Positions 1 to 64,000 of a stretch of 64,000 bases of DNA are shown piece after piece. The notes under the pieces were generated by a model, which worked only from the letters and a program-made list of their open reading frames with translations, had not been told where the DNA came from and did no database searches. The translations under genes and the position numbers were made by a program. Source of the stretch: Amoeboaphelidium protococcarum X5 (lineage: Eukaryota > Fungi > Aphelidiomycota); NCBI GenBank assembly GCA_023515725.1, contig JALDTO010000246.1:157680-221679 (forward strand), given 5' to 3'. Positions within the stretch are counted from its first letter, which is position 1, and every line of letters starts with the position of its first letter.

Positions 1-189
1 CATGTGGGTTAATCGATCATTGGTACACTTTAAAAAAGCTCCAGCAATCTTTTCATTGGGGTCCCCACATAGCCCCTTAATAGCAGAGTAACAGTATAGT
101 ACGAGCATAACGATAAGCAATTACAAAACACTTCTATGATTTAGTGATCAGATGTTAAGCAAGGCGCAATAGAGTCTCTTGCAAGACCT
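1..189 (-). ncRNA. Putative omegaRNA / right-end region of the Fanzor2 element (probably truncated by the window edge)
   Basis: Lies directly 3' of the nuclease ORF, with an inverted pair ATGTGGG (2-8) / CCCACAT (64-70) and GGGG/CCCC tracts. Support is position plus weak structure only. Confidence 0.3.
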
Positions 190-2427
190 TCATATGGACA
201 TCACGAACTCCTTGTATAGTGTCTAATCCGCTTAGTTCGCAGTAACCAATTTCACTTCTTCCTTAGAAAAACTTCGAGACATAGCATTATATGATCCAAC
301 ATTATCCCGATATGCACGAAAATCACCCAACATGAAGTACTCATCAGCACCAAGACATTTATGTAGCACATTCTGAAACGGATGTTGTTTCGACGTAAAC
401 TCCTCCGTTGTCACGAGCACTTACTTTCCAGATCTAAATATATTAGCTTATGCCATTGCAATAAGTTTCATACGACACTTGTAATGGCTAAACGCCAATA
501 GAGTCTTCCGCGTATTTTTATGGAGAATATGCCCAGAATTTTATTAACCACGCGAGTGTGTTACCAGTACATCGGCCGTATCACTTAGAACGGGAGGTAG
601 ATTCAAACGCTTTCTCCGTTTCTTCACCATCTTAATAGTCAGAAACTCGGGAAGAATGATTAGATCATAATGCCGCATCAAAAAGTTGCCAATTCGGTTA
701 TGCAAATTCGATACATATGCAGAGAATTTGGTGTAAGCACGACTAATGCCAATATCAGTGGGAACAACATTATTCTTTGATTACTTCCATGTGTGCCATA
801 ATTCTTTCTTCTACGCTTTAAACTCCTCCAGACTCAATTGTCCATTCTGTAAAGCAGCTGCGCGATTATCCATCTAATCTTTCAGAGACTATGCATTGGA
901 AATCTATTCACTCTTATTCTTATAAAGCTACTTGAAATCAGGCGCAATCGCAATGAATGACCTGCGATCCAAATCGAAGACGGTCATGCTCACTCTAACA
1001 CCTGGATCCACCGAGCAAGTGTTTCCAGTTTAACGGCAACGCGCATCACGGCGGCTTATAAATGATCTAGCACCTTCAAGATTCTCATCTGCATTATTCA
1101 TATCTTGCAGTTGCTAGTAATACCAATCAGTGAATGGACCTTATATACAGGAGGCATCATACGAAACAATCACAAAGAACTTTTTTCTTCTTTTCACGAG
1201 CTTGAACTCTCTTCCTCTGCCATAGCCAAACTTGATGAAACGGGGCCAGTAGTCAATCTTGCCAGGCTCTTAGAATAGAGGATCTTTGGCATACAGTTTC
1301 CCAAAGCTCTTGAGGAATGAAGGCAGTAGGCGGACGCGATTGCTATCTGGATCTACACGGGCATCTTACGCTTGAAACTGGAGCATCTAAAACTAATCAT
1401 CATCTCTATTTGGCATAAAGTTGTAGTCTTTGATATCACCCTTTGTATACTTCTCATGAGCCGCATAGTAATACGTGCGAGTCGCATTAATAATCTCATC
1501 TTGCACTGTAGATGGCATTCGCATCCAACGCAATCTTGGGTCGTCATCAGGCACGCGGCACTTTTTGGCTTTGACTTAACTTAGCGCAACATGGTTCCTT
1601 AGCGCTTGTATTGACACCTTTTCTCCTTAATCTCTGGAATCATTCAAAATGTTAATGATGAAATTGACCATTTGAAACTTGAGATCCAGCCATTCATTGA
1701 ATTTGTGTATGAACTTCTTATCAGGGAATATACGAATATTAATCGAGCGTATCTGATCATACTGATTCAGTTCGGCAATCTCTCGCCGATTTTTCATCTT
1801 GCCGATTTTTGGTTTCATGTTTTCCAACGCCACTAGAGATTATTCCGAAAGCTGTAGCACTTTCTTCTTCTTCTTCTTCTTCTTCTTCAAACTCTTAGAT
1901 GACGACTATTACTGCTTAGATTTCCATTTAGCCATTAGAGAGTCTGTATCTGATGCAATCTACTGATTCCGCATTTTGGATTCAATGATATTCTCAATTT
2001 AATGCTGCACCTGACTAAAACTTTACTTCTCCTGGCTCTCACTTACGTTTTGTCCCATGTCTTTACGATTCAAATTAGGATTGAACTTTGCTGTTAAGGA
2101 GTGTTCTGTTTATTAAGATTACGGTATTTGCCAGTCCTTGTCAGTGCATTTTAACAACAGTCGTTAATTGAACGCGTCTGTGTTGCCATTCCAAACATAA
2201 TGTCCAAACCATTCAGATTTAGTATTATACCAAGGGGCAAATACTGGAGCAAATGCGGCAAATGATGATGCGCCAAGTTCTTTGACTATCCGAATATCAA
2301 CTTCATTGATCACCTTAGCACACACGGAGAGAAATCCGGGAATATCTTGATGATATGCTTAAGTTTTGAAATCTTCTAGTGCTGTCTTTGCAGCCGCAGA
2401 TAATTCACGTTTTTGGCTTGGCTACAT
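190..2427 (-). CDS. Fanzor2 / IS607-type TnpB-like RNA-guided endonuclease (~745 aa, TAR=Gln)
   Basis: One open frame (joins ORFs 1627-1833 and 232-420) ending at TGA 190-192. It has the HTH-like IRSINIRIFP..FNEW segment, RuvC-I SVDPGVR (D at 1006-1008), LHNRIGNFLMRHYDLIILPEF, LLAFSHYKCRMKL, TEEFTSK (400-405) and RuvC-III YRDNVGSYN (D at 304-306). A K9 tract lies at 1861-1887. Confidence 0.88.
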
Positions 2428-2884
2428 TTTCAAATGATCAGTATTGCGATGAAAGAATTAGAACACTGTCAGTAAGCATTGAATACAATGCAATGATGAG
2501 ATGTGACACGACCAGTCATCATTTCATTGTGATATCAATGAGGATGGTCGCAGCTTAAAACCACTCAGGAGTTATTGGTATTGTTAAGGTATTGAGACAA
2601 GCTCAGAAGATTGGCAATAAAGTAAACGAGTAATTAGATTATTGACTTGTATTGAAGAGTATGTAAAAATATATAGAATCTCATTGATAATCGTATTTAA
2701 AATAAGACTAACTATCATACAAATACTTTATGGATAAAAAATTTCAAAAGGACTTGGTGCACGAATGATTGATCCGCCCATTTCTTTACTGTAATCTTTT
2801 TTTAGCTAGCAACCTCTGATCATAATTATTGCCATAAGTTGATTTCAATTTAAAGATTTTCTTTACAGATTTATAAGCGACTAG

Positions 2885-3838
2885 ATGATGAAGGATTACT
2901 ACGAAATATTGGGTGTCCATAAAACTGCTACTAGCGAAGAGATTAAAAAGGCGTATAAGGAACTCGCTCTCTACTACCACCCTGACAAGAATGTGGGTAA
3001 TGGAGAAGATACTCGTACTCAATTTCAACTGGTATCAGAAGCATATGAAGTGCTGCGTGACTCTGAGCTGCGATCGAGATATGATTTGTATGGACATGAA
3101 GGCATTCGGTAGAGTAACAACTCAGCTGGCGGCAATCCGTAATAATCCTCCTCTTAGTACCAGCCTCCACAGTTTAATCCCGCTGGTAATAATTTCTCTG
3201 CATTTTAAATGCCTCCATTCAATCAGCGTCCTCCTAGAATGTCTTCAAATAGTGGAAATAATGAGTTTGATCGTATCTTTAATTAGTTTAACCGCATCTT
3301 TGATCATGCTTTTGGCCCTAGTCGCTTCATGGATCCAGAGGAGCTGTTCCGACAAGAATTTGCATAGCATCATGGTATCCTGCATCAGAGAATGTTTAGT
3401 CAAGTTCCAATGTTTAATAACACGTTCGCTGCCTCTAGCGGATTCTTAAGCCCACCATTCATGTAAAGCTTTGGTGATCAAGGTCAACTAAATCGATTGC
3501 AGTTTTAACCAGCAGCTAGTGGTACAAGAAATGGAATGTAAACGTTTTCTTATTCTTCATCTTCACAAGTTTAGACTCATACCAAGATTGTCAATGGTCA
3601 ACTGTAGTACTCTGAAAAGACTGTCATTGATCCCAATGGAGTTAAAACTGTTGAAAAGACGTATGCTGATGGACGGTTTGAGCGAAAGGTGTTCTATAAT
3701 GGTAATCTAATTGAAAGTAGTTCTCAGTAATAACGACAATAGATCCAGGATGGAGGATCTTAAGCATCATCTACTTCCAACTCTTCATCATCATCAACAT
3801 TTGTCCCGATTAATCGCATGGATATCGATCGTTAATGA
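2885..3838 (+). CDS. DnaJ/Hsp40 co-chaperone (DNAJB6-like)
   Basis: N-terminal J domain with HPD motif, G/F-rich region with [12 protein letters not shown], and S/T-rich beta C-terminus; ends at TGA 3836-3838. Confidence 0.9.
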
Positions 3839-3968
3839 AGAATATAAGATTGCATCAATTGGATTATACTCAGTAATGGACAAGTTTGAGTTGGATACTT
3901 TAGTTAATGGACAGTTGCAACAAGTGTTTTCAATATAATTAGAATCAATAAATTTACGGTGTTTTTAA

Positions 3969-5117
3969 TCAATCAGGTTTACTCTATTTCTACCACTCGG
4001 TCAAGTAAGCAGTGAACAGTTTCTCTGCATATTCAGAATCTTGACTCAAAATTTCAATCATCTTTGATACAAACTACTCTTTGAACAGCGGCTGAGGAGG
4101 AGCAGAGCCGGCACTTTTAAATTCAGACACTGAAGTCTTTGGTGATAACTTGGATGCAGACGCCTTCAATACAGACGATGGAATATTGGACAACTTTTTC
4201 GGTTTAGGAGTAGATATTGTTGTTGCCTTAGTAGACGCATTACCACTCAAAACTTGTACTTGATTCAACTCTGCAAACAGCTACTCTGGCAATTGAATAG
4301 TTGAAGACGATTACTGCTTTAGCTACTATAACTACTACTACTACTACTACTACTCGACATAGATTGGCTAATCTGCTGAAGATGAAGTCTTTTTCCTTCT
4401 TCTAGGAGTCTCTGGCAGCAGGAAATCAGACCCATTTTGTTAAGATGATGATGATGCAGAGGTGGACTCTACAATAGCAGATTTTGGTCTAATCATGTTC
4501 ATCAACATTGTCGAAGCATCCTCTTGAGCACTAGAACTCTATTTCTATTATAATTATTGTTATTACTATTACTACTGATCCTAAACCTAATCAGATGACG
4601 GCCTCATTATTAAATCTTTCAAATACTGTTCAGCTTCCACAGTGGTCCCGAATGATTATAGGCCATGTTATAGTAACTATGGCTCCAATGACTGATCATA
4701 CAGACAGAATAATTTCAAATAATCAAAAAGTTTGGTACATTCTTATAACTCTTGTATATATAAACCATAAATACGCACACCATCCTGAAATATCATCATC
4801 TACTTATCTCCACCACTGGAATACTGATTAAACTTCACCCGGGGATGAAGAGTGGCAGTAAAGTTCTCAGGTCCCAATCTATTCAACAGAACCAATCCAT
4901 AGAATGGCTCCACACTTCTTTTTACCAAAAATAGGATACCTTCACAGTTTCTCTTGACAATATCATTCTTGTTGATGTCATATTCATATAGAGTTGCATT
5001 GGTGCACTTGTCCACAATATCCATAATCTACAAATCTATTCTATTCAGTGTGGACATGTTGACCTTATGAGCAATCTCAGCCTTGGACGGTGACTTTAAA
5101 GAGGTGACCTAACTCAT
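3969..5117 (-). CDS. DCP1: mRNA decapping activator Dcp1
   Basis: EVH1 domain (NMSTLNRID..., EGILFLVKRSVEPFYGLVLLNRLGPENF), Q-rich linker and C-terminal helical segment; ends at TGA 3969-3971. Confidence 0.88.
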
Positions 5118-5396
5118 AATACAAGAATTTTTAATTATTATAGAAAAGATTTAATAATATTTTGAAATGAACAGGTGTAATCTTTTTCAAGTATAGAATT
5201 TCCATGTAAAGTCCAATTACAGAATGGGAATTAGAGAGAAAAGACATACGACGAGCCAAACAGGACGAGCGCCTTCTTTTAAAGGGACTTTGTAACTGCA
5301 AGTCGACAACGTCAATAATGATATTATTTAATGCAAATATGAAGTAAAAGTCAAGCTTAGTAAGAAGGAACGATGAATATATAATTTCAACCGCAA

Positions 5397-6840
5397 TCAC
5401 TCAATGACATGGTCAACCATCTTGATGCCTTCCTTCTCAAGTTCGGCGATCAGAGGCTCACAAATCTTCATGGTCATTGGCGCAATGACTCCCTTCTCGG
5501 TCAACTTTCCATCCAAGATTTATTGGACAGCAATACCGCATGGAATACCAACAGTCTTTGCCATTGCAGTGTAACCACCAGGGACACCATACTCGATCAT
5601 AGTGCTGTAGATGGTCTTCTTGGAGCCATCCTTGTTCTCAATGTCGAAACGATGTTGCAGGAACACCAGATCGCGTTCTCCCTCACCATAAGCCATCTTC
5701 TTCTCCAGTAATGCACATAAAGTATCCAGGTAATTTCCTCTCGGCTACACTTTGGCATTATCGGATAGCAGACCAAGCCATTTTACACCATTCGCGATAT
5801 TGTCCTGATTGAACTTGGACATCTTGGATACCTGGCCCTTGTCAAAGATTGCCTTCAGTAGCTAATCATCCGTAGCACTAGAGTCCACCTACAGCATTTT
5901 ACACGTCAACTGGCGCCAACTCAACTGAGCATCAGCACTCAGCCAACTCACCTGATCATCTTTCAAGAAGCCCATAGACACCAGGACAGAGACAAACTCT
6001 GGGAATCCACTGAAGCGAAGAGTGCCGCGGAGAACAGTCTCACACTCTGGAATGTTGTAGCGTTCGTTGTACGGGGTGGAGTCTCTGTTTGGGTATCCGA
6101 CTAGGGAGAATGCAGGATACCCGGTGAAGATTGGCTGGGCGGAGTTCATCAATTCCGGTCCAGGAATTTCAACAACACGACCATCTTTCAAATACTTGGC
6201 AGTGTTACGCAAAGCCAATAACACTCCTCTGGATGACCAGCTGAACTTGTAACCAAGCGGATTGTTGGAGCATTCAGGCGCTGGTAATCCACCGCAGTAT
6301 GACACGAAAGACTTCAACTTCCCACCTTCTCTGTGGACCTGATCGATAGTCTTGACCGCATACAGGTGATCAATTCCAGGATCCAGACCGATTTCGTTCA
6401 TCACTGTTATTCCAGCTTTGATAGCATCCTGATGCAACTCGGCCATCTGCGGATTGACGTAGCTGGTGGTAACAACGTGCTTCTTGCCCTTAATAGCCGC
6501 CTTGATAACCTGCGCATGGTGAATGTAAGGGATCAGCGAGATTACCAGATCGTATTGGGCAATCAAATTAGCCAGTTCACTCTCATTATCCACATCGAAA
6601 CTGATAGCCTTTACTATACTCTCACCACCGAGCTATTTAGCCAGCTTCTGAGCATTCTCCAACTTTCTGCTAGCCACGGTCAACTTGTTTTCTACACAAC
6701 GATGTCACTCGCATGAATTATTGATTCAAAGGCAACTATCGCTTTAACTTACCAGGACGTCTCAGCAGAAAATCAGCACATGGCTTGGCCACGTATCCAC
6801 TGCCCAACAATAAAATTTTACGTTCGCCAGTATTGGTCAT
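5397..6840 (-). CDS. LYS9: Saccharopine dehydrogenase (NADP+, L-glutamate-forming), 2 exons
   Basis: LLLGSGYVA, NEIGLDPGIDHLYA, SYCGGLPAPECSNNPLGYKFSWSSRG. Removing a GT-AG intron at 6692-6752 restores RRPENKLTVASR. Confidence 0.95.
6692..6752 (-). other. Spliceosomal intron (61 nt) in LYS9
   Basis: GTAAGT...TGTAG on the minus strand; removing it restores the reading frame. Confidence 0.85.
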
Positions 6841-7037
6841 GATAAATTAGTCAATATGAAAGTTCAACTTTTTGTTTATAGCTGAGTTTAAGATCGTGAG
6901 TTTAGGAGAGACAGACGCGCGTTGAGACTGATCAACAGAGCGGCACATCGATCAACGACAATAATGAACAACAACACAGAGCTTTGAGAACTAAAAACTT
7001 AATGCTCACAAGCAACAATTATATCCATTCAATCATT

Positions 7038-7391
7038 TCAATTATTCTTGCTATTTACAGCAACGCGCTCTCTTTGATGCTTCAAAGTCTCCTTCTGCAT
7101 CTGAGAAGGATCATCCAAATTTGGCATTCTATCAGCCTTCACCATGGCTTCACTTTCAGATGCCGCACTCTCATCCCATTCATCTTCATAAGCGCCTGAT
7201 TAATTTGAAGATTTAGCCTTTTTCATAGCTCTCTACTTACTCTTCTCCAACACTTCAGGATCATTGTCAGACATATGACTGCCCACACCAAGCACTTTAT
7301 GACCAGTGGTAATTGTTCTCACATTAACTTTGTGAATCAATGTCATTTTCACATTGGGTATCACTCTCTTGATACAAGTCATCACAGTCAT
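7038..7391 (-). CDS. Small conserved fungal-type protein, probably mitochondrial (~117 aa)
   Basis: Open with TAR=Gln; motifs DNDPEVLEKSKQR and WDESAASESEAMVKADR resemble a small fungal protein family as I recall it. Start codon uncertain. Confidence 0.6.
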
Positions 7392-7880
7392 TGTCTTGAA
7401 GAGTCTGCTATTGATAATGAAAAACTAGATTACAGTGCGGGACAGAGAGTTGATAATATGAAGAGAAAGTGATATCATATAAGAGACTTCATCAAATAGC
7501 TCATTTGTAACAGAGCATTATCATCATGATGATGGTGAATCATACAGTCAGTCGTAACACACGCGATCACACTGCTGATTACTACAACAGTTACTGCAGT
7601 CAACGCGAGTCAAACCAGATCGCCCGCGATGAAACAATCGACACGCGAACGACGAACGCGACAACCTTAGCGAGTATAAAGGTGCAAATGCAAAAACCGA
7701 CAGGCAGAGAAGAGAGACCGATCGATAGAATAGAGAAAGCACACACCAACAATAGGAATATCTCCCCGCGCGCGCCTTGAATAACACTTTCTCTTTTTCC
7801 GAGCCAAATTTTCTACTTTTTCAACCTTTCATTTTCTTGACTAACTCTATACCATTTATTGAACTAATAATAAATAGAAA

Positions 7881-9197
7881 ATGAACGGAGACAGTCAAGA
7901 GGATTAGGATACGAAGAGAAATATTTAGATTTGGAAGATCAAGAAGCTGATGCACCATTTGGATAATTCAAAGGGAAACGGAACATCCATGGTGTCTATG
8001 ATTATTCCACCTAAAGATTAGTTGAGCAGAGTGCAGAAAATGCTTTTGGATGAACAAGGTGCCGCCGTCAACATCAAGTCTAGAGTTAACAAGCAGTCTG
8101 TACTGGCTGCTATTACATCCGCTTCTTAGAGACTCAAGTTGTACAGCAAAGTACCGCCTAATGGACTTATCCTGTTTACTGGTACCATAATCAATGAAGA
8201 GGGAAAGGAGAAGAAGATCACCATTGACTTTGAGCCATTCAAGCCTATCAACACGTCCATGTACCAGTGTGATAATAGATTCCACACTGAGGCATTGCAT
8301 GAATTGCTTGAGAATGACTCCAAATTTGGCTTCATCATTATGGATGGTCATGGAACGTTGTTTGGTTCAGTGTCTGGTAGTGCTAGAGAAATTTTGCACA
8401 AATTTGACGTGGATCTGCCAAAGAAGCACGGACGTGGTGGTTAGTCTGCGATGCGTTTTGCACGTTTGCGTATGGAGAAGCGTCACAATTATATTAGAAA
8501 GGTGGCAGAGTTGGCCACGTAGTTGTTCATCAATGTAGATAGACCTAATGTGTCTGGTCTCGTGCTGGCTGGTTCCGCTGACTTTAAGACTGAACTGTCT
8601 CAGTCTGATTTGTTCGATCCGCGTCTGCAGCCTATCATTGTGAACATTGTGGATATCTCTTATGGTGGTGAGAATGGATTTAATCAGGCTATTGAATTGT
8701 CTGCTGATGCTTTGGCTAATGTCAAGTTCGTCTAGGAGAAGAAGTTGATTTAGAAGTACTTTGAACTCATCAACCTGGATAGTGGAAAGTTTTGTTTTGG
8801 TGTTGATGACACGATGAAGTGCCTGATGGACATGCGTGCCGTGGAGCATTTGATTGTGTATGAGAATTTGGAAATCACTAGATATGTGTGCCGTCACCCA
8901 TAGACTGAAGAGGAGAAGGTGTGCTACGTGCGTCCTGACCAAGAGAAGGATATGTCGTTCCTGAAGGATCAAGTCACTGGAGTTGAGTATGAAGTCGTGG
9001 ACAAGATGTCTCTGGTAGAATGGCTAACTGAGCATTATCAGGAATTCGGAGCCAAGATGGATCTGGTGACGGACAAGAGTTAAGAAGGATCTTAATTTGT
9101 GCGAGGATTTGGTGGTATTGGCGCCATATTGCGATACAGAGTCAATCTGGAGTAGATTGCCATGTATGAGGATGAGGACATGTGGGAAGATGATTGA
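7881..9197 (+). CDS. SUP45: Eukaryotic peptide chain release factor 1 (eRF1), 438 aa
   Basis: GTS, NIKS, YxCxxxF and HGRGGQ motifs (Q = TAG at 8442-8444), [11 protein letters not shown]; ends at TGA 9195-9197. Confidence 0.98.
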
Positions 9198-9355
9198 TTG
9201 ATTGATTATAGAATCTTGATATCTCTTTGCTGCCATCTGCTTTTAAAGATTGAACAGTCATAATATAAAAGTAAACTTTAAATCACAGATACATTTTAAG
9301 TCATCATCTTTACAAGTAAATTCAAGTTGTACCATCACCGCAACAAGACAGGATA

Positions 9356-11781
9356 TCACTTTTTCAAATTCGCCACAGCCTGTTCAGCCTTCTTCATCTT
9401 GACAGAGTTGGCTCTAAACAGAGGATTGGCCACCTTTGTTGCAGTCTTATTAAAACTTTGATTCAAGTCGACATCAGAAGTCTGAGGACCCTGGGCTTTC
9501 GACAAGTCTCCTTAACTGGTGAGATTGTGGTTAGACTGAGGGACATTGGTTGGGACTTGAGTCTTTTGCTAAGGCGCCAGACTAGCTTGAGACTTCAACA
9601 CCTCCGCCACTTGAGGAGCATTGGTATTCTACTGCTTTTGTTTTGTATTTGGCTACTGGACAGCGTTCAAGTTGGCAGTGGATGCAGCAACTTTATTATC
9701 CTTGTCTCGTCTTGGATTGAAATGCAGATACACCACAATGGCCGAGATATTGTCTGTACTTCCTCTTTAATATGCCAATTCACACAATTTCTTGGCTGCC
9801 GATGAAGCACTATTCTAATTAAGCACGATTGATGTCACCTCCTTCAAACCTTTCTACCATTTGGCAGCATTATCCTTATGAACGATACTGTGCCTCTCAG
9901 CGACATCATCACCCTCGCCGGCGAAAACGTCCCACAAACCATCACTACCAAGAATAACAAAACCATCATCCGCATCAATAGGCGCCCAAGTCACATCTGG
10001 AATACAAGAAATGTACGGACTCATATCCGAGTCACCAAGAGATCTGGTAACTTGACATTTACCATTAACGCGACCCTGCTCAATAAAGGCTCCATGCAGA
10101 GACAATACTCTTTTCTACTCTTCCGGTTCATTTGGTCGATGGTCCCTGGTCAAGAGTTGAGTTTTCTCGCTTTTAATATTGTGCACCACCAATCTTGAGT
10201 CACCCAAGTTGATAGAGTATCGGATGTTGTCATGGATGTACAATGCTACACAAGTCGTTCCAGTTATAGTATTCCATGGGGCCATCTGTTTCTGACAATC
10301 TTGGAACGCTTTCTTGATCTCCTCAGCGCGAGTTTCGGGCGTCGCGTCGCTCGGCAAAGCCTTAATTCTCTCGCTGATCAGAACGGGCAAGTTCTCTGAT
10401 GCATAACTGGCAGCCTCTCTTCCACCATGACCATCAAATACTCCCCAAAAGTCTTCATATTGTGCAGATACTTGTGGTTGCTACTATTCCGCGTTCTCTA
10501 CGCCAGTCTAATCTTGCTTTCTCTCTACAAACTTTCCGCGCATAGCCAGAACATCCTGCATCTCCGCACGTCGTCCCACAGAGATGGCGTAACCAGACTT
10601 CCACCTTGCCGATGCGGTGACTTGAGGATGGAATGGATCATTACGATGGTCCTAATCACTCTAGGCCATCCACTTGTAGGCGGGACCTTGCTCATTCAAC
10701 ATTGCCAAATTCTTACCCTTCATCTTGTAAGTTTTCACACTTTCTCTGAACGTATTCAACTTGGTCTTGAACTGTCTCTTGTACAAACTCTTGACAACAT
10801 CATCCATAATACCTTGCAGGACTTCGTTTCTTTCCAAGAACTTTTTCAATAATTCAGACGGCTTGTTCGTACCATCAGCAGTCACAAGTTGCAATGAGGT
10901 TATCTTGGGACATACTTTTACCAACTGCTCCCACTTTTATACAACTTCTGCAGACCACTGGTTATCAATGATGGAAATTTTGCGAAGAGACGAATTCCTA
11001 TACTCTGAATGAGCCAAAGGGTGAAGTGGAGGCAGAAACTTCTTCTTATCTCCCAGTGGTAGTAAAACACCGGCAAAAATATTAACAACGTTTAGATCAC
11101 TGGTTGGCAAGTGGCAATCGTCAATTACTAATTACTGCACAGAATCGTTGTATCTCAAGCCATTAATCAGAATTATTCTTAAAGTGTCAACGGATATCGT
11201 GGATTGAGATAGATTTAAAAGTACCAGAGTTTTAGACTCTCTCAAGTGCTCGGCAAGTAGACTGAAGAATGACTGCTCTGCATCACGGGCAGTATTTTCA
11301 TCTGCAGCACTAGCGAAATGATGATCTTTACTCTACTTCCTGTCTGTAGTTGTGAAGCAGCAATTAGATAGGTCCAACTTCTAAATAGGAAATTTCTGTA
11401 CTCCGCCGTCAGTCTTTGAAGACATCACCTTGAGGAAAGCTAGGAGACTCTCACTAGTCAACTACTTGTCATTCATAAGCACATCATACATGACAACATT
11501 CTCAGGTATGGACTAAAAATACTTCTTCCAATGTGTGAGACATCTTTAATGAACAGCTGACGTAGTAAATACATCGATCGCCTTAAAATTCTACTGCTTA
11601 GGATCAGCAGGACAGACAATACTCTAATACTGAGTCTTGAATTGGTGATACAATTGCTCAGCATCTACAACAATAATTGTAATAATAAATGTGGGAATGT
11701 AAAATTAAATCACGGCTTCAAGATAATGCTCATACCTTTGCTCTTGAAATAATAATGATCCAGAAAATCAAAGAATCCCAT
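9356..11781 (-). CDS. PP2C-family protein phosphatase with an N-terminal LRR/RNI-like region (2 exons, ~784 aa)
   Basis: GRRAEMQD, FWGVFDGHGG, NLGDSR, VTRSLGD, LGSDGLWD, GSTDNIS. N-terminal IQKLDLSNC. Intron 11665-11735 (GTATGA...GTAG) restores the frame. Confidence 0.85.
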
Positions 11782-12427
11782 ATTGATATCTTTGGATTTG
11801 GACAATAGATCAGATACTGTACTATCAGAGAGAAGCTTTGAAACAACAAAAAGATCGTTCAGTATTGTTCTCTTAACAGAAGTTGTTGTTGTTTCAACTT
11901 TAAAACAAAGCGCTTTCACTTGTTTAGCAACGAATAAAGTGGCAACTCTGCAACTCTGCAACTCTAATTAATGAATTGAATGGCAAGAGAGTTTTGCGTT
12001 TGTATATCAAAACTTTGCGGTACATCTACGTTAATAAGGCTATTATATGATGTGAGTAATTTATTGGGAGAGCAAGGGTCCTAAACTGATTAAAAATGAA
12101 ACATGCGCGTTCTAATCACCGTAGGCGTTAAGCCATGTACTTTGTTGTGGATACTGTACATAACGGCGTAAGTATACGATTATATTGCTGGCTTAGCTAG
12201 ACTGCAAAACTTGTACGCATTTTATCTTAAGACTCAAATATCAAGTTGAAGTAAATTAAAAATATTTTTCCATCTCAAGTTATTGTAACAATGTCGCGTA
12301 TTGCGAAAGATCGTCATCGATTCAAATTCCATTCTTTGTCTGTTCGGCATTGAGCTTTTACTTTGGTCACTTAATTAGTCAAAATTCAAACTTTGAGGCC
12401 ATTTTAGATAGTTAAAATTAATTGAAG

Positions 12428-13939
12428 ATGAACATGAATGAAGTTGGAAAGCATGATACTCGGCAAGATTGTTGGGTGGTCATACACGGGTCAGCGTATG
12501 ATCTTACGTCATTTTTGGATGAACATCCTGGTGGATCGGCCATCATTTTAAAGTATGCAGGTAAAGATGCTACCAAGGCGTTCGATAGCGTCCATCCACT
12601 GGACATTATCGAGAAGTTGCTATCCCCCGATCTTAGTAAGGGACCTGTAAGTGATGCCCCATCTTACAAGTCCGCATCTGAAATTTCTGCTAGTCAGTCT
12701 CAAGTCTCCGCAGCTGTAGCGTTTAAGCCTGACCTAAATCTGCCGCCACTCGACGCCATCCTTAATCTGACCGATTTTGAAGCTTGTGCTCAATAGCTAA
12801 TGTCCAAGGATGGATGGGCATACTACAGTAGTGCGGCTGATGATGAAGTTACGGCGCGCGAGAATCGGTTGGCTTATCATAGAATCTGGATGAAGCCTCG
12901 CGTCATGGTAAATGTCAAGGATGTTAGTGTCAAGACATCCATACTTGGTTATGATTGCAGTCTACCTGTGTATGTCACAGCGACTGCACTGGGTAGACTT
13001 GGACATCCTGAAGGTGAGGTTGTGCTGACGCGTGCTGCAGCTTCTCACAACGTTATTTAGATGATCCCAACTCTGGCCTCGTGTTCTCTTGATGAAATAA
13101 CTTTGGCTGCACAACCTGGTTAAGTTTAGTTCTTTCAACTGTATGTGAACAGTAACCGTGCTATCACTTAGAATTTGGTTAAGAAGGCTGAGCGATTGGG
13201 CTGTAAAGCTCTATTCATCACAGTTGACGCTCCGACTCTGGCTAAGCGTGAGAAAGATATGCGTATGAAGTATATCCGGACTCCACCAAAAGTTCAAGAA
13301 GGACATTAGATCTAGAGAAGTTAGGGTGCAGCGCGTGCTATTGGTTCATTCATAGATCCGTCATTGTGTTGGGAAGATTTGAAGTGGTTTCGATCCATTA
13401 CCAATCTGCCTATTGTGCTGAAAGGCGTCTAGTGTGCAGAAGATGCTTTATTAGCAGCACAGCACGGCGTTCAGGGCATAGTGATATCTAATCATGGTGG
13501 AAGATAGCTAGATTTTGCAAGATCATCCATTGAGATTCTGCCTGAAGTTATGGATCTATTGGATAAGCATGGTCTGAGGGACAAGATGGAAGTTTATGTT
13601 GATGGGGGTATACGGCGGGGCACAGATATCTTTAAAGCTATTGCGTTGGGAGCTAAAGCTGTTGGAATTGGAAGACCTCTTTTGTACGCCATGTCCACTT
13701 ATGGTCAGCCTGGAGTTGAGCACGCTTTGTAAATACTGAAAGATGAACTTGAAATGGTCTGTAGATTAATGGGAGTGACTGATATTAGAAAGGCCTCTCC
13801 CCAGATGCTATGTCTGAACTCTTTAAACCAGCACACTACTGTAGTGCCAAAAGATTATCTAACTGATGCTCTGTATCAGCGGATGTAACCTCCTTTGCAG
13901 CCATCCAGATCTGAAGTGAAAAGCAAGAGTAAGCTTTGA
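12428..13939 (+). CDS. CYB2: Flavocytochrome b2 (L-lactate dehydrogenase: cytochrome b5 plus FMN alpha-hydroxy acid dehydrogenase)
   Basis: HPGG heme-binding domain, SNHGGRQLD, DGGIRRGTD; ends at TGA 13937-13939. A short upstream exon is possible. Confidence 0.93.
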
Positions 13940-14029
13940 TAGTTATTGTGTCATAAATCTGTCACTTTACTGTCTTTATGAAACTAAACTTTTTTTCATG
14001 TTTTTACTCTACCATGTCATTGACAATCT

Positions 14030-14100
14030 CGTGTACAGTCTATTTCATCGGTTTGTCCGACAAACATTACTGTATATATCAGGCGCGCCTTTCGGCGCGG
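14030..14100 (-). ncRNA. Putative Fanzor1 omegaRNA scaffold
   Basis: On the minus strand, a CGCGCC-GAAA-GGCGCG hairpin (14084-14099) overlaps the last codons. It is followed by a UACAGU/ACUGUA stem (14069-14074 / 14034-14039) that encloses a GUUUGU/ACAAAC hairpin (14051-14065). Confidence 0.5.
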
Positions 14101-16394
14101 CAATTCCATTAAGGTCTGCTACCATGCATCGCGTAATGGCGGACTATTTGAGCCATACTCCTGTAAGCATTAACGTCCCGATCTACAAAGACGTCACATC
14201 CAGTGTTTTGGCAGTTTGGGCAAACTCCAAATCTTGATTGGACTCTTCGGTTAAAACGATCAGGACATTCGTACGATAGGATTTCTGGACCATCAGCTTT
14301 GATGCAGACAGTTTAAGCCCGGCGACGACCAGGCAGTATCTTCTTTGCCTTCTTGTGTCGGCACCTCATCACCACTTCATGCTCCCATTGAAGATCTGCA
14401 TGACATAATGAGTGCTGCTTGCTAGTGTGGAACTCCGGCGTTATAACTACCAATGCCCGACGACTGAATTCAAACGCGAATTTTCTCACCGGAACAGGAG
14501 GATTACCACGCACGTGCTTCACACCAGCGTCACCAAGCGCAATTACCGGAGGCTTATCTGGAGGTGAAAACTTGCCATTAGATTTAAGCAGTTCGCGTTT
14601 CCTCTTCTTTGCAGCTTTACCTCGGCGCCGATCGTTGATTTTAGGCACTGGTGGCTTTGGTCTGCCATACATCATGTTGATGACTTTACCAAACGCAGAC
14701 TTGGTCGCGCAAAATCGTCGGAATCTCCAATTACGATGGAATGATCTTGAGTAGAAGGCATAGACGTCCTCAAAATATCTGATGTAAACATCGAGATACT
14801 ACTGGCAAGTGTTTGATTAGGCCATATCTTACTCCATCAGCGTGATTTCAGTTGGTTTGATATGCAACAGATGGGCTTCAGACTCTGTAGTCAATGCAAG
14901 ACGTTACCAGTATCCAGCAGATATGTGGCCCGTTTCTTTTAGCTCCTTCTTGGCTTCTTTTAGCGTAATTGCACCATCGACGTCCGCGTCGTCGCCCCAC
15001 ACCAGTACGTTCTTCTTACCAGGGTCAACGCCAATCAATCGAGAGCCATCTAATCTTTGTTGGAGATTCCGACAGTTTTCCAAAGCAAAAGCCCCAACAA
15101 TTACTTGAGACACGTCAATGCTTCGTGCTTTTCTCTGCAGGTCTGAAGCTTCATTTGCATACGCTTTCCCACCTTAATCTGAAACAGACACGGAGCACGC
15201 AAAACCATCAGAGGTGATACTGACACTGACGTTTTTAGATTGAGCCATCCGCTGTTAAAGGCCCAAAACTTTAAGCCTTAGGATACATTACCGTTGATCC
15301 TCCTCCTCTTTCGACTCCTCCCCCAACTGATTGCCCAGGCGATACTGTTCAAATCCCCACTGAGCCAAAACTTTATTGTCAAAGCAGATGTGGCGCGGAA
15401 CATCGGTACCAGTAGGGAAAATCTTGAATGATGGCAAGCCTAGCTCCTTGAGAGTTTAACGCTTATACATCAGATATTGGACCAAAACTTTCTAGCCCTC
15501 CTAATTCTGAAATGCATGGTGTGCTCTTGATGGCATGTATGTTTGATGGGTATCACGCTACTTCATCTTACCCGATTTCTATCGCTTGAAACCGATGAGT
15601 CCATGCAGCTGACTAGGAGATTATGCTTTTCTTTTACTGTATCTCCTTCTTGGAGCTCTGTCTTTAAAAGAAGTGGTGACAATATCCAATAAATGGTGAC
15701 GATGCATTGAGACCAAGTGCCGAACTTCTTCAACTTATAACAATTGCAGCAACTCGTCCTTAATAGCAGCATCTTATTGCGCAATTGTCTCCTCATCTTC
15801 ACCAGCATCGTAATCAGGAGGCAAATGTATCTGAGTCGCGGGATTAATCTCCAAGTACTCGCCCCCAAAGTGTTCCATCGTGTTAACAGCTTCTTCAGTC
15901 AGCAAAGAGTTGAGCAGCTATAGAAACACGGTAAGCCTTCGGCCTTTTACATTAAAGGCCTCCATTTAAGCTTTAATCACCTTCTTCTAGTAGACCCATA
16001 TAGTTTCAGTCAGATGCCAGGTGATAGCTTAAATATTCTTACGCGCTTGAAACACGTACAGGTTAGGATTTGGACCAATCAGGCTTTCGTGCCTCAATCT
16101 CTATCGCACTTCAGGAGCGATTGTTTCAGCCAGTATTCGTGTGTGTTCATTGTCACGATGAAACGCAGAGTTGCAAAGATACTCCAGCATTGACGCGAAA
16201 TACTGCTAATGAGATAGCTCAGGTAGTGCCTTGCCGGCTTCATTCCATACATTAAGACTGAGATAGATCAGACGGGATGCAAAGGTGAGGTGCACTGAGC
16301 TCAGTCGAATCTGTGGTATCAATCTCTCTTTATCACCATCGCTAAGATTCAAGACAGTATTTAGTTTGCATTTACGTGTTACTTTCTTTGCCAT
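14079..16394 (-). CDS. Fanzor1 RNA-guided endonuclease (~771 aa, TAR=Gln)
   Basis: One frame joining ORFs 16206-16394, 14904-15113 and 14313-14675. It has FKIFP..PRHICFD, ITSDGFACSV, RuvC-I IGVDPGKKN (D 15024-15026), WRFRRF, VIALGD, RuvC-II PEFHTSK (E 14433-14435), CPNC and RuvC-III DRDVNA (D 14175-14177). Confidence 0.92.
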
Positions 16395-17075
16395 ATCTTC
16401 TTATCTATGAGAAGTTAGATAAGAAAGAGGAAGAAGAAATAGTGAACTGTCTGGCGCTTTTATAGGCCTTTTCAACAAGTCAGTAATTGGAGTTTGCTAG
16501 CCGCTGTAAGAGCCGCTTTTAGTAACGATGAAATTGAATTTCATTACTTGGCACTGTTTGAAAATTTCTAAAGTCAAAAACTACATAATATATAGGAAAA
16601 GTATTCTTATTACTATAATCCATCACTTGATTACTTAAATCTAAAATCGATGGCTTTGAAATTGGCACTTTCCATCACTGGAGAATGAAATAGAGAACTT
16701 TGCGGCATTATCTAAACAGACGTCACATAAGTTACTTATAATTGTTCAAATTACACGTATGCTTCGCATTACGAGTTCTAATACTATCTGTTGTAGGGAA
16801 GTATCGTGCTTAAAACTTCGTCATTATTTTTTGTGCCCAAAACACTTTTCCGTGATCGGACATTTTACTGAAACGAACTGTAATTCCAGTATATCCTTCA
16901 GCGCTTTGTTCAGTCGTTCGTTCGTTCGTTCGATCTTCCTTTCTTTCTCTTCCACCTTAATTCAAAACGGTAGTCTGTTATTACTTTTAAATCCGTGTCT
17001 TTTTATATCACAGAGTGTACTTTAACACCAGCTAATAGTAGAATTTCATCTCCTTTTGCTCTATTGTTTTGAGTA

Positions 17076-18248
17076 ATGTTTAGTTTTGGTGGTAATTAGT
17101 AGAACACAACGGCTCAGTAATAGTAGTAGTAGTTGTAGTAGTAATAGCCTTATTAATAGACTGCGTTTGGTGCTGGATAGACTGGAGGTGGAGGAGGATT
17201 ATTCTCCTTTGGTGGTAATAATACTAACAATAATAATTAATAGCAGCAGTAGCCATAGCCATAGTAGTAACAAACTTCAACTAGTGGTCCGTTCTAATTC
17301 GGATTTGGTTAACCTCCTTAGTAATAGCAGTAGTAATAACCCGCCCAGTAGTAGAACAATTTCTAGTTTGGCTCCAACTAACAACAACAATAGCAACCTT
17401 AGAATGCATAGTAAAATTAGCAAAATATGCAACAACCATAATAGACAAGTGCCGAGTAGTAATAGAGTGAATTGATTTGGAGTCAGTTGGAGGAGATTAA
17501 TGCTTCTTATGATGTCAACAGTCACAAGTACAAGTTCCGGCATGCCTTCTACAATATGGTGCAGAAAGGACAGGTTGGAATGTATTAGAAGCCTAATAAT
17601 ATCCCAGATGGAATGTGGAGTGATGCTCTCCAGTCTTCACCAGATCCATCCTGTATGGTCCCGGTGTTTGCCTAGTCATTTGAGGATCTGTAGAAGAGAG
17701 TGGATTCACAACATAAGCAGTTGAGTTAATTCAAATCTAAAATGCAAGAGGTGATTGCAGATATTGGACTCCTGTCAGATAAGAAGAGTATGCAAGTGGA
17801 GCCCAAGATGACTCAGGTGAGAACTAATCAGTAGAAACTGTAGATTAAACTCTTGAAATGTCTCAAGCATATACAACTATTGGCCAATAAGGATCAATCA
17901 TCACTGAGCAGAAATGAAGAAGAATTGGCTCGTCAATTGAATTAGCTGAACGATCAAGTTCAGTCGTAGAGCTTTACTGGCCTAGTGCAGGATCTGAAGA
18001 GCAAATTTAACCTCTTGTCCAGTGTTCCTAATTATTATTAGCAGTCTCACTAGAATCAGCTATCGAACATATCATCTGTATCTGGATTTGAAGTGTTGGA
18101 TGAGTAGTAGATTGTGGAAATGTTGAATAGCCTGGGGGAAATGTAAAAGTGCCTGGAGCATCTCACCAACGTCCTGAATGAAGATACACGACTATGCTCT
18201 AGTCTTGAGAAGAATATGGCACTTGATAGTGGCAAGAATCGCTTTTGA
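17076..18248 (+). CDS. NUP57: FG nucleoporin Nup54/Nup57
   Basis: FSFGG repeats and Q tracts, then KFRHAFYN...W..A....PDPSCMVPVFAQSFEDLQKR and a coiled coil; ends at TGA 18246-18248. Confidence 0.9.
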
Positions 18249-18371
18249 GCTCCCGTTCCTATTCAATATCAGTATCTAATACGTTAATTCTAGTACTATC
18301 TACATGGTGTTGGTGGTGGAAGATACTGAAAAAGATAATAATACTGATACTGATTGAGAATTATAATCTTT

Positions 18372-20408
18372 TCACTTGTTCATTCTTAGTTCGCCTTTAT
18401 CATTGAATAAATTGACAAAGTGCATAGCGTATTTCTACCTGAGCAACTTTTACCGATTCGCGTTAGATAGGCCACTAGTATTACTATTTTTGTTAATAAG
18501 AGTGGAGCGATCAGATGATGCGCCAGATATCAAGTGCTTGTACAGCATCGCCTTTGTTCTATCAGGTATCTGAGGACTTTCGACAAATGTCTATAACATT
18601 CTACTACCGTGTGGATTCTGCACTACCAACGCCAAGTCAGTGGGAGCGCATTAAAACATCATGGTCACAGTCCATTTGATAAGCGCAAAGTCAAATTAGA
18701 ACAGCGACGATAACAGAGCACATCCACCTACACTGATTTCCCTATACTAATTCGCATTTAAATATTGATTACTTTCCCCTGTTAGATTATTATCGCCAAT
18801 GATATCGATCAACTACAATGATTTGGCGGCACCAGCTTGGTCCTTCTTACTATATCCTCTTTAGTACACATCCTTAATAGCATCGACAATACATTTCTGA
18901 GCGTTCTTAGAATCATTAGATACTTGGGCAGTAGATGCCAAATTACAAATGGATATCAGAAGCTAGGACTTTGTTTAACGATCTTACACTAAAGACGATA
19001 GTAAATCAGAGTCTTGAACGACTGATTATAGAACCATCTCTGATAGTTCACTTGAACCATAGATGGCACTTAAAAACGACTTGACTACAAAGTTGCCTAT
19101 TTGATGGGCGCAATAATCGCGTAAATCATCCTTCAAGCAGCTAGTCCATAAATCTTTCAACAATACGGCCTTCTTCTAATCAAGCGTCTATTCACCTTCA
19201 GCAGTAGATTCCTCATCTTGACTGTAATAAGGAGACAGACATTCAAAGATAAACTCAATAAATCGAGAGGCAGAAGAGTCTTTGGCCATGGATGCAAAAT
19301 TACTCTTAAACATTCGAGATTTGATGATGATAAGTTCCAGCAACTTCAATACACCATCTTCGCCATCGATCACTCTCAACATTCCGATCAGTAGAACGAT
19401 AGTGGATACAGTAGCCTTGTTAGTCCCCATCAGGTACACAGTCTTTGCAGTTAATAGCGACGATGATTTCACATTATCCATCAAGAATACCAGACAATCT
19501 CTATAGAATGACTTGAGTTCAGCGACTTATTACCCACCGGCCTATTACGCGTTTATGACCGATTACTTGATCTCAATCAACTTCATCCTAACATCCTTGT
19601 TAGGTACGGCTTGATTAACAAGTTACTAGTACTATTCAACAGATACGGTATTGTTATCATAACCGCTAACTAGTAATAGGATCAGAATCTTCAACACCTA
19701 GTTGGCATTCTAGTTTACAATACAGTACATTGAGCTCTCGTGCACTTCCTCAATCAGAGCATTTAGCTGCAACTGCAAAGACATGAGCTCTTCTTAGTCA
19801 TTGACATCCTTTGAATCCGTTGTAATAGCCGTATCACTGGTACCATTCATATGTAATATTAATAACTCGTGACATTTAAATAGCATAACTTGAATGACGT
19901 GAGATGCCATTCTATCACAGAGCATATCAATGTAATGTCCACGCATTCTATCCATCAAGACGCGAAGTTGGAACTCTGAAGACATGCGCACCATCAACTC
20001 CATTAATCTACTTCCGCTATAGTCCGTGGCCACCATCAACTCTTTTCCATCAATCTCATCGTACAGCGATTCAATTAAAAGACGCGTCTCATCATTGTTT
20101 TATAGAGAGTGATCACCATCACAACCATTGTCAGCATCAGTATCAAACTTCCCCTGGAGAATGGTGAGCATACTCTCAACATACTTGGTCATTTCAGGAC
20201 TTAATCTGCCTTGGAATTCCGCGCGATATTTGTATTATTCAAATACATCCTGTAATTACAACTACTATTTCTATGGCTATTGGTGAATATCATCCATCTA
20301 CTACTGCTGCTGATTCTGATCAACATCCAACTTACCAGATCTGCCAGCTCTCTTACCACGTCTCTTCTATCTCTTTCGCGCAGGCTCTCCCACCACCTCT
20401 TATTACAT
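18372..20408 (-). CDS. NOP9: Nucleolar protein 9 (Puf-like)
   Basis: N-terminal KRRGKRAGR, ATDYSGSRLME, DRMASHVIQ, HQIGNFVVK and GSRMLQ-type Puf repeats. Confidence 0.85.
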
Positions 20409-20645
20409 ATTTATTTATGCAGATACTGAAGACAGAATTCTTTATTTTAAGATTTAAAAACTACAAGGCTAACTAGCAATATGGATATTGAATATGAAAA
20501 AATACAATGGAAGTTTTCGTAATAAAGGTGAAAATTCATCAAAACTTTTGAGCGGTTTTTACTCAGCGAGAGATTGTGAAAGTCTTTGAACTAATAATAT
20601 CGTTAGAGATTTTAACAATTACACACAGTATCAGGAGTGTGAGAG

Positions 20646-21485
20646 ATGGATATAGATATAAATTAGCTTGTGAAGTAGTATGGATAGAAAGATGAGCTGT
20701 TTACAGGCGATGTGGACCCGGAGCGATAAGTGTAACAGAAAGATAGACGGTTGGCTGAGGTGGTGGATCCTGAAGAGTTGGCAGTGACTTTGCGGTAATA
20801 GGAGACTTAGCTGATGGAATCGCTGTAATAGTAAGGAAGCAAAAGGCGGATGCGAACCACCAATTACAGTCCGACTGATACGAAGAAAGTGGGCAAGTAC
20901 GTGGCGATAGATTGCGAGATGGTGGGCATTGGCGCTAATGGATTGTAGTCGGCACTGGCGCGAGTATCAATTGTTAATTATCACGGTCATGTTCTACTGG
21001 ATACCTATGTTAAATGTCACAAACCAGTGACAGATTATAGAACAGCTGTCAGCGGTATCCTGCCTCATCATTTGAAAGACGGACGAGATTTCAGGAGCGT
21101 ATAGAAATAGGTGAATGCCCTGATCAAGGATAAGATTGTGGTTGGTCATAGTGTTCATTCTGATTTCAAGGCACTGTAACTATCCCATCCTCCGCATATG
21201 ATCAGAGACACGTCACGGTACGCGCCATTTCGTCAGTTGACACCTCATGGACGGACTCCCGGTCTGAAGTTGCTGTGTGAAAAGGTGCTGCAGAAAGAAA
21301 TCTAGAATGCTGCCAGTACCAGTCATAGTGTCGGTCATTGTAGTATTGAAGATGCGCGCAGTGTCATGGAACTCTTTAAGACTGTCAAACTGAACTGGGA
21401 TAAACATTGTCCACCACCTCCTCAATCATCATAAAAGAAATCCTCTACTAGGAAATAGTAATAGAATTAAAGCAGGTATTCTTGA
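20646..21485 (+). CDS. REX4: RNA exonuclease 4 (DEDDh)
   Basis: [41 protein letters not shown]. Confidence 0.92.
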
Positions 21486-21524
21486 TGTTATCTATGAGTT
21501 TTAGATATATTTCCCAATAACTGG

Positions 21525-23786
21525 TCATTTCAAAGCCTTTTTCATCTCTTGAAATTTACTACTAGTAGGATCTAGAGCATATTCTGGATTATCACGCAAT
21601 GCCTTGAAGCGATCGTCAATCTCATACGGAGGCTATTGAGAAGACTGGTCATTACTACCTTTCAACTTTTTCTACTTGAGCTTCTTCTTATTACCCTTTT
21701 TACTCTTGCGATAACTGAAATCTTCTTCAGAGTCTTCTTGCTGATTACCATCGAAACGTTCATCCAGCATTAAGAGTTCCAGATCGGTGTTATTATTATT
21801 ATTATTCGAGGCATCCTTTTAATCAGACTTTCGCTTTTTTGATGTCTTGTTTGACTTTTGACCAGACATAGGGCCACCAGCGGAAATCTAGTGCCCTGGA
21901 GCATCAAAATCTGCACCATAAATGTCCTGCTTAAAGAATGCATCATCTCGATACTCGGCAGGTATATCATCATCGTCGACGTCGTACTCCACATCTTTGC
22001 GGCCATTATCAGCAATCCATAAAGACTTTTTCTACTTCTTCAACTCTTTTCTCTTCTCGCTCTTCTCCCTCAGATACTTTTCAAATACAGTCTCTCCTTG
22101 TTACTGCTCACGCAACTTCTTTGAATCTAGCAGCCTTTGAGCCACGTCAGATAGACCAGGTGCGAATGATATCTCCATCTCCTCTTGCATACTACCATCA
22201 CTTCCATTACCATCCGCATTAGAATCAGAATCACTACCGCCACCTTGCAATAGACTCAAGTACTTGCTTCTCATTGCCTCCTTCTTGCTCCATTTATTAT
22301 TCTTTTTATTCTTATTTTACTTGATGATGGAATTGGAAGCTTAACTATTACTATCATTGACTTGGCCTGATTTAAGAACATCTTCTTGTAAATCTTCCGC
22401 GTCACTTTCATCGCTTAAATCCGTATCACCTTCCTCCCCAGAAGACGACGATGATGTAGATAGAGACACATCACTGGCTAGATAAGTATTGAAATCAATC
22501 TGCTACAACTCCTCTTTAGTCCACTTCTTCTTCATAACCTTTCGCTCCGGAGCATCATCATCCCAACTGCATTTCACAGCACTAAACCCAAGATAATTAG
22601 TCTGATTAGCCTTATTACGAAGTTCTGTGATGATGGAACGAGAATTCTTTTGATTCGCTTAATCAAAATCTTCAAATGAGCACTAGTCCCTGATGTCATC
22701 CTCATTAAATTACTCCTCCTCTGGCACAAATCTAAGATCCAACTGAGTAGTAGAATGTTCAAATTCCAACTAATCACATTCCTGGTATATAGCACTCGAT
22801 GTCTCCTTGGAATCACACGTAATTATGGCGTAATAGTATCTGAGACGTTCAAGCTAGTACTTTCGTAAAGCCACCACATTGAAAGTCTCCTCATGAGAGC
22901 TATTTTATAGCAGCTTATCATTCTGACCATCAGATGGGAGCTAATTTTCTAAATCTTCTGATTGATATTCTTCGTCATTATCAGATTGATCATCATCAGC
23001 CTTGCCAATTTATGATGTATTAAAAATTTCTTTGGGAGGTCCATAGAGTTCCTCTTCAGCCAAGCGCTACTTACCAAAAGAACTTTTATACACAGCGACT
23101 TTCAATACAGATCCACCTGCAGGTTTGAACGCGTTCATAATTCGCATAATATCGTGACTGTTCAGATTCTCCCAATCGACATTGACAAGAGCGAGGCGCG
23201 GTGTGGCATCCTCCATAATGGGTACTCTGTCAGGCACTTGATCTAGAATCTCCATCTCATCAACCACCTCTTCGCTGTCGTCCCCGGCATCACTATCCAC
23301 AGCGTCCTTGCTCATTTACACTACATCGAAATCACCATCGTCTTCACTATTGCCATCCAAATCACTAATAGATGACTCCTCTCCCTATTACTGAATATCG
23401 CTGTCAGAATTGGAATCAGAATCAGAAGCTATGCCAATACCGCGCGCCAAATCGACAGCAGGAGACTCAACATCATCGCCATCCTCAATAACGCCCTGTA
23501 CATCAGCCGGAGCATTTGTCTCTTCTGATTACTGCTATCCAAGCTCATACAATTTACCAATAATACCAGAACGCTGACGCGTAGATATTTAGTCTTTGCG
23601 GATTCTATTAGACTTTAGCGAGCGGCCATACTTGTCAACAACGCGTCTACTTTCTACACTTTCGCTAACACCAATTCCATTCACATCAATAGAATCAAAC
23701 TCGGAATCATCTAAAAGACTCTTGAATCTACCATCTACAGCGACTTTGATATTATTCTTTTTCTACTTTCTAAACCTTGGATCCAT
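21525..23786 (-). CDS. ESF1: Pre-rRNA processing protein ESF1
   Basis: DPRF, VDKYGR, VDLARG, TPRLALVNVDWE, LRKYQLERLRYYYA, LDLRFVP, and C-terminal IDDRF..L NUC153-like motif. Confidence 0.92.
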
Positions 23787-23974
23787 TTATTACTTTTGGA
23801 CTGATTCTTATATTTTAAAATCGTTATTTTGATACTTTTTACTAAAGAGAGGGTGTAAGAGCCGTCAATCGCTTGCGTTGTAAGCCTGTTCTGTTACATC
23901 GCTAGAAGCTAGCTAAAAACTTCAATGAAAACTAAAATGTAAATGCGTTAATGTATGATACTGCTATAATAACT

Positions 23975-25957
23975 TCAGGAAGATTCACTCGGTAGATGAT
24001 CATTGCGAAGTTGATTAATATAGTCAAGCAAATGTAGCTCCCAGTTACGATTCTACTAAAAGACAACACGGAAGCACCTGGCTATAGCACAAGCATCATC
24101 CTTTTCATATAGTTTAAACGGCACCTCAACCTCAGTGTCATTCATATCCACTCCAACTTGGAACTCAATCTGAAGCTAGCCTCGATCTTTTGAATCGGCG
24201 ACTAATAGATTGGTGATGGCAATAAATGAGTTCATAAAGTTCCTACGACCACCCTCTCCATTTAGTTATGTTTTAGCTACAGAAAGATCATCTCGCGATT
24301 AAAGCTATTCAGTAAGATCTGCCTATTTTAATTTCGGAGACACTGACTGATCGGTACATTCACCATCCTCGACCTCCTTTATTTACTTGACGCGATTCTC
24401 AGATACGGCAAGACGCTGCAAATCATTTATCAAACCACCAGGAGCAGATACCACCTAACTTGATGATGGTTCAAACTCGGAAGCAACAGCGCTTAACACG
24501 CTTTTACGTCGAGGCTTTTGTTATTATATTGAAGCGACGGCGGAGAATGGATTTGACCCGCTATCACTTTAACCATTCTGAATGTTGGCGAATATGCTTT
24601 ATAACTCCTTCTAATGCTACTACATGCCAAAGCCATTGACAGAATTCACACCCGAAGATGTTTATGTAGACAGAGCACCAGACGGAATCTGAAATTCTAA
24701 AGCATCTGCATTTAGAGGACTCGTCACTGAATTCTTAGATGACACCATACTACCACCATTAAGCAGATATTCTCCTAATCGATCACTCTATGCAGAATCA
24801 GAGCTATAATTGATATTCGCAGTTGATTATCCAAATGACATTGCCACAGCCGCTGAGTTGTCGCCGTACGAGCTAAATACTCTTTTAGACGTGGACTTCT
24901 TTTCATTTCGCTTCTTATCTATAATAACGGCGGAGGATTATGCATCAGAATCAGTGGATACAAATATGATTCCAACTTCGTCGGATCCGCCATTATTAGA
25001 ATTATTAGCGACTGATGCCAATTTATTACTTCCTCCACTCTTGGACTTATTCTGCAAAGGCATACCCCACTCCTCATACGGATTAAAATTCTTATTAGGA
25101 AGTACTGGTAGTTCATTATCCACCAATTTCGATTCGTCCTCTTCATCACTCATCATCCTCTCAAGTACGCTGCTTCTAATGTACTTGCCATTGGCATCCA
25201 AATCACGATACTCTGGCTACTTGCCGTCTTCTTATCTCCGCATATCTTCAAACTGCCTACCAAATCCGAGTCCATCATCTTTATAATCTGAGCTGTGACG
25301 AGGATCGCGTCTATCACCAGATCGAGGCAGAGGAAGATTATCAAAGAGGCCCTTGTTCTTCAACACTGTCGGCGATGGTATTTTAAAATCTTGATCATGG
25401 ACGTAATTAGTATTAATCTTTGTGGACTGAGTTCCCCATGATGAGCCGAGTGCCTGATCATTGCCCAGGAGTTGGTATTTCGGCAAATGAGCTTACTAGA
25501 TCCGCTACTTGGGCGGTTGTGATTGCAACTTGTACGGTTTCTTGGCAGCATTGAGCTTGCACAAATCAGAATAAGTATTCTTTGTGACAATGTTATTGTC
25601 TGACAAGCCGGGGACATTGGTGGCACTCTTCTTCTTAGGTCCAAATGAAGGAGGCTTCGCAGGAGCTCCATAACCGCCCAGAGTGTAAGTCGATGCAGAG
25701 AGAGGCAATCCATTACGACCTTTAGGTGGGACTGATGCTACTCTGCTATAACTACCACCACCGCCACCTCCACCAAACTACTTCTTCTTCTCCCCAGCAA
25801 TAGTACCAACACCAGCCGCAACCAAGTGGGCTCTATTCATCTCTTTCATTGCTGGGTGTTCATCGCGCGTCAAATCCAGTTCATCATCTCCATCAGTGGG
25901 TGGTGCCCATCCAGGCGCATAATTCAATCTAGACACATCTTTCACGGCTCTTCTCAT
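23975..25957 (-). CDS. Hypothetical protein (~660 aa, largely low complexity, small folded C-terminal domain)
   Basis: Four ORF-track fragments share one frame that ends at TGA 23975-23977. No family recognised; start uncertain. Confidence 0.7.
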
Positions 25958-26079
25958 AATTGCTAATATAAAGAATAATTCCAAGTCCTAATGGTAACTT
26001 TCCAAAGATGACTAGATAAATCTGAGTTGAGTTGAATAAAATTCTTGTTACTCTTCAAGAAAAAAAAGGCATCACAAAA

Positions 26080-26823
26080 ATGCCCAAAAAGGGAAAGCCA
26101 TCAAAAGCTTCTGGCCCCAATGTGAAACGGCCGATCAATACGCGTCAAGTCGTGTTGACTGGGTACAAGTAGCTTATCCATTGCCTGGCTCTATAGAAGA
26201 ATGATTCTGATAGCTTGAGATTCGGTGTTTAAATGGTGATATCGAAACTGGACGCAATTTTAAACTATTTGCAGTAATTTGATGTCGTATCACAGGCTGA
26301 TGTAGGCGCAGATTTTCTTTATACTGACTCTAAAGAAATGCTATAACGCAGTCTGCTGATCAAGATTCACTCTCTATATGAGGAAACTATTCAGAATCTC
26401 ATCTCATTAGATAAATTGGTTATGGAATAGTCGCGTAAATGTTAGTAGAACCTCAAGTCCACGTCATTCTGCCTGCTATCACTCAAAGCTTGTGATATTA
26501 ACAGCTAAGAACTGTATTCTCTTTAGCATCTTTCAAACTTCCTCTCTGTTACTATGGATTTATCTGGCTCTTCGCGGCAGCTCATAATTGCTTCAAAGTT
26601 ACTTTTGGATCATTATATGAAAAGTCGTTAGGTAGATTTAGAATCTTCTGAACTCTCTGATCTCGTATCCGTATGGAATGAGCATAATTAAAGTTTTGAT
26701 GACTAAGGTACGTGGTTCTTACACAATGATCAGTATAAAATGTTAAATAATTTTATCCGTGTAGAATAGCGTGTGTAAGAGTATTTTAGTGCTTTATCGC
26801 AGCTTTGGACTAAAAATGAGTGA
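26080..26823 (+). CDS. Hypothetical protein (~247 aa, basic N-terminus, helical)
   Basis: ATG to TGA frame open only under TAR=Gln. Confidence 0.65.
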
Positions 26824-27051
26824 CATATCTGTAATTGATTTTGTAAAATATATGCCACCGTTAAGTATCTTTACGTGTCTTTTAAATAAAGTTTTCTATT
26901 ATTGCACTTAACTAAGGTCTGTGCTGTGATAAAACAGCTGAACGTCCGTGTCATAAGTACAGTAAATTTTCTTCCAACCGCGTATAGTTAGTTGGTAGAA
27001 CAATCTGCTATCATAGTTTATTTGATACGTTACTTGAGAAAACATTAAAAA

Positions 27052-27660
27052 ATGAGCAAAATAAATCAAGTGGATAATACCCAAGAGAAGGCCGGGGACA
27101 GCAGGAGTATTTTATAGTTGAGCATAAACATTTGCCATAGTGTAGCTCGTCTGGTCTAGATTGGCGCCAGTTTTTATGCCTTTTATGTCATTACCGCCTT
27201 GTAAGACAGATCTCTGCTGGTGTACACTGACAACCTACGCAATGTCATTTCTGCCGGCATGCTCTGTCTTCTGGCGCCGCTGCTTAGTATTCACTCGTGG
27301 TCAACGTTTATGCAGCATGATAGTTAGGCCAAGTTTTTGGTTAATTCTGCTAGAGATTTGGTTATTGGTTCATTTTTCGTCTACTGTCGCTCCTCCATTA
27401 AGAATTCGTACCAAGGTGTATGTTCAGGATCGCGTAATTTTAATAATGCCGGTGTAATTGGAATGTTTTAATCTTATTTGACATCAGCTATGGACTAGGC
27501 CTAGTAATTTCTTCATTCCACTGCTGGTTAAAGACGCGGCTCATTGAGTGGAGTGATGCCGTGTCAATCAATGGAGACTGTTGTAGAATTCTGCTCCTAC
27601 TTGGCCGTTCTATGGGCCATAAGCAGCATTCTTCTATTTGTTCGTTCCAGCATGAAGTGA
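27052..27660 (+). CDS. Small multi-pass membrane protein (MARVEL-like, ~202 aa)
   Basis: Open frame under TAR=Gln with about four hydrophobic segments and a Cys pair in the last loop. Confidence 0.55.
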
Positions 27661-27939
27661 AATTTGAAATAATAGATTTTCCATGTGTATACCTTTTACG
27701 AACTCTGTAGCCCATCAAGGTTCATTTTCGCTTGAATTTCTATACACATTCTTAGATTCCAGGTCGATTAGGGACGGTAACTATGAATCGAGAATGCAGC
27801 TTTTAATAGATTGAGAATCGATTTTGTGTATTGTATGTTTGGAAGTACTCATTGGCTTATCTTCCTGCTGTAAAGAATCTTGCTTTAATTTTAAACAGTA
27901 TACACTAGATTTTATTCGAGTTGATTGATTACAGGCGAG

Positions 27940-29055
27940 ATGTCATTGTTTCAAAGGCTGATGGTGTTTATTAGCGGTGGCCTTGCTATCGCTGATGTGG
28001 CGTCTGATTACAACGTTGTACTATCACTGTATAACGGTGGCAACCAGGTGTATTATCAACTGTCTCTAGGAATTATTTTGGTAGCTGCCACCATTGGCTC
28101 GGTTCAACTCTACAGAATGAGTGCCGTCACTGGGCAAAGTAGGACCGTAGCGCTCATGTGCTGCGTGTTGAATTACGTGCAGGGTTAGTGGCTATTTGCT
28201 TTCTATCACTGTCTAGGAGATGGAGATGAATGGGAATACTATTCCAAGTGGTTCGAGTCAAACACGATGATTGAGGTTACATTAGAGTCTGTGCCCATGC
28301 TTTTGTTTCAATCATACACGTTGCTTATGTTGGCCTCTGATACCACTCAAATATTGAATGGTGGCGAACTGTCGGCCCAGATGTTCTCTATTGCTACTAG
28401 CTTACTAATGGCGTCGAAAAGTCTTTTTGATCATATTAGAAATTATCCAAAGGCTTTTGGATTTGACGCCCTTTACGATGTAAAGTTTTTGCTGCTTTCA
28501 TTTTTGTTCGCCGTGTCCTCAGTGTTCAACAGAGCTATAACTATCATTGTAGCCGCGTATGCTTTCCAAGGTACGGTGTTTGCTATTTTGGGTGCTATGG
28601 CTGCCGCGAGATTTACAGTTTTTGCTTTTCAGAACTACAAATCTTTAAATAATAGAGTTGCATTGCAGAGTGGTGTCTGGATCCCATTTTATCGCGGTAT
28701 TCAGTACGTTTTTGTCGATTTTTATGGTGATTCCATATTAGCAGCTGTCAGTCTGATTGAAATTATTGTAATTAATGCAGTCGCCCTTCAGTAAGATCCT
28801 CAAGGGCGTTTCTCTGCTACTCCGCAATATTCGAAATTAATAGCACCTATTGTGATTCCGGCCACCATCATACGCGTCATAACGTAAGGGATTTTGACTT
28901 ACCGCATGAATGAAGCTGCAAAAGTGAAGGCTGTTGCAGATCGAGCTACTGAGGAAGCTAGAAAGGCCTCGATTGCGAAAGATGCTGTAGCTATTAATAT
29001 AGCTGAGAAGGATGTTGGTAAGACTGCTGAAGTGTAAACTGAAAGATAAGCGTGA
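27940..29055 (+). CDS. XK-related (Xkr) membrane protein / putative lipid scramblase, copy 1
   Basis: ADVASDY in TM1, IEVTLESVPMLLFQSY (Xkr ExxxExxP(Q)xxxQ motif), SIATSLLMASKS, multiple TM segments. Start uncertain. Confidence 0.75.
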
Positions 29056-29437
29056 ATAGTGTTTAATAGTATTTGTGTGATGCCGATAATGTTTATATTG
29101 TACGCGATGTCTATACACGAAATTTCTTTAACGGGTGTTCGTTACTGCAACAGCACCTGCTTCAAGATGGCTTTCATCAAACAATTTCTTCACTTGGTAC
29201 TTATGTTGACTCAATAAATTTAAATTATTCACGGACGATTTAAATAGTCCAGCGGCATATTGCCCGGTATTCAAATCCTTTATAATGTTCTTTTGAATGC
29301 TGTGTTGCTATGCAAAGCCTCACGGTGTAAAGCTAATAATATGTCTATAAGCTGGTTTATTCAACTTTGTATCCTCGTCGTCTATACTTAAGATAACTTG
29401 CACATAAACTATAAAATAATCTGAGTTTGTACTAATC

Positions 29438-30535
29438 ATGGGTAAGAAGTAAGAAGCTATGGATAAAGTTGCGAGACTGATGGTCTTTGTGAGTGGCGGT
29501 TTGGCCATGGCTGATGTTATCTCCGACTATAACGTTGTACTGTCTCTTCAGCGTGGTGGTAACCAAGTATACTATCAACTGTCGCTAGCAATAGTTTTAG
29601 CTGCATCAGCTATCTAGGCTGTTTAGCTTTTCAGATTGCGTCTGATTGCTAATTGCAAATTACCTATTGCCCTTGTATGTTGCGTATTGAATTTTGTTTA
29701 AGGACACTGGCTGGCGGCTTTCTATCTGGCGCTTCAAAGAGGTGACAAATGGTAAAGATACACCTAATGGTTTGACTCTACGACACTGATTGAGGTGACG
29801 CTGGAAGCTGTGCCCATGCTCCTGTTCTAATCCTACACTCTGCTGATGTTGGCGTCAGATTCAACTCAAGTGCTGACTGTTTCCGAGTTCTCCTCCCAGA
29901 TTATTTCTATTGGATTCAGTCTACTTATGGCATCAAAGACCATGTTTGATTAGATTAGAAAGTATCCGAAGGCTTTCAACTTCAGTTCTGGTGCAGATCC
30001 TAAATTCATGCTACTGGCATTGCTGTTTTCCATTTCATCGGTATTTAATAGAGCAATCACCATCATTGTTGCGGCATACGCTTTTCAGGGCACAGTCTTT
30101 CCTATTCTGGGTGCTATGGCAGGCGCTCGCTTCATCATATTTGCTCTCAGTGGTTGCTTTGTTAAAGATAGAGTCAACTCTGTTGTAAATGGATTGTGGA
30201 CACCTCTCTATCGTGGCATCTAGTATGTGTTTGTTGACTTTTATGGGGATCCATTAATAGCAGTTTTGAGTTTGGGTGAAATCATTGCTATCAACTACAT
30301 TGCTTTAACTCAAGATCCCCTCGGCCTGTTTGCCGCTATACCACAATACAGACAGTACATTTTACCAATTGTGGTGGCATCCACGTCGGTTCGTGTCGTT
30401 ACTCAAATCGTATTCTAGTACTTAATTAGACAAGCAGCTCTAGACAAAGCTGCTAGTGATCGTGAATGGGAAGAGTAGAAGAAGGCTAAGACAACAAAAG
30501 ATGATAATAGCGTTGCTGTGACTGTGGATGGGTGA
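29438..30535 (+). CDS. XK-related membrane protein, copy 2 (tandem paralog)
   Basis: ADVISDY, IEVTLEAVPMLLFQSY, and SSVFNRAITIIVAAYAFQGTVF shared with copy 1. Confidence 0.75.
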
Positions 30536-30720
30536 GGTATTCAGAACTGTTGCACCACGGAGATTTGATAAATGATGAAAAAAAGTTTATAGTCTAAACA
30601 TTTTAGAATAGAGATTGATCAACCTAAGTCGTTCTATTGCTCAATCCAAATTAACGAAACTGTAGATTCTATCATACTCACTAGATCATCAATCAATTAC
30701 ACTATGCTAATATCCGACAT

Positions 30721-31419
30721 TCAAGTTTTGGCCATTCTCAATCTTCTCAACTCCATAAGAGTACTGTCATCGTACTTTGTAGATGATCCATATGCCTTGT
30801 ATCCAAGCTTGAACCAACTGGCTAGATCAGCAATCAAAGCGCACAAATAGGCAGCAAAGGTGAAGAACTACCAAGTCATCAACCAGTTGAATCTGTCACA
30901 ATCAAAGCTAAAGCCGGCCGGACATTGATTTCCCCTGCTAGTGCCAACGCCAATGGAGTTGAGAAACACACTAAAGTAAATTAGCAATATTAACGAAGAA
31001 ATCACATCTGCCACAGTTTCGATCGTCAAAACGCGTACAGCATCGAAGCTCAACAGCTTCGAAACCAAGCCGTGCCCTTTAGTAGGACGACTTAGCCACT
31101 TTAACACATACAAAAATGCCAAACCTACAGTAGAGAAAGTCATCAACACACATAGAATAATCAAGCTCATATTGGCAGCAAGTAGTCCATTGTCCCGTAA
31201 GATTACCCTGCTGACGACACCTGAGAAACTCATCAAGAAAATTAGGCCAACAAACTGAACAAATCTCAAACTCAATCTCAACCATGTATACGACAAATGA
31301 TTGTTATTCTAGGCAGCAATGCTACTCAATGATGGCGAAGGTTGAGCAATCGATGCGCGACTTCCAGTTGTAAGAGCATTCAGCTACTCATTTGACTTTG
31401 TCTTCTTAACTCCCTTCAT
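30721..31419 (-). CDS. MARVEL-like four-TM membrane protein
   Basis: LRLSLRFVQ start of TM1, four TM helices, and C-x6-C (CPAGFSFDC) in the second extracellular loop. Confidence 0.7.
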
Positions 31420-31760
31420 TATCTTATCTAAGTTGATTTGCACGCTAAAGACTTAACAGGATAGTTTTTTTGCACAATATAAAGGTGAGAAACCGAAAAG
31501 GTAAATTAAAGTGCCCACTATAATAATCTGAAATTGTAAGCTATTTATAACCTCGGATCAGTACGGAGATGATCCGAACGAGGCGAACGCGGCTCTAAAT
31601 CAGCCAGAGTTGAAACAACAGTGACAAACGTGCCATAGTGAAGCGCCTCTTTACCAGTTTCAACCCGAAATGGCAATACTGCAGAGACTTTGAGAGATCT
31701 CTAACAAAATCCTCAGTGTGTTTACATACATTAAGCTATACTTATTAGATAGAAGACATA

Positions 31761-32339
31761 ATGCCTGGACTTTTACCCGCTCCCGAGTCGTTACTCAATG
31801 CTATATTTCTGCACACAAACAAACTGGGATTTGAAGATCGCCAGACTATACTGCGCTTCTTGGGTGGTGAGGGATCTCCATAGAGTCGTCGTCGGAGTAG
31901 ACAAGCGAGAGGCTCATAGTCGACATAACCATAGTAATAAAACAACAGGAATGTTTCCTCTCAGACTATAACCACGCTTCCAGATGGAACTTTGCGTATG
32001 GAATTGACAGCACCCTTGAATGGAGTAAATGAGGACGATGTCTCCGCGGAAGTTGAGAATAATCCAGTGGTGTAAATATTGTTGCATGAGGAGCGCAGAT
32101 AAGAAGAGAGATAGTCAGCATCCTCGAGAACTATAAACTCAGATGGCCAACTAGTTCCTGAATTCAAGACTTACACCATCCTGGATTAAATCATATTTGA
32201 GATGGATTATAGCACCGGATGTTGGAGAAAGTTGAGAAGACGCGTTCGACTGAATGATAAAAAGCTGTAACAGAACCATGCTGGACATTAGTAGTCTACT
32301 TCTATCCAAGAAGTATTTGAAGAAGCAGTATAAAGATGA
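31761..32339 (+). CDS. Stand-alone NELF-A C-terminal domain-like protein (~192 aa)
   Basis: Not in the ORF track. AIFLHTNKLGFEDRQTILRFLGG ... VVQILLHEE ... ILDQIIFEMDYSTGCWRKLRR aligns by eye with the human NELF-A C-terminus. Confidence 0.7.
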
Positions 32340-32442
32340 TTCTTAGTTGAGTACAAGTATAAAACATTTATTATTAAAAAGTTCATTCAGTAATTTAGTC
32401 AATCGCATGCATGACATCCAATAGTCGACAGTTAACCAATTA

Positions 32443-32997
32443 TCAACGCAACACAATTTCTTATAGTTCCGGATTGCAAAACCTGTAGAATATGTTTGCA
32501 TTATCCATCGAAACATTGGCAGTCAGTCTTGTAAATTATCTTCCATTATAACGAGTTTATCCATTATCCTCACTTTAGATACGCTCAGAAGTTGCGCGAC
32601 TTCCTGACACTCTTACGCGATCAGACAGAACAGATGCAAACTGATGCATAGGATCATCACTGATTATCATTTGCTCACCATCAGCGCCATAATCATCAGC
32701 ATCAACATTATGGGATCCTGGTGATCCTTCTACATCTCCATGCTGTTAAACGCTTATAAAGTCTTCTGAATAAATACTTTAAATGCGCATGCCATCACCT
32801 GTAGAATCTTCCGAGAGTATTGCATCATCTGCCATTAGATAACTGTCCGCTCCTGTTTCAATGGTGATATTGTGATCTGTTATATTTCTGCTACTCCCAC
32901 TGCTTTAAGCGCTTGTAATCATATCAAAGAGACGGTTTCTACGTGATCTTGGTGTCACACTGCTGTTATTATTATTGCTGTTAAGAGGGAACGTCAT
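32443..32997 (-). CDS. Hypothetical acidic/disordered protein (~184 aa)
   Basis: ATG to TGA frame open under TAR=Gln; no homology recognised. Confidence 0.5.
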
Positions 32998-33425
32998 TTA
33001 ATACAAAGTGGTATATCAAGTTAAAAAGGTAAGACAAGCAGCAATGGGTCTTTGTCACAACAAATGGCGATTCATGTTGTCCTCCACCTATTTAATTGGC
33101 AACAATTATGAATCATCAAGTTCCATTCGGGCGGAAGCGTCTCTGTCACGGCCATGAAATTTAACCTCTATTATCAACCATCATGTTGATGAAAATTCTA
33201 AGAATATCTGGAGCCCAAAATATTGGATAACTAAAATGGAGTTTTAAGGAGAGTTTTAAGTAATAACAACAAACAAAGTTTGGTTTCGGATGCTCTACAA
33301 TGACACACGTAAAATTTAATACATAAAAAACCTACTCCAAGATATTAATCATACATTACTTTTTTCAAACAAACAAGCATCATTAAACATAGACCTAAAG
33401 TGACAGTGTCAACTACCTTAATAGC

Positions 33426-34277
33426 TCAGTCCACCCTTCTACGACGAAGTTCAGTATTGTCACGGAATAAGTTAGGGGGTGGGACTGGCTTACCATTCTC
33501 TGGAAATGTCCAACCTTCACTTTGTAATTGTGCTCGAAGTCTTGGAGACATGCCAGAGGATGATCCAACAGGGCTGGTGCCTTGCGAAGGTCCAGTACCA
33601 GAGGATGATCCTGCAGCATTAGTGCCCACGGTTGGCGCAGGAGCGCTAGAGCCTTGAGATGACGATCCAGAGGAACCGCTATTTCCTGGAATTTGGAAAT
33701 TAGGTGGTGGTATCGGGTCACCATTTGCAGGAACCGTCCAGCCTTCTTGTCTCAATCTAGACTAAAGCGCTGAAGGAACGCCTGCAGGTGGAGGATTTTC
33801 AGGAATCCTATCAGGAATACTCATTGGTCGTAGAGAAACAACATTTCCATCTTGTCTCCGATATTTCTGATTATAACCAGGAGGAGCAGCAGTCCTGGGC
33901 CTGCGATGTACCCTATGTCTGGGAGGATGATGTGCGTGACCTTGACTACTGCCTGCACCCGAGCTACTGCCTGCACCCGAGCTACTACTGGGGCCTGGAC
34001 TACTACTGGGACCTGGACTACTACTGGGGCCTGAGCTACCACCGGGTTTACCATCAGAGGGAGGCTTTACAGGTTTGTCACCCTGAGCCTAAAGGGTACG
34101 AGTGCCGGAAGCACTAAGCGCCTTTGGTGGACTAGCAGGCGAAGGATTTTTTTATTGAGCCGCACGGGGAGGAGGAGCTTTGGCCGGTTTCGGTGCAGCA
34201 GCTTTTTCACCACCTTTAGATTGAGCGGCAGTCAGTGCCAGCAAAGCGAGCATCTTTAGTAACACTTGCAGCTTCAT
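33426..34277 (-). CDS. Secreted S/G/P-rich repeat protein, paralog A (~283 aa)
   Basis: Signal peptide MKLQVLLKMLALLALTAAQ, GPSSS repeats, and two LxxEGWTxPxNGxPxPPPN units. Confidence 0.85.
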
Positions 34278-35051
34278 TTGCTTACTATACAATAAATACA
34301 ACGGTTTAAACTATGAAATACAATAGTTCAAATTATGAACAAGATTTGTATAGTGAACAGAAAGTTCATCATCATCCTGTGTATTACAGATGCAAATAGT
34401 GTTGGGAGTCATGTGTTCTAGTCACGCGTAACTGGTGTAACTACCAAGAGTGTTGTACCAGATATGAAAGGTGCGGATGATCAATCAGGTAACATGGACT
34501 GATCTGAACAAGATTGTACAATGAATTGTGACATCTTCTATTCTGTACGAGTACACAATCGATGACTTAACCGTATACTTTTAACTCTGTAATTTACAAC
34601 AAATACCTCATTTGAAGGAAGTGAAACAACTATCTGTGTCTGCAGATCACTTATCACTATTTTGAAAGCGACGATGTAATTTATTGACATCTGGTCACCC
34701 GTAATTGGTAGTTATGCCAAAAGGTGACTGCCATGAATGAATGGCAAGGGATTGATCTAAAAGTGTGCCATGAATGAATTAAATATAGCTGGTTGCAAAG
34801 TAAAGCTCATTGCTATATCTAGTAAAAATATTATCTTAAGAGGCAGCAATATCGAGTGGAACATTAAAAGCGTTCATGAACCGAGAAATATAAAACTACT
34901 TCTTCACTTTACGTCAAGTGCAGTAGAGATCTAAAATAGTTGAATGGTAAACCAATTTCTAATTCATCTATCAGCTCAAAATCTTGCAATATTATTAAAA
35001 TCACTTTTGGCCATAGGTTAATCAATCTTGGTGTGCAGCAAGCAGGAAATA

Positions 35052-35918
35052 TCATTGCTTTGAGCGAACATGTGCTAAATAGAGCAATTCCTAAATCTAA
35101 TTATACTCTAATTATTCCGACGTCATTATAGTGTTAGAGACAATGTCAGGTTTTCCTATTGAGTGTAATATCAGATTCTTCAGAGTATAATATTGATTAT
35201 GGGCATGTTGGGCTATGTAATCATACTACTCTTTCGTCAACTTTGACGTCAAAAATTACAGAATGGGATCGCACTTAGATTAATCTGCAGCTTAGAAAAG
35301 TAACAGATTGTAATTTATACTAGGCAAACTCTAATGCTACTATAAAGCACGAAATACATCAGAGCTGCATTCACGAGCTGCCTCTTATGACCAATGAAAA
35401 TCATTCAACTGGATTTGAGGAAATTCCCCTGCAATGACAGCCAATGAAGCTGCATCGTCGTTGATAACAGCGAGTCTCGCCAGACCTTCATACTGCTGAC
35501 CAAGACGCCAACTAACTTTGGTCTTTTAAATATAGTCTCTCAAAACCAGAGGGGAGCAAGCACTATCGATAATGAACTCAGCTACTTCGTATTCTTACGG
35601 CCCATTCCACGGCTAAAATGCATTTTTAAACTCAGAATATAGCGCATGTACCCTGTACTCCACCTGTTCACCCAGATCAGGATACATCCCTTTAAACTAG
35701 TGAGCGTGTGCGTCCCAAGCGGTTTTCAACTGATGAACTTTACTGTATAATTCATCGAATGTCTAAGCAGAATTCGCAGCGAGAAATTCGCAATTGCTTC
35801 CTCCTAACCATTATTTGATATGAGCTATACTATTTTAGTCACGAGATGCTGACATGAATGGCCAATTATACGCACTAACACCGACGATGAATATTAGAAA
35901 TGCAATCAGAATACCCAT
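35052..35918 (-). CDS. Secreted orphan protein (~288 aa), possibly degenerate ankyrin/helical repeats
   Basis: Not in the ORF track. Fully open under TAR=Gln, with signal peptide MGILIAFLIFIVGVSA. Confidence 0.75.
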
Positions 35919-36236
35919 TATTGACGCGCTCACTGTCTATTTCTATTCTATGGAAATGCTTATGGGAAAAGAGACCTTTAGTAAACTAAATTTCTAGAAT
36001 CCAAGGGGCATGGATGTAACTTCATGTAAATTCACGAGTTCTGTGTGATCCAATCATATATGTTGAGTGTTTCTAGCTGAACTGGCGGCTTGGTACATGA
36101 AGTAGCAGCTACCGTAAATTAACCTTATAGTTTGTTGCGCATCAAAATAGTTTGACATAGTTGATCTTCTCATGAATGTCAAAAATAGATTAATATCGCT
36201 ACACAGAGATGATATTTCTCTATAATTCATAAGATT

Positions 36237-37916
36237 TCATTATTACTACAATAGCTCAGGATGTTCACGCATGTACCACGCGCGATAATACAGCAATACA
36301 ATCAGAGGTTGACCAACAACACAGAAGCTCAGCCAGAAGATAATATTGCCCAGATAAGTCTTTTGCTTTCTCATGCCCATCTCTGCTGCATTCATTTCAC
36401 CGTTCACTTTCAATGAATCCAGATTGTCAATACTACCTCTGGCATTGCCACCAACAGGAGATACTTAGGAATCCTGAGATGATGACTAGGAATAACCAAA
36501 ATACTACCAGAATCCTTCAACTTCAATCTACTTCACCACCTCAGTAAGCCAAATCAGAGGCACCTGCATAAACATGCCCCAAAACGCCCACATTGCACCT
36601 TTCTACTCCTTATTATAACCAAGCAGAGCATCAACACCAACCTTGAGGGGAACACCGACGAGAATCTCATGAGCAGCGGCACTGATGAAGAAGGCAATGA
36701 GATACGATGTCCACCTGGAGAATCCGCGCGCCTTCATGGGTTAATCAATATGCCTTTTTACCCAATTATAAACAGGAATATTCCACAATCTCCAATACTC
36801 CGCGATGGTGGTAGCGTTCCACCACGGACGATAAAATTATCTATCACCAAATCTCAGCAACTCTGCCCATAGATTTAGGTAAGAATGAAAGATTACGTAG
36901 AACATTAGTAACCAGATGATGATACTTGGAACACTCAGCTTGAGAATGCGTTCAAGCATAGTAAGGACAGTTCTTATACCACTTTATGGGCCTAGCTCTG
37001 ATCCACTACCGAACTTCTGGAGAATAGTGGAAGTCTTCAATTTAATTGCATTCTCCAAAATAGGCCGAGAGTATTGTTCGAATAGAACCCACATTATAGT
37101 CAGGTACACGCAACATTCCACAAATCTCTTCAAGACAAACCACCACCTAATACTGGCAGATCTAGGATAAGATGGCTGATAGCATAGAGTGGGTGCACAT
37201 GCAAAGTAGAGAACATTCATAAGTGTGAGATTATCTGGATACTGAACTTCATATTCACTCTAAACACTCTTATCATCACCAGCATCACCACGGCAAGCTA
37301 GAAATCTCAATTCAGAGTTAACAAGCACAAAACTCAGACACTTCAGCAGAGTAACCATTGCAAACGTACACGGTACATTACCAACTAGAGGAGAATCGAT
37401 GTGCAAGTATGTCAGAGTCAGCGATGCGCAAAACATAGCACTCAGATTCAGCACGTGCAGCGTCATCCAACACCAGCTCCATGATGCTGCTCGAGACTAC
37501 TAGCCAGTGTAAGAGCTCTGAAAGCGGGCGGCTGTCTACTCTATAAACAACGTGAGATAGGCGCTACCGAATACTATGGCCAATATAAAGGAACAGTACC
37601 TAACATCCCTCGCTGAAAATATCTATAGGTATGAAGACAAGCTACTAGAACCGCTCACAATAAATCCATATTTGAGATAATTCTCAATCACCAGTCTGAG
37701 ATTAGATGCCACTAGAAGAATCAGCGCCAAGTTTTAAAATCCAGTGTAATCCAAGGGGTAGTCTGCACTGAGAGGAGATGGAGCGACTTAGCTGTGTGCC
37801 ATTCTGCTATGGATCGGTACCGACTGGTCACTAGTATAATCGCCATTTGACTGCTTGGGTGCGTGCTTACCCTTTCCACTATAAGGTGTCTTTCTACGTC
37901 TGAGTGAAGTGCTCAT
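36237..37916 (-). CDS. DGAT1: Diacylglycerol O-acyltransferase 1 (MBOAT)
   Basis: [52 protein letters not shown], and catalytic SAAAHE. Confidence 0.92.
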
Positions 37917-38190
37917 GATGATCGCTGCAAATTCGTTATTTTATTTCGAGGTGAAAATTCAATTGTTTTGACGTGCTGAGGAGATTCATTGATGGATGAA
38001 TGAACGACATCGCCTTTAAAATTAAGCGGGCGCGTCGGCGAATAATTAAATCATATTCCCCTAGTATGACTTTAGTGTACTACATGGGTGATAAAATGTT
38101 GGATTTTCTTGGTAAAGAATGTAGTGCTGTTAAGCTTGGTATTTAATGTTAGGTGGGTCACTGAAAACAGCAGTGAGGACACCAGAAGAT

Positions 38191-38224
38191 TGGGAAACAC
38201 AGCCCCGATGGGAAACACAGCCCG
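38191..38224 (+). repeat. 18-bp tandem duplication (TGGGAAACACAGCCC core, 2 copies)
   Basis: Read directly from the sequence, in intergenic DNA. Confidence 0.8.
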
Positions 38225-38720
38225 GATGAGCATACAAGCTCGGAGAGAAGACACAGCTTCCATTACTATTTTATTCACTCATAATAAGTCATGTTAATCG
38301 GTCCCTCTGGGAATGAGGGGCGTCTCCTTGATCACTCCTTGATGAACTCAACTTTTATAACCTTCGACACATTCCACTCGTCTAACATTTAACCTCAATG
38401 AGAAAGGGAAGTTTGATAATCAAGATCTGTGTCACTATCAGTGATCAGCCTATCATAAGAGGCTTTTCTCTAACTACATTGTTACACGACTAATCAGATT
38501 GCGTAGAATAACACAACTCTAATTCCAACATAAAAACACAGTTGCCGCTGATCCTAGAGTGTGCGTTTGAAGATAAGTCACACGCTGTACAGTGATTGGT
38601 GAGTTGCTGCTCTGACATCGTGCAAACCTGTACTCTCTGAAGGCCTGAAGATTGATGATCTGGTGTTCTCTTCTCCTGTCACAAAATCTCAAATTTACCA
38701 CTGTATCCATAAATATCCAA

Positions 38721-39584
38721 ATGAGACTGCAGATTGTGATTTTGTTGCTCACATTGCTTGCGCTGGCTGTCGCTCAATCTAACGCTAATAAAAAACCGAC
38801 TCCCCCTCCTGCTAAACCAAAAGCTTCTACCCCTCCGGCTAAACCAAAAGCACCTACACCTCCGGCTAAACCAAAAGCACCTACACCTCCGGCTTAACCT
38901 CAGAAATCTGCTGCTTCTCATACCCGTGCTCTAAAGTCTCCGAATGGACAATTTCCGGACTAGTCTGCAGCCCCTTCCAATTACGGGTCGGGCCCAGGTA
39001 GTAGTAGCGCGGGCGCTGGCAGTAGTTCAGGCGCCAGTAGTAGTTCGGGTGCAAGCAGTAGTAGTCAAGGTCACGCACATCATCAACGCAGACATAGGCA
39101 ACGTCACAGACCTAGAACTGCTGCTCCTCCTGGTTATAACGAGCAATATCGGAGACGAGATGGAAGAGTTGTTCCGTTACGACGTATGAGAATTCCTGAT
39201 ACGATTCCTGAAAATCCTCCACCTAGAGGCATTCCATCAGCGCTTTAGGATAAATTGAGACAAGAAGGCTGGACGGTTGCTGCAAATGGGAACCCGATAC
39301 CACCACCTAATTTCCAAATTCCAGGAAATGGCGGTTCCTCTGGATCGTCATCTCAAGGCACTAGCGCTCCTGCGCCAACCGTGGGCACTAATGCTGCAGG
39401 ATCATCCTCTGGTGCTAGATCCTCCCAAGGCACAACCCCTGTTGGATCATCCTCTGGTATGTCTCCAAGACTTCGGGCGCAATTACAAAGAGAAGGTTGG
39501 ACATTTCCAGAAAATGGTATGCCGTTACCGCCCCCTAACTTATTCCGTGACAATACTGAACTCCGTCGTAGAAGGATGGACTGA
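38721..39584 (+). CDS. Secreted S/G/P-rich repeat protein, paralog B (~287 aa)
   Basis: Signal peptide MRLQIVILLLTLLALAVAQ, 27-bp KPKAPTPPA repeats, and a C-terminal ~110 aa nearly identical to 33426-34277. Confidence 0.85.
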
Positions 39585-39630
39585 TCCACTGGAGTAGTTG
39601 AGACTGTCAATTCGGGTTTACGCGTAATGG

Positions 39631-39700
39631 TGTTTTAATTTTCATTCTAATTTAAGAATGATGTTTTATTTTCATTGTTATTTAAGAATGAAGTTTTAAT
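39631..39700 (+). repeat. Imperfect 30-bp tandem repeat
   Basis: tgtttta(a)ttttcatt...tttaagaatga, two copies plus a partial third. Confidence 0.7.
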
Positions 39701-39863
39701 CCCTAGTGTATGATTTTCATAATTGTGATTTTTGATGGATGAGCATGACTTTCCCACCTTTCTCTTTGACAACCTTTTTTATGGTTTAAGATAAATCATA
39801 CCACAAGTTACTTAAGAATTCATTCCATCAACCTTAGTAATCTGAATATAAAAATATACAACG

Positions 39864-40574
39864 ATGTCTGCTACTCACTGGATTCCGCTTGAGAGTAATC
39901 CTGAAGTTTTTACGAAGCTGACCCGAGATTTAACTGGGACCGACAGTTGCGAATGGATTGATATTTACACTTTGGATGAAGATATCGCTGATCTGTGTGC
40001 GTTGATATTCTTGTATGATGTCAGTGCTGAAGAAGAGTCTGCGTCTGATGTACCTGCACCTGGAAGTTAAGAATTCAATAATTACAGCGACTAATCAATC
40101 GAATCGCATATTATAGATAAAGATTTTCCGTACTATATGTATTAGACTGTGGGAAATGCTTGTGGAACTGTAGCCCTGGTGCACACATTGATTAACTAAA
40201 GCGACCTAATCTAAAGTTAGAACGAATCTGTGATTAAGCGCTTCCACTAGGAAACTTTATCCCTGATATGGTCAGAAAGAGCTGCTAGATTCGAGCATAA
40301 TTCAGATATCTCGAATATCCACAATAAATACGCGAGCGAAGGATAGACTGAAGCGCCAGCTGCTGATGCCGACATATCGCTGCATTTTGTCGCTTTTGTG
40401 CCCATATCTGGCACCATCTGGCAGTTGGATGGGCGTAATAAAAGTGGGCCATTTAAATGTGGTAGTATTGGGGGATCTTTTATGCTGTCCGCTGCGTCAG
40501 TTATTAAAGAGACCTTGATCAGTAAATCTGGATTCTCATTCTCCCTCCTCGGTTTAATACGTAAGCAATAGTGA
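39864..40574 (+). CDS. YUH1: Ubiquitin C-terminal hydrolase (peptidase C12, UCH-L/Yuh1-like)
   Basis: WIPLESNPEV, QTVGNACGT (Q = TAG 40143-40145), LHFVAFV, QLDGR. Confidence 0.92.
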
Positions 40575-40688
40575 TGATTTACTGACATGGGTATCATCTA
40601 TCTGGTGTCAGCATTAATAAATTCTGAAAAAACAAATTAGCATTGCCTGAATAAATTTCCTCTATTTCCAACAATCACTTAGTAGCAC

Positions 40689-42638
40689 TCATTTAGATTC
40701 AACTGATCGCCTAGCTTCCTAAATAGCCACTTCTATCGACATTCTATTCTTGATCATTGACAGCTTGGGCCAAGTATTACGCTGACCTCGATCAAAGAAG
40801 CGCTCCATCCTTTCTTTAGATGGATCAGTGAGGATGTGAAGATAATCGGACCAAGTCGCCCTGGGCAGAATAGTAAGTGATCCATCAAACTTTTGGAGAA
40901 ATACAGACGTCAATGCTCTGACAGACTTGAATCCATCCGGCAGGAGAGACAGATCACGAATGGTTCTTAACCACTTCACCAAGTCCAGTTTGATAGTGTG
41001 TTCCATATAACTAGCCAGGAATCCACCACGCCATCCTTTTCCGGAGCGATGTGCCGTAGGTCTTCCACTCGAGCCACGATGATCAAAGAAGAAGAGAACA
41101 ATATGTGGATTGACTTGACTCACAATGGTGTAGTTGACATGGAACATTTGATGAAGCGCGATGATCGGTACATCAATGCGTATAGATCCGTCCCTCCAGA
41201 ATGCGCCTTCTTCATCATAAGTTACGATTGTGCCATCAGGAAGTTTCCTCTTCAACTGCATCGGCGGGAGAATTCCGGGCACTGCTGAAGAGCACAGAAC
41301 GGCCGACCAAATGACAATATCAGGACTTGTCTTGTAATTCAGCAATTTCGCAGGTGAATGCTCTTCAATAGGAATGACACTGATATTCAGAATTCTTCCA
41401 GTCATTTCATAAGCTTCCAAGAATGTAGTGTCCCCTTTAGTGATGTACTAAATCTTCTCAATCCACACCAGCGGGTCAAATGCACTTCCATCAAGGCGCA
41501 ATCGCTTCATCATGGAAGACATTGTCTAATCACATGCAGTGAAGAAGCGATACAGATCTGGCGTTAATTCTTCAATTAACTCTAGGTCAGTGCGAACACA
41601 GGCGAATGACGCAATTAATGATCCGGCAGAAGTTCCCGCAATACATTTTGGGAGGATTTTATTCTCCAACAACACTTTGATGACTCCCAAATGATAGTAG
41701 CCGAGACAAGCACCACCAGAGAGACACAGCGCTGTACGACCATACGATTTGTCACATTTCTTGAAGAAGCGTTACTTCTATTCAATGCTCAATTAAGAAC
41801 TGTCTCTAACAGTGTTTAAAGATTAAACCACCTCCTCTACATGCTCATCGATACAATATTTCGTTCCCATGTAGCTTCTTGAATAGAGTGCAGAATTCTC
41901 AATACCACCTAGATTTGATTTAACGCCTCCATCTAACAATACTCTTTGTAATTGTCTGATAGCCTGTCCGCCATCATCTTACACTTGCAATTACTATACA
42001 ACATTGTTCACATTATTGCGCTTCGGTGGATCCACCTTCTGTCTATAAGTCATCAACAGACGCGTAATCCTCTTGATAAGTCTGTGATCATAAAAGGCAG
42101 ACTCTGGAACACTTTTCCATAGATCAGACTGCATGTACTTGTCCATCTCCCGAGCAACCAGCTACCATTACTCATAATTCTCAGCATTGTGCATCTAATC
42201 TCTCAGCCTCTTTTTAGTACCACGCCAAGCGAACAGATACTCATGTAAATTGACGTACTATCGCACCAAAATGTAAAGAACCAACTCAAACATCATTATC
42301 GCCAATACAATGATCAGCAAAGGATATTTTAATAGAGTATACGAAAGCCCCTCAGGCGCAGAATTACTGAATGTCTTCCTCTACTTGACACGACTTTTAT
42401 CATTAGAATAATCTTCATCATCCAAGTCGTCAGCGATAGGAGGCCCAACTTCATTCGCTGGCGACAGAGGTTGGAACTCGTCCTCCTGATGGGCAGCTTG
42501 AGCCAAATCATTCAAAGGATACTCATAGTTTTCATCAGCATCAGTAAATCTATCATCTTCACCGGCTGATGAGAATCTCAGAGACTGCTCACTTTCCTAA
42601 AAACCATCTTATGGGTACTACGGTTCAATAATTGACAT
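40689..42638 (-). CDS. Patatin-domain triacylglycerol lipase (Tgl3/4/5-like)
   Basis: YGRTALCLSGGACLGYYHLGV, GTSAG, WRDGS, VSQVNPH. Confidence 0.92.
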
Positions 42639-43018
42639 GTTCCTAAGTGCTAGTTATACCAATATATCACAGAACGCTAAATGACATTGTTGAAAGGAAA
42701 AGGAAAGATCTGATCGACTTTGAACGTGAAATTGCCGTGTGCCGTTTCACTTTGCTCTGAGTCACTTCTGCTTTGGAATAAAGGTACTCCTTGATCTCTA
42801 ATGATGTTTCATTTCGCGTGAATTTGTGATCATTGCGACCGTTTCAGGCATTCTGCTGTAGCTGGTCCAGTTAGTTCCCATTGGATCAAAGGTACCGGAT
42901 CAGAGATGCAATCAATCCAGTTGAAATCCAATTTCGATTGATCTCACTTCAATCGATTAAAATGCTTTTACTTTTTCTTATTCACTCTTTAATATATAAT
43001 CAACTCAAATCATAATAA

Positions 43019-43744
43019 ATGAAGATTTTCTGTCTGATTTTTGGTTTGGCCTGTGTCAGCGCGTTCAGCTCTCGTTCAGGCCTTTGCTTTGATGATCCCA
43101 ACTCGATGGAGAATGGGATGGGCGGGATTGATAATGCATTGTTGGAATTCACTCTGAGTGTAGACAGAGCTGAATATGGTCCTAATCAGTCGCTGGATAT
43201 TACTATTGGCAGCAATACTAATCAAACTGGTTTCAAGGGAATCTTGCTATACGCTCGTGTCGTCTCTGGAAAGTATCAACATGCACACGTTGGCTAATTC
43301 CAAATTGAGTCTGATTCTAATGCGAAAAAAGATTTCACAACTCTGGACAAGTAGTGTGAGAATTATGGTAGAGCAGGCAGTACTTTGAGTCACGCTAATT
43401 CTAATTTGAAGAAGCTGCCGATGGTCTTGACATGGATCGCTCCTGCTACTTAGGATCTTGGGGATCTGGAGTTTCGCGGCATCATAGTTGGCAAAGAGAA
43501 AACTAGTTGGATGACATTCACACCCGTGAAAATTCGAGGTAAAGACTCTGGCACCCCACAAGTTGAAACATCTGTGCCTCCTGTAGATGCAGATGGTAGA
43601 ACAGGGCACTCGATTGAGATTAATGCAACTTAGAATGACACTGAGAGCGCTTCTTAATCCGAGGCCTCTTCTACGATTTTGGGATCTGGTTTAAGTGGAA
43701 TCGGCGTCGCTATCCTGGTGATAAACTGGATGCTTTTGATTTGA
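43019..43744 (+). CDS. Secreted / GPI-anchored Reeler-domain protein
   Basis: Signal peptide, FKGILLYAR, HVGQF, TLSHAN, LTWIAP, EFRGIIV, and a hydrophobic C-terminal tail. Confidence 0.8.
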
Positions 43745-43978
43745 TATATCCAAGAAGCTGAATTGATGAGTAAAATCAGTTATGTGAACTGAATGAATGA
43801 TGAAATTACTTCCACTGTTGACTTTTATGCTTTGCGTCTATTTTTAACCAAAACGTCGCCAGCAGATCTAGAATGCCATGTTCAGTATGTGACTTATTTT
43901 TACCTTCTCACCGACAGTAATCAAATAAATAAATTGTCTGCTGCATTCATAAATTCCTGATATTAGCTGAATATCGAA

Positions 43979-45952
43979 ATGCATCCGCTTGGAATATTTT
44001 ATATATCATTCGCTTCCTTCTACGCTGTATTCGTCGCCGTGTCGTGTGTGATGTACTGGAGAAGCTGCCTTGGCGCGGAGTAAACTCAAAAGTTGAATAA
44101 TCAAGTTTCAAAGAGAAGTGGCAAATTGGGCATTCTCACATCTCTTGGTGGTGCTGCTCTGGTGATGATATCTGCAGTCGACACCTCCTTCAGCATCTCT
44201 GGCATTGGTCGCAGTTGTATCACGGTGATATTATTGACCAACATCGCTTATTTGGTGTCCATCGCAGCATGTACATCTCGTGGCGTCCGTCTTTTTGTCT
44301 AATATCGCATTAATTGCATTAAGGCAGACTTTCACAAGTACTAGCCAGCGGTCAATGATTTTACTAAACCTTTTAAGATTACACTGAGTGATCTGTGGCG
44401 TTTGAATGTAATTGGCGCCAAGGAGCTGGAACATCTTTCGCCTGACGATGCTTTTAAACTAATAACTTTCTACAAGCGTTATCTTGATGAAAATCTCTAC
44501 CTATATGGATGTGGTGTATATTTAATAGTTGGACTGCTTTTGTAGCTGATTGCATTTCTGTCTCTGGGCACCAAGTAGCAGGTGGCGATTGATTATTGCT
44601 CTCCGTAGAATCAGACCATCCTCTACATGCCATTGTATACCGCGGTTGGTTTGTCTATCTTTGTCGCGGTGCCAGTGCTGTTGTACTTCCTCCGTGATGT
44701 CAAAGATGCCTACAATATCCTGTCGTCTTTAAAGCTGTTCACTGTATTCGGTAGTCTAGCATTTGTCTACTACTTTATGGTAACTGAAGTCCCCATTCTG
44801 AAGAATATAGAGGTGCTTCGTTATATACCTGCGGACATTATAGGCTTAATTGCAGATATTGTGATTCACGTACAGATTATAGTCCGACCGTTTCTTCAAA
44901 ATCGGGGCGTTTATAAGCATCGGCGTGCACACTTTAATCTGAAAGCAATACCACAAGATTTTATGAAATGTATCGCTCATTAAGAGACTTATGAGATGTT
45001 GAAGCAGTGCACCGTAGAAGAGTTTTGCTCCGAAAATAGCTTCTTCTGGGAGCAATATCTCTCCCTTATGCAAAAGTCATATTTGGCCCTAATCGGTGCA
45101 TTCTTATCCGAGATTACAGGATTATCTCCAGACGTTCAAGAAATTATCCAAGATGACAAGTAGAGTAAGCGATAATCGTTCATGAATGCAATCAACATCT
45201 TTAAGGTGCCTTCAAATGGTTCGTCAGATAAGGCTCATACAGAGTTGGAGTCACGATTGCAGAAATTGAAAGCAGACTTCTCAAAGCCGTATAGTCGCGC
45301 TCTGATCGAGTACCTGATATCTGATGAAATTGCCTTCATCCACTCCAGTCATAAATCCAATAGTGATCTATCAGGCGTGACTTCTAATCCTGGTTCATCC
45401 ACAAGGTAAATCCCATTGGAGAGTCAGCCAACTCAAAGCTCTACCAACAAACAGTCGTCAGCTGGTGCGATGGAATTAAAAGAATCTCCAAACACGAATG
45501 CATCACGTCATCTACGCAAGGATTCTCCGTCACCATTGCAAGATCAAAGCCACGCTCATAATTGGAGAGCTACGTTTAAAAATTCTAACGTGCAAGCACC
45601 TCTCACAAGATAACTTGCCGTTGAGTTTGTTAGAATTTATCAAGAATTTCTGGTTGATTTGGCATAGTATCAATTGAACGTTCCGGCAGAGGTAATCTCG
45701 AAATTAATGCCAGTAATTGAGTAGATTCGAATGTATGCTGATTAGTAAACTGCTCAGCATTAACAGTTCTTCATTGGTATGAATGAAGAAGTGATTACTG
45801 AAGCGAACGGCAAAGTTATTATCCCCATCGGACTATACTATGAAGTCAATTCACACGTGCTAGATATGCTGTTTTCAAACACCTACCCAAGATTGGTGAA
45901 GAAGTAGCAATTTCAGACCACCTCTGTCCTACAAAGTATGAGTATCGCGTGA
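43979..45952 (+). CDS. 7TM-RGS receptor, copy 1 (~657 aa)
   Basis: About seven TM helices, then RGS EEFCSENSFFW ... IYQEFL..YQLNV ... VLDMLFSNTYPRL. Confidence 0.85.
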
Positions 45953-46253
45953 TTCCTTTGATTGAGTTATGACTTTTCGGTCCAAAAGTGTTACTCTTCA
46001 ATGAGATAATATGATCTTTCTTTCATATACATGATTTGTAATTGCTCTTGGAATTGGATGTAAATCTCAACGTTTGAATGTTGTAATCTAATCAGCAGTA
46101 TCGTCAGTCAGTCAGAGACTGTTTGCTTCATTGCAGGCGATCGCGCTTTGATCGTTCTCTTTTGATCTTTCTCTTTATGAGTACCACTTACTTTTCGTTG
46201 AAATCTCATATATATACTTTAAAAAGTAGATATTAAACTGCAGATTTGAAGCG

Positions 46254-47795
<1,542 letters not shown>

Positions 47796-48055
47796 TTAAT
47801 AGCTACAGTGAAATGACATTGAATAATCTACCAACAAGGCGCTTAATTATATTCGTACTTTGTTTAATATGTCATTTTAATGGTTGCATCTAGTTAAACT
47901 AATTTATATCATGCTCAACTCGATCTATTTTTAGACTTTGTAAACAACATCAACCTTTTTGCATATCAAAATGACAACTCCATTCTTCATTGTAAAATCT
48001 TGAAAGCTATTACGGTCATTGTCCATTCAAAATCAAGATACATATTGATTAAAGT

Positions 48056-50083
48056 ATGGGGTTATCGTTTGATATTTACACCGCGTTTGGTGTGCTTTTC
48101 GTAACATTCGTTATTGTGACTGACATGCTATTTTTCCAATGCTTTTCAACAAAAATATCATACATAGATTCCAGTAATGAACTATCTAAGCGCAATGGTG
48201 AGCTCGTTTTAATCTCCAGTGTCGGTAGTGCTGTGATTGTGTTGGCGACGTGTCTTGAGTATGGTAGTCTGATTGATGGAATGGGCATAAGCTGCTTTGC
48301 TACAAACTTGCTATTCAATATGGGATTTGCTGCATTCATTTGGCCTATTCCCTTGGGAAATGTTAGGATATTCATTCACTACAGATTGAATAGAATCAAG
48401 GCTGATTTTCTATAGTATCAGTAATCCATTGCTGATGCCGTGAAGCTGAAAGATCTCTCTTTGAAGGATATTATCAGACTCAACTTGATACCTAATGAAA
48501 AGTTGAGTGATCTGAGCCCAAATGATGCTCTGCTGCTAATCTCCCTTTACAAGAGGTATCAGAATCAACATTAGTATGTCGTGCTCTTTGGTTGGATTTG
48601 GCTTGTTCAAGTGATTTGCTTCGTTATTGCTGAACTTATCAGCATGAACATCTCCTCTCGTGATATTTGCACCTTCACCGGCAGAGTGTATCCGTACATC
48701 CCCATGTATATTGCAAATGCTCTTGTGATTTTTGTTATTGCTCCACTTCAAATTTACTTGCTCAGAGGCGTTTACGACGCGTATGGCATGATCAGAGGAC
48801 TTAAAGTTGGTATAATAGTTGGTGGCGTTGGATTCTCATATCTCTTCATTGGTCTTTCCGGTGTCCTTGATCAATCTGGAATATTCTTTAAATATTTTCT
48901 GCCTATGAATCCAGCTCTACTTGGATTTATTGTTATTCAGTATGAATTTGTACTACGGCCATACTTGATGTATAAAAAAGGATTCAACTTTAGTTACTCT
49001 AGCAGTAAACAGGTGGAGTACAACAAAAGCGGATTCATGCAAGTATTGTCTTCTGTCGATATGTACGAGAATTTAAAAGCATGTGCAGTTGAAGAATTCT
49101 GTTCTGAGAATACTCTCTTCTGGGACAACTACTTTTAATGGATGCAAAAAGGCCATTTGCTGCTGATTAAAGAGTTGATTGTGTAGCTATCAGCTGAGGA
49201 TAAACAGTCTGGTACATTGCCCAGGAGGCTGGCTAAAACTACCACAGGCTTAAGTGTCATTTCCAATATTTTGTCTACTGTCAGCAAAAGCTCAGCTGGA
49301 TAAAGTCTTTAATAGACTGAAGCAGGTTCACGCGTAAAATAAATGCAAGTTCTTTACGAATAGTATCAAAAGCCTCTTAGTTAGCAGCTGGTAAAATTTC
49401 TCATCTCGAATGATGGTGACAACTCGCAGTTTACCACTACATCCATTAGTGGTAAAGTGACATGTGAAAGCATCAACTCTAATAATTAGCAAGAATAGGA
49501 GGGCCCGTAAAATCCAAATGTACTCAATACTGCCATTATAGAATCTAAAGTATCAGCGGACGCGTCACAGTAAAGTCACGAATAAATCATTGCAGGCAAT
49601 GCGTCGCCTCATGAACTTACAGTGTAGGCGACTACCGATGGATCAGTTGCTGGTTTGAAAACTAATCGGGTAAGATCTAAAATCAAGACTGAAATGCCAA
49701 TCGAACTGCAAAAGATTATGATTAGTATCTATGATGAGTTTATTGCAGAGGGTGCTCCGTTTCAATTGAACGTCCACGTTGAGTAACTAGACGGTATGCG
49801 AAGAGTTGTCGAAGTCTTGCGTTAGATACACTAATCTGAAGATGAGTCTTAGAGATGCACTGTCTACCTTGAGATGTTTGAAGATTTATCCGAATTTCAG
49901 GATATTCAGCAGGACTCTAGCACTACGATAACAATACCATTGAATTTGTACCAAGACGTAGCTAGCTCAGTGCTTGAAATGCTCTACACCACAACGTACA
50001 TTCGCCTTGCAAAGAAGCTCTAACACTCTAACATTTCTCGAAAGTCTTTGCCGCGTAAAGTTTTGTAAAGTGATGTTGTTTGA
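48056..50083 (+). CDS. 7TM-RGS receptor, copy 2 (~675 aa)
   Basis: 7TM plus EEFCSENTLFW ... IYDEFIAEGAPFQLNV ... VLEMLYTTTY. Confidence 0.85.
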
Positions 50084-50354
50084 ACATGTGTATTCCATCC
50101 TTAACTGTCTCTGTAGTCTTAAGTATTTTCTGGCAGTTTTAATTATCAGGCCTAGTCCACTTTGCCTTAAGAACATTCTGACAGTTTAATCACTTGTACA
50201 CAGTCCACTTTGCTTGAATCAATAACAAATTGTCAAAAGATGCGCTAAAAATAACTCTAAATTAGATTACGTTAATTTACCACCACAACGGTGCGAGCAT
50301 ATAAGACATTTATTTCCCATCAACACAGTTGTGAATAATACATCCTAATACACA

Positions 50355-52178
50355 ATGGAGCTTGCTTTGGCCCTGTATCTGGCATTTGCATTAGCAACGA
50401 GTACATTTTATCTAATAACCACTGGCATCTATGTGATATACTATGCGAAATCTCTGAAAATGGAAGAGTTTGACAAGAAGAGTGGCCGCCTGGTTGTTTC
50501 ATTTATTGTCGGTGTCACTGTGCTGACATTGGCAGACTCAATAGGAAATGGTTTGAAGCTGGTTGGTGCAACAGAATCTAGCTGCTTTCAACAGTTGTTT
50601 TGGAATAATATCGGCTATAACTTGGCAATTTCCAGTCTTGGTGCTAGGGCAGTGAGATTGCTGGTTTAGTATCGCCTGAGCTTGATGCGAGCCGCCAAAG
50701 TTGAAACAAGTGACAACGCGTCTGATTTACCATAATTCAACGATATTGAAGGTCCACTAGGAGCTAAAGATGCGATTTCATGGCACTAGGCAATTCGTTA
50801 TTTCTTTATCAGCACTGCTCAGATTGGTAAACTGGGCTCCAAAGACTCTGCGTAAGCCATTGCTCTGTACAGCCGCTATCTGAACGAATGGATCTACTTG
50901 AGATCCATTTTCGTCTATGTCTGTCTTTTACCTGTAATTTATCTGATTCTATATTTTGTAAGAGCTAATGATCCTTTATTTAGCGTTTGTCGATTTAGTG
51001 ATGCTGCAACCGTTCAGCTACCTCTGTATCTGATGCTTGCTCTGTTTTTGTTCGCCTTCAGTCCTGTTATGGTGGTGCTGCTAAGAGGAGTTCAAGACAT
51101 ATATGGTATTCGTAAATCACTGTCGTTGCAGGCAATTGTGGGCGGAAGTACATTTTTGCTGTATTTTGTTCTATCTGCCAGCCCTCTGTCTCTACTTCCA
51201 GTATTCTTCTACTTCAAGCCTGTTATGTTTGCGTTGATTGGCGTGTTTATCATGCATTTCGAACTGATAGTTTTGCCTTTAATTCGCATCGCGTATGGAC
51301 GTAAATCATAGTCTGACAATGTGAAAGTGTAAAGAGACTTTTCGCAATGCTTATCAGATCCCAAGATGTATGAACAGTTGAAACAGTTATCAATCGAAGC
51401 TTTCGCTAGCGAGAATGTCAGATTTTGGGAAGATTATCTATCGTTGATGTAAATGTGTTACTACAAGATGCTCGATGAAGTGATAAATAGTTTATCTTAA
51501 GATCAACTTGCATCTGATACTCTGACGCGTCGTACCTCCACTATCGGATCAAAGCTGGCACAAGCATTCAGCAGACTGACTGACAAGTCAAACAACTCTG
51601 CTGGAAGTGATGCTTAGTTTCTTGAAAGATTGAAGAAGTTGCGTTTTGATTTATCAGTCGTTTTTAATCCGGTGCTGATTCGTTATATGAGTAAGAGAGA
51701 GCCTTAGCGGACTGCAGTATTGGCTTCGAATGGTTCACCAAGCGTAAAGGATATGAATGTGAGCGCTGATTAAGCCAGCGTCATAAGTGGTTCCAGCTCT
51801 CTGCAAAGCAAAAGTTCTGATCCGTTATCGATATTGGCCGAACTTGACTGCAATGTTGAAATCGACGCTGTAATTAGGCGAAAGCTGATCTAACTGTACG
51901 AGAAATATATGGACAAGGATGCTTCATATCAAATCAATGTGGCACAGTCTACGGTGCAAAATGTTGCTCGCGTCTTAAAGAAGATCAAAGCTGGCGATTA
52001 CACGAGTATTGACTTGAAACCTTCAGTGAATCGTGTGCTTAATGATGAAGATGCAACAGTGTTGAATATTGCACCTTTCGACAAGGTTAAGGAGGATGTT
52101 CTTGAAATGATAAGAACTAATATCTACTCAAAGTTGTTGGTCAACAAAAGTGGTGATAAATTGCAAGAAGTTGCGTGA
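50355..52178 (+). CDS. 7TM-RGS receptor, copy 3 (~607 aa)
   Basis: 7TM plus EAFASENVRFW ... LYEKYMDKDASYQINV ... PFDKVKEDVLEMIRTNIY. Confidence 0.85.
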
Positions 52179-52502
52179 ACACAGTGGAATATAAGATCAT
52201 TATACGTTGAGTTGGGTTTTTTATGCACTACATTTGCACTTTACAAATAGTACAACAAAAAATATTGTACTTTAATTACGCTTTGTTCTTGACTTTAAAC
52301 AGCATGTGTAAATGTTATTAGTTTCTAAAATGCCTATTGCTTTTAAGCATCACCGATCCTCTGTGTATCCAAGGTAGCCATCTATTTTTATAAATCATCA
52401 ACAAAGAGGATCAAGCAGACTTTGACCCCCCCCCCCTGTCTTTTGCAATATTACACAAAGCTAGAAATTTAATTTGTATATTGGTGATTGTTATACAGAA
52501 AT

Positions 52503-54287
52503 ATGGCTCTGGCTCTTGGTTTATACTTGGCATATGGAATAACCGCCTCCATATTCATGATTGTCACTTCAGTGCTGTATGTGGTGTACTTTAAGCGGCT
52601 AAACTTAATGGAAGAGTTTGACAAGAGGAGTGGGAAGCTGGCACTCGTTTTGATTATCGGAGTTGTTTCAATTAACATATAGTCATCCATATTTTATGGT
52701 CTGGAAGTATCGGGAATGACATACAACTGCTTTATCTCAATGGTTTGGAATCAGTTTGGATACTTAATGTGTATTGCTGGAGTATGTGCCCGAGCTGTGA
52801 GGCTGTTCGTGCAATATCGCCTCAGTTTAATAAAATCAAATTTTGAAACGTCGTAAGAGGCGCTGATCGAAGGCACGTCGGGCATCAGGAACGTCACTTG
52901 GAGGGATATGGTGCGTATAAATCTGGTCAGAACATGCAACTTACACACTCTAAGTAAGTCTGACGCTGCGAAAGCCATTGCTTTGTACAACCACTATCTT
53001 TAGGAGAATAAGTATATTTATGGCATCTCAGTCTACATCTTCTGTAGCCTGGTGGTATTCCTCATCATTTACGCAATTCAGAATCCGGATGGTCAACTTG
53101 ATATATGCTTGTTTAAAAACATTTTCATCATGTACATGCCTTTATATGTGATGCTGGCAGGTTGCATATTCGTGTTCAGTCCAATAATGGTGTATGTTCT
53201 GCAGGGTGTTCGGGATATCTACAGCATCAGAAGATCACTTTCAGTGCAAGGAACTCTGGCTGGAATAACTTTTGTACTGTACTTCACCGTGATCTCGACT
53301 TCACTGAGTAGCACTGTATTTTTCTAGTACGTGAGACCTCTGATGTTTGCAGCTGGTGGTATGATAATAATGCAAGTAGAGCTGATAGTCTTTCCTCTGT
53401 ACACCATGATGCGCGGATCCTAGTCGCGTAAAAGCTCATCAACTAATTAAAAAGATTTCTCATAATGTCTATCGGATCCAAAGTCTTATGAACAACTGAA
53501 ATAACTGTCTATAGAAGCGTTTACTAGTGAAAACATCAAGTTTTGGGAAGATTATTTATCCCTGATGCAAATGTGCTATTATAAAATGCTCGATGACGTG
53601 GTAAGTAACTTGTAACCACAGCAGGATGACAAATTGTCGCGTCGATCATCTACCCTGGGAAGTGCTATATCCTAGGCATTCAGCAAATTTATTGACAAGA
53701 ACAAGAATAGTGATGCTTAGGTACTTGAAAAGCTGAAGAAGCTGCGATTCGATTTATCAGTCGTATTCAATCCGGTTTTAATCTAACATTTAAGTCGCAG
53801 ATCTAAATAAAAGCTAGGTAATAATGCTGCCTCTCCTCCAGATAGAACAGTGGTGGACATTGACAAGCCGAGTTTGAAAGACATCTCCTCCCAGAATGAC
53901 TCTTCTAGTATCATGAGCGACTCCAGTACCAGTACAATGATGAATATGGATCCACTGCAACTCCTTGCTGAAATTGATTACAACGTGGAGGTGGACGCGA
54001 TTATAAGAAAGAAGTTTATCACTCTGTACGAGAAGTACATCTCGAAGGACTCTCCATTTTAGATCAACATTTCCAGCACAGTGGCAGAGTAAGTAAAGCA
54101 GGCAATAGTCAAGATCAAAGTTGGGGAGGTTAAGAGCGTAGATTTGAAGCCGATGAAGGGAACCACTTACACTGATCAGTCAGTGATGAACATTGCGCCG
54201 TTCGACAAGGTGAAGGATGAAGTGTTGGAGATGTTGAACCTCAACATTTACCAGAAAATGCTCAACTAGAAACTGTAGAGAAATTGA
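52503..54287 (+). CDS. 7TM-RGS receptor, copy 4 (~594 aa; closest to copy 3)
   Basis: 7TM plus EAFTSENIKFW ... LYEKYISKDSPFQINI ... PFDKVKDEVLEMLNLNIY. Confidence 0.85.
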
Positions 54288-54394
54288 ATAATAAAAGAAA
54301 AGTGTATGTTAGAGTAATAATAGATATTGATATGGCTAACACGATATACAACTTCAATCAGTCAGAACTAAATATTACCGACTCATCAACCAAT

Positions 54395-56269
54395 TCATAG
54401 CTTGTAATCATATCTCAGAGAATCAGAGTATATCAACTCCAAAGCTCTAGCCGGACTCAGAACCTTACAATAGTGAAAGCCGGCAGACAGTTTGACAAAA
54501 TAATTCACCGGAGTTCTCATGGATGGACTAGTAATTTCAATGGTGGTCTTGTAAGCATCGTCCTTCACTTCTTTTAGTTGCAAAGCCTTCCAAATCCAGT
54601 TAGGACCGGCATTGTAAGGACCACTATCATTACCGGCGACATATCTTACACTTCCGCTAAAGTATCTCTAAAGTGCAAGCTAATCGGCATTTACCAAAGC
54701 CCACTCGAGAGACAGCTAATTCAATCTCTTGCACACTTGATCGTTGTCATCTACAGTCTTGAAATAGGAATCATCATCGGCACCACTCACACCTGCAGAC
54801 ACATGCAACGCTTGGATAGACTTGAATTTAGTTCTCAACTCATCTGAAGCAATAGGATAGAAACCAAAGTCCAGAACATCTACAAATGGGTACGTTGCTT
54901 GAGTCACAGTGGTAACATTTACAGTACATGCAGATTCCTTATCTGCAGTGCAAGAGCTCTCGGTTATATTAGGTAGATGCACAGGATTTATTAGCCATAC
55001 TTTCCAAAAAGCATCCTAAGAACTGATTTAAACGTTAGATCTCAACTTCAAACCAGGATCAGTCAAATTGGCCAGAGAAGACTGCATCATCTCAGACCAT
55101 GGAGAGCCGGACCAGCATCTCGATGCACGAGAGTGTTAACCACTAGGCAGTATCTCCTTTCTCTTGTCACCATCCTTCAGTTCATTACATGCCGGCTTCA
55201 AGTGGTAGGATCCCTCTAACTCTAGTGATTTAACGATAATATTAAAGTACTAACCAGAATTTTAGACATGATGCTAGTACAAGAAGGAAATTGTGGATTT
55301 AGCCGCTTACTCCCTTAAATTGTGACCATTCACCTGAGTGAAATATGCCAAAGACTCGGCAATCTTCTCATGGGCTTCCAAGTCGCCAATCTGAGCTCTG
55401 TTATCATTCAGCTTCACAAAAATAGGCGCCACACCAGATGCGAATGACATGTGCGATGCACCTCTTACAACAAGCACAGGTCGGGTGACATATTTCTCGC
55501 GCCTTGAAATCTCTGGATAGGCTTCGCTCAGGGACTCGTGGTAATACTGCTCAGCTAGTCTAAAAGGTCTGAATAGACCGTCCATGTCTCCACCAATCGT
55601 GAAAATTGGATAGTTGAGATCACGGAAGCTACCATTCTAATCAGGTCTATACTTGCGCGCCAGAGTAGCTGAAAATAAGATCATACCAGAATTATTGACC
55701 TTCAACAAAGTGGACAAATCCACATCCTTGTCCTTGGTCTGTCCAGTTGGATCATTCTAATCACTGGCGGAATTTTGCACCAAAAACTTGGCTGGAGCTG
55801 AGACCTGTTTATTGTCAACAGTACCACCCAAATTGTACAGCTCTTGCATCAGATCTTACATGGAGATACCACCGCGAGAGTGACCACCAAAAAAGAATGG
55901 AATAGAAGTCACGTTCAAAAGTGGATTCGACTGCTATAAATCAGCCAATAACTCACTGACAGCCTCCTCCACAATACCGTTAAATTACTTCTAAGTGAAC
56001 ACATTGTCAAAAGGAAATTTGAGGATCAGCGCAACGGTATCCTAGAATTCGGTCAACTAAATCAGCTTCTCAAATATTGAACCATACTGCTTGGGAACCA
56101 GCGATGCACCAGGAGCAAACACAACACACGCCTTGGGTAAAGGACGCGCCACCTCACGCTGCAGTACCAGATGGCCTTTACCAATAGTTTTCGCCACAAT
56201 CGCTGCCTGGTCAGACACCACAGACATGGCCAAGCAGGCAATAAAAGTTCCTACGCTCAGAAATTTCAT
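54395..56269 (-). CDS. Secreted alpha/beta-hydrolase (~624 aa)
   Basis: Signal peptide MKFLSVGTFIACLAMSVVS, FAPGA, nucleophile GHSRGG, GGDMDG, GASHMSF. Confidence 0.85.
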
Positions 56270-56483
56270 ACTTACCACGCGTATATTAGTGAGAAATCAG
56301 AAGAACTGATAAGAAATGCAAAAATAAGTATGGAGAAGACAGATAATGATGATGGGAACGCCCCTCATTCAGATAAGCCATTACGTCAGCTCCCGCCTTG
56401 CGGGATTCAATCCACGTGAGAAGAGATTTAAGAAATCTGAGATGGTGGCTTTGTAGAAATTACAATTTTCATTTTATTCCGGT

Positions 56484-56930
56484 TCATTTATCGTTAATAT
56501 CATCCAGCCGCATATTTACTTGAACCATTTCTTGCCGCATGTCTTGTATGTCGTTACGAAGCGTCTGCAGATGTTAAAGTTCCAATTGATTCGCGGCGAT
56601 TTGATCTCGCTGGAGGTCCGCCTAATGTTAGTAATTACTCACCAAGGATTGCAACTTCTGGTACTCTTCAGTAAGTCGCTTAACTTCAGATTGTAAATTA
56701 GACATGTTTCCATTCAGGAATATATCTCTCTTCCTCAAATCGTCCCTAAGATTACTTATAATGGAGAAGGAAGTTACAGAGAGTCCACATACCAGTCCTA
56801 CTCCGAGTGGAATCACAATGCCCAGTGCTCTCTTCCACAATGGTCTACTCTTTAACACCACTCTAGTTGGCATGATTTTCATTTCGCTCTATTTCGCTGC
56901 ATTATTCTAGTCACCTGTAAGCACTGTCAT
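56484..56930 (-). CDS. Small single-TM coiled-coil protein (~148 aa)
   Basis: One TM segment followed by heptad repeats; ends at TGA 56484-56486. Confidence 0.6.
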
Positions 56931-57156
56931 TGTTCTGATATCTAATTTTTATTTTAAATTGAGGCAACTTACAAGTGTGCAGTATAAAGAAACGTTTCGC
57001 TTCAAAAGCACAAGCTAAAGGCAGACAGGTCGTTCTGTATAAAGACCAGCAAGTACGACGCTTTCACTAATAGCATTAAATTTTTAAAACTGAAAATAAC
57101 ACAAAGTGTAATCAAATAATAAATTATGGTTTTTATATAGTTTATGAATTATTAAA

Positions 57157-58221
57157 TCATCTTTTTACCCACTGGTGCTTGGCGCGAGCAGATGGTTGAC
57201 CAGCCTTCTTACGTTCGCGTTGTCTCTCATCAGCCAGACACATTTGATCCAACTGGGCCATGAACTAATCATCAGATGCCACTTGACTCAACAGAGTGGC
57301 TATTGAATGGCCATCATTTGGAATGCTTTAAGATGCGTCACTTATTTCACTAACGGCTTCAGTAGATTGACGCATCAATATATCTTTAGAATGCAAGAGC
57401 AGTCTACGCATTGCTCTCGCTATACCTACAGTGAGAGCATCTCTTATCGCAGAATTACCGTATAGATCAGCAATTGAATTACCCGCAGATAAACCACCTT
57501 CATGCAGAATATCTTTCAGCTATCGATTCTTCTCTTGGAACGCCGACTCCAACTTGCAGTACACATTAAACTCTCCCACCAGCGAGTCATGAAATGGTGC
57601 AGCCACCACAAAGCGATCCTTCATATTCTTCAAGACTGATTTAAAGTCTACTCCATTAATAAGAATGGTATTACTTTGTGATTCGCTAGATGTAGAGTTA
57701 GATGGAATCAGCCATACATGAGCCAGTAATTTGCGCCGGACACCACATGCATAAACGCGTCCATTCTCATCTACTACTGGGGTATTCTATGCAATATCAG
57801 GAACATGAAATCCACTATTCTAAACTTTGGCATAAAACTGAGACCCGTACTTTATCAGCTCAGAGTCTCCAGTAGAGTATAGCACGTTCAACCTCTAGAC
57901 AAACTGATCATACTCTTCCGGATTAATAGGAACGTTCCATCTACTTTTAAGATCCTTAAGACTTATCCATTCAGGCATCTTTACATCATTATTATTAACT
58001 CCTGCAATTACTGAGACTGGTGATGGAGAGCGCGTCGCGTTACTGATACTCTTTTGCGCATTAAACTTGGCCAAATTGTAATCAATGTACGACAACGTAT
58101 CATGGTACACTGGTTTACCCGTAAAATATGTAGGACCAACTGAAGCTCTAGGATCTGACAGTCTTTCGGCCTATTATCTTTGTGCAAATGACGCGTATCT
58201 CTTTACTATTTGACGAAGCAT
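57157..58221 (-). CDS. MRPS9: Mitochondrial ribosomal protein uS9m
   Basis: Presequence-like N-terminus, YFTGKP, GVRRK..AHVWL, and C-terminal RERKKAGQPSARAKHQWVKR. Confidence 0.88.
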
Positions 58222-58369
58222 TGAATTTTGATCTAATCGTAATAGCAAGTAGAAAGTAAAAAACTAAAGCTGATGAGGTTGATCCAGAAAACAGCAATAA
58301 AAAACAATCAGTTTTCGAAAATCATTGGCACTTTATTTCTACTCAATTTATGTCTCTATCAATTAGGAG

Positions 58370-59212
58370 TCATGATTGGAACTATTCAAGTTTCCCAATG
58401 GTGATGCTATCAGCTTACTGTGTGAAATCACTAACAGGGAGCGTTAATCGATTGTCCACAGTCTCGCCTATGAGAGAGCCGTCAGCGAGCTTTAAGACCA
58501 GTCGCTCCCCTGTCTGATCATCAGCTAAACTGTTATTCACGTTCCTAATTTGACATGTACTGGCCACAATATCTATAAACTTTCCCATGGTGCACTTTTT
58601 ACTTACAAACAGATACTTTATCGTGCTATCATCTTCAGCGAACTGCCTGCATTTGATAAAGAGACGCTGGTCCATGGGAATACTCTGATCCCCTTTAGCC
58701 TTCATTTTGGTTCGAATCAACTCCACCTTGGGATTACTAGACGCCTTCGATGTCGCTCTTTATTTGGTCTATTTATTAGTACTGGAACTACTAGACTCAA
58801 TCTCTGGTAGTCCATTCTTTTAAAGCAAAGCATTAACTTGCGATTTCTAGTTTTATTTAACCAGTGATTAGAGATCAGCACTAATGCAATTATGGTCAAG
58901 TTTGTTTCGATGTTTCAGACAGAATTTCTAATTACAATCATCACATGTGGACCATTTCATATTTAGTAGAGACACTTTACAAGCAGGCAATGGACAGAAC
59001 TCTCTGACAAGATTACTATCATCTATTTTATCGCTATTACTTTACGGATCTAGAATCTTTGATTACACTACGGATTCCAATTGTCCACATCCATGCAAAG
59101 AAATGTGCTCACCACAAAACCAGCGCAGACATTTTTCGCACTTTATGGGCAAAAAATCTATTTACTGACACTGCGACAATGAACATTATTTCCCAACATT
59201 TGGCAATTCCAT
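58370..59212 (-). CDS. AN1-type zinc finger protein (ZFAND1/Cuz1-like)
   Basis: MELPNVGKQCSLSQCQQIDFLPIKC, two AN1 fingers, KMKAKGDQSIP and a ubiquitin-like C-terminus. Confidence 0.9.
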
Positions 59213-59331
59213 CCTTACAATTTGATATCAAGATTTAAGGTAATTTGCAACCATAATAGAAGACAAAAAAGATGGAAAGCTTATGAAATCTCAACTCATC
59301 AGATGATCTCGACTTTATATTATTATTTCAT

Positions 59332-62300
59332 TCAATGAGAAAAGCTAGGCCCTAATTTATGGCCATGCATGTCTATGAATTCTTCTTCACTGTCAGAATT
59401 GGCAAGTCCTAATTACACATTGCGCGTTGTACCAGAATTGCGTCTGCTGATCTACCGACTCCTATTGGCACTTCTTCTTCTGCTTTGTCCAACTCCGCCT
59501 TCGTTATGATCATCATAGCTCTATAGTGACTCCTACTCTATGCATCTCAAAATATCTTTCTTTGTCAGAATGCCCACCAGAGATCCGACTACCGGCTTTT
59601 ACTATTCGTCAGACGCGGTGCTGGCAGGCTCGCATAATACACCTCCATGAAATGCAACCAGTACATAGCGAAGTCCCATTTTTCTAAACATTTCCACCAC
59701 GACATCCATCGAGTATGTTGGCGTTATTTTTATAGGATTGCGATCCACCAGGGAAGAGAGGTCAAGCACGCGATCATTCAGAATTGCGGCGACGTTATCA
59801 TCATCTGGCGGGGAATGATCAGAGCCAAATCTGCACAATAACTCTGGATCCAATGAAGTACCGTCATCCGTATCAGAGTCAAAAGACAGCAAATTATCAA
59901 CAATATCCTAACGTCGAATAAATCCACGTACATAACGATTCACCGTGTCCGACAATACAGGGAAGCCTTAGTAGTCGTGTAACTCTAACAACCGCTATAA
60001 GTCTTGTAACCGATAATCTTGAGCACTCTGGTATATGCATGTGATATCATCAATTGGAGTCATAATCTCTCTTGCTTAGATTGGCACAGATCTCATAACA
60101 CCACCACCTACCATTTTACATCTGAATAAGCGAACGTCTTTCTTATTATCAAGGTAAGGATACTTGTGAAATCTTATATAAGCATCGGATAGACTGCCAA
60201 ACACCTTCTGATCCCGTCTCCTATCGAGGGCATCACTGACAAACTTGGCCGCCATAAGACTCATCATTATGGGGATGATATAAGTCAGGGCCGCTCCACC
60301 AGTAATCTCAAACATCATAACGGCAACGGATACTGTAAGCTTCGACACACCTCCTAGAAAGGACGCTGCACCAACCAAAGCATATGTGCCAGGTGTAATA
60401 ATCATCGTCACAGCCGAGAGTGTTGTATTATCTCCATCCACATACTCTCGCCAACCACCCTGCCCAGCCTCAACGGTATTTCTCACAGACATTCCCATAA
60501 TTCTGCCTACACAGGCACCCACAATCATAGTGGAGAGATACACACCAGCAGGTATTCTGAGACCATATGACAGACAGGAGAGGAAGGCACGCGTGAGCAT
60601 GGTGAAGACCAAAAGAGTAACTATGGCAGAGAATGAGAATGCTTCATCCGATGAATTGTAACACAGTCCAAAGACATCATTTTCCTCACTTACAGCAGCA
60701 GCAGGTACTTTCTATAACGCTTACAAGACAGGTTGTAGCAAACCAGCTCCAACTTCCAATTATGGTCTCTTACCAAATACAATAACGTCGCTGTTACATT
60801 CTCTCAGCAGACCACTCAAGAACTGCACCATATCACCTCTAGTAAAAGGATTCATATAAGAAAGACAGACGGATATTGCTGTAATTATACACAACTCTTA
60901 AAGAAATCGTCTCACCACACTTCTACCAGGATGGAACCAATTGAAAGTCTTTTTAGATGCAGACTCCTCGCGTCGACGTTAGCCTAATAGGAGAAAATAG
61001 TCTTCTCCGTTACTACTGCCACCGCCACCCTCTCTACAATATCTATCATACCACGTATCTAGCCATACGGGAACGGCAGACATCAACTTTTATGCACCGT
61101 AATACATCCAACTGATTGACCGCTATCTAAACGACGGCCACCAAAAAAGCCAGTCGTTCCACTACACCTACTTACCCGTCCAGAATGGATGCGATTGGCG
61201 AAGATTAGCTATCCACAAATTACACTTCACATAGTAATGACCGTACACACCACCCATTACACCCAGGATGATGAAGAAGAAACTCTCCCACCATATCCAC
61301 GTTCGATCATACGCAGCCTGAAGGAAACTCAACTTTCCCTCACGATCAAAGTACTGTACCACTCCACATGCCACCAGACATCCCCAGAAACTTCTAATCA
61401 GTATCCGCATCGACCGGAATGGCGTCAGATCTTCAAGACTGAATAACAATCCGGAAAGGGGAGCTCCAAAGGCAGCAGCGAAACCAGAGGCACATGCAAT
61501 ATTAATCATCTCACGTTACAGCACCGGATTAGATTGGTACTTGGCAAATATCTGCGGTAAAGACTCTCCAATAGTTGCAGCAATGTGTACCAGAGGCTCT
61601 TCAATCCCGATGGAAAGACATGAACTGACAGCCAGTGCCATAGCTATCCATTTGGTGAACCCAGTGCGGATAGACAGAAAGTTGCGTATCCGAAAGCCTC
61701 CAACAATAGACTTTAGTTCTGACAGACCGGACATTACAGAGTATGTGGAATAGAATTAAACGATCCAGAATGACAGCACAGAGAATAGGAGAGCGAATAC
61801 TGAATACATTATGAAATCTAGAGGTGGGACGTGCAGAGAGAGCATCAGCTCAGACCACGAGAACCACGATGGACAATCGCGCAGATCAGATTCCAGACAG
61901 CATAGTCTTTTAGGCAAGTACCACCCACGTGATGACTAGTTATCAAGTATACAGATACCCATCTTGAAATCGGTAAAGAATGCAGAGACGATCTGAAGCG
62001 ATACGGCAGCAAATCCCACCAACAAGCCTATCATAGTCACAACAATCCACGTCTAGCTAGCATGCCATATCCTAATCGCGTGATGAATCAGCTTTCGCTT
62101 CCGCCTCTTTGTAAAAATTCGATGTATAAAAGATTGAATCAATGGTATTTTTGAAGCATTCAAAGTACTGGTAGAAGCTGTAGTAGTAGCAGTAGCAGTA
62201 GCTGTAGTGTAATCAGCTAAGTCATGCAAGCTGGCGTATCGTTCCATCTCTTTGAAAGCTCTCTGCTCCTTCAATCGCCGCTTCCTTGCCATAAGACCAT

Positions 62301-62424
62301 CCCTTAACCAATCCACTGTATCATACTCTCGGAACTAATTCTTGCTATTATTATTACTATTACTGAATGAATTTACCGTATTTTGACTAGATGCTGACTG
62401 CGCTTGAATAGGATCCAGTTCCAT
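59332..62424 (-). CDS. CLC-family anion channel/transporter (ClC-3/Gef1-like) with CBS domains, divergent (~1030 aa)
   Basis: YDTVDWLRD, AAFGAPLSGLLFSLED, PGTYALVGAASFLGGV, FEITGG, and CBS FRKMGLRYVLV. Confidence 0.9.
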
Positions 62425-62555
62425 TTATAGTTATGTAATGTTCTTCAATAGTCCCTGGTGATTACAGTACTATTCAAATAAAGGAAGAGAATTGAAGAAG
62501 TGGAAAGTGATAAATCTAAATTCCATTGATTTATAATATTTAGAAGCATTTTAAT

Positions 62556-64000
62556 TCAAATAGAATACTATTCAGATTCAATTTACTTTGCGCGTGCTCT
62601 GCATTGTCTGTAATGTTACTCTAAAGCCCTGGTGTCCATGAAGCTTTTAGTTGAAGTACACGAACTTGACGCGTTCGGACAGCGCATTCTCATTCCAATC
62701 AAAGGCTTTAAATATTCAAGGTGTAATTTATATCCACTGGACTGTCCATATTTAGAGTCGTCGTCGCCTTTACTATCTCCAGTAATCTTGACTGCTTATC
62801 CACAGATGGAACACGGTTCATATTGATATCCCCGTTGCTGAGGATCTTTATTAGCTTCAACTACAACCACATCGGGGACATTCAAAGTCATTTGAGCATC
62901 ACCACTAAGATCAGATTGATTAGAATGAATTTGAGCCAATTCTTCGCTTGATAACTTTTAATGCTTATACAGAGTATGCTGCCGCAAATCTTCAAATCTC
63001 TTAAATACTTTGCTACACCCATCAGCTTGACACTTGAACGACTCAGTACGATCTTACGGGTCTTTATTCGACTGCAGACCATGTATAGATAAGTGATGCA
63101 TTCGAATAGCACGTAGACTCTTGTATGATTTCTGACAGTCTGGGCACTTCCATACATGAGGAGTATCTTCTACTTCACCAGTTGTTTTTTCTTATGCCTT
63201 TTTCTATTAAAGTTTTCGCGTTCTATCCTTAACATACTTTACAGGATTATACAGCACTTCTTTAGTAATACTAGAATCGCCTATTACTTTTCCAATCTAT
63301 TAATCAGTCACGGCAGATGATAACTTATATCTATTAGTGTCTTAAGTCACGCTAACGGGATCAAAAAAATCAGAGTCAAGAGATAGAGACTACAGTTTAC
63401 TATCAAGATCAGTGGAATATTCATGGATAGAGCCATCAATACGCGTGAATCGGTAAGTAAAACTCTTCATCTCCTGCCGTGTATGCTTTATAGTGTGCTA
63501 ATTCTTAAAAGACTACCCATTCTTATTTCGCTTGCAAATATAACCTTCATAATCTGACTCAATACACGGCAAGATCTCAGCTAGGCGTAGATTCAAGCGT
63601 TATGGAGTGGTTGTGACTGAACTATCATCAGACACCAGGTGCCATCTACGCTCCTATCCAGACACTAGCGAAATGATTATACATGGATTAAATGCATGAG
63701 AATTACTCTAGTCCTGATAGCCAGATGGAGTATTATCGCTATCACTTAGCGCATTCTTGGCACTATGTAAAAAGTGTGCTAGCAGAAATCTGTGTAAATG
63801 GAAATTCTCAGTTCCCAAATGTGGATGATTCCAATAGATTATATCAAACTTTTAATCAGGGAAATGACCATCGAGATTCCACGCGTTAATCTAATGTAGA
63901 ACTTGCACGTCTTTATAGCCAGATAATCGCCTTAATATACCATCAGATTCTGGATACTTTTCCAGTACTTCCGCTCTAGAGTCGAAAGATGTACAAACCA
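62556..64000 (-). CDS. BMT5/DUF2431-like rRNA methyltransferase domain fused to C2H2 zinc fingers (5' partial)
   Basis: TSFDSRAEVLEKYP, FDIIYWNHPHLG, LLAHFLHSA, followed by WKCPDCQKSY..IRMHHLSIH and FKCQADGCSKVF..LRQHTLYKH. Confidence 0.8.

Follow-up and report, generated by a model that had tools for sequence, protein, structure and literature searches.

Fanzor nucleases are recognised by a RuvC-I DPG motif and a rearranged RuvC-II glutamate placed directly ahead of the zinc finger (Yoon et al., PMC10711439), and in Fanzor1 elements the terminal inverted repeat (TIR) and target-site duplication (TSD) have been described as built into the RNA scaffold (PMC10711439). The native role of Fanzors in their hosts is open, and the best-studied member, SpuFz1, has no known partner transposase (PMC10432273). 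SpuFz1 (PDB 8GKH) is encoded by SPu-1 of Spizellomyces punctatus, a 2.1-kb single-ORF TIR element with a TA TSD and no internal transposase (PMC10432273, PMC3627910), in which a conserved CA together with TA equals the measured CATA TAM (PMC10432273). Among PUl-1, PUl-4 and PGv-1, autonomous and Fanzor-only Tc1/mariner elements have common TIRs and TA TSDs (PMC3627910). Restorative homing was shown for bacterial TnpB and is extended to Fanzor by analogy (PMC13565253).

Judged from its sequence, the locus described here from Amoeboaphelidium protococcarum works like SPu-1/SpuFz1, has the Fanzor1 features that sequence and modelled fold can show, with a variant zinc module, and is not a new kind of system. 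With SPu-1 it shares the single-ORF organisation, the TA TSD, the lack of an internal transposase, two conserved bases left of TA that would complete the TAM, a two-stem right-end scaffold of ~75 nt and the protein fold (E 2e-15, Z 16-17). The two proteins are ~14% identical and differ in length (~633-638 aa for SpuFz1, 771 aa here), and the elements differ in size (2.1 vs 2.85 kb) and left flank (CATA vs ATTA). Unlike SPu-1, the present element has an imperfect bipartite TIR, an HCCC zinc module with a 55-aa Cys/His insertion and the TAR=Gln code; end-pattern searches of the genome found no Fanzor-free ghost copies of it; and a transposase that fits it can be identified, in contrast to Spu-1, for which Saito et al. 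found no such enzyme (PMC10432273).

PpFz1 of Parasitella parasitica (9CF0) and GtFz1 of Guillardia theta (9CER) have the same fold (Z 19.7 and 15.1) and AT-rich TAMs, and PpFz1 has a similarly short SL1 + SL2 scaffold, but their TAMs are ATN and TTAA, identity is 11-16% and their insertions lie in different places (PMC11423790). PUl-1, PUl-4 and PGv-1, although from different hosts, follow the same logic as the helper proposed below; unlike in those cases, related Fanzors here ride on Tc1-like (family A, the window family) and pogo-like (family B) elements in one genome. Fanzor2/IS607 TnpB and IS200/IS605 TnpB share the RuvC triad and a right-end RNA, and Fanzor2 also the DPG and rearranged Glu, but the fold match is much weaker than with Fanzor1 (E 0.16-0.22, Z 9-10), and the present element has TIRs and a TSD and neither a serine recombinase nor an HUH transposase.

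The literature search returned no paper that joins Fanzor with Amoeboaphelidium or aphelids in its main text, and the listed entries of supplementary file 3 of the Saito et al. catalogue (PMC10432273) include at least two A. occidentale proteins and none from A. protococcarum. Quite probably, the locus is a young non-autonomous Tc1/mariner-type element with an intact Fanzor1 nuclease, mobilised by a helper and maintained by restorative homing.

Reading frame and protein

The window is the whole stretch of 64,000 nt that was analysed. Its coding features around the locus are as follows.

12428..13939 (+): CYB2 (cytochrome b2), flanking host gene, convergent with the Fanzor gene
14079..16394 (-): Fanzor1 ORF, 771 aa under TAR=Gln, ATG at 16394, TGA end at 14079
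14175..14177 (-): RuvC-III D740 in RD, from the homolog alignment
14211..14414 (-): TNB zinc module, H661-x2-C664 ... C725-x2-C728, from the homolog alignment
14433..14435 (-): RuvC-II E654, rearranged position, with the first zinc ligand 7 residues further on, from the homolog alignment
15024..15026 (-): RuvC-I D457 in DPG, invariant in 14 homologs
17076..18248 (+): Nup54/NUP57-like flanking host gene, divergent from the Fanzor gene, weakly supported
Motifs by first residue: PRHICFD 333; ITSDG 393; GVDPG 455 (D457); RRRGKAAKKRKR 589; VIALGD 617; PEFHTSK 653 (E654); DRDVNA 738 (D740)

The original prediction described a 771-codon frame interrupted by TAA and TAG alone, with a RuvC triad and a set of Fanzor1 motifs, and all of this was borne out: the frame holds 14 TAA and 9 TAG, a search for in-frame TGA found zero internal ones, and every quoted motif is present. 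The TAR=Gln reading is supported by comparison with an 86%-identical sister subfamily, in which 22 of the 23 TAR codons stand opposite a Gln codon (7 as CAA/CAG), and by similar rates of TAR usage in adjacent host genes; the UAR=Gln code of this organism is published (PMC5304391). That the gene is hidden by its code and missed by standard-code screens proved overstated, as NCBI holds full-length 771-aa proteins, among them P0030, an exact match to the table-6 translation of the window ORF, and near-identical ones annotated as hypothetical with MIR68 tags. What conceals them is divergence, not the code: searches of Pfam and single-sequence searches of PDB with the stop-free pieces and the full protein gave no match. 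Two codons set the window copy apart from all other copies, I120N (16036) and codon 311 (15462-15464; Lys vs Gln/Leu), which are either private mutations or assembly errors. As for the neighbours, CYB2 stands on Cyt-b5 (E 3e-24) and FMN_dh (E 5e-27) matches, whereas NUP57 is a weak assignment from an FG-like N-terminus with repeats and a Nup54 match at E 0.04 on a 33-aa piece.

In a profile search built on 14 homologs, SpuFz1 came first (E 2.2e-6) and GtFz1 second (E 1.2e-4). For the HMM, fold and structure work, the NCBI paralog P0002, 5 substitutions from the window copy, stood in for it. With its AlphaFold model (pLDDT 73, pTM 0.71), the top 7 PDB matches in Foldseek were all Fanzor1 (E 1.9e-15 to 3.3e-10; SpuFz1 E 2e-15), and Cas12, TnpB and Fanzor2 appeared beyond them at E 0.013 or worse (Fanzor2 0.16); VIA-align gave Z 15-20 over 450-525 residues against PpFz1, SpuFz1 and GtFz1, compared with 8.7 against Fanzor2 and 9-10 against TnpB. 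Fanzor1 thus comes out on top by all three methods, with TnpB far weaker than SpuFz1, and at the level of profile and modelled fold the assignment of the ORF to Fanzor1 is confirmed.

Further hallmarks agree with this assignment. The RuvC-I DPG appears as GVDPG and the rearranged Glu as E654; the Bao and Jurka motif, D-X(125,275)-[TS][TS]-X-X-zinc finger-X(5,50)-RD, is present with spacings of 199 and 10 (D457, T657-S658, zinc module 661-728, R739-D740); and the WED motif (SDG at 395 here, TDG in homologs), a length of 771 aa within the 600-800 aa range and a fold nearer Fz1 than Fz2 or TnpB are those of Fanzor1. The one departure from a strict C4 zinc finger is the first ligand position, His661 here (HxxC...CxxC) and Cys in sister family B, which would make the module a variant of the Fanzor zinc finger with predicted zinc binding. 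An insertion of ~55 aa within it carries C678, H680, C697 and C710, which are kept in the aphelid families as well as in some environmental relatives, and may form a second zinc site. The basic stretch at aa 589-600, originally taken as NLS-like, lies within a helix that is basic in all homologs; an NLS is a plausible guess, and the stretch may bind nucleic acid additionally or instead.

The Fanzor was predicted to be intact, and the full ORF and triad are indeed present in the window copy and in others, the triad being invariant among homologs and unbroken in 8 copies plus one copy of subfamily A2. Between the window family and the 86%-identical A2 subfamily, dN/dS is 0.16 at dS 0.44, which shows that purifying selection has acted on the protein while it was written in the code of the host. 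Changes among the youngest copies are mostly non-synonymous, as expected of single copies without selection.

The nearest outside relatives are standard-code environmental proteins, 30-38% identical over the RuvC piece, one protein of Amoeboradix gromovi and several of Radiomyces spectabilis (P0006/L076, P0012, P0016, P0020, P0013, P0018). The window also holds a second TnpB/Fanzor-like ORF at 190-2427 (-), of 746 codons under TAR=Gln, with VDPG, LPE, EEFTSK and YRD motifs, a Lys-rich N-terminal region and no zinc-finger cysteines; its DNA is unrelated to the Fanzor1 family at 14036-16880, and a Pfam search of its stop-free pieces gave no meaningful match.

The element, its copies and its insertion sites

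The interval first assigned to the locus, 14030-16394, was too narrow, and the element is delimited by these features.

14036..16880 (-): whole element, TIR to TIR, 2,845 bp, boundaries common to 12 copies with different flanks
14034..14035 (unstranded): right TA target-site duplication, closing the predicted terminal RNA stem
14036..14060 (+): right imperfect TIR, same bipartite motif as the left
16395..16855 (-): 5' non-coding region with no ORF, presumably promoter and 5' UTR
16856..16880 (-): left imperfect TIR (CAGT..TTTCA-N6-TGTCCGA)
16881..16884 (-): left flank ATTA, i.e. the left TA duplication plus AT; predicted TAM

The search for further genomic copies, by which ends and TSD were to be defined, found 12 of 97-99.9% identity (ten full-length, at 98.5-100%, one internally duplicated and one interrupted) and older subfamilies at 80-86%, and it fixed both the ends and the TA TSD. 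The ORF is complete in eight copies, disrupted early in two and affected by the duplication in one. The gene had been described as sitting alone with no transposase; a transposase is indeed absent inside the element, but the gene is no lone one, given the 12 TIR-element copies and the transposase elements with the same TIR elsewhere. TIRs starting with CAGT, the TA duplication and cognate DDE transposase elements elsewhere in the genome that carry this TIR place it with Tc1/mariner, while the TIRs and TSD set it apart from Helitron and IS607 elements, which lack both and use an HUH enzyme or a serine recombinase. The element is a non-autonomous Tc1/mariner-type DNA transposon whose sole cargo is Fanzor1.

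The internally duplicated copy (L011/L014, C264:380.4-384.1k) has a tandem duplication of ~890 bp and is separated by 140 bp from a pogo element in four copies, and the interrupted one (L013/L015, C213) is split by an insertion of ~510 bp. Short 99%-identical pieces of the element, at depth 2-6 and without host flanks, occur in a 2014 run labelled as another organism and in a hot springs metagenome run, and reflect either trace aphelid presence or contamination.

Of 15 left ends in this genome, 13 are preceded by ATTA and two older ones by GTTA; in a second sequenced strain all five have ATTA, one of these copies being the ortholog of a GTTA copy. Over both strains, ATTA precedes the element at 17-18 of 19 independent sites, compared with a 10% share of ATTA among TA sites within the window. 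At three sites where the second strain carries an insertion, this genome has none but shows one TA and an unbroken ATTA, and one of these sites matches the reconstructed empty sequence at 23/23 positions. These empty orthologous sites prove the TA duplication and show that ATTA predates insertion; mobility, TA duplication and ATTA preference of the element are therefore shown. By analogy with CATA in SPu-1, ATTA is the predicted TAM.

The bipartite TIR occurs outside Fanzor elements at seven genome sites, six of which lie within 0.8 kb of a DDE_3 (Tc1/IS630-type) match, a proximity vanishingly unlikely by chance; on contig C155, a complete TIR pair of 1.19 kb lies beside such a match. DDE_3 elements of this kind lie at C155:71.8-73.0k, C98:191.9k, C162:109.8k, C264:252.5k and C264:1464.2k, and are putatively intact, judged from the absence of TGA in the matches. 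A Tc1-like DDE_3 transposase is thus the likely helper acting in trans. Pogo (DDE_1) was rejected as helper for the window family, since its ends differ (CTGTAAA) and the pogo element near copy L011 starts ~140 bp beyond that copy.

The autonomous element of sister family B measures 4,557 bp and has different TIRs; in it, a 391-aa pogo-type (DDE_1) transposase lies upstream of Fanzor1, and its left flank is ATTA at two independent sites. Its loci are L074, L082 and L083 in the second strain and G000:C207:293-303k in this genome, where the transposase portion forms tandem repeats. At one insertion site, a TIR-like end follows ~70 bp further right and a tRNA-like sequence lies just to the left; the extra end suggests that this copy is nested in a small related element.

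As the A. protococcarum genome is duplicated (PMC10608142), homeologous element-free sites can be compared. Copy L002 lies 90 kb from the window copy in opposite orientation, is 99.86% identical to it and has 3 ORF differences. On the element-free homeolog C136, the sequences that here lie left of L002 and right of the window copy adjoin each other, as do those left of the window copy and right of L002 (G000:C244:171.7k-266.8k vs C136:296.8k and 385.4k; L001, L002, L021, L023). The flanks are swapped: in the assembly, the segment between the copies is inverted relative to C136 and ends precisely at the two elements, which would make the CYB2-NUP57 neighbourhood the derived one. The simplest cause of this inversion of ~90 kb is ectopic recombination between the inverted copies. 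An assembly mis-join through the two 99.86%-identical repeats, with no real recombination, is a somewhat unlikely explanation of the inversion: near-identical inverted 2.85-kb repeats can give exactly such a pattern and the read contigs examined do not span the element, but the contigs of the assembly reach megabase scale, which suggests long reads able to cross 2.85 kb, and the two copies are mutually closest relatives. A second inverted pair with identical proteins, L009 (C245:30987-33838 +) and L008 (C245:90479-93330 -), lies 57 kb apart and may bound a second inversion.

The candidate right-end RNA and the proposed cycle

At the right end, the following RNA features are predicted.

14034..14108 (-): candidate omegaRNA scaffold of ~75 nt that shares the last 9 codons with the ORF; conserved across four families; z -4.4 to -4.6 for the fold
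14085..14098 (-): stem-loop 1, GC stem of 5-6 bp with GNRN tetraloop; 100% of cells paired
14034..14074 (-): stem-loop 2, terminal stem of internal TACAGT with the TIR end and TA; 97% of cells paired
14019..14033 (-): predicted 15-nt guide in the host flank, different in every copy

A candidate omegaRNA at the 3' end had been proposed, and it holds up as a right-end structure (z -4.6) with stems covarying across four families. Three sister families from the same genomes, at 38-48% protein identity, keep both stems with different letters: one pair of stem-loop 1 and three of the six pairs of stem-loop 2 are changed on both sides between families. Across the four families, 98.6% of cells are paired with four two-sided pair changes, which none of 500 shuffles reached, a result that is suggestive and not a probability since the set comprises seven related sequences. 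The arrangement is that of Fanzor1 right ends, in which a structured scaffold incorporates the TIR end and 3' TSD and a variable flank comes next. An Rfam search gave no match. The guide length is set by analogy with the 15 nt of SpuFz1 (PMC10432273). The covariation supports the predicted structure of the putative RNA. In family C (L047-L049, L077), the scaffold, counted from the conserved TGGAAT up to TA, measures only 52-53 nt, has a terminal stem of 5-6 bp and is possibly a very small natural Fanzor1 scaffold.

The cycle envisaged would begin with excision of the element by a Tc1/IS630-like DDE transposase, presumably supplied by other elements with the same TIR, and reinsertion by this helper at AT|TA with duplication of TA. 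Transcription across the right end would yield an RNA of ~90 nt, consisting of the two-stem scaffold including the TIR end and TA, plus ~15 nt of host flank as guide. The RNP would recognise ATTA with the guide match, a sequence present only after the element leaves, and would cut the vacated site, whereupon repair from the sister chromatid would restore the element. The filled site would be immune because its guide match is preceded by TGTA, not ATTA. Mobilisation by this particular helper, RNA production, nuclease activity and sister-chromatid restoration are the steps that we infer, the cutting and restoration from work on TnpB and Fanzor (model reviewed in PMC13565253).

Signs that self-targets are purged were sought with 11 guides. 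For none of them does ATTA stand before a perfect 15-nt target, and the only two sites that match a guide perfectly carry a broken TAM (AATA, TTTT), but two others retain ATTA and differ from the guide at 1-3 positions, and homeolog divergence of 8-18% would explain all of these cases. The two empty sites on the homeolog of the inverted segment lack the TAM, with AATA (guide match 20/20) and ACAA; a microhomology deletion at the second of them was considered and, once aligned, rejected.

Alternative roles and implications

It is distinctly unlikely that Fanzor helps to pick the insertion site, its TAM binding bringing the transposase to ATTA, instead of or besides re-cutting empty sites. Such a role would fit the restriction of ATTA to the left side, since none of 17 right flanks continues TA-AT. 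Symmetric transposase dimers usually produce palindromic site preferences. The two left ends of Fanzor-free DDE_3 elements that were compared are TCTA and AATA (Fisher p ~0.01-0.03), family B with its other transposase class likewise sits behind ATTA, and even 99.9%-identical copies are all at ATTA, with little time for slow loss. Together, the one-sided ATTA and the TCTA and AATA ends give hints, in very small numbers, that Fanzor and not the transposase fixes ATTA. Against this, the comparison includes just two transposase-only left ends, which may be older, and we know of no tested Fanzor that steers insertion. TnpB, moreover, is dispensable for bacterial transposition (PMC3627910).

A protein that is by now a passenger and binds RNA or DNA without cutting, or is unexpressed, in a burst driven by the transposase alone, would be consistent with the His that replaces the first zinc Cys and with young copies lacking an excess of synonymous change; it is very improbable, however, given the invariant triad, the dN/dS of 0.16 between subfamilies, a scaffold conserved in four families of 38-48% protein identity and intact Fanzor ORFs in both strains. 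Domestication by the host, with the nuclease serving defence or regulation from a fixed locus, which the full adoption of the host code and the location between housekeeping genes might suggest, can be almost wholly discounted: the gene is absent from the homeologous locus, insertion sites vary between strains and the TIRs and TSD are intact, so that the empty homeologous and orthologous sites largely refute it.

The host, an algal parasite, offers a recently active element in at least 12 near-identical copies and, with it, a complete young set of parts: a covarying scaffold and a predicted TAM, a probable helper transposase, occupied as well as empty sites from two strains, and homeologs that lack the element. 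This completeness makes a two-component test (transposase with and without Fanzor) feasible in yeast. As a tool, the protein would add a Fanzor1 that is deeply divergent and has ATTA as its predicted TAM; the scaffolds of sister families are perhaps as short as ~52 nt. The TAR=Gln code should block gene function after transfer to standard-code hosts, and such a barrier would fit a long diversification of Fanzor inside one lineage.

A bolder reading, in which Fanzor imposes the orientation-locked ATTA through steered insertion or fast TAM-dependent retention, across two transposase classes and with copies reshaping chromosomes, is unlikely as a whole. If true, it would mean that Fanzor copies reshape chromosomes, as in the 90-kb inversion that swaps TAM-side and guide-side flanks, and that this genome records what Fanzor natively does in a eukaryote, with the nuclease, its RNA and the cognate transposase available together.
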